From a virus (lineage: Duplodnaviria > Caudoviricetes), in IMG/VR virus record IMGVR_UViG_3300036453_000011, positions 1 through 41,732 of that record: a stretch of 41,732 nt of DNA; one strand, 5' to 3'. A model generated the notes under the pieces. It was given only the letters and a program-made list of their open reading frames with translations. It ran no database searches and had not been told where the DNA came from. The position numbers were made by a program, and so were the translations under genes. Below, piece by piece: positions 1 to 41,732 of this stretch. Numbering within the stretch: position 1 is the first letter of the stretch; every line of letters begins with the position of its first letter.

Positions 1-87
1 GGGTTTACAGGTTCTAGCCTTGGTCACGGTCACGGACTAGATCTGTCTATCGCGTATACGGATGTCATCATAGCTACTAAACAATAA
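1..87 (+). CDS. C-terminal end of a tail fibre protein (partial)
   Basis: Frame 1 reads GFTGSSLGHGHGLDLSIAYTDVIIATKQ*. The HxH motif and ...YxDVIIATK ending are typical of phage tail-fibre C-termini, and it precedes tail-associated genes. Confidence 0.6.
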   Translation, partial: GFTGSSLGHGHGLDLSIAYTDVIIATKQ

Positions 88-98
88 CTTTATAATAT

Positions 99-410
99 AT
101 GAAACTAGATAGAAAACCATACTGCCCACTTATTAAAGCGGATTGCAAACAACTAGGATGTAGCTGGTTTACGTCCTTAAAAGGCACTAACCCTCAGACA
201 GGAGATTCTGTAGATGAGTGGGGTTGTGCAGTAACCTGGCTACCTATGCTACTTATAGAAACTTCTAAAGAGGTTAGACAAGGGGCGGCAGCTACGGAAT
301 CCTTCCGAAATGAGATGGTAGAATCTTCAGAGAGATCTCGGCAAACTGCCATAACCATTGCTAGGTTATCTGAATCTCCACGATTACCCATACTAGAACA
401 TAAGGATTAA
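99..410 (+). CDS. Conserved Cys-rich phage protein of the type found next to tail fibre genes
   Basis: CPLIKADCKQLGCSWF...DEWGCAVTWLPMLLIE...TESFRNEMV is a recognisable phage hypothetical family. Confidence 0.7.
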   Translation: MKLDRKPYCPLIKADCKQLGCSWFTSLKGTNPQTGDSVDEWGCAVTWLPMLLIETSKEVRQGAAATESFRNEMVESSERSRQTAITIARLSESPRLPILEHKD

Positions 411-414
411 GAAT

Positions 415-987
415 ATGAAAGTAACAATAATACCTAAAGATGGTTTTGTTAACGTTGATGGGTTCTATCAGATATTAGACTGCTCCTCTATTCCTTCTAA
501 TATTCACGCCATTCAATGGGATACTGATCACGGAGAACTAGAGTATACCGCCACAGGGGACGGGAGTAAGTTTGGTAACACTCGTATAGAAGATACTGGC
601 TTATTCCAATCTATTTTGGACGTGTGGACGCTAGGTAAGGCTAAATACGATGCAGAGATATTAGCCAATATGCCTACTAAGGATCAGTTAATTCAAATAT
701 CTTTGTCAAATAACGACAGGGCTATTCAGAAGCTCCTAGACGATAAAGCTAAGGATAGAGGCTATCGAAACATAAACGCTGCATGTGCCTACGTTTCTAA
801 AACTTCCGTAGTTCCTAAAACTCATCCTTTATTCTTAAAATGTGAGAAGTTTAGAATAGAAGGTAATGCTCTTCAGACTTGGATGGCTTTAACTTGGGCT
901 ACCCTTCACGTATACATGGAGACTAATTCTAATCCTACTATAGAAGAGGCTTTATCCGTTGTACCAGACTTTACTTGGCCAGACTAA
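415..987 (+). CDS. Tail fibre assembly/chaperone-like protein
   Basis: IHAIQWD...GELEY N-terminus and a DUF4376-like C-terminus (LDDKAKDRGY...ACAY...W..P). Located between the fibre and lysis genes. Confidence 0.55.
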   Translation: MKVTIIPKDGFVNVDGFYQILDCSSIPSNIHAIQWDTDHGELEYTATGDGSKFGNTRIEDTGLFQSILDVWTLGKAKYDAEILANMPTKDQLIQISLSNNDRAIQKLLDDKAKDRGYRNINAACAYVSKTSVVPKTHPLFLKCEKFRIEGNALQTWMALTWATLHVYMETNSNPTIEEALSVVPDFTWPD

Positions 988-988
988 G

Positions 989-1519
989 ATGGGATTAACC
1001 CCAGACCAATTAGGTAAAATAGCCATTTATCTAAAAGAGCCTAAGTTAAGCATATTCTCGGATGCACTCAACTGGGCAATGGCTCAATTCGATATTCTGG
1101 GATTAAATCAACAAGCGGCATTTATAGCTCAAGTAATGCATGAATCTGGGGGATGTAAATATGTAAGAGAGATAGCTTCAGGGTCGGCTTACGAGGGTCG
1201 TAAAGACCTTGGTAATACCGAGAAAGGAGACGGCGTTAAATTTAAAGGTAGAGGTCTTATTCAAATAACTGGACGAGCCAACTACACCGAACTAGGTCTT
1301 GCTTTCAAAATAGACCTAGTAAACAATCCAGAACTATTAGAAGAGCCGGAGTACGCAGCTATGAGTGCAGCTTGGTTTTGGAATTCTCGTAGATTAAATA
1401 GGTACGCGGATGGCACCGCTGCAGGGTTTATAACTATTACTAAGCGCATTAATGGCGGGACTAACGGGTTGAAAGACAGACGGATGTACTGGGAATTAGC
1501 GAAGAAAATACTATGTTAA
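989..1519 (+). CDS. Endolysin, glycoside hydrolase family 19 (chitinase-like)
   Basis: AAFIAQVMHESGG, YEGRKDLGN, FKGRGLIQITGRANY, SAAWFW and ITKRINGGTNGL motifs. The ATG at 989 follows the upstream stop. Confidence 0.93.
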   Translation: MGLTPDQLGKIAIYLKEPKLSIFSDALNWAMAQFDILGLNQQAAFIAQVMHESGGCKYVREIASGSAYEGRKDLGNTEKGDGVKFKGRGLIQITGRANYTELGLAFKIDLVNNPELLEEPEYAAMSAAWFWNSRRLNRYADGTAAGFITITKRINGGTNGLKDRRMYWELAKKILC

Positions 1520-1935
1520 ATTATATCAAAATTGGAACAGCAGGCTTAATAGTATTTACTATTATGGGATCCGCATGGTACGTCTATAGTTTACAGGTTA
1601 CAGTTGATGAATTAACCAAGGCCAATATAGAGGTAGGTATTTCCCTGAAAGATAAGACTTCAGCCCTGACTGCATGTTCTGACTCTATTAAAAACATAAG
1701 TTCGGAGGAGCTAAAAAAGAGCCTAATAGCACAACAAGCGGTTAACCGAGCTAAAAAAGAATCTAAAGTAGATTTCTCTAATGCCAGTGGAATTCTTTTT
1801 TATAAGCCTAAAGGTATAGAGATTACCTCAACTCGTAATACCTCGGAAGAAGACACTCTTATTAATTTGCAGCTAAAGGACTACCGGGATACTAATGATC
1901 TGATAAATAATTTTATTAAACAAGGCGTAAGATGA
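1513..1935 (+). CDS. Putative i-spanin (Rz-like)
   Basis: Single N-terminal TM helix followed by a helical region. Overlaps the endolysin stop and precedes a lipoprotein. Confidence 0.65.
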   Translation: MLNYIKIGTAGLIVFTIMGSAWYVYSLQVTVDELTKANIEVGISLKDKTSALTACSDSIKNISSEELKKSLIAQQAVNRAKKESKVDFSNASGILFYKPKGIEITSTRNTSEEDTLINLQLKDYRDTNDLINNFIKQGVR

Positions 1936-2207
1936 AAAAGGTAGGACTAACTACATTACTACTAGCAGCAATGCTTTCAGGTTGTACTGCCACCCCTGTT
2001 ATTTCAAGTACTCAGTACGTCAACGTACTTGTTCCTGTTAAATGTAGCCCTACCCTGCAGGTAACTTCAATATCGGAATACCCCACCTCTAAGTTTAAAG
2101 TAGATATGTCTTTATTTGAAAAAACTCAGCTTATTATGGCTGAGCTTTTTCTAATCAGAGGTCAAAACAAAGAGCTAACTGCAGCTCTAGGGGAATGCAC
2201 TAAATAG
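1932..2207 (+). CDS. Putative o-spanin (Rz1-like lipoprotein)
   Basis: Signal peptide with lipobox LSGC, VxVPVKC motif, and a 4-nt overlap with the i-spanin candidate. Confidence 0.7.
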   Translation: MKKVGLTTLLLAAMLSGCTATPVISSTQYVNVLVPVKCSPTLQVTSISEYPTSKFKVDMSLFEKTQLIMAELFLIRGQNKELTAALGECTK

Positions 2208-2216
2208 GCTAGAGGA

Positions 2217-2933
2217 TCACTTGAACTTATTGACAGAGTTTTGAACCATAACTTCCAGATATTTATTCTCTAAACCAGTCATAATATCTGTTTGAAAGGT
2301 ACTGGATTTAACGTCCAGAGTATTCATAATCTCTGTTAGAATCTCGTTATCTTCTCGACCACCCCACGTCTTAAAATACGTGCCTTGTTTATATCCTTTG
2401 GCTTGGCGAAACTCGTTGAGGATGTTCTTAGCTAAGTAAAGTTTATACAACTCATCCCAACTAATATTCATAGATACCATAACTACGTAAAAATGCTGAA
2501 GTAGTCCACTGATGGAGACGTGCTCCCCGTGAGACGAGGCGGAGTTAATAAGACGCATTAAACACTCTCGAACATCTGAGATGGTTGCATCCCCTAGATC
2601 AGGTAGGATAGAATCTACTCCAGAAGTCACATCGGTAATTAACTCAAAATAGCTAGTACCCTCTTTGATGTTATACATCATCATTTCAGATAGTAAGAAG
2701 TGCCAGATATCTATTACCTCCATCTTCATCTGAGCCGTATCTGGACCTTTACCGGAGTCCTTCCACCACTTCCATCCGGAGTGATCATAAGCTTCCCAAG
2801 CTTCACCTACGATTGCTACGCACCAATCATGGTTTTCATCACGCCAATTTTTGGTTACTTTGGAATTCAAAGCCTCTTGTAGAGTAAGCATTGTTACTAG
2901 TTGAGCTTCTGTTAAGGCGTTAGGATTTGTCAT
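2217..2933 (-). CDS. dut: Dimeric all-alpha dUTPase (dUTPase_2 family)
   Basis: GEAWE, GWKWWK, MEVIDIWHFLLS, YLAKNILNEFRQAKGYKQGTY.K.WGGREDNE motifs. Confidence 0.9.
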   Translation of the reverse strand: MTNPNALTEAQLVTMLTLQEALNSKVTKNWRDENHDWCVAIVGEAWEAYDHSGWKWWKDSGKGPDTAQMKMEVIDIWHFLLSEMMMYNIKEGTSYFELITDVTSGVDSILPDLGDATISDVRECLMRLINSASSHGEHVSISGLLQHFYVVMVSMNISWDELYKLYLAKNILNEFRQAKGYKQGTYFKTWGGREDNEILTEIMNTLDVKSSTFQTDIMTGLENKYLEVMVQNSVNKFK

Positions 2934-2934
2934 A

Positions 2935-3186
2935 TCAGTATACTTTCTTTAGTTCTTTTAGGATTTCGGATAAAATTTCAGATACGGCGTGGTCAGCAGA
3001 GGACACAAAATTCATAGCCTGCCCTTGGTTGGTATTAGTGCTGAGGGTAAGCTCTAAGTAATCCTGACGTAGCTTATCTCGTAGTTTTGTCAACTTATTC
3101 ACTACACTACCTACGGAGTCTTTCATTTCATATACGCGGTCAATAGGCACTAAGTTTGCCCCGTGCGCGGTAATTGCGCTATTCAT
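2935..3186 (-). CDS. Hypothetical protein
   Basis: ORF tightly packed in the operon. Confidence 0.6.
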   Translation of the reverse strand: MNSAITAHGANLVPIDRVYEMKDSVGSVVNKLTKLRDKLRQDYLELTLSTNTNQGQAMNFVSSADHAVSEILSEILKELKKVY

Positions 3187-3518
3187 TTGTTTCTCTCCTT
3201 ATTTTCAGATTCACTTTGACCGAGTAGCCCTGCATACGCTGCCAAATCTATGTAGTCATCTTTTAGATAAGCCCCATTTCTAGCCCTGACTAGTTTAAGC
3301 ACGATCATCAGTTGCCACACGTCAGCTTCCGTTAAACTATGCCCGCTAAGAGCATTGAATACCTCTGCAATCTGGGCTGCGGTACGCTCTCCCGTAGGCT
3401 TGTCCCGAAGAATCGCACGAGCCTTCATAGTAGACACTGCGTCTTCTAGGAACTCGTGGGCTAAGTCTACTTGAGCTGTTTGAACTACTGGTACTTCTTT
3501 GTTATTTTCGTTGCTCAT
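3183..3518 (-). CDS. DUF6378-like phage protein (all-alpha nucleotide pyrophosphatase-related)
   Basis: IAEVFNALSG..LTEADVWQLMIVLKLVR....DDYIDLAAYAGL pattern. Confidence 0.7.
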   Translation of the reverse strand: MSNENNKEVPVVQTAQVDLAHEFLEDAVSTMKARAILRDKPTGERTAAQIAEVFNALSGHSLTEADVWQLMIVLKLVRARNGAYLKDDYIDLAAYAGLLGQSESENKERNK

Positions 3519-3530
3519 TCATCTAATCCT

Positions 3531-3824
3531 TTAATGGTTAATAAGTGCGTCTTCTAAAATGAATTCTGGCTGATCATCTATCCAAATGTCTATCCAGATA
3601 TCTAAAGCTCTCATGTAGGGTTTTTTGGCAGTACGACTCGTAAAATAAATGTCGTCAACTTTAGTAGACAGCCCACTTTTAACTTCGCAGGCTTCAGGCC
3701 CATGCCCATATCTCATTGTAACCACGTATACTTTATGACCTTTACTACGGGCATCCTTAATAAAAGTATCCCACAGTTCAGGGTCTTTTGTATACGTCCC
3801 GTCAAAGTCTAGGGATATGTTCAT
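3531..3824 (-). CDS. Small HAD-superfamily hydrolase
   Basis: ISLDFDGT (motif I), VVTMR, and IWIDD (motif IV). Confidence 0.8.
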   Translation of the reverse strand: MNISLDFDGTYTKDPELWDTFIKDARSKGHKVYVVTMRYGHGPEACEVKSGLSTKVDDIYFTSRTAKKPYMRALDIWIDIWIDDQPEFILEDALINH

Positions 3825-4696
3825 TAATAGGCCTCCTCTAAAATGTTAATTAACGTTTCTAACGTTACATTTAATCCTGATGAATTTCTATGACCCCCAC
3901 CCCCGAAATGCCGGGCTATTGAAGTAACATCAAAATCTCCTACTGATCGTAGACTTACCGCAACCCTGCAATCTTGGGTGATATAGTACACGAAAGCAAA
4001 GTTTACGTCAAGTTTTTCATCTAAACAAATAGCGTTACCAATCTCGGACTGCAAAGTATTAGAATTAACTATTCCAACCCTGAACCCGAAGAGGCTGATT
4101 TCTTGCACTTGCTTAAGAGTAGACTCTATCTTGAGATCATTATGAGTACATATACTGTGACCAGTAACCCGTAACCCTGACAGATCCCACAGCTTATGCT
4201 CGTAGTCAGGGGTACTGCAGTCGTCCCAATAACCCATATCCCCCTTGAGCAAAGGTAACGCCGCACATACCTCCTTAGTACCTTTCAGTTTCCACTGCCA
4301 CAGGTCCCGGTCTTGTACGTGAAGAAGCAACTGTGGAATAGGAATGTCCGGATGAAAATACTCCCAAGCCATTACGCAGCCACTTTTAGACATATCTAAA
4401 CGACACCAGTCACCTAAACCCTCTAGATCGGTCTGTGCGGTCTTGTGGTGGTCAAGCACTACAACGCTTAGGCACAGCTTCTTAAGTGCCACCAGCGTCG
4501 CTCTAGGGTACGAGAAATCGAGGATGTACACCTCGGAGTATGCATCCAGCTGTTTTGGGGGCGCGTTGCCATAACTAACTGGTATGTATTGGGCCTGATC
4601 CCCAAAACGCTTCCACGCTGCATATTTGGATCCAAGGCCATCCGTGCAATGGTCGTGGTAAAGAATATAGATGTTACTATGTTTGATCGTTGTCAT
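3824..4696 (-). CDS. DHH/DHHA1 phosphoesterase (NrnB-like)
   Basis: YHDHCTDG, ILDFS, LDHHKT, VQDRDLW, SLRS and FGGGGH motifs. Confidence 0.9.
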   Translation of the reverse strand: MTTIKHSNIYILYHDHCTDGLGSKYAAWKRFGDQAQYIPVSYGNAPPKQLDAYSEVYILDFSYPRATLVALKKLCLSVVVLDHHKTAQTDLEGLGDWCRLDMSKSGCVMAWEYFHPDIPIPQLLLHVQDRDLWQWKLKGTKEVCAALPLLKGDMGYWDDCSTPDYEHKLWDLSGLRVTGHSICTHNDLKIESTLKQVQEISLFGFRVGIVNSNTLQSEIGNAICLDEKLDVNFAFVYYITQDCRVAVSLRSVGDFDVTSIARHFGGGGHRNSSGLNVTLETLINILEEAY

Positions 4697-5324
4697 TACT
4701 AATCTCCACTTCGGTAAATGAGCTATCAGAGGAAATTTCTTCCCCAGTAGCAGTTTTTAAAACAATAGTAGATTCTACTCGAATTAGTCTAGAACTAACT
4801 TCGTATGCATCCACTTCAATAGATAATCTTAGATTTTTCTTAATCCATGCCAGGATGGCCCCGTCTAAGGGACTAAACTCATTACTTCCAGGAGTACTCG
4901 AGGATCTTTCGGTATGGCGTATACTCCCGCCAGTGCTATAAATACTAGAAGTTTCCCTGGAGTTAGGATAATGGATATGAGTTCTTACTCCCGGAGGATT
5001 ATAATCTGGATCATAATTATTAATCCTGTCTAAAATTCTAGTCTCTATATCAACCTCTGGAATTTCCCTAGAAGTATCTGGGGTAGGCGCTCTGGGTGAG
5101 ATTCCACCCCCATAGGTTACGTTCCCTGAGAGTAGTCCTCCAAGTACCCTCCCTCGGTCAGCAACACTTGTATTCATATATTGATTAACAAAATCCGAAT
5201 CAACGAGAGCTATCCCACCATTGGGTAACCTCATAGTCTCCACAAGCATTTCTCTTCTAGCCGTCGTTGCTAAATTTTCACTAACATCCCTACTATGATT
5301 CTCCAAGGGCGTAAGAGTATCCAT
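4677..5324 (-). CDS. Hypothetical protein
   Basis: 215-aa ORF with an AGGAG RBS upstream. Confidence 0.65.
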   Translation of the reverse strand: MDTLTPLENHSRDVSENLATTARREMLVETMRLPNGGIALVDSDFVNQYMNTSVADRGRVLGGLLSGNVTYGGGISPRAPTPDTSREIPEVDIETRILDRINNYDPDYNPPGVRTHIHYPNSRETSSIYSTGGSIRHTERSSSTPGSNEFSPLDGAILAWIKKNLRLSIEVDAYEVSSRLIRVESTIVLKTATGEEISSDSSFTEVEISNDNDQT

Positions 5325-5334
5325 ATAAACTCCT

Positions 5335-5694
5335 TTATGTCGTGTACTCTATAAATTTAATACCTGCATCCTTAATAGCCATACTACATATTGGACACGG
5401 GGCTGCGTTTCTTAAACTACCACCCTTCCCCACTCTAACTACAACCATTTTATAAGGTACCCCTTCTTTAGCTTTTATTAAAGCAGACATCTCTGCATGT
5501 AAAAATTGCTTAGTCCTATCCCCGTACTTGTTGGCATAAAAAGCTTGTCGAGGATGAGTTTTGCAATATGAATTAGCAGCTACACTGAGCACGTTTCCTG
5601 ACTTATCTAAAACAGCAGCCGCCATTCTAAATCTACCAGTACCCGTCTCCGCTAATTTAGTTAATCTATTTAAAAGTGTTTCGTCAGTAATCAT
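5335..5694 (-). CDS. Zn-dependent cytidine/dCMP deaminase-fold protein
   Basis: HAE and PCPIC zinc-binding motifs. Confidence 0.85.
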   Translation of the reverse strand: MITDETLLNRLTKLAETGTGRFRMAAAVLDKSGNVLSVAANSYCKTHPRQAFYANKYGDRTKQFLHAEMSALIKAKEGVPYKMVVVRVGKGGSLRNAAPCPICSMAIKDAGIKFIEYTT

Positions 5695-5749
5695 TTATAC
5701 TTTGCTAAAAACTTGGGTAGTATCCCAAGTTTAGTCCTCGTTAATTACT

Positions 5750-5980
5750 TCAACTCGTAACCCAGATAATTACCGTACAGGGTTCTGTCTGCCCTACCGG
5801 AGGGGCCTTCGTAGATACATCAGTTATTTCTTTTCGAAAATCTCTTACAACGGTTTTACCACTCTCAAGTACCGCCGTTGGCATTTCGAAGAAATGACCT
5901 ATCATCATAGGAGGCAGATCCTCTACTATATAGTTCAGGCGCTCTTCTCCGCCCTGGATGACGATTAGACGAGTTTTCAT
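5750..5980 (-). CDS. Hypothetical protein
   Basis: First ORF downstream of the promoter motif at 6037-6065. Confidence 0.55.
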   Translation of the reverse strand: MKTRLIVIQGGEERLNYIVEDLPPMMIGHFFEMPTAVLESGKTVVRDFRKEITDVSTKAPPVGQTEPCTVIIWVTS

Positions 5981-6036
5981 CTTATTTCTTTCTGTATGGG
6001 TTTTACTAGGTAAGGTAATTGACTCTTTGTACTATT

Positions 6037-6065
6037 CTTATACCAATAAAACATCAAATAGTTGA
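6037..6065 (-). promoter_or_regulatory. Repeated phage promoter-like motif, copy 1
   Basis: TCAAC-N15-TGGTATAAG on the - strand, intergenic. Confidence 0.75.
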
Positions 6066-6078
6066 CTTACTTTTGGCT

Positions 6079-6108
6079 AAAAAAAAGGTTAAATTAATAA
6101 CCTTTTTT
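6079..6108. terminator. Bidirectional terminator-like hairpin
   Basis: aaaaaaggtta-aattaa-taacctttttt inverted repeat with A/T tracts on both sides. The stem is AT-rich. Confidence 0.5.
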
Positions 6109-6114
6109 GACTTA

Positions 6115-7220
6115 TACCTTCACTCGAGAGCACTCTGGGGTTACCCGTATACCAGTATACCTGGGAGGAGCTCATCTCTCCGGGGTCTGGCGTTTTGTGC
6201 CAGGCCCCACCAATATTCCACAAAGTAACTTCGTAGACGTTTCTATGATGAAACACAAATACTGAAGGGTATTACTTTACTACAACTACTTTATTACGAC
6301 ATTACTCGTGAACTGAGGACCTGTCCCTTGTTGAGGTGCCGGAAGTTCACATTCATATTGAGTCAAGCTACACCGAGGAGTTTCTCCAGGGTCGTTGATT
6401 ACTATCAACTAAGTACTAACGTCGTGTGCCAGTTCTGGGTCAAGTACTGGCAAACTTGTAGTCGCCTTGTAACTGTTGCGTATTACTCGTGGAGGGCTGC
6501 CTGCAGCTCTTCAGGATCCAGGTGCAGAGGGAGGGTTCAACCGGTTCGTAGCGTAGCGTAGATTAGGTTGAGACCCGGACGTTGCACCTAACTATAACTA
6601 AGAAGTTGCTTCTTAGCAGTTAAGTTAATAACTAAATACTAATACACTAATACCCTACTGTAGTTTTGAATAGGCTACCAACTATTACTACTCGCATTAC
6701 TGCTTGCGTCTTTTAAAGTTTTACTCGTTAGGGCCTCCGGGGCCCGTCGGACACCTGGTGTGAACTGTAGTCGTTAGTCGAAGAGTAGCGTAGCGAAACG
6801 TAGACTAAGGACGGTAGTTCACTCAACGTATAACCAAGTAGTAGCTACTTAGCCGTTAAGATACTAACTGAATACTAAAACTTTAAGACGATTATTACCA
6901 AGGTAATGCCCCGTAACCCCGTGTGCGCTAAACCGGAATCCATCCCTGAAAACCAAGCTGGTGATATGCCGAGGACTTTAGGAGGCGTCCCCCCATTTCT
7001 TAAAGGGTATGACTAACGTATTTAAAACTACTACAACTACTTTAAAAACCCGATCAACTCGTTGATGTCTGCGAGCACATCCCCAGGTACCCCCTTGGAG
7101 GTATCCGACGGAGATGTCGGCGATACCAGCTTCTAGACATCCGATCTCCCAGCTTGCTGGAGGGTGTGTGGAAATTGTTTCAACTTCCGAGTTATTACTA
7201 ACTACAAATACTTGATCGTT
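6115..7220. other. ~1.1-kb densely structured non-coding region (candidate replication origin or large ncRNA)
   Basis: No credible ORF. Many nested inverted repeats separated by actactacaactact-like linkers, with a duplicated hairpin unit. Confidence 0.6.
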
Positions 7221-7251
7221 GAAAGCGAGAGCGACCCCGCTGATATCTAGC

Positions 7252-7455
7252 TTAAGCTGTCATCGTGCTTCTGTTCTGAAGAAGTGCACAGGGAGGCTTA
7301 GTACTAAACCATTTCTGAAGTACCATTACCTCTGAAACAACTGGAATGTCTATAGTAGAGGATGAGTCCTTGGTGAATACGTATTTACCAGAGGTGTCTT
7401 CTATTATAGCAAATCCTTCATCTTTATACTCTACTACATTCAAAATCTCAGCCAT
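7252..7455 (-). CDS. Hypothetical protein
   Basis: ORF with an AGGA RBS, downstream of a promoter motif. Confidence 0.55.
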   Translation of the reverse strand: MAEILNVVEYKDEGFAIIEDTSGKYVFTKDSSSTIDIPVVSEVMVLQKWFSTKPPCALLQNRSTMTA

Positions 7456-7515
7456 GATAAATTCCTAAAAAGAGTGAAGTAGTAGTTATAATAAGATAAG
7501 TTCTCTTACACTATC

Positions 7516-7543
7516 CTTATACCACAAAAATCCAAAATGTTGA
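7516..7543 (-). promoter_or_regulatory. Repeated phage promoter-like motif, copy 2
   Basis: TCAAC-N14-TGGTATAAG. Confidence 0.75.
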
Positions 7544-7559
7544 ATTTGAATTTTAGGTA

Positions 7560-7814
7560 TTAATAAAACCGTAAACTACTTTCGGTGAAGTCCTCGATGG
7601 ATACTCCGACTAGCTTGGCCAGTTTAGATACTGTTCGTAATGTCGGTTGGTACAAGGATTTGTTTTTGCGACGCTTCTCCATGGCGTAGATAGTAGATGG
7701 GCAAATACCGGATGCCTTTGAAAATTCTGCGATGCTCATGTTACTCTTGAACCGAAGGTTAGAGGCGTTGGAAAGGGTATTGGATCCCAGCTTACGTGTA
7801 GTAATAGATTTCAT
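7560..7814 (-). CDS. XRE-family helix-turn-helix DNA-binding protein
   Basis: MSIAEFSKASGICPSTIYAME...PTLRTVSKLAKLVGVSIEDF. Confidence 0.85.
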   Translation of the reverse strand: MKSITTRKLGSNTLSNASNLRFKSNMSIAEFSKASGICPSTIYAMEKRRKNKSLYQPTLRTVSKLAKLVGVSIEDFTESSLRFY

Positions 7815-7870
7815 TGGTAATGCCTTAGTAAAGACTAGTTAGTCCAAGCGTAGTATATCTTGGTACTTTG

Positions 7871-7898
7871 CTTATACCACGTTTTTGCAAAATGTTGA
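7871..7898 (-). promoter_or_regulatory. Repeated phage promoter-like motif, copy 3
   Basis: TCAAC-N14-TGGTATAAG. Confidence 0.75.
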
Positions 7899-7902
7899 AT
7901 TT

Positions 7903-7926
7903 AAAAAGAGCCGGTTAAGGCTCTTC
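7903..7926 (-). terminator. Intrinsic terminator
   Basis: aagagcc-ggttaa-ggctctt hairpin with a U-tract on the - strand. Confidence 0.7.
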
Positions 7927-7931
7927 TTAAA

Positions 7932-8456
7932 TCAGTACCTCTTATGAAACATCTTACCGTATCCTCTGAGAAATTTTCCACATGGACTATCCGCTTTTCG
8001 AGACTGCTTAAACGTATACTGCCTCACCAAGCCATTTGGATAGCAGTCAAGCGCATTCATACTTCTTGAAGAATATCCACGACTATTTAGAACAGAGGTT
8101 ACCTTAGTAATCTCCACAGTCTCCTTCAACTTAAGGGCCATCCTATGCCCGTACTCCACCGCACTCTTTTTAGTAGTAAACCTCTTAGAGCTAGCCCCTA
8201 TCCAAACTAAGTAAAACACATCCCGCACAGTCGGCCTGTAGTCGAGTCTCTTACCTCCCCCATGAATGAACCAATCCACAGGAGGGATGCGCCTTGTTAA
8301 CTCTCTATTAGAGTAAATGTATCCGGCTTTGATTTCGTAAGTACCCCCGTCTGGCCTGAGTACATTTACATACTTGTTGTTATCAAAATCTAGGATTTTA
8401 ATTTCTTCAGTAGGCCCAAAGTAATTCGTAAATCCTACGTCAATTAATTTCGTCAT
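7932..8456 (-). CDS. Hypothetical protein
   Basis: 174-aa ORF in the operon. Confidence 0.65.
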   Translation of the reverse strand: MTKLIDVGFTNYFGPTEEIKILDFDNNKYVNVLRPDGGTYEIKAGYIYSNRELTRRIPPVDWFIHGGGKRLDYRPTVRDVFYLVWIGASSKRFTTKKSAVEYGHRMALKLKETVEITKVTSVLNSRGYSSRSMNALDCYPNGLVRQYTFKQSRKADSPCGKFLRGYGKMFHKRY

Positions 8457-8463
8457 GTTGTTC

Positions 8464-9228
8464 CTAATTAGAAATAAATCTATCCTTGAAGTCAGTACAC
8501 ATATTCATCAATCCAAACTTTTCATCCCCAGTCAAGATTCTTCCGGCGTAAATGGCATCACTTAAGTTGAACCCTTCTACGGGATTGACCAGGACTAGAT
8601 TGGGGATCTGCTCCGGCAACATGTCAGAAGAGTCGTCAATTATAACAAACGAATCTACTATAACCGTATCCAGGCAAGAGTACGTTGGGAGCAAGTACCC
8701 TTGGCGAATCATAGTTTCTCGAGAGTTTTCATTTTCAGTTAGTTTGGTTAAGAAATCTTGAATTTCTACTCCACGAGTGGTCCCCTCCCTGCCGTATATC
8801 TCTCCCGTACGACCTAACAGATATATCGAATCCAACCCTATCATCTTAAACATATCAAGGATCTGGGTACTTGAGAACCCAAGTCTCCAAGACGAAGATA
8901 ACACGATCAAGGCTCCGGTAGCATTACAAAGCTTATTGATAAGCCCTACCGATTCCTTGCTTATAGCTTCCGGATACCCCACAGCCACTTGCCTAGGGAC
9001 AGACCCCCGCAAGGCAGGGTAAGGTACTTGACCAGTCAATACGAGGGTTTTACTGGACGTTAGAACCTCATCTACGTCGAGGAATATAATTTTCAGGGAA
9101 GTAAAATCGGCATGCCCTGAGTAGTCACCATTCCCAGGAGGGCAGGTAAAAGCATCATACTGAGTAAATGGGATTTTAATAACATCAGGAACCGTAAGAT
9201 CTTTAAAATTGGAAGGTAGGATTTTCAT
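8464..9228 (-). CDS. HAD domain protein (Swiss-Army-Knife RNA-repair-like HAD)
   Basis: IIFLDVDEVL, IVLSSSWR, RGVEI, FVIIDD and V....GF motifs. Confidence 0.8.
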   Translation of the reverse strand: MKILPSNFKDLTVPDVIKIPFTQYDAFTCPPGNGDYSGHADFTSLKIIFLDVDEVLTSSKTLVLTGQVPYPALRGSVPRQVAVGYPEAISKESVGLINKLCNATGALIVLSSSWRLGFSSTQILDMFKMIGLDSIYLLGRTGEIYGREGTTRGVEIQDFLTKLTENENSRETMIRQGYLLPTYSCLDTVIVDSFVIIDDSSDMLPEQIPNLVLVNPVEGFNLSDAIYAGRILTGDEKFGLMNMCTDFKDRFISN

Positions 9229-9527
9229 GGTGCCGTAAACCCCCAGCTACTAACTTCGTCGTGAGCGTAGCCAAACTTGGCACGATAGTTATTGTAATAC
9301 AAGCTGTTCCGTTCGATAGTGCCTGCTACTGAACTGATACGGATACTCTCAATACTTTCTTTAAACCCATCCCAGTCGAGGTCCTCGTTAGGGGTACTGG
9401 ATTTGATAGACATCTGCTGTGACAGGACATTGCCGTCAAAGCCGCTGATTAATCCTTTTTGAATGTCATACACAACCAGTTTGGTTGCAGGGCGTTTGTT
9501 AGTAGGTCCATCTGAGCGAAGATTCAT
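9225..9527 (-). CDS. Hypothetical protein
   Basis: ORF coupled to the next gene. The ATG at 9527 is preferred as the start. Confidence 0.55.
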   Translation of the reverse strand: MNLRSDGPTNKRPATKLVVYDIQKGLISGFDGNVLSQQMSIKSSTPNEDLDWDGFKESIESIRISSVAGTIERNSLYYNNYRAKFGYAHDEVSSWGFTAP

Positions 9528-9543
9528 ATGTTCTTTCAGTAAG

Positions 9544-9768
9544 TTAAAAGTGTCGAAGTTTAAAAGAGTTGCGTTGATACACAACTATTGTGATGGCTAA
9601 GCTGATAGGTCCGAGAAAAGCCATGGCATAGCTGAAGATTAGATCGTGTATATAGTAAGTCTCTAAAGGTGCCCAATCCCTCCTAGCATGATGAAATGTA
9701 ATACCTGTTCCAACTAGGCCTAAGCCTAGCCAAAGTAATGCTTGAAGAGTTGTTATGAGGGTTACCAA
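9544..9768 (-). CDS. Small membrane protein (2 TM)
   Basis: Two hydrophobic segments. Confidence 0.55.
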   Translation of the reverse strand: MVTLITTLQALLWLGLGLVGTGITFHHARRDWAPLETYYIHDLIFSYAMAFLGPISLAITIVVYQRNSFKLRHF

Positions 9769-10337
9769 TCTCCAATCTTCAGGATAAGGTTAACATTGGC
9801 CCAATCATCCCAATCCTGCATCCAGAGTCCTTTTGTGCTAGTATTGTAGGGGTGGTGAAACACAATCCTATTCCAGCTTGGCTTAGAATTAACCCCAGTG
9901 ATAACGGGCTTATCATCAATCAAGTACTGTCCGTTAATTACAGTCTTATCCTTTGTAAGGATTAGCCGATCCAACCAATAGTTACCGAGGTATTTTTCTA
10001 CCCAACGGGTCTTCTCTGAGGCACAGTTATGATCCTCGTAGTCGTAGTCAGGGGCCGTGCACAGGAAGGGTTCAAAGTGCCCCTCCTGAACTATGTTTGC
10101 CAACCCTCCCAAAGCTCCTGGCATAGGTAAGATGCTCTCAAAGAAACCTGTACCACGAGTAATGGCAAAGATGTCCTCTTTGAAATCTTCAGGATAGTGA
10201 TTTTCGATATAGAAAGTATCGAAGGTGTTTGGTTCGTGATGGATCCGGTCAGGGTGGCGCGCCTTGTATTGACGAAGAAAAGCGCCTTGGTAGTCGGCTA
10301 TGACTCCGTCCATGTCTATAAGTAACACGGGTTTCAT
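9762..10337 (-). CDS. 5'(3')-deoxyribonucleotidase (NT5C, HAD)
   Basis: IDMDGVIAD, PMPGA, EKTRWVEKYLG, LTKDKT, LIDDKP and PYN motifs. Confidence 0.9.
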   Translation of the reverse strand: MKPVLLIDMDGVIADYQGAFLRQYKARHPDRIHHEPNTFDTFYIENHYPEDFKEDIFAITRGTGFFESILPMPGALGGLANIVQEGHFEPFLCTAPDYDYEDHNCASEKTRWVEKYLGNYWLDRLILTKDKTVINGQYLIDDKPVITGVNSKPSWNRIVFHHPYNTSTKGLWMQDWDDWANVNLILKIGDW

Positions 10338-10777
10338 TTAAAACCCTTTGTATTTTCGTTTAAATAATTTTCGTTTACCGCCAACGCCTGTTGGATTTTC
10401 TTATTAGATTCAATAATCCCTAGGATTTCTGAATCCCAAATAAGGGCATTTATTACGAAATCTATGTACTCCTGCTCCGCTAAATTCATAGTAAGAGTAC
10501 TGATAGGCGTATTAAGATGTATAGGAGCTTCGCTGCTACCACACCTGGTAAAGGATATGGTTTTAGAGGCATTGTATAACCTAATCATATTACCGCTAGT
10601 TACTTCAGATATACTCCAAGTATCAGGGTACTTCTCGTAGCTATCAAAAATATCCTGGAATATGGGTCGAATTTGATTTTCGGGGAGATTCTCTAGAAAA
10701 CTCGCATCTATCTCTACCACTATAGTAGAATTAAAGAAAGATTTGATACCTGCCCAAATTGTAGTTAAAAATTTCAT
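10334..10777 (-). CDS. Hypothetical protein
   Basis: Start and stop overlap those of its neighbours. Confidence 0.6.
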   Translation of the reverse strand: MKFLTTIWAGIKSFFNSTIVVEIDASFLENLPENQIRPIFQDIFDSYEKYPDTWSISEVTSGNMIRLYNASKTISFTRCGSSEAPIHLNTPISTLTMNLAEQEYIDFVINALIWDSEILGIIESNKKIQQALAVNENYLNENTKGFK

Positions 10778-10959
10778 AGTACTAAATCCTTGCTTGAATT
10801 ACAAACTGCGGAAACATTACCCGTGCGACCAGACCGAGTAACACCATCGTTACCAACTACGCATACTCCTAAATAAGGCTTGCGAACCTCACGTAGAATA
10901 ACTACAGAGTCTCTGCCTTTAGTCATATACGTTTTTCCAACTGAGAACTTAGAGCCCAT
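10774..10959 (-). CDS. Hypothetical protein
   Basis: Small ORF coupled to its neighbours (F.VGK.Y.T pattern). Confidence 0.55.
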   Translation of the reverse strand: MGSKFSVGKTYMTKGRDSVVILREVRKPYLGVCVVGNDGVTRSGRTGNVSAVCNSSKDLVL

Positions 10960-11401
10960 TGGCCAAGTCTTTCAGTCTCCCCTGTACTACTAGCGACAAA
11001 AATGCGCCCTCGTACTGGCCAGGATATGTTGTCTTAAAATACTTTTGAATAGTACCCATTGTTTCCCCTCGGCCGTTTCCATGAGAGGTCAATGACCGAA
11101 CAATATCGTAAATCTCATCGGAACCCAATTGAGTAGGTAGTAGTTTTTCAAGTACACTTATTTCCCAGCGATACTTTTTTGAAAATACTTCCTCGGTACT
11201 TACACTAAGTATCTCATAACAGTTTTTGATAAACTTACTGATAGTACTAATCACTTCCGAGTCCGTACTTTCCCGTTTACCATCATTCAATCCAGTGTTT
11301 GCAGCCTCGGAATACAACGTCGTCAGCAGGGTAGCCAAGGGGATGTTACGTGCAACGCGGGCACGCAATTGCATTTCTTTAATATCTAATAATAGTGACA
11401 T
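10949..11401 (-). CDS. GatB/YqeY domain protein
   Basis: LLTTLYSEA..., VISTISKFIK, EISVLEKLLPTQL, MGTIQKYFK..YPGQYEG. The ATG at 11401 has a GGAG RBS. Confidence 0.75.
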   Translation of the reverse strand: MSLLLDIKEMQLRARVARNIPLATLLTTLYSEAANTGLNDGKRESTDSEVISTISKFIKNCYEILSVSTEEVFSKKYRWEISVLEKLLPTQLGSDEIYDIVRSLTSHGNGRGETMGTIQKYFKTTYPGQYEGAFLSLVVQGRLKDLANGL

Positions 11402-11455
11402 GTAAAACTCCAGGTAGGATAAAATGAAAAAGAATGTAAATTGCTTTACACTCTT

Positions 11456-11484
11456 CTTATACCACAAATACTCGAGGATGTTGA
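11456..11484 (-). promoter_or_regulatory. Repeated phage promoter-like motif, copy 4
   Basis: TCAAC-N15-TGGTATAAG. Confidence 0.75.
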
Positions 11485-11490
11485 CTAATC

Positions 11491-11664
11491 CTATTCATAC
11501 TCACGTCTGGCAATCATTTCTAATCTAGTCTGGTCAAAAGTTTTATTACCTTTGCTGGTACTCCACTCAGCATTACTCATACCCCGGGTATAATCCTGAG
11601 CCCCTCGTGGCGGAGGAGGTTGTCTAGGGTCTTTGCGGTTTGGGTAATCTTTATCAAATAGCAT
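11491..11664 (-). CDS. 57-aa hypothetical protein (below the ORF-track cutoff)
   Basis: MLFDKDYPNRKDPRQPPPPRGAQDYTRGMSNAEWSTSKGNKTFDQTRLEMIARREYE with an AAGG RBS. Confidence 0.55.
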   Translation of the reverse strand: MLFDKDYPNRKDPRQPPPPRGAQDYTRGMSNAEWSTSKGNKTFDQTRLEMIARREYE

Positions 11665-11688
11665 TAATAAGCCTTTCTTGGGTAGGGT

Positions 11689-11713
11689 AAAAAGAGGGTT
11701 GAGCTCCTCTTTT
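11689..11713 (-). terminator. Intrinsic terminator after the Nampt-like gene
   Basis: aaaagagg...cctctttt inverted repeat. Confidence 0.6.
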
Positions 11714-11745
11714 GACTTCTTGTAGCGATACTTTTGGGGTTTAGC

Positions 11746-13536
11746 TTACGTTGAGTATGCTACTAAACGTCCTCGAATAGTATCGAAGCTCTCTACATTA
11801 TAAAACTCACCATCTTCATAAACCAGCCCAAGGGCACCTTGCTCTTCCTGTTCTGGAGCTTGTTTATCGTACAGTACAAAAGTACCGTTTTCTTCCTCAA
11901 CCCTAAGAAGACCTTTGGCTGATTTCTTAGTTTTATTGGTATCGGTGGCAGGGTCTTTATAAATTTCTACCCAGGCTCCGTTTACCACCCCATACGTGGC
12001 TTTCATCGCAAAGCCGAAATTATCGCGTGTGAGGTAGTTGTAGGTAAATGACCCAATACCTAATACTACGTTACAAGAAGCAAAACCCTTCTTCATCAAA
12101 CGCTTCATGATACGGTCTGCTCGGTCTAGGGTAATAGAATCCCCGTAGATCAAACCTACTCGTTCATGTAGAACTTTGAATCCTTTCTCCGTTACTGTTC
12201 CGTTAAAGATATCCCATAGACATTCAACGGCTCCTTTTTGTTCAGGGGTTACGACTGTTTCAACACAGGAGACCGTACGGTATCCGTCTTCGTAGTAGTA
12301 TTGCTTATCATGGCGATTCCACTCGATATACCCTTGCAGTAAATACGCCTTACCCTCGTAATAGAATATCCCAGAAACTTCGCTATTTCCGCATTCTCCA
12401 TGAGGGGTTGAATCCGCCTCGTTCCGAACTATTCTCTCCAGGAATATTTTACAAGCTTCTTTTAAGGAACCCCCATCCTTTGTCAGGTCCGGAATATCCA
12501 ACCCACATAAAATATCCACAGGGTCACCACTATCCGGCCGGAATACAACCTTAGCCAACCCTTGAGCATTAGGCTTGCGAGCCAAAATCTCTTCCTTGAG
12601 GTCCGCAGCAGTTTCGCTAATGACTTGGAAAAAGTCGTAGCTATCTGCAACTAGGCTAACGATACCTGTCGGGTATGTCTCCGTTATGGTTTTTTTAATG
12701 AACAAGTTTTCAGCTTGTTTCTTGAGGTTGCCAGATACCCCTTCCCTGGCAAGGTTAATCTCTGTATTAGCAATGTTCAGCGTAGTAACAGAGTGCTCTG
12801 TAGCGGGAACACTGCCTGCGATAAAGATACCTTTGGCCCCATACGCATACTCGAGCCAATCCACGGTACTAACCGAGTCACTACCGAGAAACGATAAGGA
12901 ATGCCCCGCCAAGTTCTTAGCTGCATCCATGTTTCCACTCATACCCCTATTACCGAAGGAGTGGCCTTGCCAGTCTACGAACTCCTTCGGCGATCCTGTC
13001 TCTCCTGCATAGTGAGTAAGCAAACGCCGGTAAGCATGGGCAATAGTGGCAATAGTAGTAACCTTCCAACTATCGGCTGAAAGACTAGTCTCCACGTTGT
13101 TTACCAGCCAAGCAAAGTTAGGATGGGTATTAGCAATAGTGAAGACTGGGACCTGCATAGGTACTTTACTACCTTCTGGCAAAGCTTTGATACTCAACGG
13201 AAGGTACCCTAGATCGTGTAGCGCAGCGATATGCGCCAGATCCATAGGTTCTCCTGTGAACGGCAGTGTGCGTTCTGCAAATTCAGTCAGGACCTCCGTC
13301 TTAGGGCGATCAAAGAACGACTCTTTCCACATCAGGTGAAATTCTTTTAACGTACCTTGAATACCCAACCATACCAGTTTGTGATCATTAAATTGTTCTG
13401 GGATGCCACTAAGCTTATCGCTACGTGGAGTAAAGTTGGCATACAAGTAGCTTGTCCCTGCCGGGAAGACTGGCGGGTGAGATAGCTTGTACGAATCGAG
13501 ATCGTGTAGTGCTTTAAGTTGAAAACGTTGTGTCAT
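11746..13536 (-). CDS. Nicotinamide phosphoribosyltransferase-like protein (NadV/Namat)
   Basis: DSYKLSH, FTPRS, HSFGNRGM, VPATEHSV, VADSYD, FRPDSGDP, GLIYGDSIT, GIGSFTY and KKSAKG motifs. Confidence 0.93.
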   Translation of the reverse strand: MTQRFQLKALHDLDSYKLSHPPVFPAGTSYLYANFTPRSDKLSGIPEQFNDHKLVWLGIQGTLKEFHLMWKESFFDRPKTEVLTEFAERTLPFTGEPMDLAHIAALHDLGYLPLSIKALPEGSKVPMQVPVFTIANTHPNFAWLVNNVETSLSADSWKVTTIATIAHAYRRLLTHYAGETGSPKEFVDWQGHSFGNRGMSGNMDAAKNLAGHSLSFLGSDSVSTVDWLEYAYGAKGIFIAGSVPATEHSVTTLNIANTEINLAREGVSGNLKKQAENLFIKKTITETYPTGIVSLVADSYDFFQVISETAADLKEEILARKPNAQGLAKVVFRPDSGDPVDILCGLDIPDLTKDGGSLKEACKIFLERIVRNEADSTPHGECGNSEVSGIFYYEGKAYLLQGYIEWNRHDKQYYYEDGYRTVSCVETVVTPEQKGAVECLWDIFNGTVTEKGFKVLHERVGLIYGDSITLDRADRIMKRLMKKGFASCNVVLGIGSFTYNYLTRDNFGFAMKATYGVVNGAWVEIYKDPATDTNKTKKSAKGLLRVEEENGTFVLYDKQAPEQEEQGALGLVYEDGEFYNVESFDTIRGRLVAYST

Positions 13537-13734
13537 TTAATTCTTTCTTAGGTAATTTTTAATTCATCAAAAAACTTAATATCTAAAGGCATCCCGTATA
13601 CGGGAAGCACCCTTAGACGGGTAGGGTTAGCCATCCTCTTTTACCAGGATACGCCAATACTTACTGTCTACGTAGCAATACGGGTTAAACTATATCTTTT
13701 TTTTCAAAGCCTCTTGAACTTATATCTATACATG

Positions 13735-13932
13735 CTAGTCAAGACCTAAAGCAATGGCAGATACTAACAAACCTTTATCTTCATTAGAGTTATAGCGGGA
13801 TCTATCTACGACCGCCGCTGCACTCTCTGAACTACGACACTCCACTATGATACTAGAACTAGAGGTACCGCTGCCCGTAGCTTTCAAATAGGTGGATGTA
13901 GTTATTAAGACCCGGTACACGGTAGGGTTCAT
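13735..13932 (-). CDS. Hypothetical protein
   Basis: Small ORF starting just after the Prs-like gene stop. Confidence 0.45.
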   Translation of the reverse strand: MNPTVYRVLITTSTYLKATGSGTSSSSIIVECRSSESAAAVVDRSRYNSNEDKGLLVSAIALGLD

Positions 13933-13934
13933 AC

Positions 13935-14750
13935 TCACTTCATCAAATTGGTGTATGGAGGATACTCCGGATTGAATGGACGAGCACAATAAACTTCGTC
14001 TATTAATCCTTTAAATACGTCTAATCCTTTACTGAAAATACCGTGGGTAACATACAGGATAACTTTACCAGTAGTCAACGTCTTTAGGGCTTCTGCTAGT
14101 TTGATAAAGGTATAGCCGCCGTCACAAATGTCATCCACGATAAGAAAATCCTTATCCCCGACATGCTCAGAGTATACCACTGTACCTGTAATAGCTCCGG
14201 TCTCCACGTTACGAGTTTTATCGGCCCGTACCACTTCCGTAAAGCAGTACGTCTTAGCCAACTCAAAAATCTTCTTATTGGCACCTGCATCAGGGGAGAC
14301 TAGAATCTGCCTATTTCGCCCCAATACCTCGATCATTGGGTTAAATACCTCCGCCTGAGTTCTGACTCTACAGTTATTAATCAAGGCCACTAGCACGTCA
14401 GAGTGGGGATCTTCCACAATAACCTTACTGTAGTTTTGGGAGTTGATGAGGTCACAGAAAACCTTAATAGATAGGGCCTCTCCCGGAGCGCACACTCTAT
14501 CTTGACGTGCGTATGGGCAATACGGCATTGTAAGAATCAACGGGGTCAAAGGCAGGTCCCGACGAACCGCATCAGTCACCATAAGCAGCTCCACAATATC
14601 TGCTGAAGAATGAAGAGTTGCATGAATAGAAATATACTCACCTTTATCTGCGTGTAACTTACCTTTAATTTTTACAGAAACTTCTCCTCCTGAATAAACA
14701 AAACTATTTACTTCCCGGCTACCACCATTTACTAATAATTGTACGCTCAT
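13935..14750 (-). CDS. Ribose-phosphate pyrophosphokinase-like protein (Prs/Adps)
   Basis: SGGEV, MPYCPYARQDR, DPHS, VSPDAGA, IVDDICDGGYTF and YVTHGIFS motifs. Confidence 0.93.
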   Translation of the reverse strand: MSVQLLVNGGSREVNSFVYSGGEVSVKIKGKLHADKGEYISIHATLHSSADIVELLMVTDAVRRDLPLTPLILTMPYCPYARQDRVCAPGEALSIKVFCDLINSQNYSKVIVEDPHSDVLVALINNCRVRTQAEVFNPMIEVLGRNRQILVSPDAGANKKIFELAKTYCFTEVVRADKTRNVETGAITGTVVYSEHVGDKDFLIVDDICDGGYTFIKLAEALKTLTTGKVILYVTHGIFSKGLDVFKGLIDEVYCARPFNPEYPPYTNLMK

Positions 14751-14789
14751 TATAATTCCTTTACAAACATTAAACCCGGTTGGGCAAAA

Positions 14790-14816
14790 AACAAGCTCGA
14801 TGATCTGAGCTTGTTG
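14790..14816 (-). terminator. Intrinsic terminator
   Basis: aacaagctc-N8-gagcttgtt with a U-tract on the - strand. Confidence 0.65.
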
Positions 14817-14839
14817 AATTCTACTACACGTTACTTAGG

Positions 14840-15415
14840 TTACTTCATCTTGGAGAGGAGGTTATCCAAGAACTCCTTGGTTATCCTTTCCGAAGTGCTC
14901 GACTGATCCCGAGCCGTACCATTCATGCGCTCGGCAAACTCCTTCATGTTGAAGCGTTTTTCAGGACTATTCTTCCCGAACGCTTGCTCCAAAATATTGG
15001 AGGACCCCTCTTCTTTCAAGTGAGTCTTCAGATCCCCGATGAGCCCTTTCAGAGAACCAAGAATTGCTTCAATAACCAAGTCCTCCTCTTCTTCCAGAGA
15101 GTTCGGGGAACCGCATCGGCCACAGGAACACTCCTCCTCCTCTGTGCGAATCGCCAGATCCTTCAATTCGTTGGCCCAGATTTTCATCTGGTTCAGGCGG
15201 GATTCCTTGTCACTCCGTGATACTTCGGAGTCAGTCAACATCTCCTCCACATGCCGAGTCATTTCCCCCATATAGTGGGTCAGCGAGTGAATCGGATTGG
15301 TACCGTCGAGGTTGGTTACGTAACCTTTCGAGTCCACCACGAACGCGTGGCAGATACCCAACTGCAAGGCTGAGAATACGATAACGGACGGCAGATTCTT
15401 GATAGTAACGGACAT
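14840..15415 (-). CDS. Hypothetical early protein
   Basis: AAGGA RBS, directly behind a promoter motif, higher GC than the flanks. Confidence 0.7.
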   Translation of the reverse strand: MSVTIKNLPSVIVFSALQLGICHAFVVDSKGYVTNLDGTNPIHSLTHYMGEMTRHVEEMLTDSEVSRSDKESRLNQMKIWANELKDLAIRTEEEECSCGRCGSPNSLEEEEDLVIEAILGSLKGLIGDLKTHLKEEGSSNILEQAFGKNSPEKRFNMKEFAERMNGTARDQSSTSERITKEFLDNLLSKMK

Positions 15416-15489
15416 GATGTTTCCTTTGGTTTGGTAGGATTAGAAAAGTTATAAGTCTTATTATTTATAATAATACTCCTTACACTATC

Positions 15490-15518
15490 CTTATACCAAT
15501 AACTAGGTCGATTATTGA
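15490..15518 (-). promoter_or_regulatory. Repeated phage promoter-like motif, copy 5
   Basis: TCAAT-N15-TGGTATAAG. Confidence 0.72.
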
Positions 15519-15533
15519 CTTTAGTAAAAAGTG

Positions 15534-16391
15534 TTAGTCAAATACCCCGTTGGCTTCACGGTAAATCTTATCCTCTACTTCTTGACGGTAAGGTATCCAC
15601 CCTACTAAATTCTTATGACTAAAAACATCCCCAGAAGGCGTGGCTTGATGCTCAGTAGGAGTTGCGTGAATAGGTGATGAACCTACTAAATCCTCATGAA
15701 GCTTAACGTCTTTTTTCACGTCAGGGACCTTCTTATCATGTGTTAGGTAAGATACCCTAGCGCACCTGGCAGTAGATAGCTTTTTACAGATCTCCAGTCC
15801 AAAATTATCAAAATCAAGAGCAGTGACATACGGTAAATGCCACTCATCTTCCTGTAGTAACTTAGGCGTAGAGTTTTGCATAGCCGATTTCATAGCCCTA
15901 GCCAGTACCTGAATTTCTGGTTGAGCCATGGAGTGATCTCGTAAGTTAAAAAAGTTCTCCCATTCGGTACCACTAACAACTACATGGGTAAATTGCCAAG
16001 TTTCCAAAATTCTATTGGCTACTTGCTTATGTAGACCGATCTTTCCCATAGCCCATGCAAGACCACACGCTACCTTAGCGCCTAGTACCCATGCACCTTT
16101 CGCTAACCCTAGCCTAAATCCCTTTAGATCTGTAGCTGCTTGCATACCGGGTTTATTCTGACCCCACGCTACAGGCATAGCCGGATCGTTCCAAACTTGT
16201 TTAAGCATTGTTCTAACGGGGATAGCTCTACTACTGGAGGCATTACTAGACAAGGCTCGATGCTTATTAAACTCGGATAAGATATATCGATGAAAGCGCA
16301 ACTGAAAAGTTACAAGTCTATATCCTAAAGGACTTACACTATCTAGTACTACTGCTGCTGAGATTCCGTGGGACTGTTGTAGTTTTGTCAT
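15534..16391 (-). CDS. thyX: FAD-dependent thymidylate synthase
   Basis: SEFNKHRALSSNASSSRAIP, HKQVANRILE, NFFNLR...AQPEI, STARCARVSY and HATPTEHQA motifs. Confidence 0.9.
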   Translation of the reverse strand: MTKLQQSHGISAAVVLDSVSPLGYRLVTFQLRFHRYILSEFNKHRALSSNASSSRAIPVRTMLKQVWNDPAMPVAWGQNKPGMQAATDLKGFRLGLAKGAWVLGAKVACGLAWAMGKIGLHKQVANRILETWQFTHVVVSGTEWENFFNLRDHSMAQPEIQVLARAMKSAMQNSTPKLLQEDEWHLPYVTALDFDNFGLEICKKLSTARCARVSYLTHDKKVPDVKKDVKLHEDLVGSSPIHATPTEHQATPSGDVFSHKNLVGWIPYRQEVEDKIYREANGVFD

Positions 16392-16477
16392 ATTAGTTTG
16401 GTTAAATTAAAAAATTGTTTTTGTTGCTAAAGAAAGCCCGGTGATCTGGGCGTATGTAAGAGTTTATCTACTAATTA

Positions 16478-16921
16478 TTAACCAAAACTAGGTACGTAAT
16501 TACCAAATTTACTTTTTACTAAACTACGTAAAAATGCCAACTGAAGTTGAGGGGCCTCATTAACATACCAAGTCATCTCCCCCTCGTTGTTGGCACTTAG
16601 ATACTCTGATTTCCAAGCAGTGGTTTTGCCATCAGAAATTATAGGGGATAAAAATACACATGATTCCTGCAACACTGGGGCCCAGTTTATCGAACGAGAA
16701 GAATACCCTCGTAACTCCTCAGCATAATCATTCTCTATTTCGACCCAGTAATCTTGGTATCCTATGTTATTTCTATTTCGTTGAGAGAGAGTATCTCCTT
16801 TAGTAACAGACTTGACATCTAGTTCTAGTGCCTTCCCTACGTAATAATCTAAATGCCTCCCAATCAAACTTTCTATAGAGACATGATTTACAGGAATGGC
16901 TTCAATCGGGGTATTGATCAT
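16478..16921 (-). CDS. Hypothetical protein (NinX/DUF2591-like features)
   Basis: LIGRHLDYYVGKA N-terminus and AFLRSLVKSKFG..V C-terminus. Confidence 0.55.
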   Translation of the reverse strand: MINTPIEAIPVNHVSIESLIGRHLDYYVGKALELDVKSVTKGDTLSQRNRNNIGYQDYWVEIENDYAEELRGYSSRSINWAPVLQESCVFLSPIISDGKTTAWKSEYLSANNEGEMTWYVNEAPQLQLAFLRSLVKSKFGNYVPSFG

Positions 16922-17114
16922 TATTTGAATCTCTTAAAAGGTTAAGTTCAGATGTTAAAACTGCATTTGCTAGTTGTAAACGAATTAGCTCTTTATATGC
17001 GGGTATTCTATCTACCGGCAAATCTGGCCTTTGACTAAGTAACGCACAACGATTAGCTAAGTCTTTGTTATTACTTATCCAATGTTTAATATCCTTATCG
17101 TGTTCAGCGCTCAT
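16902..17114 (-). CDS. Hypothetical protein
   Basis: ORF coupled to its neighbours. Confidence 0.6.
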   Translation of the reverse strand: MSAEHDKDIKHWISNNKDLANRCALLSQRPDLPVDRIPAYKELIRLQLANAVLTSELNLLRDSNNDQYPD

Positions 17115-17425
17115 TAATCACTCCTCGAATTATCGGATCCAGTTATACAGACCCCCACGCCCCCTTCTATTACCAGTACAATATCTCCTACCCTAACTAT
17201 CCCGACACCATCTTCGTTAGATACCTCAGACCCTTCTACTGCTATAAAAGTATGATCGCAGTCTGTTACCCCTATGTCTCCTATTCTAATAACCCCTATC
17301 CCGTCCGCTATAACTTTATCAGAACCTGTCGTCCAAACCCCCACAAAATCGTGAGGGTGATTTGGGGCACTGGCCTCACATACTCCTGTTACACAATCTC
17401 CGACCCTACACACTGGTGATGCCAT
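17114..17425 (-). CDS. PAAR-like spike tip protein
   Basis: Three R(V/I)GD repeats, each followed by a GS..V-type segment, with Cys/His ligands. Confidence 0.75.
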   Translation of the reverse strand: MASPVCRVGDCVTGVCEASAPNHPHDFVGVWTTGSDKVIADGIGVIRIGDIGVTDCDHTFIAVEGSEVSNEDGVGIVRVGDIVLVIEGGVGVCITGSDNSRSD

Positions 17426-17443
17426 GCTATTTTCTCCTAAGTA

Positions 17444-18628
17444 TTACCAAGGCGGACCCATAACTGCGTCAGCGTAAGCGTAGAACCTCCAACTAGACAA
17501 CTGAGCCCTGAGCCTTAAGATATTGGCTCGTTGAGCATTATACGCCGTAAGGTTGGCTAAAAACAGATCGTTTCCGGGTATCCTACTTCTGGCAGCTAGG
17601 TATATATCTATTGGACCTTGATCCACTGGATCAGAACCTTCTGCGTCTTCAGACGCCTGTTTTAATTCGGCATAGTTAGGGATGTTAATATCTCTCCACG
17701 CCACCGAAGACTCCTCAGATGCATCCATATCAGCCTTTAAAGAGGCGGCAGCATTGACCAAGCCTTGAACGTAATTAGTATAATCCCTATTGAATTTTAA
17801 AAATTCCCCGTCTTTTACATCCCCCGCGAATATGTTTACCGTAACCCCTATAAGTCTAAGGTTAGCATTAGCTATCTCCACGAAGGTATATTGCTGCTTA
17901 GTAAGAATTGAAGGTCTGCCCGTAGGAACAGTATCTGCTCTTCTAGTACTGGGGATGAAAGGTATCTTATCCGATGTTATAGGCGGTATTGATAAGTCTA
18001 CAAATTTAGCATCCGACATAATATATTCAGATTTGACCTGACAGATGTTTACCTTGTCTAGTATATCTTGAATATGGGGAGGGTGGGTCATAGAAGAAAA
18101 CTTAGCAAAAGCAAAACTTTTTATATCATTTATGCTATCTGCAACTGCAGATTTACCTGCGGATATTCCATCGGTAACACTGGAAGTCATAGACCCTACC
18201 GAATTATTTAGGTCCGCTATACCAGTAGTAATCCCCGCCTGCATATCCGCTAAAAAACTAGGGGTAAGCTTTTCCCTAATGCTTTCTAGACTAGCCTTGG
18301 CGGTAGCTAGGGGTGCGAATGCTGCCTTAAAATTAGCCCCTGCCCCTTCTTTCACATCTCCTATCGTTGCATTAAGTTTTGCTTTTATACTGTCTGCAGC
18401 TTTCATCAACGGTAATTTAGTCATAATGGAATCGGTAATGCCTTTAACCGATGCCTTGACATTATTAGCTGCAGTTTCTAAAGATAGCGCCATAGCGGAA
18501 ATCTCGGGCGTTGTCGATAGCTTAAGAGACGCTATTTTAGAATTAATCTCATCTGCTACGCCTGCAGCGGGATTAGTGATGCAGGTTCCGCTTTTTAAGC
18601 CGGATACTGCTGAGTTAAGGTTCATCAT
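17444..18628 (-). CDS. Hypothetical protein, probably virion-associated
   Basis: 394 aa with an Ala/Ser-rich helical N-half, directly upstream of the PAAR-like gene. Confidence 0.6.
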   Translation of the reverse strand: MMNLNSAVSGLKSGTCITNPAAGVADEINSKIASLKLSTTPEISAMALSLETAANNVKASVKGITDSIMTKLPLMKAADSIKAKLNATIGDVKEGAGANFKAAFAPLATAKASLESIREKLTPSFLADMQAGITTGIADLNNSVGSMTSSVTDGISAGKSAVADSINDIKSFAFAKFSSMTHPPHIQDILDKVNICQVKSEYIMSDAKFVDLSIPPITSDKIPFIPSTRRADTVPTGRPSILTKQQYTFVEIANANLRLIGVTVNIFAGDVKDGEFLKFNRDYTNYVQGLVNAAASLKADMDASEESSVAWRDINIPNYAELKQASEDAEGSDPVDQGPIDIYLAARSRIPGNDLFLANLTAYNAQRANILRLRAQLSSWRFYAYADAVMGPPW

Positions 18629-18646
18629 GATAACTTTTCCATTTAT

Positions 18647-18919
18647 TTAGTTTTTTAAATACGGCACTGGTAATTTTTCTTTTGTTATATCTGGGTAATT
18701 ACAGAGTATCTGACCCATACTGGTAGTAAGACAATCTGCTGATTCTCTCAATATACCATCTTTACCTGGAGGTTTTCGAATACGCCCTTGAGATATATTA
18801 ATCTCCTCTGCAAGTTCTTATAACTCATCCATCTGTTTAGCCAAAATTTGAATAGGTCCACGCACGTCTTTAATCTGCCTACTCATTGCTAAAATTAAAC
18901 CTATCACAGTATTACTCAT
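18647..18919 (-). pseudogene. MazG-like NTP pyrophosphatase pseudogene
   Basis: Reads ...KQMDEL*ELAEEINISQGRIRKPPGKDGILRESAD...YPDITKEKL, with an in-frame TAA at 18818-18820 inside the EExGELAE-type motif. Confidence 0.55.
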
Positions 18920-18956
18920 ATTAATTCCTTAATAAATATTAGGTATTAGTACTTTT

Positions 18957-18984
18957 CTTATACCACAAAAAAGCTATTCGTTGA
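18957..18984 (-). promoter_or_regulatory. Repeated phage promoter-like motif, copy 6
   Basis: TCAAC-N14-TGGTATAAG. Confidence 0.75.
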
Positions 18985-18997
18985 CTTCTAGAAATTA

Positions 18998-19026
18998 AAA
19001 AGAGCCCTATACAGGGCCCTCTTTTT
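18998..19026 (-). terminator. Intrinsic terminator
   Basis: aaaagagccct-atac-agggccctctttt. Confidence 0.6.
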
Positions 19027-19729
19027 ACTCGTAGTACGTGCTAATTAGATCTGCTGAAATAAACGTATTATCGGTCCGGTACGCACGTTCACAGAGACTC
19101 TGAGTCGGGTGTGTAGAGCCAGCATAATAGCTTTTTCCCGAAGAGGTCACGGATTTAACCTTGGCCTGCCACACCTCTTTTTTTTGTATAGGCTTATCCC
19201 AGGAGTATTGATCGGACCAAGTACCTGGATCTTGGATTACCCTGTTAAAGTGGGTACTGTTACCTATAGTAGTCCCCGCTACTACTAATAAGCAGCGTCC
19301 TTCCCAGGCATTTTTATACCACAAGTGGCTCTCCAAAGTCAACTCCTGACCCTTGAACATTACCAGTTCTGGCCAACGATACTCTGCATTCGAGAATCTA
19401 ACACAGCTAGGACCCGTCTGAATTTTATCCCAAGTATTGGAACCCTTATCGGACATCTCTAACATATCACCCATAAATACAGGTTTTTCATCCACGTAGA
19501 AGAGAGGGGCCATGAAAATATCTCCTCCTTCAGTAAGTCCCCCCTTAGTCCACGAACCAAATTGATCCGATTGAGCATACTTTACAATACCTAATAGTGG
19601 TTTATTATAAGTATTTCGTAGATCCCACTTTATAATATCAACTGGGAAGGATTGGGCGGTGGTTACAGGGGCTCCTGCCTTGGCTTGCTCCAGGTTAAAT
19701 GGACGCATGTTTTCAGGTACGTTACTCAT
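19025..19729 (-). CDS. Hypothetical phage protein
   Basis: The RPFNLEQAKAGAPV.T N-terminus resembles a common phage hypothetical family. Confidence 0.65.
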   Translation of the reverse strand: MSNVPENMRPFNLEQAKAGAPVTTAQSFPVDIIKWDLRNTYNKPLLGIVKYAQSDQFGSWTKGGLTEGGDIFMAPLFYVDEKPVFMGDMLEMSDKGSNTWDKIQTGPSCVRFSNAEYRWPELVMFKGQELTLESHLWYKNAWEGRCLLVVAGTTIGNSTHFNRVIQDPGTWSDQYSWDKPIQKKEVWQAKVKSVTSSGKSYYAGSTHPTQSLCERAYRTDNTFISADLISTYYE

Positions 19730-20106
19730 TGTCAATTCCTTTTGTTTCGGTTTTAATACGAGGCCTGCTCTTGACTGTCTGGTGTTTACCAGAATTTGAT
19801 CGACTGGCTAAAAGAAGAAGATGAAGCTTAAGATTCCTCTTTTTCAAAACTTTTATCAGCTTCATTGAATGGGTTGTTTAGCACAAGCGGGATTAGGCTG
19901 ATGACTACAACTAGCTATCCCCGTCATCAGTAGTAGAGAGATCATTAGAAACCTCAGGATGTTTGTAGTTTTCATTAGGGGTAAATACCTTTAGTTGGTG
20001 TGGGTTTTGAGAGATTAGATACATCTCAAAGGCTTGAGTGAAAGATGGGATTTGAGATACTGACATTGTGGTCCTGATACGTTGTGGTAATTGACACTTA
20101 ATTAGT

Positions 20107-20181
20107 TGGTCCCTCGATCAGAAATCGAATCTGAATCACACGCTTAGAAGGCATGGGCATTATCCATTATGCTATCGAGAG
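20107..20181 (-). tRNA. tRNA-Arg(TCT)
   Basis: Acceptor CTCTCGA/TCGAGGG, anticodon loop CTTCTAA, TTCGA T-loop and encoded CCA. Confidence 0.9.
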
Positions 20182-20210
20182 ATTTTTAAAACTTTTAAAA
20201 CAATATAGGA

Positions 20211-20328
20211 TCGGAGTGGAAGGGCTCGAACCTTCATAGGGTGCACCCAACCGTGTCTCACTTATAAAGAGCAATGCATTACTCATTACAGATCCTCAAG
20301 GCGCGTCTACCGATTTCGCCACACCCCG
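20211..20328 (-). ncRNA. tRNA-Leu-shaped RNA with ~34 extra nt in the anticodon arm
   Basis: Acceptor CGGGGTG/CACTCCG+A, Leu-type D arm GCGAAATCGGTAGACGC, variable arm GGGT-GC-ACCC, T arm GAAGG-TTCGAGC-CCTTC. The anticodon region is 51 nt instead of 17. Confidence 0.75.
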
Positions 20329-20342
20329 CTCGTATATTGTTT

Positions 20343-20483
20343 CTACCAGAACTTCGTCAGAAAGTAAACCGTTATGTGTACTACTGCACTGGTACTTACA
20401 AATCCTGCTATACCGACTCCTGCCGCTACCATCACCCCTACTACTGTAAAACCTTTTTGATTTTTATTGAAGTTAGTAAACAT
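20343..20483 (-). CDS. 46-aa prepilin-like membrane peptide
   Basis: MFTNFNKNQKG|FTVVGVMVAAGVGIAGFVSTSAVVHITVYFLTKFW, a class III signal-like QKGFT followed by a hydrophobic helix. Confidence 0.55.
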   Translation of the reverse strand: MFTNFNKNQKGFTVVGVMVAAGVGIAGFVSTSAVVHITVYFLTKFW

Positions 20484-20595
20484 AAACATATCCTAATAAT
20501 CCTACAAAATACATAAGAGCTGCTACAAAAGCTGTACCCAAAATCCACTTTTGTTTTTTACTAAAACTATTTATAAAGCAGACTACATAAAACAT
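20473..20595 (-). CDS. 40-aa single-TM peptide
   Basis: MFYVVCFINSFSKKQKWILGTAFVAALMYFVGLLGYVYVY with an AGGT RBS. Overlaps the next start. Confidence 0.45.
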   Translation of the reverse strand: MFYVVCFINSFSKKQKWILGTAFVAALMYFVGLLGYVYVY

Positions 20596-20657
20596 TATAA
20601 CCTATTCTATGTTGTAAAGCAAGGCTTAGTATTACCCAAGCCTCGCTTTATTACATA

Positions 20658-21608
20658 TTAATTGCCGTTACGGTCAATTGGGCGCAGTGCCGGAACGCCC
20701 ATCTTTTGCAATGCAGGAGCGAATCCGCCACTCGCGCTGATGGTAGGGATTGTGACGTTGTCGTCGTCCAGACCGCCCATCATCATAAGCATTGGCAGCA
20801 TTGCAGCCATGCCACCTTGCTGGTTGCCGCCACCGAAGCCACCGGACATCATCATGAGCATCATCGGATCGATACTCTTACCTTTGCCCGACTTCTTGTT
20901 TTTACCCATGGCTTGCATCAGCATCATAGGCATCATCGCCGCCATTGGGTTGGAAGCTGCTGCGCCTGCACCCGCTGCCGTAGCCCCGGACGTGGCAACT
21001 GCAGAATTGCTGGTCTGCATTTGGGAGAACAGCATCATTGGCAGAATCGACTCCAGACCTTCAGAGTCATCGCCTTGCATCATCAAGAAAGGCATAAGGC
21101 TTGATTGCAAGCCACCCACGCCTGAATTGCCGCCACACAGACCACCCAGACTTTGAACCACCATTGCGCCACCGCCATTGGCGAGGATTTGAACTTTTGG
21201 CGGGGTATAGTTTTTACCCATACCGTTCTTGTCCAGCAGCTTCAGGGCCGAGGCGGTCTTTTCCTTGACCCAGCCCAGGATTTCTTTGTCGCCGACGATC
21301 AGATCACCAGGCTTGATGTCGGCGAAGGGTACTTGGGTGGCGAAGGCGGGGATCGCCATGCCGAAGGAGTCAAAGGGGTTGACGCTGATGCCAAACTCAA
21401 CCGAGGCTTCCGTGGCCTTGACCGCCCGAACGCCAACCGATGCCGGATTGCCTGGAGTTGCCTCGATGACTTCTTGAGTCAGAGTGTAGATGCCGTTCTC
21501 GTCTTTCAGGCCTGTTTGGCCGGTCTGCAGGTCCCAAACCAAGCCATCGATACGCTTGAACATGCGGGACAGGAACTTTGCGGACATACCATTTGTGTTA
21601 TTGAACAT
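20658..21608 (-). CDS. Hypothetical protein with Met/Gly-rich repeated C-terminus
   Basis: Five (L/M/D)P(M/F)(L/M)(M/L)-type segments. Start MFNNTNG at 21608 with an AAGG RBS. GC-rich codons. Confidence 0.75.
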   Translation of the reverse strand: MFNNTNGMSAKFLSRMFKRIDGLVWDLQTGQTGLKDENGIYTLTQEVIEATPGNPASVGVRAVKATEASVEFGISVNPFDSFGMAIPAFATQVPFADIKPGDLIVGDKEILGWVKEKTASALKLLDKNGMGKNYTPPKVQILANGGGAMVVQSLGGLCGGNSGVGGLQSSLMPFLMMQGDDSEGLESILPMMLFSQMQTSNSAVATSGATAAGAGAAASNPMAAMMPMMLMQAMGKNKKSGKGKSIDPMMLMMMSGGFGGGNQQGGMAAMLPMLMMMGGLDDDNVTIPTISASGGFAPALQKMGVPALRPIDRNGN

Positions 21609-21706
21609 GTGAAGCCTTTTATGATTAAAAGAAAGCCAAGATGGCGGGGGTAAAACAACAGCAAGAAACAACTAAAAATCCCGAAGAAATCTCGGGGGTA
21701 AGTCCA

Positions 21707-21901
21707 CTACAGTGCGGGCAACCCTCTATCCGCACGTTCGTTGTTATCAAAGTACAGAGTCATTCCAGTCAGGAGGGAGATACCTGAGCAGACTACTCCA
21801 ACCCAACCCATAATACTTGCGCTTGCAGCAAATCCGATAATCGCCATAGTGGCGAAGATGGAAGCCAATACGATCATTACTGTTACGGTAGTGCTTTTCA
21901 T
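21707..21901 (-). CDS. Small 2-TM membrane protein
   Basis: Two hydrophobic helices and an AAGGA RBS. Confidence 0.65.
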   Translation of the reverse strand: MKSTTVTVMIVLASIFATMAIIGFAASASIMGWVGVVCSGISLLTGMTLYFDNNERADRGLPAL

Positions 21902-21965
21902 AATATCCTTTGGTAGGTTTAATTTTTATTTGTTTTTAGTGTCACCCGCTATAATCAGTGACATG

Positions 21966-22139
21966 GCCTAGGTAGAATCCATCTATGGATTAGGCTTTGT
22001 GAAAACCCTAGCAACTGAGTTCAGTCAGGGTCATGCGGCAGGATACTATGCTGTACGACAGGGCTCATAGGAGTCACCCGTTTGCAAGCGTCGCTACGTG
22101 AACGGCATCATATATGCATCCTCCACTTTCTATCTAGGC
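21966..22139. ncRNA. Candidate structured RNA (~175 nt)
   Basis: Closing stem gcctaggtagaa/ttctatctaggc encloses several hairpins. No ORF. Confidence 0.45.
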
Positions 22140-22192
22140 TTTAAAGTTTACGGAACACTATGTATTAAACGTATAAGGTTCTTTACACTTCT

Positions 22193-22221
22193 CTTATACC
22201 AATTTTACAGTCATTTGTTGA
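22193..22221 (-). promoter_or_regulatory. Repeated phage promoter-like motif, copy 7
   Basis: TCAAC-N15-TGGTATAAG. Confidence 0.75.
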
Positions 22222-22225
22222 ATGA

Positions 22226-22651
22226 CTATCCCTGGATCTTTTTGATCGGGAATGGGACCTTGGTGATCGGCTGACAATGCCCGTCATCGGCTGCGTAGGA
22301 CTTGGTCTTGTAGTCGGAATCCAACATACAGCCGACGTTACCCGACACAGTTGAACACTTTACAGGTACCACCTGAGTTTTATCAGGAGATACGAACTTG
22401 ACAGTGGCCCAACCATCCCCCTGAGGGCATTCATTGGTTTGAGTACTGTCGCCGTTTGCGATAATACCGTAACCTGCCAAGATGACATTATTAACACGGT
22501 ACCGCTGTGCGTTGAACAGAGCGTTCTCGTTGGCCGTGCCTCGAGCTTGTTCCAGAGTGTCAAAGGACACTTGGGGTGTTGGTTCCTTTTTGCTGCAACC
22601 TGCCACTGCCGTAGCCAGTGCGAGGATGCAAATACAGAGGGTGCGTTTCAT
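22226..22651 (-). CDS. Lipoprotein
   Basis: Signal peptide with lipobox VAGC and four further Cys in the mature part. Confidence 0.75.
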   Translation of the reverse strand: MKRTLCICILALATAVAGCSKKEPTPQVSFDTLEQARGTANENALFNAQRYRVNNVILAGYGIIANGDSTQTNECPQGDGWATVKFVSPDKTQVVPVKCSTVSGNVGCMLDSDYKTKSYAADDGHCQPITKVPFPIKKIQG

Positions 22652-22674
22652 TTTAGTGCTCCGTAAAGTTTAGA

Positions 22675-22998
22675 TTAAGCGAGACGAACTTGGAGATCAG
22701 GAGACATGACACCCATTGCACCCGAAACCGTATTCTTCACCAGCTCGAAATCGACCTTCTTCAAGACGACATCAAATCCCGGACGGTGAAACTCCTGGCC
22801 GATCCGAACTTCCCGAAAGAACGGGCTGAGGTGAGGGTGATCCGGACCCTTGGTGATGTGATGAGGCCAGCTCTTTTGATCCACTTCTTTTTCCACGACA
22901 CCTGCATCGTGGTTCAGCTGAGTGCGTGTTTCTTTCAAAGCCTCTTTGTTCTCCGAAAAGTTACCGGATACTGCCCATACTTTTTTTGCGATTGCCAT
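22675..22998 (-). CDS. Hypothetical protein
   Basis: GGAG RBS before the ATG at 22998, GC-rich codons. Confidence 0.65.
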   Translation of the reverse strand: MAIAKKVWAVSGNFSENKEALKETRTQLNHDAGVVEKEVDQKSWPHHITKGPDHPHLSPFFREVRIGQEFHRPGFDVVLKKVDFELVKNTVSGAMGVMSPDLQVRLA

Positions 22999-23038
22999 TT
23001 GAAACTCCATTCATTAGTTGAACTTCACGGGGGTTGGT

Positions 23039-23069
23039 CAGCCTAAGACCCGAATTGAGTTTTAGGCTG
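23039..23069. terminator. Hairpin, possible terminator or processing site
   Basis: cagcctaagac-N9-gttttaggctg. No strong U-tract. Confidence 0.35.
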
Positions 23070-23078
23070 GGTACTGTC

Positions 23079-23449
23079 AGAGTAATACATTTGATCACTG
23101 CCAAGAACTGACAATTGGACAGAGGCGTTACCATCCCTGAGTTAAGGTACGTAACCTGACTTCTTGAACTAGTAGTACCACCATGGCGGTTGTAGTCCTC
23201 CCAATACCTTGTTACAGGCGAGTCTAATTTTATAGTTGAGGTTACTAAGATTAATTACCAATGCCAGCTTTATAGAGAATACGCAGAACACTTAGGTACT
23301 AACGTATTTAAATTATTCCGGGAGGATACTAATCAAAGTAACCTTTACTGCGCTTGATAAAGCCTCGAGGGTTGTCAGTGCCGGTGCGGTTATTTAGAGA
23401 TTATGGATTCCCTCCGTAATTCTATTAATGCTATCCAGGAGATTACCCT
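23079..23449 (-). ncRNA. Candidate ~370-nt structured ncRNA
   Basis: Nested long-range pairings plus one crossing pair, and no ORF of 60 aa or more. Confidence 0.5.
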
Positions 23450-23469
23450 CTTATTTAAATCAAGTTAAA

Positions 23470-23961
23470 CTAGTCACCAGTCGAAGCGTCTACCAATGAC
23501 AACACCAGACTTGTGCGATTAAAGTTTTCGGAGTTAGTCGAGATTGCCAGGGACATCTTGTTGAACAGGTAGATGGAACCGTTTTCAAACAAAATCTGAC
23601 GATTACCATTGGGAACATCCTTGGCGTTGTCGGAAATATCTTTGGCTTCTTTAAGGCCAAGATTGAAAGCGGAACGAATGGTCTTGATCGCTGCAATGCG
23701 GGAGGTTTCGTAATTGTAAACCAGGCGGAAAGAGATACCCTTAACACCCTCCTCAGTACATTTCAAGTCGTGCTTGCCGACGGTGAGGTGGGTTGTTGTT
23801 GAGTCCCATTGGGCACTATCCAGGGCAACGACTATGTCATTCAGGTACGTGTTGTGAACATAGCTGAAATCAAAGCTGTGAACTGCAGCAATCATAGTTC
23901 TGATAGCCTTGATCTGATCCCCCTGCAGCTTAACAACCTTATGAGGAGTTGGATAGTTCAT
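23470..23961 (-). CDS. Protein with ribosomal protein bL12 (L7/L12) C-terminal-like domain
   Basis: RIAAIKTIRSAFNLGLKEAKDISD. The ATG at 23961 has an AGGA RBS. Confidence 0.7.
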   Translation of the reverse strand: MNYPTPHKVVKLQGDQIKAIRTMIAAVHSFDFSYVHNTYLNDIVVALDSAQWDSTTTHLTVGKHDLKCTEEGVKGISFRLVYNYETSRIAAIKTIRSAFNLGLKEAKDISDNAKDVPNGNRQILFENGSIYLFNKMSLAISTNSENFNRTSLVLSLVDASTGD

Positions 23962-23996
23962 AATAATCCTATATAGAATACTACGTTGAAAAACAA

Positions 23997-24029
23997 AAAC
24001 CATGCTTAGGTTTAAGGTAAGCATGGTTT
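23997..24029 (-). terminator. Terminator after tRNA pair
   Basis: aaaccatgctta-N9-taagcatggttt followed by a U-rich tract on the - strand. Confidence 0.7.
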
Positions 24030-24034
24030 AAAAT

Positions 24035-24111
24035 TGGTGGGCCTCCCGTGATTCGAACACGGTACCAACAAATTATGAGTTTGCTGCTCTAACCTAGTGA
24101 GCTAGAGGCCC
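24035..24111 (-). tRNA. tRNA with CAT anticodon (probably Ile2, possibly elongator Met)
   Basis: Acceptor GGGCCTC/GAGGCCC, loop CTCATAA and encoded CCA. It lacks the initiator GGG/CCC anticodon stem. Confidence 0.88.
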
Positions 24112-24118
24112 GAAACTG

Positions 24119-24203
24119 TGGTGGGTCGAATTGGGCTCGAACCAATATCCCCTCAAACCAGGCCAACCTGGTCGAAGTGCCTTCCCGATTAGACAACCGA
24201 CCC
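24119..24203 (-). ncRNA. tRNA-like RNA with extended anticodon stem and tetraloop
   Basis: Acceptor GGGTCGG/TCGACCC+ACCA and T arm ATTGG-TTCGAGC-CCAAT. The anticodon arm is CTTCGACCAGG-TTGG-CCTGGTTTGAG. Confidence 0.75.
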
Positions 24204-24222
24204 TTCGTTCAGACAAGTCAAG

Positions 24223-24251
24223 ACTATACCACGCCTCATCTTGTCTGTCAA
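24223..24251 (-). promoter_or_regulatory. Near-consensus sigma70 promoter for the tRNA-like/tRNA-CAT pair
   Basis: TTGACA-17 bp-TATAGT with an extended -10 TG, about 20 nt upstream of the RNA 5' end. Confidence 0.8.
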
Positions 24252-24261
24252 GCTTTACTTC

Positions 24262-24702
24262 TTACCGCTTCGAGCTTGCAGCAACCTGGGTACGAGTGTA
24301 CACCGTGATACCGCAGGGGCCAGTGTACTGGTACACGTTCCGGTGACCATTACAGGCCGAGAACGGGAAGTTGGAGGTTGTGCGCTTGCTGTCGCCTTGC
24401 CACATGGCCCGGGTATCGCGGTTCTGCTGGTTCTTCGCCTTTGCACCGTTTGCTGCATCCTTGCGGGTCTTGCCGCGACGAACACGGCGAGCTGCGAAGA
24501 AGTCCTTCTGGACCTTTGCTTCGTTGGCAGCAGTTTCTGCTGCGATCAACTCAGCCTGAGCAGCAGTGACAACTGGGGCCGCTTTGGTTGGCAAAGACTT
24601 CGCCGATTTGACGAGGGTCTTGGCCGAAGCGGTTGCTGCTGCGAGTACCTTCGCCTTGGAGTCAGCGGAAGGGGATGCGATGTGTTTGTTTGCGGTTGTC
24701 AT
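24262..24702 (-). CDS. Basic Ala/Lys/Arg-rich protein
   Basis: Start MTTANKH with an AAGGA RBS. Low-complexity N-half and Cys/His-containing C-terminus. Confidence 0.7.
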   Translation of the reverse strand: MTTANKHIASPSADSKAKVLAAATASAKTLVKSAKSLPTKAAPVVTAAQAELIAAETAANEAKVQKDFFAARRVRRGKTRKDAANGAKAKNQQNRDTRAMWQGDSKRTTSNFPFSACNGHRNVYQYTGPCGITVYTRTQVAASSKR

Positions 24703-24706
24703 GATG

Positions 24707-24976
24707 TTATTCCTTGAATAGATTCTTAAAAATTCTGAACTTTGCCAGACGTTGCTCTTCGTCAAATTCTGGCGATGTGTTTTTGTAATACGCGTTTACT
24801 AGGTTACCCTTTTTCTTCCGGGTAGGCTTTGAGATAAGCGTGGATGTACGGCATCGATTATAACCAATCGGGCAATACTCCTTTTTTACATTTTCAGATT
24901 CCTTAGCCTTAGCTGGTAGGGGTTTTAGATTAGGCTTTTTTTGAAAAGCCCTTATTACATTTAAAGGGATAAACAT
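24707..24976 (-). CDS. Basic hypothetical protein
   Basis: AAGGA RBS, behind a promoter motif. Confidence 0.6.
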   Translation of the reverse strand: MFIPLNVIRAFQKKPNLKPLPAKAKESENVKKEYCPIGYNRCRTSTLISKPTRKKKGNLVNAYYKNTSPEFDEEQRLAKFRIFKNLFKE

Positions 24977-25054
24977 ATTGCGTCCTTTAAATTCAAGATA
25001 AAACTAAAAGCTGATTTAACTAAGCAAAGAAGAGATAAACTCCTTTACACTCTT

Positions 25055-25083
25055 CTTATACCAAGTTTAGTATCGTTTGTTGA
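25055..25083 (-). promoter_or_regulatory. Repeated phage promoter-like motif, copy 8
   Basis: TCAAC-N15-TGGTATAAG. Confidence 0.75.
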
Positions 25084-25092
25084 CTTTTAGTA

Positions 25093-25560
25093 TTAATCTA
25101 CAATTGTGACTTTAGAGCAGTGTTTTTCTTTCCAGGATAGATACACCGCTTTAATAACGTTAACAGGTACAGGCTCATTCTTAGCCGAGCAGTTTACCCA
25201 AATAGCGTGGTTACGTTTTCTTAACCATGCTTGATAGACATCCTGGCATTTCGAAAATAACGCCAGTAACGCAGTAGACCCAAGCACAATTAGCCAAGCT
25301 AATCCGTAGACGGCAAATCCGCTTAAATCGTGCATCGAGGAGTTTTCATAAACTTCAGAAACAAAAGAGTATATTCCTACAAGTAAGGTGACTAGAAATA
25401 CTAACGCCGATACGGACATTACAAAAATTCGAAGTATCCCTTTCAAAATGTTTAGTCTGAAAGTACACAGGTTAATCTCCTCCTCCCAATAACCTAGATC
25501 TCCGAAGTTACGTGCAAATCTATAAAGTTTTGAGGTTCTGCTTATTTCAATTGATTTCAT
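25093..25560 (-). CDS. 2-TM membrane protein
   Basis: Two hydrophobic helices, NLCTF... and C-terminal K.KHC pattern seen in phage membrane hypotheticals. Confidence 0.7.
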   Translation of the reverse strand: MKSIEISRTSKLYRFARNFGDLGYWEEEINLCTFRLNILKGILRIFVMSVSALVFLVTLLVGIYSFVSEVYENSSMHDLSGFAVYGLAWLIVLGSTALLALFSKCQDVYQAWLRKRNHAIWVNCSAKNEPVPVNVIKAVYLSWKEKHCSKVTIVD

Positions 25561-25633
25561 TATATTACTTTCTAGGTTAGATTAATAAAAAGGATTCGAA
25601 CCTTCTGGGATTATTTTATCCTTTACCACTCTA

Positions 25634-25662
25634 CTTATACCAATATATGAGAGTGTTATTGA
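25634..25662 (-). promoter_or_regulatory. Repeated phage promoter-like motif, copy 9
   Basis: TCAAT-N15-TGGTATAAG. Confidence 0.72.
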
Positions 25663-25692
25663 ATGCCCTAAAATAAAGCAATAGGGGATAAA

Positions 25693-26118
25693 ATGAACAA
25701 TACTAAAAATTTAGTAAGCGGTGTAGTAGAACGATTCGTAGGGTGGCTTAGTATAGTAATAGGAATAGTCCTCCTAATACCTAATCATTCCATGATGTAC
25801 AGCTCACTGAACTACGCAAAAGTACTACCCTACGTAACTACTACTATGATTATACTAGGACTTTGCAATTTATACTTCTCATGGCTAGGTGGTCTACCTT
25901 CCAGAATAGGTATATTATACATATCCATACTTACGTGGGGGTTTGCGGCGTATACTACATTAGTAGTGTCTCCTCTTGGAGGTATAGGTTTAATAACGGG
26001 TATTGCGACAGTAGTAATATGCCACTGTATAGAGAGAATATACACCCTAGGCGTGTATTTGCGTAGGGTGGGTCCTGAATCTACTTACCTGGCGGTAGAA
26101 CCAAGTGACCCAGCATAG
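25693..26118 (+). CDS. 4-TM membrane protein (lone + strand gene)
   Basis: GGGG RBS and four hydrophobic helices. It fills a gap in the - strand coding. Confidence 0.7.
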   Translation: MNNTKNLVSGVVERFVGWLSIVIGIVLLIPNHSMMYSSLNYAKVLPYVTTTMIILGLCNLYFSWLGGLPSRIGILYISILTWGFAAYTTLVVSPLGGIGLITGIATVVICHCIERIYTLGVYLRRVGPESTYLAVEPSDPA

Positions 26119-26389
26119 CGCCTAGTCGTTCATATTCTTTCTGTTGTCTCTTCAGCCACGCCAGATTTTCTTGTTGACGATGGGTAAACTCTGAGTCGGA
26201 TTCTAGTTCTTGATATTCTACTAGAATATACTCAGAGTATCCATCGTTACTGGTGATCAATCCAACATCTTCTCCGTATTTATCCAGTAGTTCGTTAAAT
26301 AGATTTCTAGCCCCGACTAATGTCATGCCATTTAACTCCATAGGCTTGGAGTGCCTAGTAAGTATACGTTTTTCACTTTCTGCAATCAT
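26081..26389 (-). CDS. Hypothetical protein (paralog-like to 26389-26670)
   Basis: Y.ELE(S/T)..E...R motif and a C-terminal Y..L... Confidence 0.7.
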   Translation of the reverse strand: MIAESEKRILTRHSKPMELNGMTLVGARNLFNELLDKYGEDVGLITSNDGYSEYILVEYQELESDSEFTHRQQENLAWLKRQQKEYERLGAMLGHLVLPPGK

Positions 26390-26670
26390 TATGATTTCTC
26401 CGTAGGTTCAAATTCAGCTTTTAGATCCATGTACAGGCTGTGTCTATAGGCCTTTTTATTATCACTGGCAGTAATACGAATAGACGCCTCCTCTTCGGTC
26501 TCGAGTTCTTTATAATCTATCTCCAAATCATCCCCGTACACAATAGCGTCTGAGCCCGCTGTTACTAGATGAGTACTTAATAATGCTATTAACTCTACTA
26601 AAAGAACGCCGTGGGCAGATATATCGAAAATGTATCGTTCTACCATCTCTTTTTTAATGATTTCGCTCAT
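26389..26670 (-). CDS. Hypothetical protein
   Basis: YKELETEEEASIRI...YMDLKAEFE. Confidence 0.7.
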   Translation of the reverse strand: MSEIIKKEMVERYIFDISAHGVLLVELIALLSTHLVTAGSDAIVYGDDLEIDYKELETEEEASIRITASDNKKAYRHSLYMDLKAEFEPTEKS

Positions 26671-26909
26671 TTCAATTCCTTCGGTAATGTTGCGATAGGC
26701 TTATTCCTAGCAAAGTATGCCTGTTGATGAACATCAAACCATGCTCGATCCTCCGCCGAATACATTTTCTTGTAATTAGCGGAGGTTTGCTCATACATCT
26801 TCTCTGCTGCCTTTTTGGCGTCAGGAGCCTTAGAGTGCATTAGCTCCCAAAGATCGGACCCAGGGGTTACAATAGTATCTTTATAACGTTTTTCTTTTAG
26901 TTCAGCCAT
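26667..26909 (-). CDS. Hypothetical protein
   Basis: ORF coupled to its neighbours. Confidence 0.65.
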   Translation of the reverse strand: MAELKEKRYKDTIVTPGSDLWELMHSKAPDAKKAAEKMYEQTSANYKKMYSAEDRAWFDVHQQAYFARNKPIATLPKELK

Positions 26910-27324
26910 GATTTAGGTACTCCGCTACTTCTACCAGACTCAAGAAATATTGCCCCCCATTAGATTTGATCAATTTACCCGTAGCTTCTAGAGAACTAAT
27001 CTGAGCTTTATTAAAGAATGGCCTATCATAGATGCCTGGGAGATCGTGCCAACAAAAGATAGTTTTATCTGGCCGTTTATTACTATCGTCAACGGCCTCT
27101 GCAATACTGTAAACCCCCATCATATCTGGGGTAATTACGTATAGACAGAAATCACAAACTTCTCGCTGTCGCAATTCCTCCGCTTGACATTCCTTGGTCC
27201 AGTTCTTTACTACAGGATTAAAGTAATCAATAGTTAATAGGGGAACCAGATCTTCTCTCCACGTTGAGCCGTTGCAGGTTCCGCCTAAGAATACTTTAGT
27301 ATAGTCGCGCATGTTTAGTGCCAT
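26902..27324 (-). CDS. Nucleoside 2-deoxyribosyltransferase-like protein
   Basis: KVFLGGTCNGSTWRE, YFNPVV..W and YVITP.M.GVYSIAEAVDDSNKRP motifs. Confidence 0.8.
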   Translation of the reverse strand: MALNMRDYTKVFLGGTCNGSTWREDLVPLLTIDYFNPVVKNWTKECQAEELRQREVCDFCLYVITPDMMGVYSIAEAVDDSNKRPDKTIFCWHDLPGIYDRPFFNKAQISSLEATGKLIKSNGGQYFLSLVEVAEYLNHG

Positions 27325-27326
27325 TA

Positions 27327-27623
27327 TTAATCCCAGTAGTCAATCTTCTTCTTACCCAGAATCTGAACCTCATAGTTCAAATCGTGACCCTTATTCAATT
27401 CCGTCCTATTTCCGGCTCGGAACTGAGCTTCTTCTTGTTGCCTAAACCATTTACTAGGCCTGTTTACTGCGTGATGACCGGCATCACTATGGTATTTAGC
27501 TAAGGTTTTAGCTAAGGATTTACCTTTTTTAGGAATTCCTACGGATAGCCTATTCGTAACTTGAACATAGACTAACATAGGGGCGTTAAACTCCCCTGTT
27601 AAACGTCGTTTAGTTTTACTCAT
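27327..27623 (-). CDS. Basic hypothetical protein
   Basis: Start MSKTKRR with a GAGGAG RBS. Confidence 0.65.
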   Translation of the reverse strand: MSKTKRRLTGEFNAPMLVYVQVTNRLSVGIPKKGKSLAKTLAKYHSDAGHHAVNRPSKWFRQQEEAQFRAGNRTELNKGHDLNYEVQILGKKKIDYWD

Positions 27624-27641
27624 ATAATTATTACTCCTCAA

Positions 27642-28136
27642 TCACCCGTTGAACCTACTAAATTCTTCACGAATATCCATTAATACTTTACCCATAAGAT
27701 TTTGACCTCTCCATTTAGAGGGATCGAGGGCTTCTTCTGTCAGGATACCTTGGCCTATTCCCCAAATTCTATCTATCGGACTAGCTTCTACCAGAATCTT
27801 ACATCCCGTACTTATCAAAGTCAAGTACGAAACATAATTTTGATTAAACTTTGCCACATTAACTATCTTCATAGCCTGTTCCCTGACGGACGCCCACTTC
27901 TCATCGTCATAACCTACTATTTCTCTACCTATTTTCTTAGCCGTAATAGGGTTACTACAAAGACTTATGCTGTTGGCGGATACGTGATCCTTAAAGAACC
28001 TAGCTTTCAAGAACATAAAGGCCTGCTCGGAACTGCCAAAAGTTGTTCCTTGTATAGTTACAGCAGTGGGGTAGTGATTTGAAAACACAGAATTATTACC
28101 ATAGAATAGTACTAGGTCATCTGTTTCTTTTTGCAT
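27642..28136 (-). CDS. NADAR (YbiA-like) family protein
   Basis: FSNHYP, SSEQAFMFLKARFF.D, AKKIGR, AKF.QN, LVEASPIDRIWGIG and W.GQNLMGKVLM.IR motifs. The ORF-track start overlaps tRNA-Trp, so the ATG at 28136 (GGAG RBS) is preferred; GTG at 28220 is an alternative. Confidence 0.92.
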   Translation of the reverse strand: MQKETDDLVLFYGNNSVFSNHYPTAVTIQGTTFGSSEQAFMFLKARFFKDHVSANSISLCSNPITAKKIGREIVGYDDEKWASVREQAMKIVNVAKFNQNYVSYLTLISTGCKILVEASPIDRIWGIGQGILTEEALDPSKWRGQNLMGKVLMDIREEFSRFNG

Positions 28137-28240
28137 GTGGTTCTCCGAAATATTAATAACGCGTGGTGCGTTGTGGAGGTTAATAGGAGGTAGTACTAAG
28201 TCGGGCCAGTGTAGTTTCACATAACCTTCAATGTTTATTG

Positions 28241-28316
28241 TGGCAAATCTCTCAGGACTCGAACCTGAATCGCACGGTTTTGGAGACCGGCATCCTTCCA
28301 ATTGGACTAGAGACTT
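28241..28316 (-). tRNA. tRNA-Trp(CCA)
   Basis: Anticodon loop CTCCAAA, G73 discriminator and encoded CCA. Confidence 0.9.
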
Positions 28317-28323
28317 TTTGTTG

Positions 28324-28409
28324 TGGTGGGAATTTTCAGATTCGAACTGAAGAAGCCTAAGGCGCGGGTTTTACAGACCCGAGATAGTTGCCGCACTATC
28401 AAAATTCCC
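28324..28409 (-). tRNA. tRNA-Tyr(GTA)
   Basis: Acceptor GGGAATT/AATTCCC, loop CTGTAAA, long variable arm and encoded CCA. Confidence 0.88.
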
Positions 28410-28415
28410 GTTACT

Positions 28416-28490
28416 TGGCAGAGAATAGAAGGATCGAACTTCTGTATGGGATCGTCAAAGGATCCTGCCTTTCCACTTGGCTAATTCTCA
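28416..28490 (-). tRNA. tRNA-Gln(TTG)
   Basis: Stem-loop GGATC-CTTTGAC-GATCC, G73 and encoded CCA. Confidence 0.9.
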
Positions 28491-28499
28491 ATTGTTTTT

Positions 28500-28796
28500 T
28501 TAAAGCGTTAACTCTTCAATACCATACTCTTCAACCATCTTCTTCCACGCAAACTCCGATTCTTCAGTACTACCGGCGTCTCCTACTAGCTGGTAGGTTA
28601 TCCCCGAGAATGCAGTACCCTTAAAGGATACCGGGTCATAAGTTTTAATGAGTCCAGAAATACGACTTATCCCAGAACCTCCTGAGCCTACGAAGTAATT
28701 TCCTTCAGTAGTAAATTTTATAGACCAGAGATGCATTTTATAATCGGGCTTATGCTCGATAGGCTCTACGACCCAATTGTCATCAGGCTCAATCAT
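28500..28796 (-). CDS. Hypothetical protein (paralog of 28789-29166)
   Basis: W.IK...EG.YFVG....SRISG.IKTYD....GTAFSGITYQLVG. ATG at 28796. Confidence 0.7.
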   Translation of the reverse strand: MIEPDDNWVVEPIEHKPDYKMHLWSIKFTTEGNYFVGSGGSGISRISGLIKTYDPVSFKGTAFSGITYQLVGDAGSTEESEFAWKKMVEEYGIEELTL

Positions 28797-29166
28797 CGTC
28801 TTCAGTCGAATCAAGTTCAGTAAGACCATTTACCCGCTTGTACGCACCCCAAACATATTCCCCATTACTAGAATACCCCCCAGGACCTACTAATTCGTAC
28901 ACCCGGCCACTTGCAGTAACACCGCGTAGTTTGTCCTTGTCAAAGGTTTTAATCGCAGTAGAGACCCTTCCCGAGCGTCCTACGTGGGTTCCTACAAAGA
29001 AGTCACCCTCTACCATGTGTTTGATAACCCATTGGCTCAGGAGAATTTCCGGCTCTTCTGTTACAGGTGCAGTTTTCCAAATACCGCCATTCGTAAAGCT
29101 AGCAATGTACTCCTTACGATCAGCTGCGAAGTCACCAAATGCTAAGTCTTTGTTATCTGCGTCCAT
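28789..29166 (-). CDS. Conserved hypothetical protein
   Basis: W.IK...EGDFFVG...GRVSTAIKTFD....GVTASGRVYELVG with a GGAG RBS. Confidence 0.75.
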   Translation of the reverse strand: MDADNKDLAFGDFAADRKEYIASFTNGGIWKTAPVTEEPEILLSQWVIKHMVEGDFFVGTHVGRSGRVSTAIKTFDKDKLRGVTASGRVYELVGPGGYSSNGEYVWGAYKRVNGLTELDSTEDDD

Positions 29167-29199
29167 TGTGCTACTCCATTTGTACTACGTTAAAAAACT

Positions 29200-29274
29200 T
29201 GGCTCCCCAGGCACGGATCGGACGTGCGACCTAACGATTAACAGTCGTTTGCTCTACCACTGAGCTACTGAGGA
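29200..29274 (-). tRNA. tRNA-Asn(GTT)
   Basis: Acceptor TCCTCAG/CTGGGGA, loop CTGTTAA, G73 and encoded CCA. The T-loop is a TCCGATC variant. Confidence 0.88.
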
Positions 29275-29283
29275 TTTGAGATC

Positions 29284-29317
29284 AAAAAAGCCTGCGACTT
29301 ATTCAGAGGCAGGCTTT
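29284..29317 (-). terminator. Attenuator terminator hairpin upstream of tRNA cluster
   Basis: AAAGCCTGC-N13-GCAGGCTTT followed by TTTG, ending about 10 nt before tRNA-Asn. Confidence 0.85.
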
Positions 29318-29353
29318 AAGTGTTTGTTACAAACTCACTTGTTAAAAGCCGCC
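29308..29353 (-). promoter_or_regulatory. Alternative antiterminator hairpin
   Basis: GGCGGCTTT (last leader codons) pairs with AAAGCCTGCC (terminator 5' arm) and encloses the inner stem AAGTG(A)GTTTG-TAA-CAAAC-ACTT. Confidence 0.7.
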
Positions 29354-29428
29354 AATACCTTCCATCCAGTTATAATTATACTGGGTTTGGTTATTTGAGA
29401 ATTGGTATGGTGAAGTGTTCATAAGCAT
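29342..29428 (-). CDS. 28-aa attenuator leader peptide rich in Asn/Gln/Tyr/Trp
   Basis: MLMNTSPYQFSNNQTQYNYNWMEGIGGF* with RBS AGGTG 7 nt upstream of the ATG. Confidence 0.75.
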   Translation of the reverse strand: MLMNTSPYQFSNNQTQYNYNWMEGIGGF

Positions 29429-29438
29429 ATGTTAACAC

Positions 29439-29771
29439 CTAATCTCTAATAGAGGAAGGAAATTTAAAACTACTTCCAGAATAACTGCGTCCCGCTTTGA
29501 TAACTGCAATGTTTATTAAGGTATTTCCTTCAAAGAAAATTAGCTTATCTCCATGAGTACCTAGCCAGTCAGCGTCTTCGTCAGTAATCTCTTTCCAAAA
29601 GTCCCTAGATAGCACAATCAAATCAGTTAGCGGATTAAAACTCTGCCTAATCTTGCCCACAGGAGTTAGCTCAACCTCTTCGACTTTCTCTTCTACGTCT
29701 TTTACAACTCCTAGAATATCCATAGGCTTACCGAAGTATCCCACTAACTTTTCGATCCACGATAAAGCCAT
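29439..29771 (-). CDS. Hypothetical protein
   Basis: ORF abutting the resolvase stop. Confidence 0.65.
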   Translation of the reverse strand: MALSWIEKLVGYFGKPMDILGVVKDVEEKVEEVELTPVGKIRQSFNPLTDLIVLSRDFWKEITDEDADWLGTHGDKLIFFEGNTLINIAVIKAGRSYSGSSFKFPSSIRD

Positions 29772-30323
29772 TTATTTTCCCTTCAATTGTTTAGGTACGT
29801 ATATAGGCATACATGCTAAACAAAGTGCATCTGCCGTATGATTCTCTTTAAAATGTAGATCCTCATCAACGCATGCTTTAGCAGCAGCTATTGAGAATTT
29901 TTTATCCAGCTTATCGCTAGGATTCTCAAAGCCTCGTACCATATGTAAAGCTTTGACTAAACTTGTCTTCCAATCAATTGCCCTCTCCAGTCTAGTAGGT
30001 AGACCTGGAGAGTGTGCCTCGTTAAAGAAGATATCGATAGCCCCGATAATTCTATTAATGATTTCAAATTCAGCAGAGTCCACGTTCTTATAGGAGATAA
30101 AGCGTTCCATAGTTAGTTGTTTAAAGACAGAATTTTTAGGTCGAAACTCCTGAAATAAAGCCGTGATGGCTAACACTCCAGCGGTAATACTCTCGTAACT
30201 AGACATGTTAAAGACCTTACTATTCAAGACTGTAATAATCTCAGTTTCCGTGTCTTGCTGAATAAGGCAGTACCCCAAGCTCTTCCATCCTGGATCTATT
30301 CCTACAAAAACGTTAATCGGCAT
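29772..30323 (-). CDS. RuvC-like Holliday junction resolvase
   Basis: FVGIDPGWKSLGY, MERF, WK and HTADA acidic motifs. Confidence 0.8.
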   Translation of the reverse strand: MPINVFVGIDPGWKSLGYCLIQQDTETEIITVLNSKVFNMSSYESITAGVLAITALFQEFRPKNSVFKQLTMERFISYKNVDSAEFEIINRIIGAIDIFFNEAHSPGLPTRLERAIDWKTSLVKALHMVRGFENPSDKLDKKFSIAAAKACVDEDLHFKENHTADALCLACMPIYVPKQLKGK

Positions 30324-30537
30324 TGGTTAACCAATCTTTCTTCTCTCGATTTAATTTCTCTATAATCTCTAGAGAGTCTTTGCCAAAGATGGCCCGCATA
30401 GTATCTCGGAACATAGCGTGATTCAGGCCCCCGCCCTCTGCAACCAACCCATGCTTACTAATATAAGTAGAGCACACTTTAAGCATAGGAGTGGGATCTG
30501 GGGTTTGTAGAAGGCCCGGAATAGTATGAATTAACAT
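30313..30537 (-). CDS. Hypothetical protein
   Basis: ORF coupled to its neighbours. Confidence 0.55.
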   Translation of the reverse strand: MLIHTIPGLLQTPDPTPMLKVCSTYISKHGLVAEGGGLNHAMFRDTMRAIFGKDSLEIIEKLNREKKDWLTNAD

Positions 30538-30944
30538 GTTAGAGTAAGATGAGATAGATCATGGTCTACCGGGTACTTAGGCATAGGTCGAGTTTTGTAG
30601 TATTCTAACCAGTATTTTTGAGTGTCTTCTGGCGAAGAGTTGGGGAGAGGCCAAAGACCTGCGATAGCAGGATTATAAGGTAATGGTTTATTGCGATCTT
30701 GATCTGAGTAAAATGGAGAGTTGGGGGCAGGGGCTACAACCTTTTTAGGCTCATGCTTATCCTCCGGGAACGCACTAAAAATAGGAGCCTTGTTATGAAG
30801 TACAGGAGTTACCTTAGTCATTACTAATTCCAAATGATCCTTAATACCTTGAAGCTTATCCGTTGCGACTGCTTGGGATAGAGAGTCTACGTCCGTGTAT
30901 TCAAGCATTCCCTGAAGCCAGTAAATGAAGTTTTCTTGATTCAT
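30531..30944 (-). CDS. Hypothetical phage protein
   Basis: NFIYWLQGMLE...IKDHLELVMTKVTP is a common phage family N-terminus. Confidence 0.75.
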   Translation of the reverse strand: MNQENFIYWLQGMLEYTDVDSLSQAVATDKLQGIKDHLELVMTKVTPVLHNKAPIFSAFPEDKHEPKKVVAPAPNSPFYSDQDRNKPLPYNPAIAGLWPLPNSSPEDTQKYWLEYYKTRPMPKYPVDHDLSHLTLTC

Positions 30945-30972
30945 ATATTTCTTTCTAATATAATTAAGTTAA

Positions 30973-30998
30973 AGCTTAGTCTAGCATGACTAAGCTTG
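30973..30998 (-). terminator. Hairpin/terminator after ligase
   Basis: aagcttagtc-tagcat-gactaagctt. Confidence 0.5.
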
Positions 30999-31009
30999 GT
31001 TGTCAAAGA

Positions 31010-32143
31010 CTATTCGTCTTCCGCTCTGAGACAAATTCCTACTGGAAAGATAGGTACCCCGTCCTTGGAAAGTTCTTGGTAACTAACCGTCAGCAGCGTC
31101 TGCAAATAGATCTTTGCATTATCAAACCACTCTTTACGCTGTTCACGAGTACCAGTAGGGCGAACGTCGAACTCCATTCTATTCGCTGTCATACAGCGCC
31201 AGATCACGGTACCCTCATCTGAGCCAGTTCCCGACTTGTACCCTACTATAATAAACTCCTCATCCAGAAAATCCTTAACCTTTTGCAGGTTAACACTACG
31301 AAAGTCAAAGATATACTTACCTTTACGATTACGAATCATAGTCCCTTCAAACTTTAGAGACCAAATAACGTGCTGGGCCATAAGCTGCTCTTCATTCTCG
31401 ACTAGTATAGTCTCTACAATTTTGATAGGAGAATCTTCAGGTAGGGTGTCGCGGATTCGCATGAGAATATCCATTCGATCTTCGTAATCCAACGTGGTAT
31501 CCGCTATATCATAGACCCAATATTCTAGACTAGCCGTACCTGAATTTACTTTCTTAACTGCTGCATTAATATCCTGAAGAGGCATACCGTGAAGATAAAT
31601 TTCTCCGTCCAAAGGCGCTTCTGGAATCCAGAGTAGTTCTCTAACCGCATCTTCTATATGAGTTAGAGTAGTGTAAGATTTACTCCCCCTAGAGGTTATA
31701 CTTACTGTACCATCCTCATAGTTAGAGTCCAGAGCCCTAAGCCCATTCAACTTAGGCTGAATATACACAGGCCAGTCCAGATCATGAGCTCTGTCACTAT
31801 ACTTATGCGCAAGCATTGGTCGTAAGTTAGAGAATTCATCCACGCTGGTAGGAATGGTTTCGGAGTAGTTTTTGTCAAGTTTCTTCTGATGCTTTGCCGC
31901 CGCCTCGAGAATAGCTTGACTGCAGGGAGTTGTCTCATTTTTACGTCCTATGTTTTTGCCTAGAATAAAGGAGGAATAATCGCAGGTTATAATTTGATCT
32001 TTATAACCGTGGCTAGAGCATACCTTAAATCCGTCAGGATATTCTAGAACGGATACGCTCCAGGTTTTAACTTTACCCGTGGAGGAGAGGGAATACAGGG
32101 TTGGAAGAGATGTTACTACTTGGGTTGTTGTAGTTTGAGTCAT
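31010..32143 (-). CDS. ATP-dependent DNA ligase
   Basis: PMLAH, QPKLNGLRA (motif I), LDGEIY, YWVYD, EGTMIR, LQKVK and V.YQELS.DGVP.FPV motifs. Confidence 0.92.
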   Translation of the reverse strand: MTQTTTTQVVTSLPTLYSLSSTGKVKTWSVSVLEYPDGFKVCSSHGYKDQIITCDYSSFILGKNIGRKNETTPCSQAILEAAAKHQKKLDKNYSETIPTSVDEFSNLRPMLAHKYSDRAHDLDWPVYIQPKLNGLRALDSNYEDGTVSITSRGSKSYTTLTHIEDAVRELLWIPEAPLDGEIYLHGMPLQDINAAVKKVNSGTASLEYWVYDIADTTLDYEDRMDILMRIRDTLPEDSPIKIVETILVENEEQLMAQHVIWSLKFEGTMIRNRKGKYIFDFRSVNLQKVKDFLDEEFIIVGYKSGTGSDEGTVIWRCMTANRMEFDVRPTGTREQRKEWFDNAKIYLQTLLTVSYQELSKDGVPIFPVGICLRAEDE

Positions 32144-32145
32144 TA

Positions 32146-32427
32146 CTAGCTCCGATCTTCAAATACGTGCCCTACGAAACTCCTTAGTTGAACAGTACCT
32201 AGGTGAACCTTGTTATCGGTATTCATTATGTTCATACCAGTAGTATATACCTCAAATTTTCTATCTTCCAGTGTACCTGCTTTAGGGTATAGTTTATCTA
32301 CTTTAGGGCATAGTGCCCACATGCATATCTTATCATCTTGGTTCTGAACGCTTAAAACTACGGAGCCTTTAGGCATAGAGATGATTTGCTCATCTATTTC
32401 TAAAGTATATTTAAGTACTTGTTTCAT
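32146..32427 (-). CDS. Conserved phage hypothetical protein
   Basis: MPKGSVVLSVQNQ...MWAL...TG...LGTVQ...FVGHVFE pattern. Confidence 0.75.
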   Translation of the reverse strand: MKQVLKYTLEIDEQIISMPKGSVVLSVQNQDDKICMWALCPKVDKLYPKAGTLEDRKFEVYTTGMNIMNTDNKVHLGTVQLRSFVGHVFEDRS

Positions 32428-32447
32428 TTAATAATCCTTGTTATATT

Positions 32448-32474
32448 AAAAAGCCCAGACTAAGCTGGGCTTTT
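32448..32474. terminator. Intrinsic terminator after RNR
   Basis: aaaagcccag-actaag-ctgggctttt. Confidence 0.8.
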
Positions 32475-32484
32475 GTTTTTCTAA

Positions 32485-34965
32485 TTAACTTCCGTTAAAA
32501 GAGATAGGGCACGCTCCTCCCGGACAGTCCACATGTTCTTGACCTACGTCCTCCTTGATTTCAGACTTCATATCTGCCTTAATCGCATTGACGATACGCT
32601 CGTACTGAGCCTTAGTTGTAGGCTCTTCAGGCTGGTACTCATACGCAGTTGTGTCAGACTGAGGCATAACTGAACAGCATCGAACTTGAGACTGTCCATT
32701 TAGCAACGTATCCATAAACTTCTCAAAACTAACCTTGGTAGGGTCGTATTTCAAAGTATATGAAATCTGATTACCAGATTCACGCAAAGGTGTAACGCCG
32801 TCTTCTTCAACTCCTGTCAACCAGTATTTCTCTGATAGACGGAGGTACTCGTACTGCTCTTCAGGAGTAGCTTCAGCAGCAGTCACTAGCTTGTCACCCA
32901 TACCTAGCTTACATATTTCAGGCTGAGTAGGGAATCCTACAATAGTAGTACCCGCATATGAAGTTAACTTCTTAATAGGGTATCCCAACAAACGATAGTT
33001 TTCAACCAAAGGATCGTCATTTCGGAACTGAACCCAACGCAAGAACTCTCTCATTGAAGCCAAGTGCCAACCCTCGGTAAGACCAAACAATTTTGAGGTT
33101 GTGCCTGCCGGTTTTGCAGTGGTATCAGTATGAGGTACAGATACTCCAAGTTCTAGGGAATATCTACGAGCTTCATTTTGGATGGCGCGTTTAAAACGGG
33201 AGAGCATCAACCACATTGGCTTAGATACCTCTTCGTTTACGATATCCTTCCAACCAAATCCGAAGCGGGCCCATACCCACTCATGAAAACCGGTAATACC
33301 TACCCCTATACGATTAGTACGTTTAACCTCTTTATCGTATAAGAACTCCATTAAGTTTGTGCGAATCAACGCACGGGTTGCAACTTTAAATGCATCTTCT
33401 GCATCATCATCGTTTTGAGCATGATACGGAACAACGTCGGCGATTGTGCAATATCCGCCTAGTATTGACAGAACGATTTCACCGCAGGGGTTGCAGATAA
33501 CCTTATATAGGGACCTGCCCCACGCGGTAGCCAGTGCTTTTGTTAGCTCTAGCGTTTCTTTCTCAAGTTTATATCTAGAGGATTCTGCAAAGTTACCGTC
33601 AGCAAATACTTCAGTGCCTTCCTCTGACCACGTTAATTTCTCCACCGTAATAAACCCAGGCTCACCAGTGCCATCGTAGTACGCCGCTTCGCAACAAGCT
33701 AGGAATACTTTCCAGGCATGCATTTCCAAACTTGTAACCGACCCGTTTTCAGATAGACCGCCAAGATTGGCCAGACTTATAGGGGAATGCTGCTTAATAC
33801 CGTTTACTAATTTCTTGCACTTTTTTACGGCATCCCAGAATTTCATATCCACGGTAACGCTGTTATTACTAGACCATAGAAAACCTCCACGCTTGACGGA
33901 TACGAAATCAAACACATTCTCATCACGCCAAGTTTTAGTAGCCATACGTGCAGCACGACGAGCACCACCCACTAGTACGCACTCCGCCAAGTAGTGATCA
34001 GCGTACATGTTACCTCGCCAAGGATCCATCTTAGCTTCACGTAAGGTAGCTACCTTAGCGATTGCGGCCATTAGAGGTCCTGGACCTGACGCAGGACGAT
34101 CTTGCATTCCAGCGATAGGTGAGTTGCGAGGACGAACACTTGAGAATTCTAGGATAAGTACGTCATCCCGATAAGTACCTTGAAAGGCCATGATCTCTAG
34201 CTTCTCAATTGCCTTAGCCCAACCCTCTCTGGAATCAGGTACTTCAAAGTAGTGAATAGTTTTATTTGCGTAAAGATGTTCTGCATTGCGCTTATCGATA
34301 GCAGTAATCTCACCGCTCAAGGAGTCCTTATGGCCAGAGTCAAGGGCGCACACTACGATAGGCAAATTAGCAAAATCTACCATCTGCATGGCATTATCAT
34401 AGCACCGGCCCACACCGCTACCGTTTAGTAGAAGATAAAAAGTAAGGAACGATACCGCACTCGTACTACAGTTAGTAAACACTTCTCCTGGGCGAGTCTT
34501 CTGGGTAGAATCACCATGCTGCAAGTGACGACCTGACATCAGGATAGACGCTTGACGCAAGTGATGATGCATCTTAGTAAATTCTAAAGCCTGATCATCA
34601 ACGCGTAAGGAGGTATTACCTTCTGCTACCCGAAACGCTACGTCTTCCCATTTTTCGGTATCATCTTTTTCGACAATAGTCAAAGATACTTTTACATTAA
34701 TCTTACCTACGGAAAGAACAGTTCGTCCCGAAACAATAATTCCAGAACTAATACAATATTCATCTATCTGATGGTCTAGAGAAAGATCATCGTTACGAGG
34801 TAATGTAACTACTAACATTTCAGGTGTTGCTAATTTACGACGAATCTTACGATTAATAGTTCGTGCTGCAACTGCTTCGCCCATACCTTTTGAATACGTG
34901 CGGGCAGGGGTCGATGACTGTCCTGATAGAGATTCTTTAATCAAAGTAGATAATGCATTGTTCAT
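32485..34965 (-). CDS. nrdJ: Class II (adenosylcobalamin-dependent) ribonucleotide reductase
   Basis: FTNCS, GSGVG, DSREGW, ASGP.PL, VGGARRAA, SNNSV, GEPG, NPCGEI, RIGVGITG, KPAGTTS and C-terminal CPGGACP motifs. Confidence 0.92.
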   Translation of the reverse strand: MNNALSTLIKESLSGQSSTPARTYSKGMGEAVAARTINRKIRRKLATPEMLVVTLPRNDDLSLDHQIDEYCISSGIIVSGRTVLSVGKINVKVSLTIVEKDDTEKWEDVAFRVAEGNTSLRVDDQALEFTKMHHHLRQASILMSGRHLQHGDSTQKTRPGEVFTNCSTSAVSFLTFYLLLNGSGVGRCYDNAMQMVDFANLPIVVCALDSGHKDSLSGEITAIDKRNAEHLYANKTIHYFEVPDSREGWAKAIEKLEIMAFQGTYRDDVLILEFSSVRPRNSPIAGMQDRPASGPGPLMAAIAKVATLREAKMDPWRGNMYADHYLAECVLVGGARRAARMATKTWRDENVFDFVSVKRGGFLWSSNNSVTVDMKFWDAVKKCKKLVNGIKQHSPISLANLGGLSENGSVTSLEMHAWKVFLACCEAAYYDGTGEPGFITVEKLTWSEEGTEVFADGNFAESSRYKLEKETLELTKALATAWGRSLYKVICNPCGEIVLSILGGYCTIADVVPYHAQNDDDAEDAFKVATRALIRTNLMEFLYDKEVKRTNRIGVGITGFHEWVWARFGFGWKDIVNEEVSKPMWLMLSRFKRAIQNEARRYSLELGVSVPHTDTTAKPAGTTSKLFGLTEGWHLASMREFLRWVQFRNDDPLVENYRLLGYPIKKLTSYAGTTIVGFPTQPEICKLGMGDKLVTAAEATPEEQYEYLRLSEKYWLTGVEEDGVTPLRESGNQISYTLKYDPTKVSFEKFMDTLLNGQSQVRCCSVMPQSDTTAYEYQPEEPTTKAQYERIVNAIKADMKSEIKEDVGQEHVDCPGGACPISFNGS

Positions 34966-35069
34966 TTATATTTTTCTTTAAGTATTAACATATATTAGGG
35001 GTTTCAAAGACATAGCTTAGCTATCCTCTAGGAAACCCCTGCTTTGGGAACTTAGTTTAAGGCTTTAAT

Positions 35070-35285
35070 TCAGACTGGTTTAGTCTTATTCTCACCGTGC
35101 TTGACGCCTAACTCATACGCGTATTGTATTTGTCGAGCGTGGTAGTCTGAGTAAGTTCCGCAATCCAAAGTCTGAGTAGATCTACCTGCTGTAGTAACCA
35201 ATCCATCTAACTCACCTGCGTTAACTACGGTTAGGTGACGTGTAGCCATGGACTCTGGAGTACTAAAGTCGTCTGCATAGCTCAT
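35070..35285 (-). CDS. Hypothetical protein
   Basis: ORF coupled to the upstream gene. Confidence 0.55.
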   Translation of the reverse strand: MSYADDFSTPESMATRHLTVVNAGELDGLVTTAGRSTQTLDCGTYSDYHARQIQYAYELGVKHGENKTKPV

Positions 35286-35695
35286 TTATTAGCCTCTGAA
35301 TCTGAAGCATCGTCGTCGCCTACACTAAACGACATAAGCAACGGAGCGTTTACGTCTACGAACTCAGCCTCCTCGTCCGTGCTGATATTCTCTTTAACAA
35401 CACCTGGCTTAGCCAGACCTACCGCAGCCAACTGCTCTTCTAGAGAGGCATTCTTCAGGTGTAGCTTAAACAAGGTTTCAGAAGCAAGAAGGATCAGGGC
35501 TTGTTGTTTTGCAATAGTATCGCGTAGTTCCAGGATAACTTGCTTGGCTGACTGACGGGTTGCGACTGGGGTTTCGGTTACTTCTGAAGTGATTTCGACG
35601 TTGTTCATGGTATTGGTACTTTCTAGAGCTTGGGTGGTTGGAGGAAGTGCGGATACTACTTGGATTGAAGATTGGTTCAGGTCAGTTGGGGTCAT
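35282..35695 (-). CDS. Hypothetical coiled-coil/acidic protein
   Basis: AAGGA RBS. Confidence 0.65.
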   Translation of the reverse strand: MTPTDLNQSSIQVVSALPPTTQALESTNTMNNVEITSEVTETPVATRQSAKQVILELRDTIAKQQALILLASETLFKLHLKNASLEEQLAAVGLAKPGVVKENISTDEEAEFVDVNAPLLMSFSVGDDDASDSEANK

Positions 35696-35699
35696 GGTG

Positions 35700-36095
35700 T
35701 TATCCTTCGATTATTTCTTCATTAAAAACAGGGCGTTTGTTTTTTCCATAGTTAGGATTTCTAGCCCAAAGCCATCTTCCTAACATATGCTTATCTTTCT
35801 TTGCAGCGTGAGTAGCAGGGCAGGTAGCCCATCCAGGCTCATCCACTCCGTGAAAACGACAGTCCGTAAAGTCATTGCTTCTACAGAAACACATGCGGGT
35901 TCGTACCCATAGATCCTGCCCAGATCTATCTTCTAACGGGATGTTGCCGTAAGAGTCGTCTGCGGCATGGATTTGTCCAGCCGTATTTTTATTGCTTTTA
36001 GCATAGGCTTCATTATTCTCTTCAGGAGGTTCTAAATCTAAAGTAGACACCGAGCTGGGAATTTCTGAAGGCCTAGATAATTTTGGTTTAGCCAT
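35700..36095 (-). CDS. Hypothetical protein with Cys/His cluster
   Basis: CFC...CRFH...CPATH. Confidence 0.65.
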   Translation of the reverse strand: MAKPKLSRPSEIPSSVSTLDLEPPEENNEAYAKSNKNTAGQIHAADDSYGNIPLEDRSGQDLWVRTRMCFCRSNDFTDCRFHGVDEPGWATCPATHAAKKDKHMLGRWLWARNPNYGKNKRPVFNEEIIEG

Positions 36096-36155
36096 TTTTA
36101 GTCTAGTTTACTTAGGTTGTGTAAAATTGATATATGTAGATTTCTCTACATATTC

Positions 36156-36183
36156 ATTATACCAGGTTTTTGATTATTGTTGA
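36156..36183 (-). promoter_or_regulatory. Repeated phage promoter-like motif, copy 10
   Basis: TCAAC-N14-TGGTATAAT. Confidence 0.72.
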
Positions 36184-36192
36184 ATACTCGTA

Positions 36193-36657
36193 TTAGAACA
36201 CTAATCCTTGAAACGCAACAAGGGCGTCTAATGCATCCTGCTCTCCACCCAGCATAAGAGAGTCTTTAGCCACTGTTACTGCCTTGTTAATGAGAATTAG
36301 TTTTATATTAACTTCGGATTCATATCGAACGACTATGCTCCTATTATGCAATTCTGCAGCCTTGATCTCTTCAGTATTAGTAGGCATAGCTAGTTTTTGT
36401 AGATCGGAGTAACTACCTTGTATACCAAATCTAGCTAGAATATCTTTATAACCAGGTATCAGTGTGACCTTAGTTGGTAATCCCCCTAGTTCTTTAGCAA
36501 CTTCTGTCCAGGTAGGGTATTCTGGGTACTGATTTGACGAAATAGACTTATTCTCTGGCTTAGCGTAGAACGTATGACTAACTGCTAATCGCTTTTCCGA
36601 AGCTATAGAGTCTAGGCGAGCGGAAGCGTATTTACGTTGTGTTTGGGTAAGTGCCAT
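36193..36657 (-). CDS. Hypothetical protein
   Basis: MALTQTQRKYA..RL...KDSLMLG...AL pattern of phage hypotheticals. Confidence 0.7.
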   Translation of the reverse strand: MALTQTQRKYASARLDSIASEKRLAVSHTFYAKPENKSISSNQYPEYPTWTEVAKELGGLPTKVTLIPGYKDILARFGIQGSYSDLQKLAMPTNTEEIKAAELHNRSIVVRYESEVNIKLILINKAVTVAKDSLMLGGEQDALDALVAFQGLVF

Positions 36658-36687
36658 TTGATTCTTTCGGTTTGATTAATACACTAA

Positions 36688-36711
36688 GAAAACCTGGGAG
36701 AATTCCCAGGC
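36688..36711 (-). terminator. Terminator after DNA polymerase
   Basis: cctggga-gaat-tcccagg with a U-tract on the - strand. Confidence 0.65.
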
Positions 36712-36727
36712 TTGATTTACTAATAGA

Positions 36728-38332
36728 CTACTTCATTGTGGCTAGGATTGCCTCACACTCGACTTGAGTTATTCCGCGATGTACTGTTTTCAGATTACCC
36801 CACGTAGTACCTAATTCTGTTTCACTGCCGATTGGTAGAGTCAACCAAGAGAACATGGTTTGTGGAAACTCGTTCATGTAATAGTTAACAATTTCAATAG
36901 CCTCGGCCGCTCTCTCGATAGGTACCTCTAGCTCAGCGGAGTCGTACACAGTCGAAGTCGAGAATCCCCCGATCTTCTTAATAGCCTCATTAAGATTTGC
37001 AAATACGATTAAACCCAGAGTAGACGTAGGGGATTGGACCTTTACGTTTACACTATTACGTAGTGCCGCGTTGTACGCCGCCGTTTGTTTAAAACAAGCG
37101 TTGGTTCCAAATTGCTGTTTACGTTGACCGAATGGGGTCACATTACGATGGTTCCACAGAGCTTCGTTATGAGTCACCTCAACGAACGTTTTCATACGAG
37201 GATAAGCTTCAAAGAATAGTTTCATGTACTCTTCCGCTTTCTCCTTTGTTACATTCAACTGGAAGGCTATACCTCCTGCCGAAGATCCGTAAATAATGCT
37301 GAAGGTCAATACTTTTGCTACTTGTCTACGTTCTTTATAATCCCTATACTTCGGATGGCTTGGATCTTCCACGATATGAAAGAATTCTAAATACGGTATA
37401 CCCATCATCAAGGACGCAGATGAGCTATGGAAATCTCGACTCTCCTTAACCGCTTGCAACATGTTCTCATCACCACATAGTGCTGCTAGTATCTTTACCT
37501 CTGCAGAGCTGAAGTCCGTTGCTATAAAACAATATCCAGGTCTAACCGTATAACAATCCCGGATGTTATAGCCATGCTTAGGACGGGGTAGCTGAAGTAA
37601 GTTTGGGGAATCTCCGGATATCCTAAAACCCGAAGTTCCGTGGAGGTTATATTGAGGGTGAATACGCCCATCTTTCTTAACCCAATCTGATACATATGAT
37701 TTGATAAACGTATTAAAGGTTGACGATATATCCTTTCTTTTCGCCATATGTGCAAGGAACTGCTTATCCGGGTCTGGGGTTATATATTTACCCGGTTTCA
37801 TAGGGTCCAGACCTGCAAGATGTAGTATTGCGTGGCCGTCAGTACTGGGCTCTCCTGACGCCGTAAAAAATTCAGGAGTAAACCCTAAAGTTCCGTATAG
37901 ATACTTCGCAACTTCTGTTCCAGAATCCAGATTTAAACCCTCTGGAATTTTACCTTTTAATAAAGCATCAAACCCTGCTACCTCCGCAATCATCTTATTA
38001 GCTATCTCTTTGTTCATAGCCTCGTCATACTGCATACCATTTAACTCTAGATCAATAATGTAATCTAAAGCTATTTGAGTTACCTCAAAGTTAGTATCTA
38101 GTATAGATTTCAGCCTAGTAGAGATTTGTACACCCGTCTCATCATCTATTAGCTGAGTGGGCTCATCCACCAGCTGAGGCCACATTTTCACCAACAAAGT
38201 ACTGGTTGCAATGCAGTCTAACCCTGCATACAGGAGCAGGTCTGAAAATGGAAAATCTTCATAGGTTGTGTAAATAGGTAAAGCTTCAGCTTTAGGCTTT
38301 ACCACTTTTGGTTTTACAGGTTTAACTACCAT
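36728..38332 (-). CDS. polA: Family A DNA polymerase, C-terminal part (ExoIII + polymerase domain)
   Basis: YAGLD (ExoIII), GRIHP, RISGDSPNLLQLP, DFSSAE (motif A), RQVAKVLTFSIIYG (motif B) and TVYDS (motif C). Confidence 0.92.
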   Translation of the reverse strand: MVVKPVKPKVVKPKAEALPIYTTYEDFPFSDLLLYAGLDCIATSTLLVKMWPQLVDEPTQLIDDETGVQISTRLKSILDTNFEVTQIALDYIIDLELNGMQYDEAMNKEIANKMIAEVAGFDALLKGKIPEGLNLDSGTEVAKYLYGTLGFTPEFFTASGEPSTDGHAILHLAGLDPMKPGKYITPDPDKQFLAHMAKRKDISSTFNTFIKSYVSDWVKKDGRIHPQYNLHGTSGFRISGDSPNLLQLPRPKHGYNIRDCYTVRPGYCFIATDFSSAEVKILAALCGDENMLQAVKESRDFHSSSASLMMGIPYLEFFHIVEDPSHPKYRDYKERRQVAKVLTFSIIYGSSAGGIAFQLNVTKEKAEEYMKLFFEAYPRMKTFVEVTHNEALWNHRNVTPFGQRKQQFGTNACFKQTAAYNAALRNSVNVKVQSPTSTLGLIVFANLNEAIKKIGGFSTSTVYDSAELEVPIERAAEAIEIVNYYMNEFPQTMFSWLTLPIGSETELGTTWGNLKTVHRGITQVECEAILATMK

Positions 38333-39692
38333 CTAGTTCCTCACTTTCAACGTCTGTTTCCTCTTCTTCATTTTCCAAATCCACATCTCCAGGCTTGGGT
38401 TTCTTGGCTCTGGTCAAATTTGGAAGCAAGGATTCATACCCGGAGATGTTCAACTCTGGGCACCAGTCCCCTACCCCGGACTTCAAGCTATAGCACCCAG
38501 ACTCTCCTGAGCTTAAAGCGTGCATCAGAAGCATGGTATCTGCAAAGAATCCCCTAAGCCGAACCCCTTTTGTTGCAGCCATGTATATTATATCAAACTT
38601 AAAGTTATGCCCAATCTTAGGAATAGCTTCACTTAATACAATAGGTACTATTAATTTCCAAGCTACATTAGGATTAAAAAAGTTATTCTCTCTATGCCAT
38701 AAAGGAATGACATGCGCAACAATAATTCCAGAAATAGGATCCCTCCAACCGAATTGAATAGTAAGAATCTTGGCGGAGTCAATCCAAGGGTCCAAGGAAG
38801 AAGTCTCTAAGTCCAGGCTAATGATCGTATCTTCCTTTAACTCCAGGATGGTCTGAACAGTATTTTGTACGTCTGTCAAAGACTTACAAATAGTTATGTT
38901 TTTACGTTGGTCGTCCACCCCTTCTTGTAGAGTTTTTACTATTAGTTCACCTCGTACTATTTGTGCAGCTTTTTTAAAGTCCCTAACGATAACACCCATG
39001 TAATCTGCAGACCACATTTTCCCGGAAGCGTTTTGACGAATCATGGATAAGACCCTGGGGTGTAGAGTAATTACGACATGAGCCCCAGTTTCCTGTTTAA
39101 CTATATGACCCCTATTACCTGTATTACTGTGTTTCTTAAAACCTAATAGCTTTGTAACTAACGTACTCAAGCTAATAATAACTTTAGGCTTACACCTGTC
39201 TATTTCCTCGTACAAGTAAGGCTTACACTTCGACAGCACAGTAGATGTAGGTGCCTTGCCTCTAGGGAAGTCAGTCTCAGTAGGCTTACATTTGGATAAA
39301 GAAACTAACCTGTATGTAAGTCCTGTAAAGCCTGCTTTCTGGCAAATGAAGTTGATAATACCTTGCTGAATAAGTTCTTGACCGTTATCTCTACGGTCGT
39401 ACTTACCATTAGGCGCAGCGTGATCCTGAATGATGAGAATATCTACAGAAGTGTTTAGAAGTCTAACTTCTTTATTATTTTGACAACGTATCTTACATAC
39501 CTTTTCGCAGTAGGTAGGCTGGATAATGCTAAAGTCCTCCTTAGATACGATAGCGGCCTCAACAGAAGGCGTTATCTTTGGCAAAACATACAACTGGTCC
39601 AAAGTCATGAGCATCGTTTTAGATACTCTAACTGGCTTATTCTTAATCACCGGTGTAATAACATCCGGGCCCGGTAAGGCTTGGTCGGTCAT
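38322..39692 (-). CDS. Family A DNA polymerase, N-terminal part (UDG-like domain + 3'-5' exonuclease I/II)
   Basis: Cys cluster, KCKP, CKPYLYEEI...KPKVIISL and TLHP (family-4 UDG fold), then LDLETS (ExoI) and GHNFKFD (ExoII). Confidence 0.85.
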   Translation of the reverse strand: MTDQALPGPDVITPVIKNKPVRVSKTMLMTLDQLYVLPKITPSVEAAIVSKEDFSIIQPTYCEKVCKIRCQNNKEVRLLNTSVDILIIQDHAAPNGKYDRRDNGQELIQQGIINFICQKAGFTGLTYRLVSLSKCKPTETDFPRGKAPTSTVLSKCKPYLYEEIDRCKPKVIISLSTLVTKLLGFKKHSNTGNRGHIVKQETGAHVVITLHPRVLSMIRQNASGKMWSADYMGVIVRDFKKAAQIVRGELIVKTLQEGVDDQRKNITICKSLTDVQNTVQTILELKEDTIISLDLETSSLDPWIDSAKILTIQFGWRDPISGIIVAHVIPLWHRENNFFNPNVAWKLIVPIVLSEAIPKIGHNFKFDIIYMAATKGVRLRGFFADTMLLMHALSSGESGCYSLKSGVGDWCPELNISGYESLLPNLTRAKKPKPGDVDLENEEEETDVESEELDGS

Positions 39693-39709
39693 TTATAAAC
39701 TCCTAAAAA

Positions 39710-40039
39710 TTAAGAAGGTACTAAGGGTTTGAATGTTTCAAGGAATGGCTTTTCCTTAAACACTACGTACTTAGGTGTTTTGGCAGTATCGTTTGATACA
39801 ATATAATCCCCTGGACATACTACAGAAGGATAAAAGAACTTAGATCCTTTATATAAAACCCCATGGTCCCAAAGAGGTTTCTTGCACGTCCCGCAAAGGT
39901 CCTCTTTATGATTTTTATGAATGGGGTACTGCTCTACAATCTTCCCCTCCTTTGTTTTATCGTCACCGTCCAAAGGATGGTCTCCGTTCTTGAACCACTG
40001 AGTGGCCTCTACGAATTCAGGGTTTCTCATATAAAGCAT
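39710..40039 (-). CDS. Conserved phage hypothetical protein (paralog A)
   Basis: EATQWFKNGDHP.D, CxxC...HG and VCPGDYIV. Confidence 0.75.
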   Translation of the reverse strand: MLYMRNPEFVEATQWFKNGDHPLDGDDKTKEGKIVEQYPIHKNHKEDLCGTCKKPLWDHGVLYKGSKFFYPSVVCPGDYIVSNDTAKTPKYVVFKEKPFLETFKPLVPS

Positions 40040-40057
40040 ATCTATCTCCTTGCTTAG

Positions 40058-40384
40058 TTAACCGTTTAAATACTCAAAGTAGTTTGCTCGAAATACATCA
40101 GGTTTCATGGAAATATACTTTGTAGATATACCGTTAGTTTCCGTAACAATGTAATTTCCAGGGCATACCCTCTCCCCTGCACCCCCGGAATCTATCCAAC
40201 CGTGATCATTCATAGTCACGCCACACCCCGGACATTTACCAGTAATAGTAGGATGCCTATATCGTCGTACCACTTCACCTTCGTAGTCGAAAGACTCACT
40301 CATAGTTAAATTATCATCAGGATGATCTCCGTTCTTGAACCATTGAGTAGCTTCTATAAGATTTGGTTTTTGTATGTAAAGCAT
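40058..40384 (-). CDS. Conserved phage hypothetical protein (paralog B)
   Basis: EATQWFKNGDHP.D, CxxC...HGWID, VCPGNYIV and KPDVF..NY. Confidence 0.75.
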   Translation of the reverse strand: MLYIQKPNLIEATQWFKNGDHPDDNLTMSESFDYEGEVVRRYRHPTITGKCPGCGVTMNDHGWIDSGGAGERVCPGNYIVTETNGISTKYISMKPDVFRANYFEYLNG

Positions 40385-40444
40385 ATTTGTTTCCTTGTTT
40401 AATTACAGGTACTTGAAAGTACTAGAGTAGTCCCCAGTACTTTC

Positions 40445-40472
40445 CTTATACCACGTTTATGCGTAGTGTTGA
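40445..40472 (-). promoter_or_regulatory. Repeated phage promoter-like motif, copy 11
   Basis: TCAAC-N14-TGGTATAAG. Confidence 0.75.
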
Positions 40473-40476
40473 ATAC

Positions 40477-41541
40477 TTAAATTCTCTTATCTTTAAGAGA
40501 ATATGTTTTACCAACTTCAACTTTATTAATAGTAATACAACCAGTGTAACCCTTATAAAGAGGAGACTTACTACATTCGGTAAGGTTAACTCTAGCACTT
40601 GCCATTTTAGCGAACTCGGTGCGACCGGGTAGCGCATCAAACTCTACTTGAGAGTATACATGTACTAAGGATGATTCCCAAGTAGCATCGTCACTCCACT
40701 GATTGCTAACCCAAACCCCGTATGTAACCACGTACACGCTCTGCTTAATCTCAGGTTGGGCTTCGGGCGCAGTAAACGGTGCAGGATCTTCAGGAATCCA
40801 TTTGGAAGCCGCAGAAGGCACCTCCACGCTGTTTGTTTTAGGAGTTGAGGAAAGCGTAGGTACAAGAGAGGGTATTGCCTCGGAAGCCCTCTTAGACAGT
40901 TCTTCGGATTTTCTAAGAGACACGTAATCATTAAAACTCAAAACCTCACGTTGAATTGCCCACTCATCAATATACCCACGAATAATACTCATAGCATCGT
41001 CTACTGTTACTCCTGTAAAAGACGATGCCCAGGCTACCGATAAACTATGTAGCCAAGGATCGTTATCTGAGGCAGCAGAAGGCACCTCCACGCTGTTTGT
41101 TTTAGGATTTGATACCAGCGTAGCAGAGGTCTCCTTAAGGGTCTCCTGGACATTCCTAGAGGTCAACCACTTCCAGAATGGCTCAGAGCTATCCGACCAT
41201 ACCCAAGTCCCGTACAACGCAGCGGTCTCAGGATCTAGTACAGGATATTCAACCTTGGCATCCTCGTCTTTAAAGAGGGGATTGGGAAAAGGGTTAAGAA
41301 TCGATTTGGAAGGCTCAGGAGGGGTATTGGGGAGGTTTAAAGAAGGAGTCGAGGGAAACATGGGTTGAAGTAACTCAACGGGCTCCAAGAGGCTTAGGTG
41401 GGATATTGATGACAGGATACCTTCATAGATTACGCTAGGGGAAACGGGGGAGGGAGTATCTCGGCTAAGAACTTCTAGTTTTGGAAAACGGCTTAGGATA
41501 ACCAAAGCAGGAACTACGAGGGATAAGTGAGGGTATGTCAT
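40477..41541 (-). CDS. Pro/Ser-rich hypothetical protein with internal duplication
   Basis: 354-aa ORF in which PKTNSVEVPSAAS occurs twice. Confidence 0.6.
   Translation of the reverse strand: MTYPHLSLVVPALVILSRFPKLEVLSRDTPSPVSPSVIYEGILSSISHLSLLEPVELLQPMFPSTPSLNLPNTPPEPSKSILNPFPNPLFKDEDAKVEYPVLDPETAALYGTWVWSDSSEPFWKWLTSRNVQETLKETSATLVSNPKTNSVEVPSAASDNDPWLHSLSVAWASSFTGVTVDDAMSIIRGYIDEWAIQREVLSFNDYVSLRKSEELSKRASEAIPSLVPTLSSTPKTNSVEVPSAASKWIPEDPAPFTAPEAQPEIKQSVYVVTYGVWVSNQWSDDATWESSLVHVYSQVEFDALPGRTEFAKMASARVNLTECSKSPLYKGYTGCITINKVEVGKTYSLKDKRI
40811..41107. repeat. 33-bp exact direct repeat pair
   Basis: gcagaaggcacctccacgctgtttgttttagga at 40811-40843 and 41075-41107. Confidence 0.9.
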
Positions 41542-41595
41542 AAGGAGCCTTAATCAGGGTGAATAGATTAAACATTTGATAACATTTGGAGTGCA

Positions 41596-41699
41596 TTGTC
41601 CAAATTGTCCTGGATTTGTCCTATTGTCCTGAAAACCAGGACAACTGATTACCCAATAGGTATTGACTGTCCTGTTTTCCAATAATAAAAACAGGACAG
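41596..41699. repeat. Cluster of TGTCC direct and inverted repeats
   Basis: TTGTCC at 41596, 41605, 41616 and 41624; inverted CAGGACAA at 41637; CTGTCCTGTTTT/AAAACAGGACAG at 41667-41699. Confidence 0.75.
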
Positions 41700-41732
41700 A
41701 ATTTTGAGAAATAGTACTAGTGTCTATTGGTG

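Follow-up and report, generated by a model that had tools for sequence, protein, structure and literature searches.

A candidate tRNA-responsive attenuator in an uncultured phage

Upstream of a block of four tRNA genes in an uncultured phage, we find an element that is probably a ribosome-coupled transcription attenuator: when the codons read by the block's own tRNAs are decoded slowly, those tRNAs would be transcribed, which makes for negative feedback. An attenuator had been proposed in a sequence-only reading of the same DNA, and the proposal is now supported on a comparative and computational basis by orthologous leaders in two relatives (G001 and G002) and by leaders in Vibrio phage D181 and Stenotrophomonas phage IME-SM1. 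The window, by which we mean the whole stretch of 41,732 nucleotides that was analysed, is a 41.7-kb fragment present as one contig (G000) and encodes DNA polymerase, ribonucleotide reductase, ligase, a RuvC-like resolvase, thymidylate synthase and NAD salvage enzymes.

The RuvC-like protein ties the window to a family of phages of approximately 170–190 kb, among them Salmonella phage Arash and Vibrio phage D181 (32% identity) as well as IMG/VR contigs (31–46%). Among 50,697 phage records no close DNA relative of the window is found (tRNA matches only), and searches of viral contigs with single window proteins and of the genome collection return nothing. The leader is covered by contigs from two runs, X2 and X3, with no difference listed, so that no variation is gained from them. 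Among the sequencing runs searched, an ice metagenome carries the window best and may be its source, and no RNA dataset carrying the window is listed.

The leader is rich in the codons of its tRNA cargo

The leader ORF (29342..29428, on the minus strand, as are all coordinate ranges given below) reads MLMNTSPYQFSNNQTQYNYNWMEGIGGF and has 28 codons, or 26 when counted from a second ATG at 29422. A recount agrees with the sequence-only reading that 12 of the 28 codons specify Asn, Gln, Tyr or Trp, as do 9 of the 10 at codons 12–21, which form a sensor core, NNQTQYNYNW (29366..29395). These amino acids make up 13.2% of the phage's proteins (P = 1e-4 for at least 12 of 28) and never exceed 6 of 10 in any 10-codon window of the annotated proteins; no other of the 47,213 stop-free 10-codon windows in the six frames of the whole window scores as high as the core. 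When scoring is confined to the 22 codons ahead of the antiterminator strand, this set ranks first of all 4,845 four-amino-acid sets (12/22, P = 5e-6), the other 10 codons falling outside the cargo amino acids.

The cargo itself is as had been described: tRNA prediction places tRNA-Asn(GTT) at 29200..29274, tRNA-Gln(TTG) at 28416..28490, tRNA-Tyr(GTA) at 28324..28409 and tRNA-Trp(CCA) at 28241..28316, with Rfam agreeing for Asn, Gln and Trp. The Rfam scan of the window returns six tRNA matches and nothing else, and no covariance model of a T-box or metabolite riboswitch is matched. On the coding strand no promoter-like site is found from the terminator to tRNA-Trp, and tRNA-Met has its own near-consensus site (TTGACA-17-TG-TATAGT at 24228); the boundary of the cargo is therefore not arbitrary. 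Immediately ahead of tRNA-Arg, no promoter-like site is found.

Inside the block lies a 125-aa gene (28789..29166) of an unnamed family, probably co-transcribed with the tRNAs, followed by a 99–109-aa paralog (28500..28829; 34% over 89 aa, E = 4e-18). Pfam recognizes none of the 45 matches to the 125-aa gene, itself included. The gene ahead of the leader (110 aa, 29439..29771, function not assigned) has a homolog upstream of the leader in G001 and in G002/G006; tblastn detects it at 39% over 56–57 aa in two loci (L122 and L123) and yields no match in the other 12 of 14 loci.

Leaders of two relatives follow their own tRNAs

A RuvC profile search yields 21 viral and 24 metagenome loci. Both G001 and G002 keep the order RuvC, 110-aa homolog, leader, terminator and tRNA block (the leader of G006 is that of G002). 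Their leaders have 40 codons, keep the frame and the antiterminator, and have in common with the window an M-N-T start and an E-G-[IN]-G end, while the middle, 17 codons in the window versus 31 in G001 and G002, lists each phage's own tRNAs. With cargo limits that, here as in G002 and D181, were chosen after the leaders had been seen, 31 of 33 codons in G001 fall on its own block (P, N, I, S, Y, F, H, V, A, K), as against 7 of 33 on N/Q/Y/W; the window leader scores 13/22 on the G001 set (P = 0.37). The tRNA-Ala of G001 required a relaxed threshold, and its tRNA-Lys comes from Rfam and the relaxed run. G002 scores 27/33 on its own cargo versus 30/33 on that of G001, and has three Lys codons though no tRNA-Lys is found in its block, and no His codon. 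Because promoter-like TGGTATAAG sites lie within the G001 block, its later tRNAs may be independent of the switch.

The terminators of the window, G001 and G002 are same-shaped; both partners have changed in 5 of 11 pairs, and pairing is kept in all 33 cells (two lineages only). A MAFFT alignment of the complete leaders, which puts the length difference in the wrong place, is left out of the pair counts. The sequence-only reading would have been undermined by homologs that keep the terminator and lose the frame and codon match. Mostly we see the opposite, since G001 and G002 keep the frame and their codons follow their own tRNAs. The expected co-variation with tRNA content holds in these two, in D181 and in IME-SM1, but not throughout: G005 has a full switch and a leader rich in N/Q/Y/W/S/F with only tRNA-Tyr behind it (2/29, P = 0.32), and the match in L160, whose contig ends inside the tRNA block, is weak (8/18, P = 0.025).

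The terminator pattern by itself proved generic as a locus finder (119 loci, tRNAs in only 2). A leader-end pattern returned three known loci and L167, which has no tRNAs and was judged a chance match. The tRNAs of Salmonella phage Arash are not preceded by any detected leader, and none was detected in the partial tRNA regions of ten other genomes (G003, G004, G008, G009, G011, G013, G014, G015, G017 and G018). A Pro/Leu/Ser-rich ORF in G012, which passed a looser scan and failed the fixed criteria, and loose matches in L128, L184 and L185 are kept outside the counts.

Comparable leaders, unrelated in sequence, occur in cultured phages

D181 carries a leader of 35 codons in the middle of a tRNA array, unrelated in sequence to that of the window. 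All 24 of its sensor codons belong to the 11 amino acids served by the tRNAs behind it, all 11 are present, and the Arg codon CGC is read by the block's own Arg-ACG tRNA. In a background scan of 2.2 Mb (both strands, overlapping loci), a leader with antiterminator accompanies 5 of the 12 terminators that lie no more than 200 nt from a tRNA, 1 of the 9 at 200–700 nt and 1 of the 120 elsewhere, an enrichment near tRNAs versus elsewhere with a Fisher P of 1.5e-5 (1.3e-4 when two sister genomes are merged).

The detector was then applied unchanged, with criteria fixed beforehand, to the tRNA regions of 10 unrelated cultured phages chosen from tRNA BLAST hits. Of 18 terminators only one lies within 200 nt of a tRNA, and there, 5 nt ahead of tRNA-Trp in Stenotrophomonas phage IME-SM1, a leader with a predicted antiterminator (−34 kcal/mol) is present. 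The 18 codons that follow its start fall without exception within the 15 downstream amino acids, of which 14 occur (simulated P = 2e-5, with a small local background). The sensor part has no Arg, Ile or His, whose tRNAs lie upstream. The other nine phages give no match under the fixed criteria, so the element is not universal. Cultured carriers comprise Vibrio phages D181, D69 and D148 and 16 Stenotrophomonas phage records at 99–100% identity.

Folding predicts a position-dependent antiterminator

An intrinsic terminator is predicted by folding and by pair comparison with the relatives at 29284..29317 (−15.7 kcal/mol; 9-bp stem, 2×2 loop, 2 bp, 5-nt loop, U6). It ends 9 nt before tRNA-Asn, in line with the gap of about 10 nt given earlier; a consensus terminator scan with a loop limit of 3–8 nt does not list it. 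In the transcript cut before the 3' arm, the last leader codons, GGC-GGC-UUU (Gly-Gly-Phe, 29345..29353), pair with positions 1–10 of the terminator, in its 5' arm, as the sequence-only reading had claimed. This predicted antiterminator (−15 kcal/mol) is stacked on an inner hairpin 3' of the stop codon (29318..29340), an equivalent of which also follows the leader stop in G001 and G002.

Of the two mutually exclusive hairpins of the original proposal, the antiterminator forms in the cut transcript, but its stability in the window is no better than that of controls: per 1000, 301 synonymous recodings and 159 shuffles match its energy, and 302 and 88, respectively, match its arm pairing. Both controls retain the inner hairpin, and the recodings also retain the G-rich residues. 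All five relatives tested lie above the recoding controls, with 13 (G001), 4 (G002), 2 (D181, which beats the other 998), 0 (G005) and 17 (L160) recodings per 1000 as stable as the antiterminator.

We modelled the ribosome as masking 12 nt past its A site. In the window, pairing persists with the A site as far as Trp21/Met22, is weaker at Glu23 and absent from Gly24 onward, immediately beyond the last sensor codon. In all seven leaders it disappears when the A site comes close to the antiterminator codons, with one 3-codon re-pairing blip in D181. The model thus reproduces the trp-type geometry, where a stall at sensor codons would free the strand and a ribosome near the stop would mask it. 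Folding with and without the footprint, which had been suggested as a check, answers in this way for the cut transcript only: equilibrium folding gives the window terminator at every ribosome position (P about 1). As a measure, equilibrium folding with a ribosome mask was therefore rejected, being non-discriminating in the window and confounded in G001 by a residual hairpin; in G001 and G002 a 5-bp hairpin (−7.1) is predicted to persist ahead of the U run in the antiterminated state too. With the terminator favoured at equilibrium, the switch would have to act kinetically.

A pause or protector hairpin of the trp 1:2 kind is not predicted, 1:2-like pairing being seen only in the full-length fold, so that the switch would open whenever translation lags. 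The element might instead be a general sensor of translation speed that opens at any loss of coupling (by shut-off of host translation, failed initiation or antibiotics), with the codon match only tuning sensitivity. We consider this unlikely, even though the untranslated nascent leaders of the window, G001 and G002 are predicted to form the antiterminator with a probability of 0.90–0.99, a stall at any codon up to 22 would suffice, and G005 retains the switch with mismatched tRNAs. Codon content follows cargo in five leaders, to the level of the isoacceptor in D181, and a general sensor has no reason to omit the amino acids of adjoining, separately driven tRNA blocks.

Leader start and remaining alternatives

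AGGTG, proposed earlier as the ribosome-binding site, is present at 29440–29436, 7 nt ahead of the first ATG. It overlaps the stop codon of the 110-aa gene, which makes translational coupling possible, but it may not be the site used. In sequence inspection and promoter scan it also overlaps a weak extended −10-like element, TG-T-TAACAT (together 29429..29440), whose −35 match is 2 of 6 and whose RNA would begin at the second ATG (29422), with no ribosome-binding site. Because of this overlap the leader may start at the second ATG, and a leaderless start is plausible. Good promoter-like −10 sites lie 6–8 nt before the leader ATG in G001, G002 and L160, with no evident Shine–Dalgarno sequence; the arrangement in G005 is similar by eye only and absent from the promoter scan's list, and the D181 leader has a clear Shine–Dalgarno sequence.

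The weak promoter match enters into a further reading, in which the element is an ancestral attenuator that is decayed or weak in this genome, the terminator closing the upstream RuvC-like operon in a plain, leaky fashion and constant read-through supplying the tRNAs. Such decay would fit with the window antiterminator being the weakest of six tested, with the predicted hairpin that takes up the Shine–Dalgarno sequence and both ATGs in read-through RNA, and with a sister clade (L125, L126, L128, L129, L132 and L144) that drives its tRNAs from plain promoter-like sites without a leader. It is nevertheless improbable: the leader has been rewritten to fit its present cargo, and the terminator has been rewritten yet retains its exact partner in the last codons, so that recent selection on function is needed.

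More doubtful still is the idea that the peptide is the product, a small N/Q/Y-rich peptide interacting with the host, and that the terminator merely ends its transcript. The ends common to the window, G001 and G002 could be read this way, but the G-rich end is accounted for by the pairing requirement, the middle varies in length and content with the tRNA cargo, and the D181 and IME-SM1 leaders have no sequence in common with that of the window. Chance, namely a G-poor, A/C-rich spacer reading N/Q/Y beside an ordinary terminator, is hardly credible, because although A makes up 41% and G 11% of the sensor region and short pairings with terminator arms are easily found, only 6 base-matched and 16 dinucleotide-matched shuffles of 20,000 reach 12/22, the architecture is rare at background terminators, the frame is kept in orthologs and a match was found under fixed criteria.

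Proposed mechanism

Under the attenuator reading that we favour, the decision would fall when RNA polymerase is at leader nucleotides ~110–125, where the Gly-Gly-Phe codons would pair with the terminator 5' arm unless covered by a ribosome. With enough charged Asn-, Gln-, Tyr- and Trp-tRNA, the ribosome would keep up and mask the strand, and the terminator would form. If the ribosome lags, because these tRNAs are cut, modified, uncharged or outnumbered by phage demand, or if none is loaded, the antiterminator, acting kinetically, would stay in place and polymerase would read into the tRNA block and the two genes inside it. The tRNAs produced would restore decoding and close the switch, which would constitute negative feedback.

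Host defences that cleave tRNA may be the natural trigger, a suggestion we put at a little under an even chance. PMC10264068 documents host tRNA depletion during infection, which phage tRNAs offset, PMC12409363 describes tRNA-Asn(GUU) as a secondary target of PARIS AriB, and colicin E5 targets queuosine tRNAs. Amino-acid limitation or plain over-demand would act on the switch likewise.

Why phages carry tRNAs is a long-standing question, framed in part of PMC10264068 as codon compensation versus replacement of host-destroyed tRNAs. If the switch responds to slow decoding, phage tRNAs would be wanted on demand, and the question becomes testable; the leader would then be a ready reporter of which tRNAs run short in infection. 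More broadly, and only tentatively, we suggest that unrelated families of large phages repeatedly built multi-codon attenuators that audit the host tRNA pool, so that tRNA-destroying immunity would call up exactly the matching block of tRNAs as an inducible, self-limiting counter-defence, the leader codons naming the tRNAs under attack. A switch of the kind proposed would also carry attenuation beyond amino-acid operons, to tRNA genes sensed through up to 15 inputs, and the cultured carriers (D181/D69/D148 and the Stenotrophomonas phages) open the way to bench work.

Comparison with known systems

In the open literature searched, we found no description of leader-peptide control of tRNA genes, and likewise no phage attenuator whose sensor codons match a multi-tRNA cargo, of which the sequence-only reading had also been unaware. 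PMC10264068 has no occurrence of 'attenuat', 'leader' or 'promoter', and the relevant parts of PMC12409363 deal with phage tRNA counter-defence but not with regulation of phage tRNA genes. The 'attenuator' passages of PMC10221431, PMC2839356 and PMC11598898 concern other matters. In Pseudomonas phages, part of PMC10914365 reports 42 premature 5'UTR terminators that look conditional; the examples given there precede protein genes, and that part describes neither a leader peptide nor a codon match.

T-box riboswitches (see PMC2879506) are tRNA-responsive antitermination elements that bind uncharged tRNA directly without a ribosome. The likeness lies in tRNA-responsive antitermination; the element described here would be ribosome-based and has no Rfam T-box match, and a T-box presumably could not sense a destroyed tRNA.

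Leader-peptide attenuators of amino-acid operons include trpL, hisL and leuL and the multivalent thrL and ilvL. The pheM attenuator controls the pheST aminoacyl-tRNA synthetase operon; like the proposed element, it monitors how much charged tRNA is available and acts by feedback on a component of the decoding apparatus, but it responds to one amino acid, has a protein output and is chromosomal.

Another of this kind is pheL/pheA, described in part of PMC3082878 as a ribosome-mediated, leader-peptide transcription attenuator of an amino-acid operon. With pheL/trpL-type systems, the element has in common a short leader ORF rich in regulatory codons, a predicted pair of alternative antiterminator and terminator hairpins, and a ribosome whose position would decide between them. 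It would differ in being viral, in controlling tRNA genes rather than biosynthetic enzymes, in sensing four to fifteen amino acids together, in a predicted untranslated default of read-through, and in an antiterminator strand made of the leader's own last codons, with a possibly leaderless start. Of the trp/his/thr-type logic invoked in the sequence-only reading, the enriched leader, the predicted terminator before the regulated genes and the modelled geometry stand, while the protector hairpin does not, nor does a cargo that makes, imports or charges the sensed amino acid, as tRNA genes and two unnamed proteins lie downstream. Because these two defining features fail, we do not class the element as a trp-type member, and place it beside that class as a probable attenuator of tRNA genes.

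Leaders upstream of tRNA genes in Vibrio and Stenotrophomonas phages

Two leaders unrelated in sequence to that of the window precede tRNA genes in named phages. In the locus of Vibrio phage D181 (L177, W02), a cultured phage, a 35-codon leader lies on the minus strand upstream of tRNA-Ser(TGA); all 24 of its first 24 post-start codons match the downstream tRNA set (12 tRNAs, 11 amino acids), and its predicted antiterminator comprises 14 bp. Vibrio phages D69 and D148 share 901 identical bases with this locus. In Stenotrophomonas phage IME-SM1 (L198:2001-2142), a 27-codon leader is followed by a predicted antiterminator/terminator and then tRNA-Trp, and its codons cover 14 of the 15 amino acids of the tRNAs located downstream. 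This region is matched at 99-100% in 16 Stenotrophomonas phage records, in several of which a terminator is the sole annotation.

Gene content and promoters of the window

The putatively regulated tRNA block also contains a pair of paralogs (28500-29166, minus strand) whose family has no name; they would be co-induced with the tRNAs. The T-loop of tRNA-Asn (29200-29274) reads TCCGATC, versus the usual TTCGA. One degenerate tRNA-like element (24119-24203, minus strand) lies immediately 5' of tRNA-Met and is itself preceded by a predicted promoter, TTGACA-17-TG-TATAGT, at 24228; another (20211-20328, minus strand) lies immediately 5' of tRNA-Arg. The extended -10-like motif TGGTATAAG, repeated on the minus strand at 25639, 25060 and 22198 and also found in many relatives, is probably the promoter of this phage family.

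Also on the minus strand are an NAD salvage and repair set (11746-14750 and 26902-28139; nicotinamide phosphoribosyltransferase, PRPP synthetase, a NADAR protein and a nucleoside deoxyribosyltransferase-like protein), further translation-related cargo (10949-11467, 8464-9228 and 23470-24024; a YqeY-like protein, an RNA-repair-protein HAD domain and one protein whose match is to the C-terminal region of ribosomal L7/L12) and a Family A-type DNA polymerase split over two overlapping ORFs (36728-39692).

Related loci

Relatives carry tRNAs with CUA (L168:13310, L169:13352, L125-L130) and UCA (L132:19368) anticodons, possibly stop suppressors. A group I intron (Rfam RF00028) lies at L160:4132-4352. 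One relative's genome, G005, has a complete predicted leader and switch (L136, about 8830-9160) followed only by tRNA-Tyr, despite abundant N/Q/Y/W/S/F codons; it may be a relic left after tRNA loss. In G012, a sigma-70-like promoter, a Pro/Leu/Ser-rich 19-codon ORF and a strong terminator precede tRNA-Ser(GGA) (L178, about 2800-3062), in a hairpin layout unlike that of the leader switches.
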